DNA of 42,713 nucleotides from a virus (Duplodnaviria > Caudoviricetes), in IMG/VR virus record IMGVR_UViG_3300017700_000502, positions 1 through 42,713 of that record. One strand, 5' to 3'. Positions within the stretch are counted from its first letter, which is position 1. Each line of letters opens with the position of its first letter. Positions 1-42,713 of the stretch are shown piece after piece. A program made the translations under genes and the position numbers. The notes beneath the pieces are model-generated. The model had not been told where the DNA came from. It made no database searches and worked only from the letters and a program-made list of their open reading frames with translations.

Positions 1-123
1 AGCCGAACCCTGACCAGATCAAGGCTCAGGCCGAGATGCAGAAGCAGGAAGCCGAGACCAAGCGCCAGGAACAGGAACTCGCCAACGACCGCGAGCGCCA
101 CCAGATGGATATGGCGGCGCTGC
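1..123 (+). repeat. Terminal direct repeat copy 1 (circular assembly overlap)
   Basis: Identical to 42591-42713; lies inside the portal ORF. Confidence 0.97.
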
Positions 124-410
124 AGGCCAAGCTGGATGCGCAGATCCAGGTTGCCGAGACCAACATGGCGCTCAAGGAGCGCGAATACGACCTGAAGGTG
201 AAAACGCTCGAACTCAAAGAGCGTGAACTGATGGTCGGCGCCGCGGTGAAGGCCAGGGAAACCGAGATGGATCTTGCCGCCAAGCGCGAGGACCACGCCC
301 TGAACCGTGAAGCGGCCGACCATGGGCACGACCTGTATATGCAGACGATGGACGCCAAAGCGCAGGCTGCTCAGCAGCAGGCGGCGGCAAAACCAAAGGA
401 GACGGCATAG
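3..410 (+). CDS. Portal protein, C-terminal coiled-coil part (continuation of 40631..end across the junction)
   Basis: In frame with ATG 40631 via the 123-bp overlap; Q/E/A-rich helical tail as in P22-like portals. Confidence 0.9.
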   Translation, partial: PNPDQIKAQAEMQKQEAETKRQEQELANDRERHQMDMAALQAKLDAQIQVAETNMALKEREYDLKVKTLELKERELMVGAAVKARETEMDLAAKREDHALNREAADHGHDLYMQTMDAKAQAAQQQAAAKPKETA

Positions 411-616
411 TGAAGCTGCACCCCAAAGACGGTTATGTGATTATCGAGACGAAGCCGGATAGGCATGGTCGATTCCCCATCGGCAGCGTTGTATCCGATG
501 GCGGCAAGGAATTCGCCTATGGCGATATCGTGGCTTACCGGCCTGTGTCGCTTGAAGACCTAGGTGACGGCCAATTTCTTCTCGACGAAAATGCGATCGT
601 TGGAAAGCTGACCTGA
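410..616 (+). CDS. Truncated GroES/Cpn10-like protein
   Basis: MKLHPKDGYVIIE..G.VVS.G..F.YGDIV.Y..FLLDENAIVG parallels GroES MxIRPLxDRVIV..GxVxAVG..VKVGDxVxF..LIMxESDILA; AAGGAG RBS, GTG start overlaps portal stop. Confidence 0.55.
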   Translation: MKLHPKDGYVIIETKPDRHGRFPIGSVVSDGGKEFAYGDIVAYRPVSLEDLGDGQFLLDENAIVGKLT

Positions 617-960
617 TGGTTTCCCGCGAGACGAACGCCAAGATCACCCCGCCTAAGCGCCAGCCCGGCGACCTCGTGGAACTCATGTGCGAGCGCTACT
701 GGAACGCCTTCCGTCAGGGCTATTGCCAGTCGGGCGGCAAGCCGGTGGATTATCCCACATGGAAGCAAGCCACTGACCCGGTGAAGGAAGAAACCCGCCG
801 TTGCATGCGGCATGCGGTCGAGGTCTTCCGCGGCACGCTGGTGACGGATGGGGCGATGGATGACTGGTTCCCGGATAAGCCGGCTCGTCGCCAGTTGCCG
901 CACATCGACAACGACAGCGATTTCGTCACGTCGCAGAAGATTGCGAGGATGGGGGAATAA
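616..960 (+). CDS. Hypothetical protein
   Basis: TGATG-coupled ORF in late operon. Confidence 0.75.
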   Translation: MVSRETNAKITPPKRQPGDLVELMCERYWNAFRQGYCQSGGKPVDYPTWKQATDPVKEETRRCMRHAVEVFRGTLVTDGAMDDWFPDKPARRQLPHIDNDSDFVTSQKIARMGE

Positions 961-1415
961 TGCCAGGCACACCCGCACCCGCTCTGGACCGGTTGATGGC
1001 TAAACTGCGGTTCAACCCGGCTACCCACTGCGTAGAGTTTACCGGTTCGCTCCATGCGCATGGCGGCTATGGCCAGTTTCACGGTGGCAAGGAATTGCCG
1101 GGGGTCATTTATGCCCATCGGGCAGCCTACATCCTGTGGAACGGACCAATCCCCGATGGGATGCAGATCGACCATCGTTGCGAGAACCCTAAGTGCTGCA
1201 ACCCGCAGCACCTCTGGCCCGTGACCCCAAAGCAAAATATCGGTTTTGCGCGGCACAAGATGAAGGCCAGCAGCCCACACGCCAAAAAGACCGAATGTCC
1301 GCGTGGGCATCCTTACGACAGGAAGAGACCGTCTGGCGAAAGATACTGCTCGATATGCTCCAATGAGCAGAGCCGCCGCGCGAAAGCCAAGCGTGGAGTT
1401 GCACATGCGGTCTAA
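960..1415 (+). CDS. HNH endonuclease with C-terminal Cys/His zinc-binding motif
   Basis: AHRAAY..GPIPDGMQIDHRCENPKCCNPQHL..VTPKQN; CPRGHPY..CSIC. Confidence 0.9.
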   Translation: MPGTPAPALDRLMAKLRFNPATHCVEFTGSLHAHGGYGQFHGGKELPGVIYAHRAAYILWNGPIPDGMQIDHRCENPKCCNPQHLWPVTPKQNIGFARHKMKASSPHAKKTECPRGHPYDRKRPSGERYCSICSNEQSRRAKAKRGVAHAV

Positions 1416-1764
1416 GTATCGAAAGTGCCGCTGTTGCGGTGCGCACCACTGGACCGACGCATGGCCGGCCAATCATATCGAACCCACCATCGAACGCTCC
1501 GCCCTCCCGGCCCCGATGCTCAACCGGGACGGCATCGACCCGCTCTGGCACCCCCACGATGGGCGCAAGTACGAGAGCAAAACCGAGTTCCGCGCCGCCA
1601 CCAAGGCCGCAGGGGCTGAAGAGGTCGGCAACGACTTCCAGACCGACAACCGCAAGCATGACTCGGTGACAAAGGCCGAAGTCACTGAAGCCTACCAGAA
1701 GGTCAGCCAGGGCTACAAACCCTCGCTTGGCACGACTGACGCCACCGGAACCGGCTGGCAGTAA
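1405..1764 (+). CDS. Hypothetical protein upstream of scaffold (CxCC motif)
   Basis: GGAG RBS before ATG 1405; HDGRKYESKTEFRAATKAAGAEEVGND motif seen in head modules of such phages. Confidence 0.75.
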   Translation: MRSKYRKCRCCGAHHWTDAWPANHIEPTIERSALPAPMLNRDGIDPLWHPHDGRKYESKTEFRAATKAAGAEEVGNDFQTDNRKHDSVTKAEVTEAYQKVSQGYKPSLGTTDATGTGWQ

Positions 1765-1779
1765 CCCCAAGGACCATTC

Positions 1780-2862
1780 ATGGAAACGGAAGTTCAACCG
1801 GCCCCGGCAACGGGCGCTGGCAACGATGACGTTCGCGCCGACGTAGTTGCTGCCATCGAGCAGCTGCGAGGCCCCTCCGACACCGCTCCCGAACCGGAGC
1901 AAGAGATCGCCGCAGCCACCAGCGAGGACGCCGCTCCCTTTGAGCGCCCCCGCAACGAGCGCGGCCAATTTATCAGGGCTGACGGCACGGTTGACACCGA
2001 AGCCGAGGCCCAGCGAGTTCCCGACGCGGACCCATCTGCGGACAAGCCTGTGGTGCCTTCAACCGCACCCGAGCCTCCCACCAGCTGGTCGGCCGACGCG
2101 AAAGCCGAGTGGCTCAAGCTCTCTCCCGCCCTTCAACAGGCGGTCATCAAGAGGGAGACCGAGATCAACGAAGGCGGGCGGCGGTGGTCCGAAGAGAAGC
2201 GTGCCGTCGAAACCATGCTGGACCCGATCCGGCAGCAGGCCCAACGCACCGGCCTTTCGTTCGATGAGGGGTTCAAGCGCCTCGTCAGCATGAGCGAATG
2301 GATGGAGCGTGAGCCCCACGCTGCAATTCGTGCCCTCGCACAGTCCTACGGCGTCAATCTCGCACAACCCCAGACCGGCATGCAGCCGCCGCCGGTCGTT
2401 CCGCAGCAGCAGCCGCAGCAAAACCAGCAGCCCGACCCGGTCGTGTACGAACTGCAGACCAAGCTCAACGGGCTGATGGGCATGCTGCAGCAGCAGCAGA
2501 AAGCCGAAGCGCAGTCGTCCATCCAGTCCTTCGCCAGCGCCCCCGGGCATGAGCACTTCGATGCCGTCAAAGGCATCATGGGTCAGCTCATCGAAACGGG
2601 GCAGGCGGCCGATCTGCCGGACGCCTACGACAAGGCAATCTGGCTCGACCCGACTATTCGCTCCTCGCTCATCGCGGCTCAAACCGCGAAGGCAGCGGAG
2701 GAGAAGCGGGCAGCAGAACAGGCGGCGGTCAAGAAGGCCCGTGCCGGCTCCCTCAGTCTCAACGGCTCCCCCGTTGGAACTCCGGCGGTCGGCGCAAAGC
2801 CTGAATACGAAACCGTTCGTGCAGCAGCCGAAGCCGCCTACGCGCAGCACATGGCTCGCTGA
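1780..2862 (+). CDS. Capsid scaffolding protein
   Basis: Acidic, low-complexity helical protein directly upstream of the capsid gene; RNERGQF and PPTSW motifs. Confidence 0.75.
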   Translation: METEVQPAPATGAGNDDVRADVVAAIEQLRGPSDTAPEPEQEIAAATSEDAAPFERPRNERGQFIRADGTVDTEAEAQRVPDADPSADKPVVPSTAPEPPTSWSADAKAEWLKLSPALQQAVIKRETEINEGGRRWSEEKRAVETMLDPIRQQAQRTGLSFDEGFKRLVSMSEWMEREPHAAIRALAQSYGVNLAQPQTGMQPPPVVPQQQPQQNQQPDPVVYELQTKLNGLMGMLQQQQKAEAQSSIQSFASAPGHEHFDAVKGIMGQLIETGQAADLPDAYDKAIWLDPTIRSSLIAAQTAKAAEEKRAAEQAAVKKARAGSLSLNGSPVGTPAVGAKPEYETVRAAAEAAYAQHMAR

Positions 2863-2889
2863 CCCTAAAACCCTTCAAGGAACCATCCC

Positions 2890-3915
2890 ATGGCAACCCC
2901 CAATCCTTCGATTGGCGATATTGTCGCGACCACCATCGAAAACCGTTCGAAGAAGGCCGCCGACAACATCACCCGCAATAACGCGCTTCTCAATCGCATG
3001 ATGAAGCGTGGAACCGCCAAACCGTTCTCCGGCGGTCGCAATCTCTGGCAGGAACTCGAGTACGCCCAGAACTCCACCGCTGGGTGGTATTCGGGCTACG
3101 AGCAGATCAACGTCTCCCCCAGCCAGATTCTCACCGCCGCCGAATTCCCGATCCGCCAGGCCGCCGTGGCCGTGTCGATTTCGGGTCTGGAAGAACTCCA
3201 GAACGCCGGCCCGGAACAGATGATCGACCTCATCGAGACCCGCGTGAAGAACGCCGAAGAGACCCTGCAGGCGCTCATCGCCTACGGCATCTATTCGGAC
3301 GGCTCGGACCCCAAGTCCATCGGCGGGCTGCAGCAGCTCGTCGCCACTACCCCGACCAACTCGGTGGGCGGCATCGACGGCAATACCTGGCCGTTCTGGC
3401 GCAACATCACGTTCGGTTCGGTGACCAACGGCGGCGCTGCAACCACGTCGGCCAACATCCGCCGGTACTGGGACACGATCTATCCCCAGCTGATCCGCGG
3501 CACCGACAAGCCGGACCTGCTGGTCTGCGACAACACCAACTGGCGGCTCTACAACGAGTCCCTGCAGCCGCTGCAGCGCATCACCAATGCGGACATGGCG
3601 GCGGCTGGGTTCGTCTCGCTGGAATACATGTCGGCGCCCGTGGTGCTCGACGGTGGCTTCCAGGGCTACGCCAACGCTGCCTTCGGCGGCGCCAACGGCT
3701 CTGACTGGATGCCGCAGGGTGGTGTGCCGACTGGCTACACCTGGTTCCTGAACTCCAAGTACGTCCAGTACCGGCCGCACCGTGACCGCAACTTCACTGC
3801 CCTGAACCCCGACCGCTTCTCGATCAATCAGGACGCGGTCGTCAAGCTCACGGCGTGGGCCGGCAATCTCACCATCTCGAACCGTCGCCTGCAGGCGGTT
3901 CACTACCCCACCTGA
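2890..3915 (+). CDS. Major capsid protein
   Basis: 341 aa after scaffold, strong RBS and codon bias; ADNITRNNALL..GG..I/LWQELEY N-terminal pattern of HK97-fold podovirus coats. Confidence 0.88.
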   Translation: MATPNPSIGDIVATTIENRSKKAADNITRNNALLNRMMKRGTAKPFSGGRNLWQELEYAQNSTAGWYSGYEQINVSPSQILTAAEFPIRQAAVAVSISGLEELQNAGPEQMIDLIETRVKNAEETLQALIAYGIYSDGSDPKSIGGLQQLVATTPTNSVGGIDGNTWPFWRNITFGSVTNGGAATTSANIRRYWDTIYPQLIRGTDKPDLLVCDNTNWRLYNESLQPLQRITNADMAAAGFVSLEYMSAPVVLDGGFQGYANAAFGGANGSDWMPQGGVPTGYTWFLNSKYVQYRPHRDRNFTALNPDRFSINQDAVVKLTAWAGNLTISNRRLQAVHYPT

Positions 3916-3936
3916 TCGCCCGAAAGGAGCATCACC

Positions 3937-4458
3937 ATGGCTATTCCTTACTCGACTTCCAACGCGGCGGGGTTCGCCTTTACGCAGACCTTCACCCCGC
4001 CCGCCGCCGGCTCCTACAACACGGGTGCTCGCCAGCCCGTCCCGGTCGGCACCCTCGCAGATGGTACGGACGGCTCCAAGTGGGTCTACGTGCTGTTCGG
4101 TTCCGGCGGCGTCACCGCGGCAGGCTATGTCGTCGTCGTTGACGAGGACTTCGGCGCCGTCATGATGTCCAACTCGGTCGGCGCCCTCGGTGACAAGATC
4201 GCCGTGGCTCCCGTCGTCGCCGCAGCCGCTGACTATGGCTGGGTCCAGATGTACGGCACCTGCGATGCCATCCAGGTCTCGGCATCGTGCGCTGCCAACG
4301 TGCCGCTCGCCTCGACGGTCACCGCCGGCCAGCTGGACGACGCTGTCGCCAACCCGACCAAGAACATCACCGGCATGTGGCTGACCACGGCCCGCGCAGC
4401 TTCGGCTGGCACGGCGCCGGGTTACCTCAACTTCCCGGTGGTCGGCACGACCAACTGA
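3937..4458 (+). CDS. Capsid decoration/cement-like protein
   Basis: Follows capsid gene, precedes terminator; G/A/V/T-rich with YGWVQ..G motif. Confidence 0.65.
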   Translation: MAIPYSTSNAAGFAFTQTFTPPAAGSYNTGARQPVPVGTLADGTDGSKWVYVLFGSGGVTAAGYVVVVDEDFGAVMMSNSVGALGDKIAVAPVVAAAADYGWVQMYGTCDAIQVSASCAANVPLASTVTAGQLDDAVANPTKNITGMWLTTARAASAGTAPGYLNFPVVGTTN

Positions 4459-4464
4459 TGAAAC

Positions 4465-4497
4465 AGGGCGGGGTTTCGGCTCCGCCCTTTCCCATTT
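4465..4497 (+). terminator. Rho-independent terminator after capsid/decoration genes
   Basis: AGGGCGGGGT-TTCG-GCTCCGCCCT hairpin followed by TTCCCATTT. Confidence 0.75.
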
Positions 4498-4509
4498 CCG
4501 GAGCAACCC

Positions 4510-5106
4510 ATGAGCCTTTCTGAATTCGACATGTCGTCCACCAGCCACAACGGGCAGGGATGGGGCGGCAAAGAAAACCAGGTATTCGCTCGCTTCTACC
4601 GCGACCAGAAGGCCGACTTTTACCAGTCCCAGCAGCAGGGCGTTCCCGTCGCCAAGGCTGTGGACATGGTTGAAATCCGCCAGGCTGGCGAACGTGACTC
4701 GGTGAAACTCGAAGTCACCGAAGTGCACAAGCAGCGCTTCCCCGTCGCGTGGCAGAACTATCAGCGCGGCATGGAGCAGGTGCAGGACGGAACGCCGCTT
4801 GGCGTGCTGTTCCCCAAGAACCCCGAGATCGTCACGACCCTGCAGGGCAACCATATCTGGACCGTGCAGGCACTGGTGGCGGTTCCGGACAGCAGCATGC
4901 CCAGCATCCCCTTCCTGTTTGACTACCGCAAGAAAGCGGCGGAGTTCCTTGAGGGGGTCGAAAAGGGCAAGGGCTTCCACCTGCTGGAAAAGCGCCTCGA
5001 GGACGCCGAACTCAAGAACATCGAGAAAGACGACCTCATCAAGTCGATGAACGCGCGGCTTCTGGAACTGGAAGCCGTCTCCAAAACCCCCAAGACCAAG
5101 GAGTAA
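4510..5106 (+). CDS. Hypothetical head-module protein
   Basis: GGAG RBS, 198 aa with C-terminal coiled coil. Confidence 0.75.
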   Translation: MSLSEFDMSSTSHNGQGWGGKENQVFARFYRDQKADFYQSQQQGVPVAKAVDMVEIRQAGERDSVKLEVTEVHKQRFPVAWQNYQRGMEQVQDGTPLGVLFPKNPEIVTTLQGNHIWTVQALVAVPDSSMPSIPFLFDYRKKAAEFLEGVEKGKGFHLLEKRLEDAELKNIEKDDLIKSMNARLLELEAVSKTPKTKE

Positions 5107-5109
5107 GCC

Positions 5110-5484
5110 ATGTCGCTTGCTGTAGACCTTATGGGCGTCGGCCTGCCGCAAGAGCAGGCTGTGCGCCTCGGATTTTCCGACCTCACCACGATTGCCGGCG
5201 TCGGAACTGCCCAGTCGGGCGCCGCGTCGATCCCCAACTTCGTCAACAACGTGCTTGCCACTACGGCCGGCGGTCAGACCGCCTTTGTGCTGTCGTCCGA
5301 CATCGAGATCGATGTGCCGTACTCGGTGGTCAATTCCAGCTCCACCGCGGCTCTGGTGTTCCCGCCGTCCGGTGGTTCGATCAATGCGGCCGGCGCCAAT
5401 GCCTCGGTGTCGATCGCTGAAAACCTCGGGCGCATCTTCATCCGCAAGTCGTCCACCCGCTGGATTTCGTTCCTCACCGCCTAG
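5110..5484 (+). CDS. Putative virion structural protein
   Basis: Beta-rich, VFPPSGGSIN motif, position in structural operon. Confidence 0.65.
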   Translation: MSLAVDLMGVGLPQEQAVRLGFSDLTTIAGVGTAQSGAASIPNFVNNVLATTAGGQTAFVLSSDIEIDVPYSVVNSSSTAALVFPPSGGSINAAGANASVSIAENLGRIFIRKSSTRWISFLTA

Positions 5485-5494
5485 AGGCTGACCC

Positions 5495-6442
5495 ATGCCC
5501 ACGACACTCCTGCAAATCGCCCAAGCCGTAGTCAATGAACTCGGGCTCCCGCAGATTTCGTCTGTGGTCGGGAACGCTGGCAACACGGCCCGCCAGATCC
5601 TGGCGCTCGCCAACAGGTCCGGGGATGAGATTTACCAGTCTCACCCCTGGATCGTCTCGCAGGACGAACACATCGTGGAGATCGGCACGCCGATCACCAC
5701 TACGGGCGATATTGTCTCCGGTTCCGGCATCATCACCAACATCCCGGACACGACCGGCATCTTGGCCAATAGCTGGGCCGTCTCGGGCAACGGGCTGCAG
5801 ACCTCAACGCGGGTCAGCGAAGTCCTGTCCGCCACGTCGGTCCGGGTGGACATGTACGCGACCGAAACCATCGTCGGCTCGGATATGGTCTTCGCTCAGG
5901 ACACCTACGACGTTCCTGACGAGTTCAAGTGGTTCGCCAACCGCACCATGTGGGACCGCACCAACCACTGGGAGCTGATCGGCCCCATCTCCCCGCAGGC
6001 TGACCAATGGCAGCGTTCCGGCATCGTGACGGTGGGCCCGCGCCGTCGCTGGCGTCAGGTCGGTGTCGAGCCGACGAACTGGCGCCTGTGGCCGCCGCCC
6101 ACCGCTACGGGCTCATATCCCGCAACGCTGGTGTTCGAATTCAACAGCCGGTATTGGGTGGCCGACGAACTCGGCATCCGCAAGGCTCAGTTCACCGCGG
6201 ACACCGACTATCCCGTCATCGACGCGCAGGCCATCATCCTTGCGATCAAGTGGCGCCTGTGGGCCATCAAGGGCTTTGAATACGGCGCCATGCAGGCGGA
6301 GTCGAACGACTACACCGCGCGGCTCATGGCTCGTGACGGCGGGTCGCCTGACCTCACCCTCGCAAAGGGCTCTTCGGACTTCTTCCTGCTTGGTCCGCAG
6401 AACGTGCAAGACGGCAATTTCCCCGGACCGGGCAATCCCTGA
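5495..6442 (+). CDS. Head-tail adaptor (tail tubular protein A-like)
   Basis: MPTTLLQIAQAVVNELGL N-terminus; position before the nozzle gene. Confidence 0.7.
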   Translation: MPTTLLQIAQAVVNELGLPQISSVVGNAGNTARQILALANRSGDEIYQSHPWIVSQDEHIVEIGTPITTTGDIVSGSGIITNIPDTTGILANSWAVSGNGLQTSTRVSEVLSATSVRVDMYATETIVGSDMVFAQDTYDVPDEFKWFANRTMWDRTNHWELIGPISPQADQWQRSGIVTVGPRRRWRQVGVEPTNWRLWPPPTATGSYPATLVFEFNSRYWVADELGIRKAQFTADTDYPVIDAQAIILAIKWRLWAIKGFEYGAMQAESNDYTARLMARDGGSPDLTLAKGSSDFFLLGPQNVQDGNFPGPGNP

Positions 6443-8034
6443 TGAGGAACACCTTCCGACAGGCAGGGCGCGGCGCCGGAGGCGGTTCGGCCGCCAACCA
6501 GGCGCAAGGCTCGTCCATTTCGTCGCCGGTCGGCGGATGGGATGCGATATCGCCTATCTCCACCATGCCGCCGCAGAACGCGCTGGAACTGGTCAACTGG
6601 TTCCCCCAGCCGGGTTATGTCGAGTTGCGCCGCGGCTTCACCGAGCACAGCGACACCGGGACAGGCCTGCCCGTCGAAACCCTGATGGCCTACCAGTCGG
6701 CTACTGCTACCCTGAACGCGCTGCTTGCTGCCTCTGATGGCGAGATTTTCGAAGTGACGGGCGCAGTGTCGGCGTCGATTGCCTCGGGTTTCACGTCCAA
6801 TCGCTGGCAGTACACCAACTTCGCAACTTCGGGCGGGTCGTTCGGCTGGATGTGCAACGGCGAGGACGTGCCGCAGTATTTCGACGGCGCCGCCATCACG
6901 GCTACGGTGATCACTGGTGTGACGCCAGAGGATATCACGGACGTTTGCCCGTACCGCTCGAGGCTCTGGTTGGTGCTGAAGGAATCTACCGAGGCGGCTT
7001 ATCTCCCGGTGGACAGCATCCAGGGCGCGGCGACGATCTTCGATGTGGGCACGTACTTCCCGAATGGTGGCTATCTGCAGTCCATCGGGACATGGTCCAC
7101 TGACACCAACGACGGACCCAACGAGTTTATCGCCTTCGTCAGCCAGTTCGGGGACGTAGCGATTTTCCAGATCGAAGATCCCGGCGTTGCGGCGCAGGTG
7201 TTCTATCGCGGCACGGCTTCGCTTTCTACGCCCATCGGCCGGCGGTGCCTGTCAAAGATCGGGTCCGACCTCGGGCTGATAACTATCGATGGGGTGCTGC
7301 CCCTGTCACAGGTGCTCAGCTACGACAAGGCGGCGCTGCTCGGGGCATCGATCACCAAGAACATCCGCCAGGCCATGACGGACGCAGCCCAGCGCTACAA
7401 GGACGAGTTCGGCTGGCAGCTGACCAGCTACCCCCGCAACACCATGGCCATTCTGAACGTGCCGCAGGTGGAGAACACCACTCAGGTGCAGTTCGTGATG
7501 AACACCATTACGGGCGCATGGGCACGGTTCGAGGGGCAGAACGGCTCTTGCTGGGAAGTGTTCGAGGACCGGGCGTATTTCGGCGGCAATGACGGGATCG
7601 TCCGTCTGGCCGATAATGCCGGCGGTGACGAAAACCAGACGCTGTCGGCCGATATGCGCGGGGCCTTCAACTACTACAGCCAGCGAGGCCGGGAGAAGCG
7701 CTGGACGATGATCCGGCCGTCGATCACCATCGATGACGCGTTCCCGGTGCAGCCCTACATGGGGCTCAACGTGGATTTCGGCTCCGATGCCGAACTGGCG
7801 CCGGTCGAATTCACGGCTTCCGGGTCTATCCCGACCTGGAACTCCGCGGTGTGGAATGAGGCAACGTGGCCCGGCGAAACGACGCAGGCCAACTGGTTCT
7901 CGATTGGCGGGCTCGGCTACTGCGCGTCGATCCGCATGACGGTGGATATCCCATGGTCTGAGGATGTAAGGGCGCCGCGCGTGCTGCAGGTCAACAGCTT
8001 CGACATGCTTTACGCCTATGGGGCGTTCATCTGA
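6442..8034 (+). CDS. Tail nozzle / DNA stabilization protein (P22 gp10 / tubular B-like)
   Basis: 530 aa with beta-propeller-like composition; synteny. Confidence 0.7.
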   Translation: MRNTFRQAGRGAGGGSAANQAQGSSISSPVGGWDAISPISTMPPQNALELVNWFPQPGYVELRRGFTEHSDTGTGLPVETLMAYQSATATLNALLAASDGEIFEVTGAVSASIASGFTSNRWQYTNFATSGGSFGWMCNGEDVPQYFDGAAITATVITGVTPEDITDVCPYRSRLWLVLKESTEAAYLPVDSIQGAATIFDVGTYFPNGGYLQSIGTWSTDTNDGPNEFIAFVSQFGDVAIFQIEDPGVAAQVFYRGTASLSTPIGRRCLSKIGSDLGLITIDGVLPLSQVLSYDKAALLGASITKNIRQAMTDAAQRYKDEFGWQLTSYPRNTMAILNVPQVENTTQVQFVMNTITGAWARFEGQNGSCWEVFEDRAYFGGNDGIVRLADNAGGDENQTLSADMRGAFNYYSQRGREKRWTMIRPSITIDDAFPVQPYMGLNVDFGSDAELAPVEFTASGSIPTWNSAVWNEATWPGETTQANWFSIGGLGYCASIRMTVDIPWSEDVRAPRVLQVNSFDMLYAYGAFI

Positions 8035-8460
8035 ATGGACATCGTATTCGGGCAGGATGACGCGGTGGCCTTGTGGGCAGGGTCACGCCTCGGTGTGACG
8101 TTTCAGCGCCCCTTCGTCGCCATAGGCATTGCTCGGGACGGGGAAGCCATCGGGGCGGCGGTGTTCAATGAATACTACCGCGGCGGGAACATCGAACTGA
8201 CATTCGTCGGCGACGGCGCGTTGACCCGGACCGTGCAGAGGGCCTTGGCCCGATACGCATTCGGTCAACTGCAGGCCAGCCGGATTACCATCCGCACCGC
8301 GTACCGGAACACCAAAGTCAGGAAGCTGCTCGGTCGCAAGGGCAGGTTCGAGTTTGAAGGCGTGCAGAAGCGCTTCTACGGCCCCGACCGGGGCGATGAC
8401 GCATTGGTCTATGTGCTCCCGCGCGAAAAAGCGGGCAAGTGGCTGGAGACGATTGAATGA
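8035..8460 (+). CDS. GNAT-fold virion-assembly protein
   Basis: 141 aa between nozzle and ejection genes; N..V.KLL...FEFEG..KRFYG GNAT-type motif. Confidence 0.7.
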   Translation: MDIVFGQDDAVALWAGSRLGVTFQRPFVAIGIARDGEAIGAAVFNEYYRGGNIELTFVGDGALTRTVQRALARYAFGQLQASRITIRTAYRNTKVRKLLGRKGRFEFEGVQKRFYGPDRGDDALVYVLPREKAGKWLETIE

Positions 8461-9341
8461 ACGCACCGCAGGCACCGGACCCCGTAAAGACTGCCGAGGC
8501 GCAGAGCCAGTACAACACTCAGGCGGCCACCACTCAGCAGCAGCTGAACATGGTGGACTCGTCCAACCCGTTCGGCTCGACCTCCTACACCCAGAGCGGC
8601 ACATGGGCAGACGGTACTCCGAAGTACAGCCAGAGCACGTCGCTCAATCCGCAGTTACAGGGCGCGGTCGATAACGCCTACAGCACGCTTTCCCAGCCGT
8701 TCTCGATGGACACGAACGCCATCGAAAGCCACCTGATGGACCTGCAGAAATCCCGCATCGACCCGATGCTGGAACAGCGCCGCGCCAGCACCGAACAGAG
8801 CCTGTTCAACCGCGGCGTGCGGCCCGGCACCGAGGCCTACACGCGCGGCATGGAAGCGGTGACGCAGGGTGAAAACGACCAGTGGAACGAACTTGCCCTG
8901 AACGGCCGGTCTCAAGCGCTGTCGGAACTGCTCACGGCCCGCAACCAGCCGCTCAACGAGCTTACTGGCATGCTCTCGGGTACGCAGATCAACCAGCAGA
9001 CCCCGCAGGCAGGGGTTTCCCCGGTCGATTATACCGGCTTGGTGAACAACCAGTACCAGGCAGACTCGAACAACTACGCCAACACCTGGGGCGCCGTAGG
9101 GAATATCGGCAAGACCCTCGGCGGCTGGGCTTTCTCCGACGAACGGTTGAAAGAAGATATCCACGCGACTGGCGAGAAGACCGAGGACGGCATCCCGATC
9201 AAGACGTTCCGCTACAAGGGCTCGCCAATGATGCAGGTGGGCGTGATCGCGCAGGAGGCGAAGAAGAAGCGCCCCGACGCGGTCCGCAAGGGACCGGGCG
9301 GGTTCATGATGGTCAACGCGCGCGAACTGATGGGAGCCTGA
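8457..9341 (+). CDS. DNA ejection/pilot protein with C-terminal peptidase S74 (intramolecular chaperone)-like domain
   Basis: Q/N/T/S-rich body, then FSDERLKEDI..FRYK..GVIAQE..PDAV. Confidence 0.7.
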   Translation: MNAPQAPDPVKTAEAQSQYNTQAATTQQQLNMVDSSNPFGSTSYTQSGTWADGTPKYSQSTSLNPQLQGAVDNAYSTLSQPFSMDTNAIESHLMDLQKSRIDPMLEQRRASTEQSLFNRGVRPGTEAYTRGMEAVTQGENDQWNELALNGRSQALSELLTARNQPLNELTGMLSGTQINQQTPQAGVSPVDYTGLVNNQYQADSNNYANTWGAVGNIGKTLGGWAFSDERLKEDIHATGEKTEDGIPIKTFRYKGSPMMQVGVIAQEAKKKRPDAVRKGPGGFMMVNARELMGA

Positions 9342-9342
9342 T

Positions 9343-10527
9343 GTGGCGATTTTCGGACCTCAGTCGTCGGGCAAGCTGTCGAAAGCCGATGCCGACCGCA
9401 AGCGCGAACTGGCCAAGCAGCTCATGGGTAGCAACTTCCGGGCGGTGAACCCGCTTGGGGCGCTGGCCATGGGGCTCGAGGGCTCGGTGAGCGGCCTTTA
9501 CGATCAGGACGCCAGCGGAGCCGAGAAGGCCGGTAATGCGCAGGTGGCTGAATTGCTCGCCGGCAAGGACTATACCGGCGCCATGGGCAACGAGTGGGCC
9601 AGCCCGCAGCAGGCAGCGCTTGCGGCGACCCTGCAGGGCCGTGATTGGCAGGTAGGCGACCGTAACGCACAGTGGGCACGCGAGGATGCGCGGACGGCTC
9701 AGGCGCGGGCCGAAGCGGCTGCGGCGGCATCCCGGCCGGAGTTCAAGATGTTCGAGGCCGGCGGCGACCAGTACCGCTATAACGCCAACGATCCGAACTC
9801 CCGGCCGGAACTGTTCTTCGATGGCCCGAATGCGCCTGGCTATCGCCCGATGACGGCGGAAGAGAAGGTTGCGGCCGGCCTGCCGCCCGAGATGCCCGCC
9901 CAGATCGGCCCCGATGGCAAGATCGACCCCATCGGCGGCGGTGGCCAGACCATCAACGTAAACACGGACGGCGGCTCTGGCGACTTCTACAAGAAGCTGG
10001 ACACCGATGCCGGCGAGCAGCAGGCGGCCTTGATCGATGCCGGCCGAAACGCCAGCAGCAACAACATGCGGCTTGGTGAGTTGCAGACGCTGCTGCAGAA
10101 CGCGCCGCAGGGTATGCAGGGCGGCATTACGCAGCTGGCGGGCGCCGTTGGTATCCCCGTTCAGGGTCTCGATGAAGTGCAGGCGGCTCAGGCGCTCATC
10201 AACCAGATGGTGCCCGGCCAGCGCCCGCCCGGCTCGGGCACTATGTCGGATGCTGACTTGGCTCTGTTCAAGCAGTCGCTTCCGGCGATTGTCAACCAGC
10301 CCGGCGGCAATCAGAAGATCCTCGAGACCGCCAAGGCCATCAACGACTACACGATTGCGCAGGCCAAGATTGCCGAGCAGGTGGCCAACCGCGAGATCAC
10401 GCCGGCTGAAGGCCGGGCGCTTCAAAGCTCCCTACCCAACCCGCTGGCAAAACCTGCCACCCCCGCGCAAGGCGGCGGCAATTGGACTGACGTAGGCAAC
10501 GGCGTCCGCATTCGCGAGATCAACTGA
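9343..10527 (+). CDS. Internal virion / DNA ejection protein
   Basis: A/G/Q-rich with GSGTMSDAD motif; synteny. Confidence 0.65.
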   Translation: MAIFGPQSSGKLSKADADRKRELAKQLMGSNFRAVNPLGALAMGLEGSVSGLYDQDASGAEKAGNAQVAELLAGKDYTGAMGNEWASPQQAALAATLQGRDWQVGDRNAQWAREDARTAQARAEAAAAASRPEFKMFEAGGDQYRYNANDPNSRPELFFDGPNAPGYRPMTAEEKVAAGLPPEMPAQIGPDGKIDPIGGGGQTINVNTDGGSGDFYKKLDTDAGEQQAALIDAGRNASSNNMRLGELQTLLQNAPQGMQGGITQLAGAVGIPVQGLDEVQAAQALINQMVPGQRPPGSGTMSDADLALFKQSLPAIVNQPGGNQKILETAKAINDYTIAQAKIAEQVANREITPAEGRALQSSLPNPLAKPATPAQGGGNWTDVGNGVRIREIN

Positions 10528-12296
10528 TGGCCAAGTTTCAGATAGAGGCCAACGGCAAGCAGTACGAAATCGAGGCACCCGATCAGGCATCGGCCCTGAA
10601 GGCGCTGCAGGGGTTCACTGGCGCCAACACGCCGATCCCTCCCAGCAATCCCATGGCGGCCGACATGCCGCCAGCTCAGCCGCAGGGCGGTGACTGGGAA
10701 CGCGCCACGCTTCTGCCGATGGAGAAGAACAACGCAACCGGCGAACGCCGACTTGCGTGGCCTCAGATTGCCGTCGATGCCGGCAACGCCATGGCGCTGC
10801 CCGGCGACGTGCTGGCGGGCAAGTACACCGACCCCAACGACCCCAACCGCCTCGACTACAACAACCCCGAACTGATGGGGCGCGGGCTTACGCTGTCCAC
10901 GCTGCCCATGCTTGGCGGCGGCGGGATGGCGAAGGAAGCCGCCAAGGGCGGGATGTCGGACCAGACGCGGAACATCCTGTCTCGTGCGCTGAAGGATTCC
11001 GGCATTGAACCGGGACAGGTTGGCGGCAAGATCGCCGAGATCGGCCCTGATGCCGTGATGGCGGATATCAGCCCGCGGTTGCAGAAGATCGCGCAGGCGC
11101 TCGCCACCATGCCCGGCCCCGGCCAGAAGACCGTGCTGGAGGCGCTAACGGCCCGCGCTGAGGGCAGGAACGCTCGGCTGGCTGGTGACGTGACGGATAC
11201 CCTTGGCCCGGCGCCTGTGCCGTCTCAGGTGCTCGCCGGCAACAAGGCGAACATGGACGCGCTTGGGCCTGAGTACGAGGAACTGTTCAAGTACGCGAAG
11301 GCGGTCGATAGCACCCCAATCGCCGAAGAACTCGACGCTGCCATTATCAACCTACGCGGCGATGCCCAGACTGCCGTCAAGAAGGTGCGCGGCATGCTGA
11401 ACCTCTACGGCGAGGATTTGCTTGACCCTAACCCCCGTACACTGTTCGAGACCCGGAACGCTATCGACGGCATGATGGCCACGGAGACAAACCCCAAGGC
11501 CATCGGCGCTCTGACTGCTGCTCGAAAGCAGATCGATGAGGAACTCGCTCGTTCCGTGCCCGACATCAAGCAGGTCGATGCCAAATACGCCGAACTCGCC
11601 CGCCAGAACGAGGCCTTGGGCGAAGGCAGCAAGATCCTCCGCACCGGCCCTGAAGCGCTCCGCCCGTCCGAAGTCGTAGAGCAGATGGTCAGCGGCGCAA
11701 ACCCGCAGGGTATGTCTGTTGGGCCGTCTGGCGTGCCGTTCCGCCTCAGCCAAGGGGCTCGAGCCGATATCGATCGGCTTATCGGCACCAAGGCCAATGA
11801 CCTCCAGGCGCTCAAGTCGCTGATTGGCGGGGAAGGGGACTGGAACCGCGCAAAGCTGGCCGCGGTGTTCGGGGCCGAAAAGGCCGACAAGCTGCTGTCG
11901 ATCATCACGCGCGAAATGAAGTACCAGGCCACCGAGGCCGACGCGCTCACCGGTTCCCGGACGCAGGTGCTGAAGGCCGCGCAAGACGAGATCAACGGCA
12001 AGGAAAAAGGCGCGGGGATATTCGAGAACCTGTTCAACTTCCGCCCCGGCTCGGCTGCTGCAAGTGCTGCGGACAAGGGGCTTGGCTGGGTCGGTGACGT
12101 TCGCCGCTCTGGCGTGAACAAGCAGATTGCCGAGTTGCTGATGAGCAACGATCCGTCTGTTGGCGGGAAGCTCGGCTATCAGCCTTGGGCGATTACGCAG
12201 GCCGCCCCGAGTGCTGGTGTCAAGGCTGAACTCGGTAGCGAGGACGTGCGGCAGAATACCAAGCAGCTCGCCCGCCTGCTTATGCTCGGTCAGTGA
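10527..12296 (+). CDS. Large internal virion / DNA ejection protein
   Basis: 589 aa helical, last of three ejection-type genes. Confidence 0.65.
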   Translation: MAKFQIEANGKQYEIEAPDQASALKALQGFTGANTPIPPSNPMAADMPPAQPQGGDWERATLLPMEKNNATGERRLAWPQIAVDAGNAMALPGDVLAGKYTDPNDPNRLDYNNPELMGRGLTLSTLPMLGGGGMAKEAAKGGMSDQTRNILSRALKDSGIEPGQVGGKIAEIGPDAVMADISPRLQKIAQALATMPGPGQKTVLEALTARAEGRNARLAGDVTDTLGPAPVPSQVLAGNKANMDALGPEYEELFKYAKAVDSTPIAEELDAAIINLRGDAQTAVKKVRGMLNLYGEDLLDPNPRTLFETRNAIDGMMATETNPKAIGALTAARKQIDEELARSVPDIKQVDAKYAELARQNEALGEGSKILRTGPEALRPSEVVEQMVSGANPQGMSVGPSGVPFRLSQGARADIDRLIGTKANDLQALKSLIGGEGDWNRAKLAAVFGAEKADKLLSIITREMKYQATEADALTGSRTQVLKAAQDEINGKEKGAGIFENLFNFRPGSAAASAADKGLGWVGDVRRSGVNKQIAELLMSNDPSVGGKLGYQPWAITQAAPSAGVKAELGSEDVRQNTKQLARLLMLGQ

Positions 12297-12768
12297 ACGC
12301 CGCATAGAGGAACAGACTAAAGCCGGGGGCGGCCATAAGCGGGAAGCCAAGCCAACCCGGCAGGTAGAGTGCGCGGTAAACGTCTGGGTAAAACTGCAGG
12401 ACGCAAGCCGCCCAAATCCCGCTTGCGATTGTAAGACGACGAAGCCACGCGTCAGTCAGGCCGCCAGATGGCGCAACTGGTTCCTCCGTGGCGCTCTGGC
12501 TGACGCTTCGCATCACCCACGCAAATGCCGCCAACGCAGCGGCTAACGCGACAAAAATGATCGTATTGATGACCGACTGGCTGGCGGCTTGTGGTGGCAT
12601 GATACCCCACTGCGATGCCATGCCGACGATGCTTGCGAGCGCGAGAATCCCGCATAGGGCGGCGCTCCAAAGCCCCACCTGAGAGGCCAGCGGCTTTGCC
12701 CGCGTAGCCGCCCGTTTCCACCCCTTCACCCGCCATTCGCCGGGCCGTAGATCAACTTGCTTGGTCAC
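12280..12768 (-). CDS. Antisense multi-pass membrane protein (moron; possible superinfection exclusion)
   Basis: Fills the gap between ejection and tail-fibre genes; about 4 hydrophobic segments; GTG start with GGAG upstream. Confidence 0.65.
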   Translation of the reverse strand: MTKQVDLRPGEWRVKGWKRAATRAKPLASQVGLWSAALCGILALASIVGMASQWGIMPPQAASQSVINTIIFVALAAALAAFAWVMRSVSQSATEEPVAPSGGLTDAWLRRLTIASGIWAACVLQFYPDVYRALYLPGWLGFPLMAAPGFSLFLYAAFTDRA

Positions 12769-12800
12769 GCGTCCGCATGTCTCCCTGACCAGAGGTCGCG

Positions 12801-14171
12801 ATGCCCCGCTCCGGACCGCCTACTTACTTGTACGTTCTGCCCCCCATATACATTGCGATCCCCGGAACGACAATCACCGCGGCGCAGCATAACGATCCGC
12901 TGGATGATATTGCGGACACGTTCAACAGCTTCCAGCCGGTGGTGTGGGGCGGAACGGGAGCCGGGACTGAGGCGGGCGCTCGCAGCAACCTTGGCCTGAC
13001 CATTGGGGCCGACATTGCCGGGCTTGCCACGGCAAATGTGTTCACCGCCGACCAGACCTTCCGGAAGTCCGATGACGGTGCTGCGGCCGGTCCTCTACTG
13101 ACGCTTGACAGGCTTTCTGCGTCGCCAGCAGCTAGCGACCTGATAGGTGCCGTTCCCTTCGTCGGCCGCGACAGCGGCGGAGCGTCTCAGACATATGGGC
13201 TTGTCGGCGCCGAAATCGTTGACCCCACAGCAGCAAGCGAGGACGGGCGGCTGTTGCTGCAGGCTGTTGTGGCCGGAGCGTTGGCAACTCGAGCCTATGT
13301 CGGCGCTGGGCTTTACACCCTAAACGCGGCGGGCGGGGACAAGGGTATCGATACCGTCAACGCAGCAAACTACTACCTGAACGGCGGGTCGATGATCCCG
13401 AGCGGGTTCCTCTATGGGGCGACCATCGCAAACGGGACCGACGCCACCAACGACATCAACTTCTCCGCTGGGCAAGCCATCGACTCCACGAACGTCTCGA
13501 TGGCCACGCTAACGGCGATGACCAAGCAGCTTGACTCAAACTGGGCTGCAGGCACCAACCAGGGCATGCGCTATTCCGGCGCCGCCATCGCCAATACGAC
13601 CTACCATCTCTATGCGGTGTGGAAGGCCGGCGGTGCAGACCCCGACTTCTACGCGGACCCAAGCGCCACCGCGGCGACTGCGCTTGCGCACCTGCAGGCG
13701 GAAACTGGTGGTTCGGCCTATGCATATGTGCGGCGTGTCGCCTCTATCGTTCGCACTGGTGGCAGCATCAAAGCGTTCATCCAGAACGGCGACATGTTCT
13801 ACTGGTCTGTTCAGGCCAGCGACGTGTCAACGCTGAACCCTGGCACGTCTGCAGTGACCTCCACATTGACCGTCCCCAGTGGCTTGGTCTTAACGGCCGT
13901 TGTCAATGCTGCAGTTCTCGACACTGACACTACGTCCGATGTTCATATGCTGGTTACGGCTCTAGCGATGACGGACACCACACCGAGTGCGACGGCGTTT
14001 ACGGTGATCACGGACGGCAACGGCAGCAACTCCACAAGCTACAACTCTACAGTCCTTGACGTTCAGACAAACACGTCGGCTCAAGTGCGCTACCGGCTCA
14101 GCTTCAGCGATTCTGATGTGACGGCAAAGCTCCAGACTATCGGTTGGATCGATGGGCGCGGTCGGACCTAG
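12801..14171 (+). CDS. Tail fibre / receptor-binding protein
   Basis: PGTTITAAQHNDPLDDIA virion-attachment-type N-terminus, GGTGA..A.ARSNLG motif, T/A/S/G-rich; last structural gene. Confidence 0.8.
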   Translation: MPRSGPPTYLYVLPPIYIAIPGTTITAAQHNDPLDDIADTFNSFQPVVWGGTGAGTEAGARSNLGLTIGADIAGLATANVFTADQTFRKSDDGAAAGPLLTLDRLSASPAASDLIGAVPFVGRDSGGASQTYGLVGAEIVDPTAASEDGRLLLQAVVAGALATRAYVGAGLYTLNAAGGDKGIDTVNAANYYLNGGSMIPSGFLYGATIANGTDATNDINFSAGQAIDSTNVSMATLTAMTKQLDSNWAAGTNQGMRYSGAAIANTTYHLYAVWKAGGADPDFYADPSATAATALAHLQAETGGSAYAYVRRVASIVRTGGSIKAFIQNGDMFYWSVQASDVSTLNPGTSAVTSTLTVPSGLVLTAVVNAAVLDTDTTSDVHMLVTALAMTDTTPSATAFTVITDGNGSNSTSYNSTVLDVQTNTSAQVRYRLSFSDSDVTAKLQTIGWIDGRGRT

Positions 14172-14327
14172 TCAAAGATCGTCGTAAGCTGTGTGGTCCA
14201 GATATTCTAGGTGGACTGGGCCAAACGAGATCGTCAACAGCGAGCCTCCCGGCCGACCGTAGTTCCGGGTCCATTGCCAGCCGAGGCGCCAATACCGCCA
14301 GTCGATGAATAACCCATCGTAGTGCAT
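14172..14327 (-). CDS. Small antisense Trp/Tyr-rich protein (51 aa), not in ORF track
   Basis: MHYDGLFIDWRYWRLGWQWTRNYGRPGGSLLTISFGPVHLEYLDHTAYDDL; GAGGT upstream; stop abuts tail-fibre stop. Confidence 0.5.
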   Translation of the reverse strand: MHYDGLFIDWRYWRLGWQWTRNYGRPGGSLLTISFGPVHLEYLDHTAYDDL

Positions 14328-14379
14328 CGCGGCACGTTACCTCGCCCGCTATCCCCCTTCAATCCCCGGAGCAATCCCA

Positions 14380-15018
14380 ATGAATGCTGAAGAGCATTTC
14401 CGCGCGGTCGCGCCTGTCTACATGCGCCGACTGCTGTCCGATTTCCCATCACTCGACGCGCAAGGCGCCGCCGCCATCTTCGGCAACCTTGGCCATGAAA
14501 GCATCGGGCTCACCAAGCTCCAGGAGATCAAGCCGACCGTCAAAGGCTCGCGCGGCGGCTACGGCTGGGCACAGTGGACCGGCCCGCGGCGCCGTGCCTA
14601 TGAGGATTACTGCAAGCGCAACGGCAAAGACCCCGCCAGCGATGAAGCGAACTACGCCTATCTGTTCGTGGAGCTAAAGGGCATCGAGGGTTCGGAAGCC
14701 GGATCCATCGCGCAGGTCAACTCCGCCACCGGCCTGCAGGGCAAGGTCGAGGCATTCGAGAAAGCCTTCCTTCGCGCGGGCGTCAAGCACTACGACAGCC
14801 GATTGCAGTGGGCACGCATTGCCGTTGATGCCTTCCGCGAGGCAGGCGAGCCCACAGGCCCCATCATCCTCCCGACGACGCCCAACCCGCCGCCCCCCGA
14901 CATTCCGTCACCTGACCCCCGCCAGCCCGAAAAGAAGGGCGGCCTTGGATGGCTGTGGCTCGTCGCCGTTGCCATCGTGGCAATCCTCGCCTTCGTCGCT
15001 TTCGTTCCCATCGTCTGA
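14380..15018 (+). CDS. Endolysin, phage tail lysozyme (Phage_lysozyme2-like) with Pro-rich linker and C-terminal transmembrane helix
   Basis: GAAAIFGNLGHES and GYGWAQWTGPRR motifs; terminal LGWLWLVAVAIVAILAFVAFVPIV. Confidence 0.85.
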   Translation: MNAEEHFRAVAPVYMRRLLSDFPSLDAQGAAAIFGNLGHESIGLTKLQEIKPTVKGSRGGYGWAQWTGPRRRAYEDYCKRNGKDPASDEANYAYLFVELKGIEGSEAGSIAQVNSATGLQGKVEAFEKAFLRAGVKHYDSRLQWARIAVDAFREAGEPTGPIILPTTPNPPPPDIPSPDPRQPEKKGGLGWLWLVAVAIVAILAFVAFVPIV

Positions 15019-15028
15019 GGCTTACCCC

Positions 15029-15400
15029 ATGAACATTCTCACCAGCGTTGCCCTTGGCTGGCTTGGCCGCCGCTTTCAGGAACTCGGCTCGCTGCTCGCG
15101 ATCATCGTTCCGATCTACCTCGGGATGCCTGCGGAGCATCAGCGCGGTATCCTCGCCATCCTGACGGGGCAGGGCGGTGGGCTGTCCATCTCCGCAGCCT
15201 TCGGCCTTGGCTGGTACCTCTGGACGCAATGGCAGTCCTACAGGGCGACCACTCGGCCGCAGGTCGTCACTGACGAGGGCAAGCGGGTCGAGACCGACAA
15301 GCTGGCCCCGGCTGCTCAGCAGACCATCAACGCCACAGTGAAGGCGGCGCCCAAGACCATCCTTGATGCGCTGATCGACAAGCTCAACAAGACTCGCTGA
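15029..15400 (+). CDS. Holin-like membrane protein
   Basis: Two hydrophobic segments plus charged tail, directly after endolysin. Confidence 0.55.
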   Translation: MNILTSVALGWLGRRFQELGSLLAIIVPIYLGMPAEHQRGILAILTGQGGGLSISAAFGLGWYLWTQWQSYRATTRPQVVTDEGKRVETDKLAPAAQQTINATVKAAPKTILDALIDKLNKTR

Positions 15401-15441
15401 CCGGCCTGATCTACGCTCACCCCCTCAACGGAGGGAGAGCG

Positions 15442-15750
15442 ATGAACTTTCATCGAAAGGACGACCACATGCCAATGACGACGGAAGAAGCAGTTGCGAA
15501 AGGCGCGGAGCTTTTCGCCAATGCCGAGGAGAGCCTAACCGCGCTCGTGTCAGCGCTGCCGAAGATCCTGGCCGCGGCTCGGGATGAAGGGTTGCTCGGC
15601 GGTATCGAGTACATTCGCCTCACGGCCGATGCCTGCAGCGATGTAAACGAAGCCCTATTCATCATCGCCGGCCTGCACGAAAAGCTGACGGCGGAAGCTC
15701 AGGAAAAGGGCGTTGACGTTCCCGCCCCGCGTTCCGGCGGCGGTCGCTGA
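15442..15750 (+). CDS. Hypothetical helical protein ending PAPRSGGGR
   Basis: GGAGG RBS; coupled to next gene. Confidence 0.7.
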   Translation: MNFHRKDDHMPMTTEEAVAKGAELFANAEESLTALVSALPKILAAARDEGLLGGIEYIRLTADACSDVNEALFIIAGLHEKLTAEAQEKGVDVPAPRSGGGR

Positions 15751-16268
15751 TGACTACGACCGACCTGTTCCTGCTCACCGGCTTGGCTGTCGCGCTGGCA
15801 GTCAGCGTCGGCAACGTACGCTCATGGGGATGGCTGCTCGCCGTAGCCGTCTCCTATGCCGTCTCCACCGTCTACTGGCGTACGGGCTTGCCCTATGGCG
15901 CTTTCATCGCCGGCTTGTGCGATGCTGTGATTTGTCTCGCGGTCTACTTCTGGGGCAAGTTCAGATGGGAGCAATGGGTCTGGCGGCTGTTCCAACTCTC
16001 CGTGCTGGTCAATTTCGTCTACCTGGGCGGAACCCTTCGCGTTTGGGCAATTTTCCCCCATGAGACGTATTCGGTCATCCTCGAGGCCGTTAACTGGATA
16101 GCCCTGCTGTGGATCGGCGGCCATGGCGCGGTCCAAGCGGTAGGAGCATCCGATGACGCTGCTGCCTCTGGTGTCCCTTGGCGTCGTGTTTATCGTGCTC
16201 TGCTACCTCTATATCGGGAGAGAAAAGACGCTCCGTTCTACAAGGCGGCGCGTAAATGGACGAGCTAG
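15750..16268 (+). CDS. Multi-pass membrane protein
   Basis: About 5 hydrophobic segments; TGATG overlap. Confidence 0.75.
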   Translation: MTTTDLFLLTGLAVALAVSVGNVRSWGWLLAVAVSYAVSTVYWRTGLPYGAFIAGLCDAVICLAVYFWGKFRWEQWVWRLFQLSVLVNFVYLGGTLRVWAIFPHETYSVILEAVNWIALLWIGGHGAVQAVGASDDAAASGVPWRRVYRALLPLYRERKDAPFYKAARKWTS

Positions 16269-16537
16269 GCGCAATCGCGATTAAGGCTATGGGGGCGGCT
16301 GGCGGCGCGTTCCTGGCGCTCGTATTCCAACCCCCGACCACAACCCGAGACTTTGTCATCCGGTCGGTGTTCTCGCTGTTCAGCGGGTTGCTGTTCGGAG
16401 ATCCGATCAGGTCCGAATATTTGCACTGGCCGGAATCCCTTCAGCACATTGTCGGTGCCCATGCTGTCGTCGCGCTCGCGAGTTGGTGGGTGTTCGGAGC
16501 TGCAACCAGGGTGATAGGAGCGTGGAAGCCAAAATGA
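16256..16537 (+). CDS. Holin-like membrane protein (3 TM)
   Basis: 93 aa, three hydrophobic segments, lysis region. Confidence 0.6.
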   Translation: MDELGAIAIKAMGAAGGAFLALVFQPPTTTRDFVIRSVFSLFSGLLFGDPIRSEYLHWPESLQHIVGAHAVVALASWWVFGAATRVIGAWKPK

Positions 16538-16905
16538 TCCGAGACATTATCGCTGGTGCCGTTGGCGCCGCTCTCATCCTGGGGGCGGCGTCTTTCTTTT
16601 TGTGGACCGACAGGGTGCATGCTGCCGAATGCGGCAAGGCATCTTGGTACGGGCAGGCCCATCAGGGCAGGGCTATGGCCAACGGCCGGCCTTTCAACCG
16701 CCACGCGATGACCGCAGCCTCGTGGAACTACCCGCTCGGCACCAAGGTACGGGTAACGGCCGGCACCAAGTCAGTGGTCGTGACCATCACAGACAGAGGC
16801 CCGGCAAAGCGGTTGCATCGTGTGTTGGATCTGTCGCAATCGGCGTTTTCTAAGCTCGCCAGCACTGACAGGGGCGTCATCCGGGTTTGCGTGGCGCGGG
16901 TCTAG
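16534..16905 (+). CDS. rlpA: RlpA-like double-psi beta-barrel lytic transglycosylase with signal peptide
   Basis: GKASWYG..GRAMANG..F..AMTAA...PLGTKVRVT..SVVVTITDRGP..RVLDLS..AF..L..GVIRV. Confidence 0.9.
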   Translation: MIRDIIAGAVGAALILGAASFFLWTDRVHAAECGKASWYGQAHQGRAMANGRPFNRHAMTAASWNYPLGTKVRVTAGTKSVVVTITDRGPAKRLHRVLDLSQSAFSKLASTDRGVIRVCVARV

Positions 16906-16930
16906 AATGGCGAACGACTCGCGAACATGT

Positions 16931-16949
16931 TGTACGGACTGTGTACGGA
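16931..16949 (+). promoter_or_regulatory. Putative integrase arm-type sites (left)
   Basis: TGTACGGA twice at 11-bp period; same core repeated at 17165 and 17176 on the other side of the att core. Confidence 0.6.
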
Positions 16950-17039
16950 TACTGGCGCACAATCGCGGTTTGTTCACGCTCAAGCCTGCAAGAAACTGCA
17001 AGCAAGCGATCTGACAAAAAGCGCGGAAGCCCTAGAAGG

Positions 17040-17100
17040 TGGCGGAGAGGATGGGATTCGAACCCACGATACCCTTTTGAGGTATGCGCCCTTAGCAGGG
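17040..17100 (-). other. attP: attP core = 3' half of tRNA-Ser(GCT)
   Basis: Minus strand reads CCCT-GCT-AAGGG, long variable arm, GGTTCGAATCC, CTCTCCGCCA; no 5' half; adjacent to integrase 3' end. Confidence 0.9.
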
Positions 17101-17115
17101 TTTCTGACGTAGCGG

Positions 17116-18222
17116 TCATTTCTTCTTTCCTGCCAATTGCTTGCTGCTGTCCGACGATTTGGGCTGTACGGGATTTGTACGAGCGGCGTCTAAACCGACC
17201 CGGAACGCATCGCGAACTTTAACCTGCGCATCCTCTGCATGTGAATAGGTTCTGAGCATCACGCTCGGGTCTGACCACAGGTTGTCAGCAGCCGTCACAG
17301 GGTCGATGCCCTGGCGCACGATCATCTCTGTGCCGTACCCATGCCGGCCGGCCGCGTGTGGCTTCAGGTGGGCAATCCCTGCCTTATCGCAGGCTGCTTC
17401 CCAGCGTCGATATAGCGCCCCGTTCTTATAGCTCGGAATGCGGAAAACACGATCCGACCCCGCCTTGCGGTGCGGCTCCGCCAGATTGGCAATCATCACC
17501 ACTTCTTCCGGGTCTAGCTCTACCCAATGGGCAGGGTGGCCCTTGGACGCATGGACGCGCACTCGGCCGGCGCTCAAGTCCATGTCCTTGCTGCGCGTCA
17601 TCGCCACGCTCTGCCCGACCCGGTAGCCGTGACGGAACATGAAGTAGACGAGCGCGGCATCTCTGGGATCTGCAACAGCGCAGAACGCCAGCACCCACGG
17701 CCAACTCCCCGGCACCTTCGGCACGCGGCTCTGCTTCCCCCGCGCCACGTCCTGCTTGACCCGCTCTTTCTTGTCGAAAGCCTTGATGCGGATCGGCGGG
17801 CACTTCCCCAGCTCGTGTGCATTGTTGATGACGGCTCGGACTGGCGTCAGCACCTGGCGCTGCCATGTGTCGGACGACGCCATGGGGTAAAGCTGCTTCG
17901 CCAGCGACCGCACCGAGGCCGGCGTTATATCGCGCACCCGGTGCATCCCGATCTTCTTGACGACCGGCATCAAATACCGGGCATCGCTTTCCGATGGCGT
18001 GTAGAGGTCAAGCGCGGCGTTGAACGTCAGCTCGTCTTCTGGCCTTGGCGCGTCGGGGCCAAGGATACGACGTTTCCGCGCCGAGCTTTCGATGCTCCGG
18101 ACGGCTGCTTCCGCGATATCCTGGTCAGACGTTCCAAGGCTTTTTCGGACGTACTCGTTGCTATCAGCAGGTCGTCCTTTAACCCACCAGATGTTCCCCC
18201 TAAGGTAGATTTCGAGCGCCAT
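17116..18222 (-). CDS. int: Tyrosine integrase
   Basis: HGYR (Arg), SKG (Lys), HAAGRH, LW, RTYSH (Tyr); next to tRNA-derived att core. Confidence 0.92.
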   Translation of the reverse strand: MALEIYLRGNIWWVKGRPADSNEYVRKSLGTSDQDIAEAAVRSIESSARKRRILGPDAPRPEDELTFNAALDLYTPSESDARYLMPVVKKIGMHRVRDITPASVRSLAKQLYPMASSDTWQRQVLTPVRAVINNAHELGKCPPIRIKAFDKKERVKQDVARGKQSRVPKVPGSWPWVLAFCAVADPRDAALVYFMFRHGYRVGQSVAMTRSKDMDLSAGRVRVHASKGHPAHWVELDPEEVVMIANLAEPHRKAGSDRVFRIPSYKNGALYRRWEAACDKAGIAHLKPHAAGRHGYGTEMIVRQGIDPVTAADNLWSDPSVMLRTYSHAEDAQVKVRDAFRVGLDAARTNPVQPKSSDSSKQLAGKKK

Positions 18223-18413
18223 TCCGGTTCCTCAAATATCTGGTCTATGTGCTCGGGCAGCAGTATCATGGCGTGGCCTAGCAGCCGGCAAGCGCCAAGC
18301 GCTCGAGCCCGCTCCCGTAGCGTCCGCTCTGAGATTTCAACACCAGAGCCAGCCAGTTCTGCAACCCACTGCGATGGGGTTTTGCCTTCGACGATGATGC
18401 GCGGTAGCCCCAC
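18027..18413 (-). CDS. Excisionase-like HTH protein overlapping int
   Basis: TPSQWVAEL..ISERTLRERAR..MILLPEHIDQI wHTH pattern directly upstream of int. Confidence 0.65.
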   Translation of the reverse strand: MGLPRIIVEGKTPSQWVAELAGSGVEISERTLRERARALGACRLLGHAMILLPEHIDQIFEEPEWRSKSTLGGTSGGLKDDLLIATSTSEKALERLTRISRKQPSGASKARRGNVVSLAPTRQGQKTS

Positions 18414-18554
18414 TTACAGCCACCCTCCGGTAATGAACGACTGAAGCTGAACACCGATCACATCCCGATAAGCCCACGCAAACCAGAGCGCGAGCACGAC
18501 CACCCCGATAGCCAGGGCCTTGGTGGAGGCACGGCGGGGACGACGGTAGGTCAT
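18414..18554 (-). CDS. Small single-pass membrane protein (46 aa)
   Basis: ATGA overlap with upstream gene; basic N-terminus then TM. Confidence 0.6.
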   Translation of the reverse strand: MTYRRPRRASTKALAIGVVVLALWFAWAYRDVIGVQLQSFITGGWL

Positions 18555-18766
18555 GGGGTGCCCCTGCGATTGAGCACCTTGGTTACGTCCTTGACAATGA
18601 CGTGGGCGAGGTATCCGGATGGGTGGTGCATGACCGGGTGAGAATCCCAACTAGCAAGCAGGAACCTCGCGGCGTCTCTCTGGCCCTCCGCACGCTGCGC
18701 CCGGCGGTGCATCAGCTTCAGCGCCTCACGGAGCTTGGCGATCTCTTCCTTTGCGTCCCCGCTCAT
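18551..18766 (-). CDS. Hypothetical protein
   Basis: ATGA-coupled in leftward operon. Confidence 0.7.
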   Translation of the reverse strand: MSGDAKEEIAKLREALKLMHRRAQRAEGQRDAARFLLASWDSHPVMHHPSGYLAHVIVKDVTKVLNRRGTP

Positions 18767-19563
18767 GTCCCACTCTCCCTGTCGGGGGATTGGGAAAGAG
18801 CGGTGCGCCCCTTATCGGTTATGCGATAGGTATTGTTAGCGCTGCTCCACGTCACCAGACCGTTCTTGACCATCGCGCCCAACTTCGGCTTTACCAGATT
18901 GCCGTTGGAGTACCCGAACAGCCGCTCTGAGATTTCGTATGGGGCAGACCAATCCATGACGGCGTGCAGATATTCACGCTCTCGCTTCGTCAGATGCGTC
19001 AGCTTTGGCGTGGGACGAACATTGCGCAGGTTGTGCAGCAGCTCGTCTTTTATAGGCCACGACATCAGCCCGCCGGGGACAGACGCGTCACCCATGGAAT
19101 TGATGCCTAGAGCATCATCAGGCACACTGGCGATGGCCTCGATGGCAGCATCAAGCGCCGTCTCCAACTGTGCTACGCTGGCTTCGGCTGCGGTGGCGCG
19201 GGCGACGTGGCGGCTGTAGTCTGCCCACCGAGCTGCGCAAATCTGGTCGCTGCTGCGTTTGATGCCGGCGATGTCGCTGCGGATAATGCTCAGATATAGC
19301 TCAGGATTGGCGGGGTCGCGCATGTTCGCGCGGTCCATGATATGAGCCTCAATCGTGCCGAACACGTTGTCCCACGCCTGAACCATGCTCTGGGCTTCGT
19401 CTCGCTGGCGGCGTGCATCGTCTCGCTCGAAAGCGTACTTCGACAGCAGCGTTTTGATCGCGGTCGGCAGTTCTGTCAGCATCGGCTTTGCGCCAAGGCC
19501 AGACGCCTCCCGGATTTCGGCTATGATCGCCAGCAGCCCGACGTAATCCTCTTCGGTTGCCAT
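18763..19563 (-). CDS. Hypothetical coiled-coil protein with C-terminal wHTH-like segment
   Basis: MVKNGLV..YRITDKGR wing motif; GGAG RBS. Confidence 0.7.
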   Translation of the reverse strand: MATEEDYVGLLAIIAEIREASGLGAKPMLTELPTAIKTLLSKYAFERDDARRQRDEAQSMVQAWDNVFGTIEAHIMDRANMRDPANPELYLSIIRSDIAGIKRSSDQICAARWADYSRHVARATAAEASVAQLETALDAAIEAIASVPDDALGINSMGDASVPGGLMSWPIKDELLHNLRNVRPTPKLTHLTKREREYLHAVMDWSAPYEISERLFGYSNGNLVKPKLGAMVKNGLVTWSSANNTYRITDKGRTALSQSPDRESGT

Positions 19564-19564
19564 C

Positions 19565-19855
19565 TTACTCTCCCTTCTGGGTAAGGATGGCGCGGCCGGC
19601 GGGGGTCAGGCGGGTATAGGAGCCACGACGTTCTGTCCTGCACATGTGGAGGACCAAGCCCATGCGCTCAAGCCGGGCGATCATCGTTCCACCGACGCGC
19701 CCAAGGCCTTGCGGGCTTGTCCTATTGCCGCCTCGGCGCTTTTCCTCGACGCCGGGCCGCTCCATCATAGCCTGCCCTAGTTGGGACGCATAATCCCCGC
19801 GCCCTTTGTCGATGGCCTGGAGCGCAAACAACTGCGCCTTCGTCAGCTCACCCAT
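19565..19855 (-). CDS. Hypothetical wHTH-like protein
   Basis: LTKAQ..L..RLERMGLV..RLTPAGR; GGAGG RBS before ATG 19855. Confidence 0.7.
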   Translation of the reverse strand: MGELTKAQLFALQAIDKGRGDYASQLGQAMMERPGVEEKRRGGNRTSPQGLGRVGGTMIARLERMGLVLHMCRTERRGSYTRLTPAGRAILTQKGE

Positions 19856-20918
19856 TGCCGCCCTCCTTTGTCTCATCGGTTGAAAGCAATGCGCGGCGCC
19901 GGGCGTCCATTTCGTGGAGCGGCGCCCTTCCGAGCGCTTCGCATATCGCGTCGAAGGCCTGACGCTCAGCTCTGGTCCCATGTTCACGAGCGACTAGCGC
20001 GCTGACATACCCGTCAATCGCCTCGTGGATGCGCCCCAAGGTTTTCGGAAACCGCTTCGCTTCGCCCTCCTGTGTCTCATCGGTTGAAAGCAATGCGGGT
20101 TGCGTATCGCGGGGGGCATCTGAGGGATACACAAGAGCGCTGCGGATGCGGGCTTCGTGGCTGGCCTGCGCCTCCGCCATTGCGGCAGCAGCAGACGGGT
20201 ATGGATAATCGAACGCTGGCCAGTCTATGGGGGATATTCCCCAACTTGTTCCATTGGTGGTGACGCGGTAATCCCATCGGCGGCATGAGTACTCAATGCC
20301 GTCCGTTTGCCACTCCAGCGGCTTTATCGTCACCCCTACCCCGCTCGTAGAAGGAGAGCCGGCGCTTTCCGCTGGGGGGTGGGCGAGCAGGCGTTCAATT
20401 GCGATGGCGGCGCGCTCGTGGAAGTCGGCCATGATGCGGGGCTGCGCCGCGTACTCAGACGGTGGCTTGTCGCGCCAATAGGTGGCAGACATGCGCAGCC
20501 CCTCGGCTAACTCAGCCGGCGTCTCGTAGCGGCCAAGAGCGGCCTTGAAACGCTCCTCGACCGGTTGCCATTCCGGCTCCCCGCTTTCCGCTGGTGCGGG
20601 GGAGGCGCGGAGCCTGCGCACTTCGGCTATCAGCCGGGGCACGCGGAAGTGTGCTTCGTCCGGCAGATACTCTTGGCTCCACACGTTCAACTCTTCGTCG
20701 GTCGGGCGCCCCTTCTCCGATGTGCTTGCGAGATCAGACATGTGCGCATCGCTGAACGCATTCAGCACAAGGTCGTAGGCAGCGTGAAGCTCCTTGATCG
20801 AATGAACCTTCACGGTCACGTGGTATTCGCCGGAACCGGCCGTGCTGGTGATGAACGGAGGCGACTGTTGCCAATCGATCCGCCGCTCGTCTGATACTCT
20901 CTCCGTCTGTGTGGTCAT
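19848..20918 (-). CDS. Mosaic hypothetical protein
   Basis: 356 aa; IKPLEW..A.A.AQA.HEARIRSAL module; internal duplication of ALLSTDET. Confidence 0.7.
   Translation of the reverse strand: MTTQTERVSDERRIDWQQSPPFITSTAGSGEYHVTVKVHSIKELHAAYDLVLNAFSDAHMSDLASTSEKGRPTDEELNVWSQEYLPDEAHFRVPRLIAEVRRLRASPAPAESGEPEWQPVEERFKAALGRYETPAELAEGLRMSATYWRDKPPSEYAAQPRIMADFHERAAIAIERLLAHPPAESAGSPSTSGVGVTIKPLEWQTDGIEYSCRRWDYRVTTNGTSWGISPIDWPAFDYPYPSAAAAMAEAQASHEARIRSALVYPSDAPRDTQPALLSTDETQEGEAKRFPKTLGRIHEAIDGYVSALVAREHGTRAERQAFDAICEALGRAPLHEMDARRRALLSTDETKEGGNG
19859..20097. repeat. 35-bp direct repeat (19859-19893 and 20063-20097, 1 mismatch)
   Basis: CGCCCTCCT(T/G)TGTCTCATCGGTTGAAAGCAATGCG twice, 204 bp apart. 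Confidence 0.9.
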
Positions 20919-21307
20919 TTAAGCAGGCTCCATTTCTCGACTGGCCTTGTGGCGGTGCGCTGGGGTTCGGCGGGCCGGAAGCTGGCGCCACGCATCTTCG
21001 ACGGCGGCCGGGTGAACGCCTTAGCCTGGTGCTGGCGAGCTTCAGCGCGTTGCTTGGCCTCGGCTGAGGTCTTCGGAACGTGGTGCTCATGGAGCATCAG
21101 GGTCAGGTTGCCTTCCCTGTTCTCTCCGCCGTCGATCAGCGGGATAGTGTGCTCCCGGTCGATCTTGTCGCGGTTGAGGTTCATCACCCGGCCACAGCCG
21201 CAGGCGCACAGCCCGTTCTGGCGGGCGTAGATGCGCAGAAGCACCAGCTTGCCGGGCATGCTCTCCGGCGTCTTTCCGTGCCACTCGGGAACAGCGCGCG
21301 GGCTCAT
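20915..21307 (-). CDS. HNH-like endonuclease
   Basis: GLCACGCG..EHTIPLIDGGENREGNL..HHVPKT. Confidence 0.8.
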   Translation of the reverse strand: MSPRAVPEWHGKTPESMPGKLVLLRIYARQNGLCACGCGRVMNLNRDKIDREHTIPLIDGGENREGNLTLMLHEHHVPKTSAEAKQRAEARQHQAKAFTRPPSKMRGASFRPAEPQRTATRPVEKWSLLK

Positions 21308-21738
21308 GCTGCTGCAACCTCGTCCAGCCACCCGCCCTTGCGCGTCTCGGTCAACGGAATGCCGTTGGTGTCGCAATAGGCCAGCGTGTAGGTGATCAGG
21401 CTCGCCGCCCGGCGCACCGACATGAGCGCGCTGCTCTCCCGGATGTTGACGAACTCGCCTTCCAAGCCTGGAACCACCTCACTGCCTTCGGCCGTCGCGG
21501 CTGCGTGCCCGCTGATCAGCAGCACCTTCCACACTTCCGGCTTGCGAGGCTTGCCGATGAACAGGTGGCCAGACTTGGCGATGTCGCTGCAGATCGCGTG
21601 AAACATGGCGTTTTGGTCGCTCGATCGGGTCGGTTCGGAAACGGTGACGACATACCGTTCCGGCGCGGCCTCGAGCGCCAGCATGGCGTTGGCTCGCACC
21701 CGGTCGCTGACGAGGACAAAGGTTTTCTTGTCGCTCAC
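21304..21738 (-). CDS. ninB: NinB/Orf-family recombination mediator
   Basis: TRSSDQNAMFHAI..DIA and VVPGLEGEFV..SS..MS motifs. Confidence 0.85.
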   Translation of the reverse strand: MSDKKTFVLVSDRVRANAMLALEAAPERYVVTVSEPTRSSDQNAMFHAICSDIAKSGHLFIGKPRKPEVWKVLLISGHAAATAEGSEVVPGLEGEFVNIRESSALMSVRRAASLITYTLAYCDTNGIPLTETRKGGWLDEVAAA

Positions 21739-21932
21739 GAGAATGCTCCCGTAGTTGCCGACATTGCCCCGGCGTACAACTCGAGCAGGTCTTCCTGCCG
21801 GTCATCGGAGAGCGCGTTGAAGCGTTCCCCATCGATGCGGATTGCGCCGCGGCGCAACAGTTCGGCGTCACGCTTACGGCGGGCTTCGATCAGAAGCTCT
21901 CGCGTCACCCGGTAAAATTCGTCGGTTGTCAT
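21735..21932 (-). CDS. Hypothetical protein (65 aa)
   Basis: ATGA/GTGA-coupled on both sides. Confidence 0.65.
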   Translation of the reverse strand: MTTDEFYRVTRELLIEARRKRDAELLRRGAIRIDGERFNALSDDRQEDLLELYAGAMSATTGAFS

Positions 21933-22540
21933 GCTGCTGCCCTCACGAACCGCTCGGGAAGGTGGAAGCGAGCGAACCGCACGAAGTCCACCAAGGCACG
22001 CTCCACATCCTGCTGCATGCCCGGATATCGGTGCATGGTCAGGTTGTGGAAGTCGCGGATCAGGTAGTTCCGGGGCGCGCTCTCGATGGCGACAAAGATG
22101 TTCCACTGGAACGCATCGGCCCCGAATAGCTCGAGGTAGATGCGCCACTGGTAGCTATCGAGGTATCGATCGGCATCGAAGCGGGCGGTGAACTTGTGGT
22201 CGTAGACTTTGCGCCCATGGATGGCGTCCACCTTGCCGACGAGCGTGACGGTGGTGTCTTCTATTTCGTAGGTCGCCGTTGCCTTCATCTCGCGGATGGC
22301 CGGCAACTGGATTTCCACGTCCGTCTCGAATGAGAACGTGAACCCGTCCTGCACGAAGCCCTTGTGGTCGCCGGGCTCTGCCGTCTCGAGCGCCTTGTGC
22401 AGTGCAGACCCTGCCTCCATCGACTCTGTTGAAGGCATCAGCCGGCGCAACTGCCGGACAAGGTCGGCAAGGTCCGCCTCCTCCTCGTCGTAGAACCGGC
22501 GCAGGAGGTCAATCTCGGTGGTCGAGACGCGCAGGTCCAT
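21929..22540 (-). CDS. PD-(D/E)XK exonuclease
   Basis: GSALH..LVGKVDA..VYDHKFT..YQWRIY; next to Sak4-like gene. Confidence 0.8.
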   Translation of the reverse strand: MDLRVSTTEIDLLRRFYDEEEADLADLVRQLRRLMPSTESMEAGSALHKALETAEPGDHKGFVQDGFTFSFETDVEIQLPAIREMKATATYEIEDTTVTLVGKVDAIHGRKVYDHKFTARFDADRYLDSYQWRIYLELFGADAFQWNIFVAIESAPRNYLIRDFHNLTMHRYPGMQQDVERALVDFVRFARFHLPERFVRAAA

Positions 22541-23445
22541 CAGGCGGCTTCCTTCTGGGTGGTGCCGTACTGGCCCGCCGTCTTGTCGAAGGCCAAGCCC
22601 AGATCGGTCGCTCGAGCGTTGAGCAGCGCCTTGCTGGCGGTGCCGGCGGCGCGTGCTCGGTCAAGCAGCGCGTTGATGCCTTCGGCGTCATTGACCTTGG
22701 GCAGGGCATCTCGGAACCACTGCTGTTCGGCCGCGGCTTCGCGCTGGACTTCGGTCATCTCGTTGAGGCGGTCCTTGATCTGCTGGATGACGCGGCCAAG
22801 ATAGCCGTCGAACTCTGGCGCCGTGTGGTGCGGGATCTTCAGCGGCTCGAGCTGACCGGGGTTCTTGCCGAAGGAAGCATCAGACGGGGAGAACTTCAGC
22901 CAACGCTGGCCGTTCTCCATCGCAATGCGCCCCATGGCGTCGGCGGCCTTGTAGATTTCGCCCTTCGACCCGCCCTGGATGTCGAGGCGTTCGATGATCT
23001 CGTCACCGTTGCGCTGTTCGTCCATATGGGCGATCAGGACCACGTCCTTGCCGAAGCTGTTCAGCAGCTTGAGGAACTGGCCGAAGCGGTTCTTGAGTAC
23101 GCCATAGCCGGGAAGGGTCAGGGCGCCGTTCTTGTGCCCCTTGGGGTCTGTGCGGATGATGTCGGCGGTGAGCGCATCGAGGGCGCGGCCGGCGGTATCC
23201 ACGACAACCGTCTTGTAGGGCGCTAGATCATCCTCGGTGAGGCTAGTGACCTCGCTCCACGCATTGACCCGCACGGTGTCCTTGCGGTTGGCTGCACGGT
23301 GCGCGCCGTTGTCGAAATCGAGCAGCAGCGGCGCGTCGGCGGTGAAGGCGAGCGAGGTCTTGCCAATCCCCGGCGGGGCGTAGATAACGACGTTCAGGCG
23401 CTCCACCGGGATAGGGTCAGAGGCTCTGGTGATCTTGAGCGGCAT
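22540..23445 (-). CDS. Sak4-like (AAA_24) recombination ATPase / ssDNA-annealing protein
   Basis: Walker A YAPPGIGKTS, LLLDFDNG, Walker B VVVDT, VVLIAH. Confidence 0.85.
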   Translation of the reverse strand: MPLKITRASDPIPVERLNVVIYAPPGIGKTSLAFTADAPLLLDFDNGAHRAANRKDTVRVNAWSEVTSLTEDDLAPYKTVVVDTAGRALDALTADIIRTDPKGHKNGALTLPGYGVLKNRFGQFLKLLNSFGKDVVLIAHMDEQRNGDEIIERLDIQGGSKGEIYKAADAMGRIAMENGQRWLKFSPSDASFGKNPGQLEPLKIPHHTAPEFDGYLGRVIQQIKDRLNEMTEVQREAAAEQQWFRDALPKVNDAEGINALLDRARAAGTASKALLNARATDLGLAFDKTAGQYGTTQKEAA

Positions 23446-23692
23446 GTGCTTTCTCCATGTAAGCGAGGACGCTATCGGCCTCTCGTTGAGCGACAGCGAG
23501 GTTCCACTTTGCGGAGCGCCAGCAGCGTTCCGCTTCCTTGGTGCAGTGGCGGTATCCGGGTAGGTCGCCGCGTACTTCAGCCTCTCGAGCCCATGCCCGA
23601 TAGGCGTGAGAGGTCCGGCGCATCGTGACCGCTAGGCTGGCGAAGGCATCGCGTTCCGCCTTGTGGTCGCGGGTGACAAATGGCGCGCTCAC
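23417..23692 (-). CDS. Hypothetical protein
   Basis: GGAG RBS, in leftward operon. Confidence 0.65.
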   Translation of the reverse strand: MSAPFVTRDHKAERDAFASLAVTMRRTSHAYRAWAREAEVRGDLPGYRHCTKEAERCWRSAKWNLAVAQREADSVLAYMEKAHAAQDHQSL

Positions 23693-23741
23693 GACTTCGC
23701 TCCGGTCTGTGCGTTGGCGTTAGAGGGAGGGGTGGCAACGG

Positions 23742-24014
23742 TCATGGCGTGCCTCCAAGTTCCTCGATCTGGGTGTCGAGATCGCGCATCTGCTGTTCCA
23801 AATGATCGCTTACCGTGCGCTGCAGCAGGATCGCGAGTTCACCCACACCTCCAACCGCTTCGCGCAGGTTTGATCTCGTACCGGTGCCTTTGAATGCATC
23901 ATCGACTACGCCTATCCAGAAGTTCTTATTCGCCGTTTCCTTGACGTGTTGCAGGCGCTCTCTGGCGTCGTACAATTTCGCAAGGGCTTTGATGGTGTAT
24001 TGGTCAATGCTCAT
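23742..24014 (-). CDS. Hypothetical protein
   Basis: Coupled ORF in leftward operon. Confidence 0.7.
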   Translation of the reverse strand: MSIDQYTIKALAKLYDARERLQHVKETANKNFWIGVVDDAFKGTGTRSNLREAVGGVGELAILLQRTVSDHLEQQMRDLDTQIEELGGTP

Positions 24015-24151
24015 TTCGCCTTGTCCTTGTACGTTGGTAGGTCGATAGTCCGTGTCACGCGCTGTAGGGCTTCCACGGCCACGAGCAGGCGCTTGGCGGC
24101 CTTGCTGGCAACTTCTGCCTGTTCGGATGGGGTGAGGGGGTAGGGCGTCAT
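24011..24151 (-). CDS. Small hypothetical protein (46 aa), not in ORF track
   Basis: MTPYPLTPSEQAEVASKAAKRLL..; ATGA overlaps at both ends. Confidence 0.6.
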   Translation of the reverse strand: MTPYPLTPSEQAEVASKAAKRLLVAVEALQRVTRTIDLPTYKDKAK

Positions 24152-24945
24152 GCAGCCAACTCCAGCCATTCGATGAGGTCGAGTTGCACCGGGGCCTTGG
24201 GGCTAGAAACGATGCTGGCGATCCGGTCAGAGAACTGCTTGGCCTCTACCCATGAGTTTGGGTTGCGGCCCTGCTTCCGAGCTGCGAATGACCAACCCAT
24301 GCTGTCGGCGGTGGCGAGAAAACTCCGAACGGTGGAATTCAGCAGTGAAGTCACCTTCACCCCGAACCCATGCAACCGGAGGTCGGGCCGCACCTTGGCG
24401 ATTGCCTTCAGGACTGCGGCGATAAGCTCCGGGGAGCCGTTGCGCTTGCACACGGACCCGACGCCGACCCACATGTTTCTGACGAGGCGGTTGCCGTAGG
24501 CGGCGACATGCGCCACATAATCGGAGGGGGAATATCCTTGTAGGACTGGTAGGATAGGAAATGGGCAATTGCCCTCGAAACGGTCGTCCAGAGCTTGCTT
24601 GAGGGCATCGTATCTCTCGATTGTCAGGCGCTGATGGTCGGCAACGGTCAAGCCAGTTTTGGCGAGCATGAAGGCCTCACACATGTAATCCTGTGCGACG
24701 GCAGCATCGATCTGCACGACGCCTTCGCGGTACAGTCGCTCTAGTTCAGCAGCGTATTCATCGACTTCATGGCGATAGGCGCCGTACAGGTTAAGTTCGG
24801 TGAAGGCGCCGCTGTCCACGAGCACGCGAACGCCTGGGATCGGCTTTTTGCGTCCGCGCAGCCGGTTGATGCTGATGCATGCGCGGTCGAAGCGGTGCGC
24901 GTCTGCCGGCTGATGCAGTCCGACGTAAAACCTAACGTCGTTCAT
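24148..24945 (-). CDS. dpdA: TGT/DpdA-like (7-deazaguanine) DNA transglycosylase
   Basis: LVDSGAFT, QDYMCE, LPVLQG, VGVGSVCKR, LHGFGVK, ADSMGW motifs of the tRNA-guanine transglycosylase fold. Confidence 0.8.
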   Translation of the reverse strand: MNDVRFYVGLHQPADAHRFDRACISINRLRGRKKPIPGVRVLVDSGAFTELNLYGAYRHEVDEYAAELERLYREGVVQIDAAVAQDYMCEAFMLAKTGLTVADHQRLTIERYDALKQALDDRFEGNCPFPILPVLQGYSPSDYVAHVAAYGNRLVRNMWVGVGSVCKRNGSPELIAAVLKAIAKVRPDLRLHGFGVKVTSLLNSTVRSFLATADSMGWSFAARKQGRNPNSWVEAKQFSDRIASIVSSPKAPVQLDLIEWLELAA

Positions 24946-24952
24946 TTCGCAC

Positions 24953-25048
24953 CTATATAGCTATGAGGATCAGGGCGACGACGAACTCACCGGCAAGGAA
25001 CAGGCCGAAGTCGCGTCCGGCGTTCGTGGTGAAAAGGCGGGAGAGCAT
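24953..25048 (-). CDS. Small hydrophobic peptide (31 aa), not in ORF track
   Basis: MLSRLFTTNAGRDFGLFLAGEFVVALILIAI; TGATG overlap and GGAGG RBS. Confidence 0.5.
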   Translation of the reverse strand: MLSRLFTTNAGRDFGLFLAGEFVVALILIAI

Positions 25049-25344
25049 CAGGTGGCCTCCGCTTTCGCGATGGCGCGCTTGGCGCAATACAGCGCTGCCC
25101 ACGTTTCAGACGACGCCTCTTCCGAATGGTCCTTGGCGAAAGCCTCGAAATGCTCCACCATGCGCTGCAGCTCGCTGAGCAATTCAGGGGCCGCAGCGAT
25201 CAGACGAGCGTTGGCATTCGAGCTATCGCCATACCGTTGTGCGATGCACTGCCCTCCGCCGCCGGCCTTGTCCTGAACCGTCCAGTCACCACTCGGATGC
25301 GGGCCAACAACAAACCACGGCCCCGGCGTGTGTTCCTTGCTCAT
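25048..25344 (-). CDS. Conserved phage early hypothetical protein
   Basis: HTPGPW..ANARLIAAAPELL motif. Confidence 0.8.
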   Translation of the reverse strand: MSKEHTPGPWFVVGPHPSGDWTVQDKAGGGGQCIAQRYGDSSNANARLIAAAPELLSELQRMVEHFEAFAKDHSEEASSETWAALYCAKRAIAKAEAT

Positions 25345-25574
25345 GCTGCTACCTCCAGTTCGATGGCTTCGTCAGCCTCGGGGAAGAAGAACTCTGTGCA
25401 CTCGGTCCAGTCCTCACCGTTGCCGTAGTCGAACCAGATCGACCCGACCTCGGGAGTGAACTCAGGGTGAGCCTCGATCCACTTCGCAACGTCCGCACTG
25501 TCGTGCCCGATAAGGCCGTGGCGGTCGGCGTGGAAATAGCCCCATTTGTCGTAGTGGCTGACGTGAGGCATCAC
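25341..25574 (-). CDS. Acidic hypothetical protein
   Basis: Coupled ORF, D/E and aromatic rich. Confidence 0.7.
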   Translation of the reverse strand: MMPHVSHYDKWGYFHADRHGLIGHDSADVAKWIEAHPEFTPEVGSIWFDYGNGEDWTECTEFFFPEADEAIELEVAA

Positions 25575-25777
25575 ACCGCCCCCGCCAGTTCGGCTTCCAT
25601 GCGGTTGGCATAGACGCGGTTGAGGTAGATGGTGGCGCAGTGTGCGAGGCTGTCCCCATTGCGGAGCGCCCGGCGCTCGTCACGGTCAGCCTCCTTGCGG
25701 AGCCGCAAGATCTCGCGGGCCATCCACTGACGCTCGCCTGCCGGGATGCTGGTGGTCTGGCTGGTCTGGGTTGCCAT
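25571..25777 (-). CDS. Hypothetical protein
   Basis: AGGAGG RBS. Confidence 0.7.
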   Translation of the reverse strand: MATQTSQTTSIPAGERQWMAREILRLRKEADRDERRALRNGDSLAHCATIYLNRVYANRMEAELAGAV

Positions 25778-25804
25778 AGCGGCCTCCTGTGGGGTGAGTG
25801 CGGC

Positions 25805-26020
25805 TCAGTACCGACTGGCCGAGTAGAACAGCGCGCCGAACACGCCGAACACGAGCAACACGATGCTGGTGCCGACGATGGCCATCGCCCAATCGCCAGA
25901 GCCCCAAGCCACATAGGCCTGCGCCCCGGAACACACGTTGCGGATGAGCGTGCCGCCAATATCGTTGGCGCGTGCAATGCACTCGGTCGAATTGAGGTTG
26001 AGGTTCTGTGTGCCGTCCAT
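25805..26020 (-). CDS. Small membrane protein, first gene of the PL operon
   Basis: C-terminal TM; directly downstream of PL. Confidence 0.7.
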   Translation of the reverse strand: MDGTQNLNLNSTECIARANDIGGTLIRNVCSGAQAYVAWGSGDWAMAIVGTSIVLLVFGVFGALFYSASRY

Positions 26021-26064
26021 TTTTGTCCGATCCCCTGCGCCAGAGCGGCGCTTGCTGATAACCC

Positions 26065-26115
26065 ACTATGGATTTTCCATAACAGGCTGTCAACAACGAT
26101 TATGGGAAATCCATA
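26065..26115 (-). promoter_or_regulatory. PL promoter with two repressor operators
   Basis: TTGACA (26093-26088)-17 bp-CATAGT; palindromes TATGGATTTTCCATA 26067-26081 and TATGGGAAATCCATA 26101-26115. Confidence 0.85.
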
Positions 26116-26158
26116 CGACCAAAACGTGATTATGCGACGGCTAGATGACAGCCCGGAA

Positions 26159-26878
26159 TCAGCCGGCTTTTGGTGGGGTGGGGCGCGGAGCCCATCCGCC
26201 GACGACAAACCCCTTGGCCACGACCTCGGTGTCTGAGCCGAGAGACAGCAGCGGGATCGGTTGGTGTTTTGGGTTTGAGCTGTGGGGCACCAGGTACATG
26301 GCGCCCTTACGTCGTTCGGTCCATTTGAGCGTGTTCTCTACGAGCTGCCCGCCCGCTCTATGACGCTCTACGTGTAACAGCATTCCCTCTGCCAGCGCAT
26401 ATCCACTGTCGGCAAAGTCCACGCACGTCACGATGCTGCCATCGGGGTAATCTTGGTCGATGGAATCCCCGACAACCTGCAATGCGTATTGCTTCGCATG
26501 TGGATAGCGCGGGTCTCTAACGACCGGCACCATCGGATAACTCGTCCCCTCAGGCAAGTCGGCCACTTCTAGCCAATGCCCTGCTTGGACAATACCAAGT
26601 AACGGCAATCCTGCAACGTCAATTTCGTATGGGATTGCACCGACCATGTTCGGGTCAGCATTGCCGAAAAGAAGCCATTCGGCTGTGGTCTTGAATTTCC
26701 TAGCGTATTGCTCCGCCACCGTCTGGCGTAGCCCGCTGGTGCCGTTTTCGTGAGCGTAATAGGTCGGCGGCTTCACCCCGAGCGCACGTGCGGCGTCTGC
26801 GGCGGTTTCGTAACCGGCCTTCTTCCTGGCTTCTATGAGGCGTTCGCTAATATCAGACATCGTCGGAGAGATTGTCAT
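26159..26878 (-). CDS. cI: CI-like repressor (XRE HTH + S24 peptidase domain)
   Basis: RLIEARKKAG..AARALGV..TYYAHENG; YALQVVGDS, TLK; start may be 26860. Confidence 0.9.
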   Translation of the reverse strand: MTISPTMSDISERLIEARKKAGYETAADAARALGVKPPTYYAHENGTSGLRQTVAEQYARKFKTTAEWLLFGNADPNMVGAIPYEIDVAGLPLLGIVQAGHWLEVADLPEGTSYPMVPVVRDPRYPHAKQYALQVVGDSIDQDYPDGSIVTCVDFADSGYALAEGMLLHVERHRAGGQLVENTLKWTERRKGAMYLVPHSSNPKHQPIPLLSLGSDTEVVAKGFVVGGWAPRPTPPKAG

Positions 26879-26885
26879 GGTAGCC

Positions 26886-26927
26886 TATGGAAATCCCATT
26901 GACAGTGCTCTATGGAAAATCCATAAC
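26886..26927 (+). promoter_or_regulatory. PR promoter with two repressor operators
   Basis: TTGACA 26899-26904, 17 bp, CATAAC 26922-26927; TATGGAAATCCCATT 26886-26900 and TATGGAAAATCCATA 26911-26925. Confidence 0.85.
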
Positions 26928-26933
26928 AGACGG

Positions 26934-27125
26934 ATGCAAGACCATTTCGACATCGCAACCATCCGGGAAACGCTGGGGCTTACCCAGACCGCTCTAGCCG
27001 ATAAAATCGGCGTAGCGCAGGGCGACGTTTCAAATTGGGAAAACCGCAAGCACAAGCCATCGCGGGCAGCTCGGGCGACTATCGAGCGGCTGCTGGCGGA
27101 GCACCAACAGGGGCGCGCAGCATGA
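26934..27125 (+). CDS. cro: Cro-like XRE repressor
   Basis: IRETLGLTQTALADKIGVAQGDVSNWEN..PS; divergent from cI. Confidence 0.88.
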   Translation: MQDHFDIATIRETLGLTQTALADKIGVAQGDVSNWENRKHKPSRAARATIERLLAEHQQGRAA

Positions 27126-27553
27126 GCAAGAAGCCGTTGATACTCGACGCTATTCATGCCGGGCGGACCAAGGAAGATATCGCCGCCGAACTCGGCGTGA
27201 CCGAGGGGTACGTTCGCCTTGTCGCGTGGGAAAACGGCATGAAAGCCCACTCGCGCCGGAAGGAACGAACCGCAGCACTTAAGCAGGCAATCCGAGCCGG
27301 ATACGCCGCCAATAAGCCTCCGAAGGATATTGGGGAGGCATTCGGCGTCTCTGCGATTGAGGTGAGGGTTTACGCCTGCAAGATGGGCCTAACCGAGGGG
27401 CGCCGCGACACCGGCATCCACCGTCGTGGCTACATCGTCCCGGTTGGCCTGATGCCCCGGTACAAAGAGCTTCGGCGGCTCGGCCTGACATTCGCAGAAT
27501 GCGGATACGAGCTAGGCCTGCTTGAGCGGCCCTCCAAGAGGCTCGCAGCATGA
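27122..27553 (+). CDS. Tandem HTH protein
   Basis: TKEDIAAELGVTEGYVR and PKDIGEAFGVSAIEVR. Confidence 0.75.
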   Translation: MSKKPLILDAIHAGRTKEDIAAELGVTEGYVRLVAWENGMKAHSRRKERTAALKQAIRAGYAANKPPKDIGEAFGVSAIEVRVYACKMGLTEGRRDTGIHRRGYIVPVGLMPRYKELRRLGLTFAECGYELGLLERPSKRLAA

Positions 27554-27687
27554 CCCGCGACCCCCGCTGGCCCTTCCCATACGGCCTACTGCTCGCAGCC
27601 TTTGTGAGCGCTGTTCTGTGGCTCTGCATCATCTCTGCCGGTGCCTGGGCTCTGTCTCTGGCCATGAACATCATGGGGGCGAAATGA
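27550..27687 (+). CDS. Small membrane protein (45 aa), not in ORF track
   Basis: MTRDPRWPFPYGLLLAAFVSAVLWLCII..; ATGA overlaps at both ends. Confidence 0.6.
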   Translation: MTRDPRWPFPYGLLLAAFVSAVLWLCIISAGAWALSLAMNIMGAK

Positions 27688-27974
27688 GCGACACCGACAG
27701 CGACAGCGTGGCTCAGGACCAAATCCGCGCCTTCGTCAACCGCATCCTGCGGCTGAAGGAAGAGGCTGCGAACATCAAGGGCGACATCCGCGAAGTCTAT
27801 GCGGAGGCCAAGGGCAATGGGTTCGACAAGACCGTCCTCGGCAAGGTCGTCGGCTACGTTGAGAAGCGCGCCAAGGGTGCGAACGACCTGCTCGAGGCTG
27901 AAGCCCTCTTTGACCTCTACCTCAGCGCTTACGACGGCGCCTCTCACACGCATGCACGTGAGGGCGACGAATGA
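27684..27974 (+). CDS. gapR: GapR/DUF2312-family DNA-binding protein
   Basis: AQDQIRAFVNRILRLKEE..I..DIREVYAEAKGNGFD..L..EAL..LY. Confidence 0.88.
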   Translation: MSDTDSDSVAQDQIRAFVNRILRLKEEAANIKGDIREVYAEAKGNGFDKTVLGKVVGYVEKRAKGANDLLEAEALFDLYLSAYDGASHTHAREGDE

Positions 27975-27988
27975 ACCAACACCAGTTT

Positions 27989-28173
27989 GCTCCTGCGGTC
28001 CCCTCCCTGCAGTCGAGCGATAGGCGTCCGGGCGGTTCCTCCCCCGGCCCGGACGCCACCCTCATTATCAACGACCAGATGGCAGTACGCAGCCGGGGAT
28101 GGGGCGTCCCTCGTCGTCATCGCTGCGTACTCCCACCTGCTCGTTGGCAGGGCCGCATCCATGTGGGTGCGGT
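27989..28173 (+). ncRNA. Putative structured RNA: tandem hairpins with C/U-rich anti-SD loops (cuckoo-like)
   Basis: Five consecutive hairpins; loops TCCCCTCC, TTCCTCCC, TCCCT. Confidence 0.5.
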
Positions 28174-28235
28174 TGGCGAAGTCATGTTTGGATGTTCCAG
28201 GCTCCTTCGTCTGTTGACTGACCTCCCTGAAACTA

Positions 28236-28261
28236 GCCGGGGCGTCGGCCTCGGCGCTTTT
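28236..28261 (+). terminator. Possible tR-like terminator
   Basis: GCCGGGGC-GTCG-GCCTCGGC followed by GCTTTT. Confidence 0.45.
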
Positions 28262-28412
28262 AGCCAATTTGCAGGCATCGGAGAGCGTTCCACCGCCCTC
28301 CACGCCACCGAGCATTCCAGCCTCAAGAGCCATTTCAAGCGCGTCTCCGAGGCTAATCCAGGCCATTTCCAAGTCTCCCGTCTGAACGCCCCAAACTTAG
28401 ATCGAGGCGGAC

Positions 28413-28817
28413 ATGACGAAATCCACGAAACCCCTACATTTGGTGCAACCCATGACCGTTGAGGCAGCATCCGACTATGCCTCACGCTTGCTAGAATTTG
28501 AGCAGCGTGGTTCCGACACAGAGAGCGCGCTTTCCCGTTTGGAGAAGCGCTACGGGTTCAGCCCGAACCAGATCATTCACCTCCGCTCCGGTCGCGCCAA
28601 GTCGTGCGACGTTGGCTTGTTCGCCCGGCTCAGAGACGCTTACCTTGACCTGTGCGAGCGGCAGGTCGCGAAGCTCCAGCACGAAATCGCAATCACAAAG
28701 GCCACTAGCGATGACACTATTGAGGATCTTGTGGCTGAGGCTGATGCACTCGCTGCAAAGATTCAGGCGAAAAAAGCGGGGCTGAGACTCGCTGCCTCCA
28801 ACGGGAGGCGCAGATGA
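28413..28817 (+). CDS. CII-position regulator-like protein
   Basis: GAGG RBS; HTH-like N-terminus and coiled-coil C-terminus; position downstream of cro. Confidence 0.65.
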   Translation: MTKSTKPLHLVQPMTVEAASDYASRLLEFEQRGSDTESALSRLEKRYGFSPNQIIHLRSGRAKSCDVGLFARLRDAYLDLCERQVAKLQHEIAITKATSDDTIEDLVAEADALAAKIQAKKAGLRLAASNGRRR

Positions 28818-29386
28818 GCCGCTGGCGGAGGACGGCTGACGTAGCGCCGACGCTCATTGAGAAGCACTACCTTGGCCCGATCAAGCGCGGCGATGGCTGG
28901 GCTAATGAGCATGGCGTCATATGCATTGCTAAGCCGACCTCCCGCCGCCTCCCTCTGACTTGGCTGGAACTCACCCGCTGGTGCATCACCAGCGACGAAA
29001 AGAACGCCGGCAGCCGCATGTGGTCCGCCTTCGCGCGTGACCTTCGCGAGCGCTTCCCGGCCGTCACCACCATCGTCAGCTATTCCGACCCATCTGTTGG
29101 GCACACAGGGGCACTCTACCGAGCCTGCAACTGGTGGTGGGCTCCGACATGGCACCGCCTTCGCCCGCCTCCCAGCGGCAACGGCAATTGGGCTAGTGGG
29201 CAACAGTCCGTCAAGGACCGGTGGGTGTTCGCGCTGAAGCGTGACGCTGCCCGACCTGCCTTGCTCGTAGCGCGCGATAGCGCCGTCCTGAAGGCAAAGC
29301 CTTGGGCCGAGTATCGTGAGCCTGGTGGGGCCGACTTTGCCAGCTTCCGCGCAACTCAAGCGCCTGAGCTTCGGAGGGCAGCGTGA
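28814..29386 (+). CDS. Mom-family (GNAT) DNA adenine modification enzyme
   Basis: KHYL..LELTRW..KNAGS..IVSYSDPSVGHTGALYRACNW matches the Mom/XF1762 pattern HYL..EL.R..N.ES..SYAD..GH.G.IY.A.NW. Confidence 0.8.
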   Translation: MSRWRRTADVAPTLIEKHYLGPIKRGDGWANEHGVICIAKPTSRRLPLTWLELTRWCITSDEKNAGSRMWSAFARDLRERFPAVTTIVSYSDPSVGHTGALYRACNWWWAPTWHRLRPPPSGNGNWASGQQSVKDRWVFALKRDAARPALLVARDSAVLKAKPWAEYREPGGADFASFRATQAPELRRAA

Positions 29387-29589
29387 CATTCGAAATCATC
29401 GAGGCGGCAACCCGCGTTGCCTACAACGCTCTGCACCACCCCGGCGCATGGGACAACCCCGGGACGCTTCCCGACGAGATTGATCGGGACGGGTGGCGCA
29501 GCGCCATTTCCAAGGCGATGGACGCGGTTCAGTTCGAGCTGGGCTGCACGGTTCGGCGTCCAGCCCCATCCCCTGACGGCAACGACTGA
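29383..29589 (+). CDS. Hypothetical protein
   Basis: GTGA-coupled, GGAGG RBS. Confidence 0.65.
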   Translation: MTFEIIEAATRVAYNALHHPGAWDNPGTLPDEIDRDGWRSAISKAMDAVQFELGCTVRRPAPSPDGND

Positions 29590-29608
29590 AACAAGAGGAA
29601 GAGAGAAG

Positions 29609-29968
29609 ATGGCGAGGGAGTTCTACATTGTAAGCGTCGTCCACACCGAACGGCGTCATTCGTACGTGACGTTCTGGCGGCCGAAAAACTCGGGCTACTG
29701 CTGGCCCCTGTCGTGGGCAGGCCGCTATGACGAAGCCACTGTTCGGGGTGCGCTCAGCTACTACAACGACGGCGAAAACAACATCGCCGTAGATGCTGCA
29801 ACCGTTGACAACCTAGCACAAAAGCCGGCCACGGGGAAGATTGACGGCGATGCCGGCCCCGTTGTGGCGAACAACGCCGCGACGTGGCGCGTGCTGCTGC
29901 AGTCGATGATTGAGCCGCCGGTTTCCGAGGTTTCTCCGCAGTATCGCGGAAGCCGGAGGGCAGCATGA
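29609..29968 (+). CDS. Conserved phage hypothetical protein
   Basis: TFWRP..SGYCWPLSWAGRY motif; purine-rich RBS. Confidence 0.7.
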   Translation: MAREFYIVSVVHTERRHSYVTFWRPKNSGYCWPLSWAGRYDEATVRGALSYYNDGENNIAVDAATVDNLAQKPATGKIDGDAGPVVANNAATWRVLLQSMIEPPVSEVSPQYRGSRRAA

Positions 29969-30216
29969 ACTTCCCGTTCTTTCGCCTCAAGCCTGATCAG
30001 ATCGATGTGATCGCCGGCCTTCGCGACCAGATCATCGAACTCGGCACGCATGTCCGGTTCCTAGAGGCCGACAAGCCAGTTCCCCAGCCAAGGGATGACG
30101 CCGGCCGCTACGTCAGCAAGGTTGAGATCACCCGCCAGCGTCTCGCTCGGTGCGTCTCTCGCCTTACCCCTGAAGAAGCTCAATCCGCCCGTATGCGGGG
30201 AGGGAGGCGCGCATGA
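29965..30216 (+). CDS. Hypothetical protein
   Basis: ATGA-coupled; PRDDAGRY motif. Confidence 0.65.
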   Translation: MNFPFFRLKPDQIDVIAGLRDQIIELGTHVRFLEADKPVPQPRDDAGRYVSKVEITRQRLARCVSRLTPEEAQSARMRGGRRA

Positions 30217-30683
30217 CCGACACTCTCGACATGTTCGCCGCGGCTGGCGAAACGCTGAACGAAATGGCCAACGGCCCGCACATTGGTGGCCACGCCGGCA
30301 TCACCGAGGCCCTGATGCGCCGGCTCTGCGAAAAGGGCTTGCCGCTCGCCCATCTCGCCGACCGCCGGATGATGAAGCGGTCGCTGTCTACGCTCCAGGC
30401 TCACGCCCGCGAATATGGGCTGGCGTTCCCTGACTACGTCCCGATGGAACTGCGCAAGCGGATCGCCCTGATCCAGATGGGGGACTTCTTCGAGGTCATC
30501 GGCGAAGACGCTCCGAAGGTAGCAGAAACGCTCGGCATTGTCGTCACCAAACGCGATGGCAAGCCCATGTGCGGCGTGCCGGCTCACGTCCTAGATGACT
30601 ACGTGGAGAAGCTAAAGGCGGCCTTCTACGTGGTCAAAATCGTCCGCGCGAAGAAGAAGCGCAAGGCGGCCGCCCATGCGTAA
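30213..30683 (+). CDS. Small protein containing a stand-alone MutS domain I (mismatch-recognition)
   Basis: IALIQMGDFFEVIGEDAPKVAETLGIVVTKR..PMCGVPAHVLDDYVEKL..Y.V.IV aligns by eye with MutS LLFYRMGDFYELF.DDA..A..L.I.LTKR..PMAGIPYH..YL.KL...G..V.I. Confidence 0.85.
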   Translation: MTDTLDMFAAAGETLNEMANGPHIGGHAGITEALMRRLCEKGLPLAHLADRRMMKRSLSTLQAHAREYGLAFPDYVPMELRKRIALIQMGDFFEVIGEDAPKVAETLGIVVTKRDGKPMCGVPAHVLDDYVEKLKAAFYVVKIVRAKKKRKAAAHA

Positions 30684-30885
30684 CGCCATCACAACCAAGG
30701 ACGTGCTGTACGCCCTCCAATACCTCAACGACCGGCTCGTGATGCATCCGGGCGGCAAGTGGCGCCTGCAATCAGGCCATCCAGTGCCGCCACGTGTTGC
30801 TGACGAGGCAAAGTCTCACGGCGGCGTCATCGGCATCCCAGATCATAGCGGGCTGGCTGTCTACGGCTGGGCTCGCGCCGCCTAA
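30676..30885 (+). CDS. Hypothetical protein
   Basis: Overlapping coupled ORF. Confidence 0.65.
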   Translation: MRNAITTKDVLYALQYLNDRLVMHPGGKWRLQSGHPVPPRVADEAKSHGGVIGIPDHSGLAVYGWARAA

Positions 30886-30900
30886 CCCCAGGAGCAGGAT

Positions 30901-31209
30901 ATGACACAACCCCCCAAGCTAGATCGCAAGGCGGTCGCCGAAAACCTGACGCCTCGCACGTCGATGACGCCTGAACTCTACAACGAGGCATGCCGGCTGA
31001 TGTCGCTCGGCTACTCGCCGCGGCACGCTGCCTACATCGTCAACATCCAGGTTTCGCAGCTCGCCTGTTTCATCACAGGGCAGGGCGACGCGGACGGGAT
31101 TGAAACCCTCGAGCTCGAATGCCGGATCACCCGCAACAAGCGGATCAAGGCGAACATCGAAGCCTATCCGAGCATGCGCCTGTGGCCTGAGCAAGAGGTG
31201 GCAGCGTGA
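30901..31209 (+). CDS. Hypothetical HTH-like protein
   Basis: AGGAG RBS; LMSLGYSPRHAAYIVNI. Confidence 0.65.
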   Translation: MTQPPKLDRKAVAENLTPRTSMTPELYNEACRLMSLGYSPRHAAYIVNIQVSQLACFITGQGDADGIETLELECRITRNKRIKANIEAYPSMRLWPEQEVAA

Positions 31210-32054
31210 GCGTCGATTTCCTGCCGAACACTGCCAGCGAGACACAGCGGGCTCTGGCCAAGGCGCACATGGAGCGTCGGGCTAGGCTGTATAACGCGCC
31301 TGCGCCGGCTGTGGTTGCCGTAGCTCAACCGCCGCGCAAGCTGGTTGTCGTCGCGCCAGTCTCGCCTCCGCCTCCTGTGGTGGCGCCTGTGGGTGTTGTT
31401 TCAGCGCCGCCGCCGGCCGCGCCTGTCGCGCCAGATGCTGGCAACTGGACTGGTGACGAAGTCACTCAGCTCGACGTGCTCTGGAACGTGGAAGGCAAGA
31501 CCGCCAGCGAGTGCGCCAAGGTACTCGGCAAGACGCGGAATGCCGTCATCGGCAAAGTCCACCGTCTAAAATTCAGCAAGCGCATGACCAAGAAACAGAA
31601 GTCGGTCGGCTGGTCGGCAGCAGCTCGCGAAGCGGCGCGTGACAGGCGAGCTGCAGTGATGAAGGCCAAGCGAGCCGCCGACGATCTCCCGAGGATGGTG
31701 TTCCGAAACAACGGCACCGCCGTCAAGGTCGCGCCGCCAATCGGCGCAAGCGACAAAGACCTGGTGGCTCAATGGCTGGCCAGAAACGGCGGCCCTCGAA
31801 AATTCGAAAGCGGGGCTACTGGCGATCCCGGCATGATCGCCTTGTGGCTGCGGTCTCGAGGATTTCAGACGAGTTACAAACAAGGGGCCGGCGGTGGCGT
31901 GGTCAAGGTCATCTACCCCGATGGCAGGCGGGCAGCGCTGACGCTCAAGAAGCTCACCGACCTAGCGGACTCAATACGGGTTCTGGAGGGGCTGACCCCG
32001 CTGGGGCAGCAGAACGCCACACTGGTTAAGGAAGGGTTAATGCAGGCCGCCTAG
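31206..32054 (+). CDS. gcrA: GcrA-family N-terminal-domain protein
   Basis: NWTGDEVTQLDVLW..GKTASECAKVLG.TRNAVIGKVHRL; canonical C-terminal CRWP/KWP domain not seen. Confidence 0.8.
   Translation: MSVDFLPNTASETQRALAKAHMERRARLYNAPAPAVVAVAQPPRKLVVVAPVSPPPPVVAPVGVVSAPPPAAPVAPDAGNWTGDEVTQLDVLWNVEGKTASECAKVLGKTRNAVIGKVHRLKFSKRMTKKQKSVGWSAAAREAARDRRAAVMKAKRAADDLPRMVFRNNGTAVKVAPPIGASDKDLVAQWLARNGGPRKFESGATGDPGMIALWLRSRGFQTSYKQGAGGGVVKVIYPDGRRAALTLKKLTDLADSIRVLEGLTPLGQQNATLVKEGLMQAA
32026..32040. promoter_or_regulatory. CtrA-binding box
   Basis: TTAA-GGAAGGG-TTAA = TTAA-N7-TTAA. Confidence 0.65.
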
Positions 32055-32055
32055 G

Positions 32056-32179
32056 TTATCCACAGTTTGAACAGTTATCACAGGGCAATCCACAGATATG
32101 GCCTTGCGAGCGTTGAGTTCCTAAGCGTTCCGCCGCGAACAGCGGTAATATCTGACCATCAGATTTGGGCTTATCCACA
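32056..32179 (+). promoter_or_regulatory. DnaA-box cluster upstream of replication initiator
   Basis: Perfect TTATCCACA at 32056 and 32171; degenerate TTATCACAG 32075 and CAATCCACA 32086. Confidence 0.8.
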
Positions 32180-32181
32180 GC

Positions 32182-32811
32182 ATGATCGACCTGAAGGCAA
32201 CCATAGACGAAATGCGCCAACGCGGGCTTGATGACTCGACAATTGTCGATGCGCTCGCCTGCGTTCGCGAGGTCGCCGCGGTTGTTGTCCCGGCTCGGTC
32301 GGCAGCCGCAGAGCGTCAGCAGCGTTACAGGGAGCGTAACAAAGCGTCACAAATCGTCACAAGTGACGCTTCGCCTTCCCTTCCAAGCAAAGAAGGTCCC
32401 CAGACCCCTAAAGAAACTCAACCAACCCTACCCACCACCCACAAAGAAAAGACCCCTAAAGGGGTCCAAAAGAAAGCCTCCCGCCTCCCAGCGGATTGGG
32501 TTCTGCCGGAAGGCTGGGGCAGGGATGCCGTCGAAGCTGGTTTGCCTGCGAACCGTATCGACCTGGAGGCGTCGAAGATGCGGGATTGGTCCCTGTCGTC
32601 GCCGAACGGGGCAAAGACCGACTGGCATGCCGCATGGCGGAACTGGTGCCGGGAGGCTGCAGCGCGAATGCCCCAGGCTCGGGGGTCACCGCCCCGAGCC
32701 CTCGACAGCCTGATCGACACCCTGTCAACCAGCATGGACTTCGCAGATGAGCACTCCCCAGCAAACTTTGAAGGATATCAAACGGCTCCTCGCCTCATTT
32801 CCGCCCGTTAA
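32182..32811 (+). CDS. Phage replication initiator (lambda O-like architecture)
   Basis: AERQQRYRER then low-complexity linker; RLPADW..DWHAAWRNW C-terminal domain. Confidence 0.8.
   Translation: MIDLKATIDEMRQRGLDDSTIVDALACVREVAAVVVPARSAAAERQQRYRERNKASQIVTSDASPSLPSKEGPQTPKETQPTLPTTHKEKTPKGVQKKASRLPADWVLPEGWGRDAVEAGLPANRIDLEASKMRDWSLSSPNGAKTDWHAAWRNWCREAAARMPQARGSPPRALDSLIDTLSTSMDFADEHSPANFEGYQTAPRLISAR
32323..32476 (+). repeat. Putative iterons / origin within rep
   Basis: CGTNACA at 32323, 32335, 32345, 32355, inverted GTGACG at 32363, then A/C-skewed tract and GACCCCTAAAGGGGTC palindrome. Confidence 0.55.
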
Positions 32812-33292
32812 CGGCGACCCGGCACTGGTGCTGCACAACTACCTCACGGCGGTCTCTGGCTTCGCCACGGACTTCCTAACCGATGGGGTAGATCTGATAA
32901 TCCGCGGCGAGCTGCCCGGCCATGATGGGCGCTTCGCCCCGACGCCGCCGATGCTGGCGACAGCGTGTCGACTAGCGGCTGAGAAGAACGCTCGCCAGCG
33001 CTACCTTGCCGGCCTCGGTGCGCCGCAGCTTATGGCGCCGACCATCGAAAAGACCGACGAGCAGCGCCAGCGCGTTCGGGAGAAGGCTAAGTACGCAGCG
33101 CAGACCATCGGCGCGGTGAACCTGGACACGACAGAAGCAGAGATGGCCGCCAGCAAGGAACGCTGGGCTCGTGTCAATGCCCACTTTGACCCCCCGCAGG
33201 ATGCCGACAGTCTGACCGACCGGCTCAGCCTCAAACGTGACCGCCGGGGCTTCGACATCGGAAGCCCGGAGTCGGAGGAGAACGCAGCTTGA
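32747..33292 (+). CDS. Putative helicase loader / replication protein (P position)
   Basis: Follows rep; L..FP..Y..AV..F..G..RFAPTPP.L motif. Confidence 0.55.
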   Translation: MSTPQQTLKDIKRLLASFPPVNGDPALVLHNYLTAVSGFATDFLTDGVDLIIRGELPGHDGRFAPTPPMLATACRLAAEKNARQRYLAGLGAPQLMAPTIEKTDEQRQRVREKAKYAAQTIGAVNLDTTEAEMAASKERWARVNAHFDPPQDADSLTDRLSLKRDRRGFDIGSPESEENAA

Positions 33293-33359
33293 CCCACCTT
33301 AGCCAATCCAGCCGGGGCTACGACATAGGGGCGCCGGAAGCAGCAGAGGAAAACGCAGC

Positions 33360-33746
33360 ATGAGCGAAATCCCCATCTTCGTATTCGGAAGCAATCTGGC
33401 GGGCCGTCATGGCGCTGGCGCAGCTCTGTGGGCTCGTGAGAATCGTGGTGCTCGGTATGGCATAGGTGTTGGGCACCAAGGCGACAGCTACGCTATTCCG
33501 ACTAAGGACGAGCGGCTGAAAACGCTGCCGCTGCATCGTATCGGGCCATACGTAACGGGGTTCCTCGTCTACGCCGAGAAACATCCTGAGCTCCGATTTG
33601 AGCTTACTCCAATCGGCTGCGGCCTCGCTGGCTACAGGCCGTGGCAGATAGCGCCGATGTTCGCTGGAGCGCCGGCCAACGTCGTGCTGCCGAAAGAGTT
33701 CGCGTCAGTCCTGTCTCCCCAACCCTTATCGGAAGAGGTGAAGTAA
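33360..33746 (+). CDS. A1S_2505-like macro-fold phage protein
   Basis: IFVFGSNLAGRHGAGAA..SYAIPTK..F.LTPIGCGLAGY..IAPMF. Confidence 0.75.
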   Translation: MSEIPIFVFGSNLAGRHGAGAALWARENRGARYGIGVGHQGDSYAIPTKDERLKTLPLHRIGPYVTGFLVYAEKHPELRFELTPIGCGLAGYRPWQIAPMFAGAPANVVLPKEFASVLSPQPLSEEVK

Positions 33747-34102
33747 TGACCGATAGCGCTTTTGAAGCCTGGTACAGCGAACGTGAGGGTTTCTCACTTC
33801 GCGCTGAACGACTGACGGGGCCGAAGGATGAACTACAGGCGGCGTTCGAGGCGGGCGTAGCTGCTGCCATGGAGGCGGCGAAGCAACCTATTGAAACCGC
33901 CCCGAGGGATGGGACTCGGGTACTCGTCTGGCGTCGAACGGGAATGACGAGGCCAGTCAGCGAGAACCCGGTAGTCGCGCGGTGGCGGGGAAAATATTGG
34001 TCGTGGCTAGGGGGCGGAAGCGCACAGGACAAAAACTTGCTGTACTGGCACCCGCTCCCCGAAGCCATCTCCCCCTCCCTCAAGGAACAGGAACGGACAT
34101 GA
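33746..34102 (+). CDS. DUF551-like protein
   Basis: QPIETAPRDGTRVLVW..YWHPLPE. Confidence 0.7.
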   Translation: MTDSAFEAWYSEREGFSLRAERLTGPKDELQAAFEAGVAAAMEAAKQPIETAPRDGTRVLVWRRTGMTRPVSENPVVARWRGKYWSWLGGGSAQDKNLLYWHPLPEAISPSLKEQERT

Positions 34103-34314
34103 GCGATTGGGCCAATGAACTAGACCGAGAGCGCTTCCATAACGCAGTGCTTTTCTGCGCGCTCTTCACGCTTGTCGATGCCATCGAGCAAAACAGCGGC
34201 GCCGAACCGTCTAAAAGCGCCTACGACATGGCGCTCGATGCGGCGAAGGAAGTGTGCTGCTACGGACGATCCGCCCCCTCCACCCCCGATACCTTGGGAG
34301 AAACGAAGCCATGA
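34099..34314 (+). CDS. Hypothetical protein
   Basis: ATGA-coupled on both sides. Confidence 0.65.
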   Translation: MSDWANELDRERFHNAVLFCALFTLVDAIEQNSGAEPSKSAYDMALDAAKEVCCYGRSAPSTPDTLGETKP

Positions 34315-34547
34315 GCGACCTGATCAGAAACTATCTGCCGTGGGTGATGTCGGCGGTGACAATTTACACCATGTTCGCAGCCGGCGAGCTGAAGAAGCAT
34401 ACTTGGCTCGTGGGCCTGTGCAACCAAGTTCTGTGGGCCACATGGATCATCACGACGGCGTCGTGGGGCCTGTTGCCGATGACGTTGGCCATCACCTTCG
34501 TCTATGCGCGAAACCATTTCAAGTGGGCAAAGAAGGCAACCCCCTAA
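34311..34547 (+). CDS. 3-TM membrane protein, half-size PnuC/SemiSWEET-like
   Basis: S..TI...AG..KK..W.VGL.NQ.LW......GL......Y..N..KW three-helix pattern. Confidence 0.55.
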   Translation: MSDLIRNYLPWVMSAVTIYTMFAAGELKKHTWLVGLCNQVLWATWIITTASWGLLPMTLAITFVYARNHFKWAKKATP

Positions 34548-34591
34548 CCCATTAACCCAGCATACCACCTTCCAACTACGGGGCATCCACA

Positions 34592-35152
34592 GTGGCACGC
34601 AAGAGAACACCAGGCGTAAAGCGGACGGCAAGCGGGCGTAAATCCAGGGCCGCCGACGCCTACACGGAAAACCTCGAGCCCATCCTGACCCGCATGCGGC
34701 TATTCGGCCTCAGTGAGAAGGATGCACGCGACCAGAAGGCTTCCACCTTCATCGGCCGGCTGCAGCTGACCAAGGCCATAAGCCAGATCCAGTACGACGC
34801 GGCTCAGGAATACCTGCAGGTCTACGAAGCGTTCCAGCGTGCCGTCAAAAGCCCTGACGCGCTTCGCAGCTCGAGCGGTGGCGGCGACCAAGGCGAAAGC
34901 CCGACCTATGAAGGCTGGTGCCGCAATGCCATCAAGAAATACGACCTTGCCCAAAAGGCGGTGATGGCCGACCAGTGCCTATACGACAACCGCGGACGTA
35001 ATCTGTTTGCAGGACTCGACTACATCGTGTGCCGCGGCGAAGTGCATTGGCATCTTGTCGGGGATTGCCGGCTGGCGCTCAACGCCCTTGCGCATCATTT
35101 CAGTGGGAGCAAGCGCAGACAGGTTGACAGCGCAAACCAAATCGCGGCATAA
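34592..35152 (+). CDS. Late-gene regulator (Q position)
   Basis: Last early gene before terS; I...QYDAA..Y and RLALNALAHHF motifs. Confidence 0.6.
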   Translation: MARKRTPGVKRTASGRKSRAADAYTENLEPILTRMRLFGLSEKDARDQKASTFIGRLQLTKAISQIQYDAAQEYLQVYEAFQRAVKSPDALRSSSGGGDQGESPTYEGWCRNAIKKYDLAQKAVMADQCLYDNRGRNLFAGLDYIVCRGEVHWHLVGDCRLALNALAHHFSGSKRRQVDSANQIAA

Positions 35153-35189
35153 GGCGTTAATGCGACGTTGAGACTTACGTCTCCGTCGC
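35124..35189 (+). promoter_or_regulatory. Putative late promoter followed by hairpin
   Basis: TTGACA 35124-35129, CATAAG 18 bp downstream; GCGACG-TT-GAGAC/GTCTC-CGTCGC hairpin 35162-35189. Confidence 0.5.
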
Positions 35190-35219
35190 GTTACTCCCCA
35201 CAACATAGGCAGGTAAGCG

Positions 35220-35699
35220 ATGCCAGCGATTTACGCGCTTTGCGACCCTGATGGGGCGGTCAGATACATCGGCAAGGCAAACAACCCGTCTAAGCGGTTC
35301 GGCCAGCACGTTCGCGAAGCTCACAAGGGGCTGACGCCAAAGGACGAGTGGATCACCGCTTTGTGCCGAGAAAACTGTTCCCCGTTGATGACGATCCTCG
35401 TGCGGGACAGCGAGGATTGGGAATGTGATGAGCGCCGGCTGATAGCCGAGCATCGCGCGTCTGGTGCGCAACTTCTGAACGTCGCTGATGGAGGCTTGGC
35501 GCCTTATCAGTCTAAGCCTCGCCCCCGCGGCGCATATTTCAAGATGATGCATCGGTTCCAGAGCTTCATCAATGCGGGCGCAACGCAGTTCATCGGCATA
35601 CGAGACGCCCACAAAGCGCAGCGCAAGGAAGCGTTGAAAAAGGTATGCGCCGCCGATTACGACGCGTGGCTCAACGAGATTTTCGAAGGCCAACTCTGA
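35220..35699 (+). CDS. GIY-YIG endonuclease
   Basis: AIYAL.DP..VRYIGKANNP.KRF.QH..E..LI..LLN..DGG. Confidence 0.85.
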   Translation: MPAIYALCDPDGAVRYIGKANNPSKRFGQHVREAHKGLTPKDEWITALCRENCSPLMTILVRDSEDWECDERRLIAEHRASGAQLLNVADGGLAPYQSKPRPRGAYFKMMHRFQSFINAGATQFIGIRDAHKAQRKEALKKVCAADYDAWLNEIFEGQL

Positions 35700-35700
35700 C

Positions 35701-36165
35701 ATGGCTGCCCCTCCCGGCAACCAGTTTTGGTTGCAGCGCAGTTCGCATGGCCGCAAGCCGAAGTTCGAAAGCGCTGAAGACCTGTGGGATGCCTGCTGCC
35801 AGTATTTTCAGTGGGTAGAGGACAATCCGCTGTACGAAGACGGGCTAGTCACATTCCAGGGCACGGCCAAGCATGAACCGCTGGCCAAGATGCGTGCAAT
35901 GACAGTTACTGGGCTGTGCATCTTCCTCGATATATCGCGCCAAACGTGGGACGAGTACCGCGACCGGGAAGGTTTTGGTGACATCACTTCACGAGCGGAT
36001 GACATCATCCGCACGCAGAAGTTTGAAGGTGCCTCAGCGGGGCTGCTGAACCCGAACATCATCGCCCGTGATCTAGGGCTATCCGAGAAGCAGGAGTTGA
36101 CCGGCAAGGATGGCAACCCCATCGGGCACCGCGTCGAGCTGGTCATAGTTGACCCTGAGACTTGA
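35701..36165 (+). CDS. terS: Terminase small subunit (P22 gp3-like)
   Basis: MAAP.GNQFW..RSSHGR..LW.AC..YF.WVE.NPL..KMRAMT..GLC.FLDI..LLNPNIIARDLGL. Confidence 0.92.
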   Translation: MAAPPGNQFWLQRSSHGRKPKFESAEDLWDACCQYFQWVEDNPLYEDGLVTFQGTAKHEPLAKMRAMTVTGLCIFLDISRQTWDEYRDREGFGDITSRADDIIRTQKFEGASAGLLNPNIIARDLGLSEKQELTGKDGNPIGHRVELVIVDPET

Positions 36166-37495
36166 AGTCCCGCGCAAGCTGAAGCCTCTACTGCAGCGGG
36201 CTCGCTACAAGGGGGCATACGGCGGGCGAGGCGGGGCCAAGTCGCACTTCTTCGCAGAGCAGATCATCCTGCGCTGCTTCCTCGGCCCGACCCGAGCCGT
36301 CTGTATTCGTGAGATCCAGAACTCGATCAAGGACTCGGTCAAACAGCTACTGGCAGACAAGATCGCCAAGCTGGGGCTGCAGTCTGAATTTGACGTGCTC
36401 GAGGCCGAAATCCGCGGGCCTAACGGTTCGATCATCATCTTCAAGGGCATGCAGTCCTACAACGCCGCGAACATCAAATCGCTCGAGGCGTATGACATAG
36501 CTTGGGTTGAGGAAGCGCAGACCCTGTCGCAAGCCTCGCTGGACATGCTGCGGCCGACCCTTCGCAAGCCCGGCTCTGAGTTGTGGTTCTCATGGAACCC
36601 GCGGTACAAGACTGACCCGGTAGACCAATTCTTTCGCAAGCGCCCGCCTGAGAACAGCATCACGGTATCGATCAATTGGTCGGATAACCCGTGGTTCAAG
36701 GACACGCCGCTCTATCAGGACATGCTGGACGACTTTGCGGCCGACCCTGACAAAGCGGAGCACGTCTGGAACGGTGCGTATGGTGCTGGGCTTGGTGCCA
36801 TCCTCGCCAAGTGGGTCAACAAGGCCGACCGCGAGGGCCGCATCAACCATGACGTGCTGTTCGATCCTGAGGGCACAGACGTTGAGTTCTCGGCGGATAT
36901 CGGGTTTCACGACACTGCGTCGTGGTGGCTATGGCAGCGCCAGCTTGGCGGCTTTTCCGTGCTCGGCTACATTGGTGCATCCGGCATGGACGCTGACGAC
37001 TGGGCGCCAGAGCTGCAGGCAAAGCTTACGGAATGGGGTATTCCCCATAATCGACTAGGCCGCATATGGCTTCCGCCTGACGCAAGGGCCAAGACGTTCC
37101 AGTCCAAGTATTCCACGGTCGAGCGCTTCATCGGCAAGTTCGGCGCCGGCAAGATCGGCATGGTAGCGCCGTCGAAGAAGTCCGACCAGATCAGCGCTGC
37201 ACGCGAGGTCATCGATCGGTGCGCCTTCCATAAGGACCGGTGCGAGGCTGGGCTAGATGGCTTAGGCGCCTGGGAATTCGAGTGGAATGAGGACAACAAC
37301 GTCTTCTCTCGTGAGCCCCTGCACAACTGGGCCAGCCATCCCGGCGACGGGTTTGCCTACGGGTGCCAGCGCATGAAGGAAGCGCCCCCGCCCAAAGAGA
37401 GCGACAAGCCCCGGCATCTCGAGGTCGGGCCGGGCAACACGTTCACGCTTGAGGACGCATGGGCCACGCGGGCTCAGCCGGCGGGTCGCATCTAG
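36149..37495 (+). CDS. terL: Terminase large subunit (PBSX-like)
   Basis: GGRGGAKS Walker A, IAWVEEA Walker B, SWNP, C-terminal nuclease HNWASH.GD. Confidence 0.95.
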   Translation: MTLRLEVPRKLKPLLQRARYKGAYGGRGGAKSHFFAEQIILRCFLGPTRAVCIREIQNSIKDSVKQLLADKIAKLGLQSEFDVLEAEIRGPNGSIIIFKGMQSYNAANIKSLEAYDIAWVEEAQTLSQASLDMLRPTLRKPGSELWFSWNPRYKTDPVDQFFRKRPPENSITVSINWSDNPWFKDTPLYQDMLDDFAADPDKAEHVWNGAYGAGLGAILAKWVNKADREGRINHDVLFDPEGTDVEFSADIGFHDTASWWLWQRQLGGFSVLGYIGASGMDADDWAPELQAKLTEWGIPHNRLGRIWLPPDARAKTFQSKYSTVERFIGKFGAGKIGMVAPSKKSDQISAAREVIDRCAFHKDRCEAGLDGLGAWEFEWNEDNNVFSREPLHNWASHPGDGFAYGCQRMKEAPPPKESDKPRHLEVGPGNTFTLEDAWATRAQPAGRI

Positions 37496-37586
37496 AACAG
37501 ACTTGCTCAAACAGCGGCCTATCAGCCGGTGATGTCTGCCTGTTTGCCGGGTTGGATAGAAATGATTTTGCGCCAGTGGGGTGCCA

Positions 37587-38432
37587 ATGCCTAACGCAAC
37601 GCTGACCGACAGCAATTCCATCGAGTACGATGCGAGCTTCCCGTTCCCGGTCACGCCGGTTGGAAGCGGGCCAGGTGGGAGCACCCAGGTCGAGATCGTA
37701 GACGCCTCTGGCGTTCCTCTGACCTACAACGCCAATGGTCAGGCGACTATGGCGAATAGCTCGCCAGTGGTCATTGCGAGCGACCAGACGGCTGTGGCGT
37801 CCAACATCACTCAAACTGGCGGCAATCCGCTAGCGGCCGATGATGCCGCCGCTGGCACTACAGTGCCACTTCCGCTTGGTGGTATCGTCAATACGACCTA
37901 CCCCACATATTCCAACCTTGATCGCGCTCAAGCACAGTTCGGCACGGGCGGTGAGCTGGTGTCGTCTCCCCGCGCCGCGAGCGCAGCTTTTACCGATGGC
38001 TTTAGCAATACCGCCAGTCAAATGCTGGGGATTACGACGGCTGCGGCCACGGCCTCCGTATCCATGAGGGTGATGCCCTTTGGTTTCAATGGCACAACAT
38101 GGGACCGGATGCGCCTCGCGGGCTCTCAGCTTGGGCTGCTGGTCGAGCAAGGGCCATTTTTGCGGGGTAGGGCAGTTGCAGACTCGCAAATTAAGGGGGC
38201 TGCCGGCTTCATCCATACCGTCTCGATTGCTCCCGTGACGGCCACGCCGACTGCTGGTCTGCTGACGATCTACGACAGCACTGCCGAAAGCGGCACAGTG
38301 GTTTATGCTGAGTGGATTTTCGCAACTACGCCGGGCCATACCGTCACCCTCGACATTCCGTGCTCGACTGGCATTTACGTCGGTTTCGACGGGACGCTGG
38401 CCAATGTCCAGGTGACCGTGGCGTACCGCTGA
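37587..38432 (+). CDS. Beta-rich putative virion surface protein
   Basis: T/A/S/G-rich; NGQATMANSSPVVIASDQ, FNGTTWDR, LTIYD..SGT motifs. Confidence 0.6.
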   Translation: MPNATLTDSNSIEYDASFPFPVTPVGSGPGGSTQVEIVDASGVPLTYNANGQATMANSSPVVIASDQTAVASNITQTGGNPLAADDAAAGTTVPLPLGGIVNTTYPTYSNLDRAQAQFGTGGELVSSPRAASAAFTDGFSNTASQMLGITTAAATASVSMRVMPFGFNGTTWDRMRLAGSQLGLLVEQGPFLRGRAVADSQIKGAAGFIHTVSIAPVTATPTAGLLTIYDSTAESGTVVYAEWIFATTPGHTVTLDIPCSTGIYVGFDGTLANVQVTVAYR

Positions 38433-39085
38433 TGGTCGGCACATTTCTGCAATTGCGTGTATCTCCTTCTGCGGTGGAGGATGACTTTCGCCGGGCGAAT
38501 GGCGCCATCGGCTACGCGCCGACAAGGCAGCAGTGGATACAAGTGCCGACTTCCATCGGCCCGCAGGTTGTTCTCGCCACTATCAGCGACAATACGCTGG
38601 TCGCGCCATCAAGCGGCATTGCGACAACCGCAGCTTACAGCGGGGTCACGCTGCCCTCTCCAGTTCGGGTATTCCAGACAACGGCGGCATGGAGTGATGG
38701 CGACAATACCGGCGCGTTAGGCATGATTACCAACCCGCACGGGTTGACTAAAATAACCGACATCACATCAGGCTCGCTGCATGTGGTCATCACCCCGACG
38801 AAGATGGACATCGGGATCTATGCGGGGGGTCTGGGCGTGCTCCGCAGCGTGACATTCGCTTCGCCGATGCTGAAGGACGGAACACAGTACACCAATCGTT
38901 ACACGGTGGATGAAGACACGTTCAGCTATCGCATGTGGGACGGGACGGTTGGCTCCATCAGCGACCCGCTCATCGGCACGTACAACGGCCAGTTTGCGAC
39001 CATTGAGCATTTCCGAACGACGCTGACTGGCACATTGCCAATTTTCACCGACATGCGTGCGTCAACGATAGCTGAGAACGTGTGA
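38432..39085 (+). CDS. Beta-sandwich/lectin-like hypothetical protein
   Basis: DDFRRANG..G..W N-terminus; T/S/G-rich; TGATG-coupled. Confidence 0.55.
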   Translation: MVGTFLQLRVSPSAVEDDFRRANGAIGYAPTRQQWIQVPTSIGPQVVLATISDNTLVAPSSGIATTAAYSGVTLPSPVRVFQTTAAWSDGDNTGALGMITNPHGLTKITDITSGSLHVVITPTKMDIGIYAGGLGVLRSVTFASPMLKDGTQYTNRYTVDEDTFSYRMWDGTVGSISDPLIGTYNGQFATIEHFRTTLTGTLPIFTDMRASTIAENV

Positions 39086-39151
39086 CTGCTCTGCAGCCCG
39101 GCGGGCTGGCCTACCGCCGCATGACCTCGCGCTCCTAGCGCTGGAGACACA

Positions 39152-39442
39152 ATGCTAAACCCCTTCACTCCCAACAGCACGGTATCTCGCACCGTCACCG
39201 GCACGACCGCGAACGTCGCCCTCCCATCCACACAGGGCAACCAGGTGATGGTGACGAGCGCGTCTGGCAACTCCATCGCGTTCATCAAGTTCGGCAGCTC
39301 GTCGGTGACTGCTGCGGTAACCGACACGCCGATCCTTCCCGGCACGGTGCAGGTGTTCACGGTGCAGGACAGCATGACGACGGTCGCGGCCATCGGCACC
39401 ACGGGGACGACGCTCTACTTCACCTCGGGCGACGGCCAGTAA
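39152..39442 (+). CDS. Small beta-strand virion protein (possible head-spike base)
   Basis: GGAG RBS; 96 aa, very T/V/S-rich; AFIKFG..D.PILPG..F..AAI..LYFT.G.G. Confidence 0.6.
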   Translation: MLNPFTPNSTVSRTVTGTTANVALPSTQGNQVMVTSASGNSIAFIKFGSSSVTAAVTDTPILPGTVQVFTVQDSMTTVAAIGTTGTTLYFTSGDGQ

Positions 39443-40189
39443 ATGCTGCGCCGCACGTCTGGGAACAGGCTCAGGGCTTGGGTGGGCGGCCCGTTCACGC
39501 CGTCGTCTTTAGGCGCATCACTGCTTGCATGGTGGAACGCCGATAGGGCAGACCTCATTACCCTATCCGGCGCGCAGGTCACGTCATGGAAAGACGTGGT
39601 TGCGGCTTACGACCTCGTGCAGGCAGTCGGCGGGGCGCGCCCTCTGTATTCCGACACGAGCTTCAATGGGCACCCCGGAGTTACGGCGGACGGCACTGAC
39701 GACGAGCTTACCCTCGCCAGCGTGATCCTTTCCGGGGCCACAGCGCATGAGATTTGGGCGACTGTCAGGCAGGACGCATTGGCCGCCAATACAACGTTCC
39801 GAGCGGTCTTTTCGTTTGGTGGGACCACGGGGAACACCTCTAACCAACTACTGCGGTGGGTATCTGGGGGGCAGAACTCGATCCTATGGCAGATCGGCCA
39901 GGGAGCCTCTACAGCCCAGCCGATCCAGACAACTACAGACTTGTCGGGTTACCGTTACATCCGGGGGCAAAGCGGCGCGACCGGCATTGTAGGGGTCGAT
40001 GGCGTTGATGGAAGTTCTGTCGCTTCGTCGCAAAACATCTCAACCACACGGACCCGAATGTTCGCCAATACCGCTAACACCGCTGGCAACTTTGGGCAGT
40101 GCGCCAATCGGGATGTGGTGATTACGGCGCCCCTTACTGCGGGGCAGGCAACTCAAATGGCCGCATGGGCGGCAGGAAGGCTCGTCTGA
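39443..40189 (+). CDS. LamG/ConA-like fibre protein
   Basis: FTPSSLG..L.AWW.AD..V..WKD..Q..RP.Y..NG.PG..DGTDD.L motif. Confidence 0.65.
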   Translation: MLRRTSGNRLRAWVGGPFTPSSLGASLLAWWNADRADLITLSGAQVTSWKDVVAAYDLVQAVGGARPLYSDTSFNGHPGVTADGTDDELTLASVILSGATAHEIWATVRQDALAANTTFRAVFSFGGTTGNTSNQLLRWVSGGQNSILWQIGQGASTAQPIQTTTDLSGYRYIRGQSGATGIVGVDGVDGSSVASSQNISTTRTRMFANTANTAGNFGQCANRDVVITAPLTAGQATQMAAWAAGRLV

Positions 40190-40458
40190 TGCCAAACCGG
40201 TTCGTCATTTTCCCCGTCGATAAGCTCACTGCCGCCGAAGCCTACAAAGCGTGGGGCGATGCGCAGTTCCAGGCGCTCTCCGGCGAGGTGGGCGGTATCC
40301 TCGGGCTGCTCAATACCGATGCCTTCGGCCAGCATGTAACGGTCTATTTCGGCCCTCCGTTCGTATGGATGGAGGAAGTGCCGGAGCCTGTGGGCGGACC
40401 AGCCATGCGCGCCGATGGTGTGTTGCATGACGACTGGGTCAGGCCCCCCGAGGAATGA
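40189..40458 (+). CDS. Hypothetical protein
   Basis: TGATG-coupled. Confidence 0.6.
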   Translation: MPNRFVIFPVDKLTAAEAYKAWGDAQFQALSGEVGGILGLLNTDAFGQHVTVYFGPPFVWMEEVPEPVGGPAMRADGVLHDDWVRPPEE

Positions 40459-40622
40459 GCCTAGACGAAGCGGCTAAGTACCTCGGCATTCCACCCGGCA
40501 TGCTGCACTCGCTGGCATGGGCCAACTCGGTAAAGACCGAGCAGCCGAAGAACTACTGGCATCCGACCTTCGCCAAGGCTGACCTTGACGAATGGCTCCG
40601 CGACGTAAAGCGGAAAGGCTGA
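40455..40622 (+). CDS. Small HTH_17/Xis-like protein (55 aa), not in ORF track
   Basis: MSLDEAAKYLGI..L..W..F.KADLDEWL; ATGA overlap. Confidence 0.6.
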   Translation: MSLDEAAKYLGIPPGMLHSLAWANSVKTEQPKNYWHPTFAKADLDEWLRDVKRKG

Positions 40623-40630
40623 ACCACCTC

Positions 40631-42713
40631 ATGGCCGAAGAAATGCCCAACCTGCAGCAAGTGCGGGAACGAGAGACCTTTGCCCGGTGGAAGGCAGAGA
40701 TCGACTTCGCGCAGAAGGACGACAAGTACGTCGCCTGGCTGCACCGTTGCCAGAAGATCGTGCAGCGCTACCGGGACGAACGGCCGAACCCGCAGGACAC
40801 GGCCAAGCGCCGGATGAACATCCTGTGGTCCAACGTGCAGACGCTGATGCCGGCGATTTACGGCAAGATGCCCAAGCCGATTGTTGAGCGCCGGTTCATG
40901 GACCGCGACCCCGCGGCCCGGCTGGCGTCCACCATCCTCGAGCGCGTGTGCTCGTTCCAGATGGAGGTCGGATACTACAACGCCTCGGTGCAGAAGTCTG
41001 TGCTGGATTACCTGCTGCCCGGCATGGGACAGGTGTGGGTGCGGTACGAACCGCAGTTCGAAGCGTCGGAAGAGGCTGGCGAGAACGAACAGGTCGAAGC
41101 CGAGGTTGAGGCGGAAGACCCGAACCGCTCCGCTGAGGACATTGCCGAGGAAGGCGATGGCTCGATCTATGAGAAGCTGGCCTATGAGCGGGTCTGTGTC
41201 GATTACGTGTTCTACCGGGACTTCCTGTGGGGGCCGGCAAGGAACTGGCAGGAAGTGCCGTGGGTGGGGCGCCGTTCGTGGCTGACTCATTCGGAGGTTG
41301 CCGAAAAGTTCTACGACGACGATCTGCAAAAGGCCAAGCGGATCACGCTCGACTATACGCCCGACAAGCTGAAGGACACCACGTCCGAAGAGGACAAGTC
41401 GGTCTCCTACTTCAAGAAGGCCGAGATCTGGGAAATCTGGAACAAGGCCGACCGGACCGTCTACTTCATCGCCCCGAACACGCCAGACGTGGTGCTGAAG
41501 GAGGAAAAGAACCCCGTTTTGGCGCTTGAGAACTTCTGGCCGTGTCCCGAGCCGCTGTTCACGACGCTGACCAATGACAGCCTTATCCCGGTGCCCGACT
41601 ATGTCGAGTATCAGGACCAGGCGCAGGAGGTTGACGACCTCACCAACCGCATCGCCAAGATCACCGACGCGGTGCGGGCGAACGGCGTGTACAACGCCAG
41701 CTATCCGGCTATCCAGCGCTTGCTGCAGGAAGGCACCGACAACAAGCTGATCCCGGTCGATGACTGGGCGGCGTTCTCCGAAAAGGGCGGCATGCAGGGT
41801 GCCATGGCGCTCGTCCCCATGAAGGAGATCATGGAGGTACTGCTACGGCTCTATGAGGCCCGCGCGCAGGTCAAGACCGACCTCTACGAAGTGACCGGCA
41901 TTTCGGACATTGTCCGCGGGCAGGCGAGCGGTGGGGGCGCCAAGACGGCGACCGAGCAGCGCATCAAGGGGCAGTTCGCCAACCTTCGCCTGCAGGACCG
42001 GCAATCAGCCGTGGCCAATTTCTGCCGATCGACGCTGAAGATCATGGCCGAAATCATATCGGAAATGTTCTCGCCGGAAAGCCTGTTGCAGATGTCCGGC
42101 GTGCAGCAGATGCAGCAGGATGCGGTGCAGAAGGCCGTGGCAAAGGTAAAGCCGCCGCAGATGCCGCCAGACGTGCCGCCTGAGCAGCAACAGCAGTTGC
42201 AGGCCCAGATGCAGCAGCAGTTCCAGATGATGCAGCAGCAGGCCGGCCAGCAGGCACAGGCCGAACAGGACGCACAGTTCGCCAAGGCGCTGGAAATCCT
42301 GCGCAGCGACAAGCTGCGGGGCTTCCGGGTCGATATCGAGACCGACTCCACGATCCTCGCTGATGCAGAGGCAGACCGGCAGTCGGCAATCGAACTGTTT
42401 ACCGCCACGTCGCAGGGCAGCCTGTCGATTGCGCCGATTGCGCAGGCCGCGCCCGAACTGGTTGAGCCGATGGGCGACATTCTGCTGAACGCCTACCGCA
42501 AGTTCCGCGTGGGCCGGTCGATGGAAAGCTCGCTTGAGGACGCGCTGATCAAGGTGACGGAACGGCTGCAGGAATCCGCGGCCAATCCCCAGCCGAACCC
42601 TGACCAGATCAAGGCTCAGGCCGAGATGCAGAAGCAGGAAGCCGAGACCAAGCGCCAGGAACAGGAACTCGCCAACGACCGCGAGCGCCACCAGATGGAT
42701 ATGGCGGCGCTGC
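40631..42713 (+). CDS. Portal protein (about 789 aa when joined to 3..410)
   Basis: Open from ATG 40631 to window end; NILWSNVQTL.PAIY, YEVTGISDIVRG, FRVDIETDSTI; between terL and scaffold. Confidence 0.9.
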   Translation, partial: MAEEMPNLQQVRERETFARWKAEIDFAQKDDKYVAWLHRCQKIVQRYRDERPNPQDTAKRRMNILWSNVQTLMPAIYGKMPKPIVERRFMDRDPAARLASTILERVCSFQMEVGYYNASVQKSVLDYLLPGMGQVWVRYEPQFEASEEAGENEQVEAEVEAEDPNRSAEDIAEEGDGSIYEKLAYERVCVDYVFYRDFLWGPARNWQEVPWVGRRSWLTHSEVAEKFYDDDLQKAKRITLDYTPDKLKDTTSEEDKSVSYFKKAEIWEIWNKADRTVYFIAPNTPDVVLKEEKNPVLALENFWPCPEPLFTTLTNDSLIPVPDYVEYQDQAQEVDDLTNRIAKITDAVRANGVYNASYPAIQRLLQEGTDNKLIPVDDWAAFSEKGGMQGAMALVPMKEIMEVLLRLYEARAQVKTDLYEVTGISDIVRGQASGGGAKTATEQRIKGQFANLRLQDRQSAVANFCRSTLKIMAEIISEMFSPESLLQMSGVQQMQQDAVQKAVAKVKPPQMPPDVPPEQQQQLQAQMQQQFQMMQQQAGQQAQAEQDAQFAKALEILRSDKLRGFRVDIETDSTILADAEADRQSAIELFTATSQGSLSIAPIAQAAPELVEPMGDILLNAYRKFRVGRSMESSLEDALIKVTERLQESAANPQPNPDQIKAQAEMQKQEAETKRQEQELANDRERHQMDMAAL
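42591..42713 (+). repeat. Terminal direct repeat copy 2
   Basis: Identical to 1-123. Confidence 0.97.

Follow-up and report, generated by a model that had tools for sequence, protein, structure and literature searches.

The window, i.e. the whole stretch of 42,713 nucleotides analysed here, is complete as a virus record, has direct terminal repeats, and encodes an integrase, CI/Cro-like regulators, a terminase, and head and ejection proteins. Integrase, CI/Cro-like regulators, and structural genes mark it as a temperate phage, which is probably podovirus-like. In its rightward early operon, with cro/cII-like genes on one side and a replication gene on the other, lies a gene (30213..30683, + strand) for a 156-aa, net basic protein (computed pI 9.3) that joins a phage helical module to a trimmed MutS domain I and a basic tail. 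The gene has a GGAGG ribosome-binding site recognised in the sequence (30203..30207, +; 5 nt upstream of the ATG), its ATG overlaps the stop codon of the upstream gene (ATGA), and the next gene overlaps its own stop by 8 nt, in agreement with the two-sided coupling noted in a preliminary description of this DNA. Promoter and terminator scans gave chance-level output only; the gene is presumably expressed early.

Along the same strand, residues 4-8 (TLDMF, 30222..30236) resemble a beta-clamp motif with Thr instead of Gln (putative), residues 14-82 (30252..30458) form the helical module that ends with FPDYVP and whose pattern and weak fold matches are HTH-like, and residues 83-146 (30459..30650) form the MutS domain I core of five strands and two helices, including the wedge G90-D91-F92-F93-E94 (30480..30494). 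The KKKRK tail that had been pointed out before occupies residues 147-151 (30651..30665). Elsewhere in the window, a gene at 31206-32054 (+) encodes a 282-aa protein that has a GcrA-family domain (PF07750, E 2e-11) and a linker rich in Pro and Ala; DNA-modification genes are present in the phage as well. The late region contains long opposite-strand ORFs (12280-12768, 40553-41329, 41884-42480, and 42005-42691, all -) with no PHROG match; the first of these looks like a membrane protein and possible moron, and the other three may be shadows.

The MutS domain I core and the phage helical module

A MutS domain I had been proposed at residues ~83-145, with Pfam and Foldseek suggested as a check, and both confirmed residues 83-146 as a MutS domain I core. 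PF01624 (MutS_I) matches residues 80-153 along profile positions 14-92 of 113 (E 9.1e-14, 52.1 bits, cut-off 20.6), and the top solved relatives in phmmer, Taq MutS (E 2e-07) and E. coli MutS (E 1e-04), match residues 84-138. An AlphaFold model of the fusion protein (pLDDT 75, pTM 0.49) superimposes on domain I of MutS and MSH3 with an rmsd of 1.2-2.0 A over 64-66 columns in Foldseek and with Z 8.8-9.0 in VIA. The GDFxE, TKR, and PMxGVP motifs that had been recognised by eye have their counterparts in E. coli MutS, as G90-D91-F92-F93-E94 aligns with G34-E38 (F92 with F36, E94 with E38), T112-K113-R114 with T56-R58, and M119 with M68.

The phage copy thus has the fold, the Phe-X-Glu wedge, TKR, and PMxGxP in common with domain I of MutS1 (PF01624; E. 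coli, Taq), but it is trimmed, joined to a phage module, and devoid of other MutS domains. Profile positions 1-13 and 93-113 are absent, so that the first helix and the last strand of domain I are missing; relative to Devosia MutS, these two elements are gone as well and the loop after TKR is five residues shorter. PF01624 is the only Pfam match in the 156-aa chain, which bears out the reported lack of ATPase, clamp, and MutL-interacting domains: connector, core, clamp, ABC ATPase, and dimerisation domains are all absent, whereas MutS1 proteins carry connector, core, clamp, and ABC ATPase in one chain of ~850-900 aa. The label ‘stand-alone’, on the other hand, has to be dropped for a domain that is fused and trimmed. 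A split or frameshifted mutS was rejected; the flanking genes on both sides match no MutS family and the complete 42.7-kb genome contains a single PF01624 match.

The N-module is also encoded alone, in phage proteins of 80-100 aa. Three to four helices were modelled overall (26-41, 45-48, and 58-68 among them). The HTH-like nature proposed earlier for this N-terminus is putative and weakly supported: no Foldseek match had E<=0.001, the best VIA match had Z 5.6 (none reached 8), HTH proteins had Z 4.0-4.9, KorB (rmsd 2.0 over 42, Z 4.4) and NarL (rmsd 1.6 over 37, E 5) matched weakly, and HTH Pfam matches occurred in two of 42 members. Neither the whole protein nor the module had a Pfam match to ArdC-N, MPTase, LPD, or similar conflict domains, and the ESM Atlas gave no usable feature match for the N-module. 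In fused proteins, MutS-I is placed between the N-module and the module's basic tail, and as the relatives that consist of the module alone also finish with a basic tail of this kind, KKKRK is probably derived from the phage module. Further C-terminal additions, namely a Cys-rich tail and an additional domain of ~70 aa behind MutS-I, were observed among P0020, P0052, P0064, and P0081, and the N-module appears to be a frequent fusion platform.

The overlapping downstream gene (30676..30885, +; 69 aa) belongs to a viral hypothetical family with weak winged-helix-like structure matches; it has no Pfam or PHROG family, and the ESM Atlas returned hypothetical viral clusters only. Such a gene of 69-75 aa follows the module gene in 6/10 other loci, one of them module-only. 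Its copies in L001, L115, L116, L117, L119, L138, and the window contain an invariant KDVLYAL and overlap the stop of the module gene with or without MutS-I. Its product is a possible candidate for a partner of the module protein.

Distribution, conservation, and origin of the fusion

Of 47 candidates from a word-index search, 18 belonged to the family: 16, the window's own protein among them, are fused, and two consist of the N-module alone; one fused protein (P0015) has an aberrant C-terminus. Locus scans yielded three module-only viral loci and one short fused metagenome contig besides the window itself, and a further viral locus scan added four new fused loci among seven matches. The single real match among 16 genome contigs was a prophage of Devosia epidermidihirudinis, identical to L116, in a genome that also encodes host MutS. 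The carriers of the fusion are alphaproteobacterial (Devosia-type) temperate phages. Across 243 genomes of that Devosia species' family, three had an N-module match among the matches listed; two of these are fused genes and the third is a truncated remnant. The rest of the listed matches were host MutS, and 76 further matches were weaker. An exhaustive profile search retrieved 3209 proteins, and the best 150 of them comprised 50 with the module only, 12 with both parts, and 30 short, 24 middle, and 34 long proteins with MutS-I only. As the module outnumbers the fusion among these best 150, it can be regarded as an independent and commoner phage protein.

Other approaches gave no additional members: a single-protein scan of viral contigs (one candidate, none confirmed), an alignment-based scan of genome contigs (383 candidates, none confirmed), a search with the junction DNA pattern (8/8 chance matches), the TEAL pattern (18 loci, the sole family contig being the already known L002), the best 80 terminase-related viral loci (no family member within 10 kb), and word-index searches of low sensitivity for shorter or longer relatives of the MutS part. 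None of the 27 matches in annotated phage records covered 80%; seven were inspected and proved to be four full-length MutS and three other proteins with internal or terminal MutS-I. Two irregular module genes were encountered, i.e. a module-only gene in two frames near its 5' end (L002 5585-5849; frameshift or assembly error) and a truncated module remnant in a non-phage context (L139).

In the 21 fused members aligned, G90 and D91 are invariant, although this pair may be a mere structural turn, position 92 carries Phe in 17 members and Tyr in the other four, and E94 is retained in 17, R114 in 15, K113 in 13, and M119 in 12. Outside the wedge, V103, L134, and K142 are invariant and H125 is present in 19/21. 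Eight additional full-length fused representatives all have the wedge aromatic, and four have the Glu. Among 64 sites, F92 ranks 11th and E94 17th in conservation, and PF01624 detection fails in 3/5 relatives of a Tyr-rich subclade. The window copy is among the most MutS-like, with F, E, M, and TKR all kept, and has one of the shortest branches in the tree. The N-module is more conserved than MutS-I (mean pairwise identity 61% vs 46%, 20 sequences, P0015 omitted). Both modules are under purifying selection: pN was below pS in 21/21 pairs for each module (seven DNA sequences), with pN 0.36 vs pS 0.65 for MutS-I, where pS is near saturation.

These data bear on the possibility that the gene is a decaying, functionless fragment captured from host mutS. 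Motif erosion in several subclades, the aberrant P0015, the frameshifted L002, and the truncated L139 would fit such decay. However, the reading frame is intact in relatives down to 42% identity, pN<pS holds in 21/21 pairs and also in 10/10 pairs within the Tyr-rich subclade, and the fused domains stand apart from the MutS of alphaproteobacterial hosts in the tree. We consider decay largely refuted and highly improbable, in line with the earlier view that the gene is not debris.

The tree was built from 81 hand-picked domains and 69 columns, with a bootstrap that did not converge, with P0015 and P0040 omitted, and with no one-clade test. In it, 28 fused domains lie on one side of a 99/97 branch, their nearest neighbours being very short MutS-I proteins (88/75, weak support), while alphaproteobacterial MutS forms a separate 100/87 group away from them. 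Recent direct capture from host mutS was therefore rejected within the limits of this 69-column tree. P0027 and P0028, in which the N-module is followed by a basic linker and a longer MutS-I that retains the first helix, are placed apart from the fused clade (99/90 branch) and apparently represent an independent fusion. This suggests that the module captured MutS-I twice, and that the source was a mobile pool of mini-MutS-I genes and not host mutS.

MutS-I outside MutS is already known from polyvalent proteins and from the MSL proteins of diversity-generating retroelements (DGR). Polyvalent proteins of phages and conjugative elements (PMC5512222) likewise carry MutS-I on mobile DNA; their domain, too, ends near profile position 80-91, and 6/15 of the longer MutS-I hits that we scanned had polyvalent-type domains (ArdC-N, MPTase, DarA-C, LPD25, or SNF2/methylase). 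The phage fusion differs in having only two modules in 156 aa, no ArdC-N or other polyvalent domain, and a location in alphaproteobacterial prophage early operons, whereas the polyvalent examples given there come from Bacteroidetes and Firmicutes elements. MSL proteins (Wu et al., PMC5758913; Bacteroides Msl, bioRxiv 10.1101/2024.11.15.621889) are described in those texts as small (112-283 aa) and homologous to the mismatch-recognition part of MutS, like the phage protein, but as near-neutral and encoded in a reverse transcriptase (RT) cassette, while the fusion has pI 9.3, carries the helical module, and has no reverse transcriptase. A DGR accessory gene was rejected, as a cassette with RT, avd, TR, and VR is lacking and RVT_1 was found in 0/5 records (the complete window genome and four related ones; the control was positive in 3/14 genomes). 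Short viral MutS-I entries in BFVD (A0A8S5PPT8, 153 aa; A0A8S5L9N2, 84 aa; A0A8S5PL02, 74 aa) have the same minimal core from the first strand; these entries and metagenomic cores of 63-71 aa are without the N-terminal module, unlike the fusion. MutS_I-only sequences had been seen earlier and reportedly were not followed further (PMC10140301). By class membership, the phage fusion thus falls outside MutS1, polyvalent proteins, and MSL cassettes, although it may work like them. The literature search found neither a characterised phage MutS-I protein nor a report of the fusion with a phage module, either of which could be listed in subscription papers or in the supplements of DGR and polyvalent-protein studies. 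The earlier statement that no characterised example is known consequently applies to function, while MutS-I outside MutS was already in print (PMC5512222, PMC5758913).

Possible functions at mispaired or distorted DNA

By established MutS biology, a protein with neither ATPase nor connector forms no sliding clamp and does not load MutL. Since the wedge is kept in the phage protein while ATPase and connector are absent, we tentatively favour, at somewhat below an even chance, a non-catalytic binder of mispaired, bulged, or destacked DNA that would passively mask such sites from host MutS. Following early expression from the rightward operon, helical module and basic tail would grip DNA, replacing the missing MutS clamp domain, and Phe92 would insert at a weakly stacked base, possibly with the N-terminal peptide holding the protein at the beta clamp. 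As no part of the protein signals to MutL, site occupancy would blunt mismatch repair or anti-recombination on phage DNA. Of the anti-mismatch-repair decoy put forward earlier, the anatomy is supported: an intact gene under purifying selection encodes the wedge but neither ATPase nor clamp nor connector, as would suit a mismatch binder that does not signal. The decoy is weakened by the loss of the discriminating Glu and Met in 4/21 and 9/21 relatives, respectively. In favour of a masking binder are the MutS-I fold and motif, the wedge aromatic in 21/21 and 8/8 fused members, pN<pS in both modules, the two suggested captures by one module, the net basic charge, the clamp-like N-terminal pattern, and the host MutS encoded alongside the Devosia prophage copy.

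In MutS, Phe36 stacks on the mismatched base and Glu38 bonds it, F36A loses specific binding, and E38Q abolishes discrimination (PMC3848065); in engineered E. coli MutS, F36Y still bound heteroduplex, at twice the protein ratio of the best variant, and mismatch binding was lost in M68H (PMC13494400). According to PMC10432192 and PMC13756796, mismatch detection by MutS also requires the dimer's clamp domain. Hence the eroded Glu and Met in relatives and the absence of clamp and dimerisation domains count against a masking binder, as do the conservation ranks of F92 and E94, the predominance of module-only proteins over fusions, and the higher conservation of the module. The benefit of a decoy is likewise unclear because lambda Red homeologous recombination is already MutS-insensitive: PMC2327257 reports that recombination of diverged sequences was not raised by loss of mutS. 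Its authors left open a phage inhibitor of MutS or MutL as one cause, which speaks for masking, as does the report that host MutS cuts DGR heteroduplex outcomes 5-10-fold (bioRxiv 2024.11.15.621889). Sak4 recombineering was reportedly assayed in a mutS strain only (PMC5928155).

Somewhat less probable, and second in our ranking, is a general binder of DNA structures that would serve a phage regulator or replication helper as an accessory. Here the helical module would do the main job, e.g. control of transcription or of an origin, in which the 69-aa protein perhaps takes part, while MutS-I would only strengthen binding to DNA that is bent, unwound, or at an ss/ds junction and would leave host mismatch repair unaffected. 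The N-module being better conserved than MutS-I and more often alone than fused speaks for this explanation, as do an operon position and a downstream partner that stay the same whether or not MutS-I is fused, the decay of Glu and Met while fold and aromatic persist, and the ssDNA recognition that Iyer et al. 2017 proposed for mobile MutS-I (PMC5512222). It fits less well with the window copy, which retains F, E, M, and TKR on one of the shortest branches, or with the Phe-X-Glu kept in 28/30 of the short mobile MutS-I proteins, and the HTH assignment is itself weak.

The N-terminal peptide opens up a protein-level alternative, i.e. a decoy that would occupy the beta-clamp pocket or mimic a MutS surface for a host partner, with DNA binding being secondary. 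The pattern [QT]x[DSE][LM][FL] occurs within the first 14 residues in 22/24 close family members vs 10/3618 background ORFs, a comparison in which the pattern was picked after viewing the family, the members are related, and the background includes spurious ORFs; moreover, QxD[ILM] is present in 14 of 50 module-only representatives, and some residues outside the wedge are invariant (V103, L134, K142) or nearly so (H125 in 19/21). The consensus of the clamp motif is QL[S/D]LF and its Gln-to-Ala change abolishes binding in peptide assays (bioRxiv 10.64898/2026.05.27.728225). Positions 3-5 of the phage peptide fit this type in 23/24 members, but the Gln is present in 3/24 and missing in 21/24 (Thr in the window copy), the full pattern is found in only eight of the 50 module-only representatives, and the stretch was modelled as a helix with low confidence. 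The peptide could equally well be a helix cap; it possibly tethers the protein to the beta clamp as a putative motif, and we regard a protein-level decoy as improbable.

The preliminary description had further linked the gene to Sak4-mediated recombination or to the reading of modified bases. The leftward operon encodes DpdA, Sak4, an exonuclease-like gene, and NinB, and Sak4 thus lies 7 kb from the fusion gene in an opposite operon. We compared four other fused records and one module-only record, whose completeness was 49-100%, with 100% in a single one. AAA_24/Sak4 was found in 0/5 (0/4 fused), which leaves the Sak4-linked role unsupported. Mom was found in 0/5 (0/4 fused) by a search that does detect the window's Mom, and DpdA was likewise found in 0/5 (0/4 fused) in a search without a positive control. 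An obligatory tie to Sak4, Mom, or DpdA was rejected on the basis of these records.

As for the enzymes themselves, the window encodes a Mom-family adenine-modification gene (28814-29386, +; PF25680, E 6e-13) 830 bp upstream of the fusion gene and a stand-alone DpdA deazaguanine-insertion gene (24148-24945, -; PF23859, E 4e-45), and no precursor-synthesis genes were seen among the ORFs scanned of this DpdA- and Mom-carrying phage. A related phage locus (L022) has DpdA too (63% identity). In L005, a partial ORF (1-177, +) 200 bp upstream of the fused gene presumably resembles XF1762/Mom-like proteins, judged by eye, and has no Pfam match. A reader of bases modified by the phage's Mom-like, DpdA, or methyltransferase enzymes would be consistent with this neighbourhood and with methyltransferase genes near the fusion gene in L115, L119, and L138. 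Methyltransferase genes are, however, common in this region of such phage genomes, a weak match also lies beside the module-only gene of L003, and the 0/4 counts for Mom and DpdA in fused records give no support from co-occurrence; we find such a reader very unlikely.

Returning to the masking of mismatches, a more far-reaching form, which we rate as unlikely, would be a phage-encoded protein that inhibits mismatch repair in the host: as a mini-MutS riding on the clamp, it would follow the replisome and cap fresh mismatches and recombination heteroduplexes but be unable to call MutL, with a wedge captured twice from mobile MutS-I genes of 63-100 residues. If true, it would constitute the phage ‘immunity against mismatch repair’ that was proposed but not found for lambda, together with a minimal mismatch sensor of 64 residues. 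PMC2327257 raises the question whether phages actively dampen the mismatch repair of their hosts so as to speed up mutation or recombination, and PMC5512222 and PMC5758913 describe mobile-element MutS-I and DGR MSL proteins without a tested function. The intact wedge, the natural module-only relatives, and the Tyr/Val variants make the phage protein a small test case with built-in controls, which would show whether a 64-residue core senses mismatches without the clamp and dimer of MutS. Even smaller proteins were observed in the metagenomic data, where P0080, P0090, P0114, P0128, P0136, and P0157 (63-71 aa) consist of the MutS-I core alone, from the first to the fifth strand; some may be fragments, and the others are candidates for the smallest mismatch-sensor genes.
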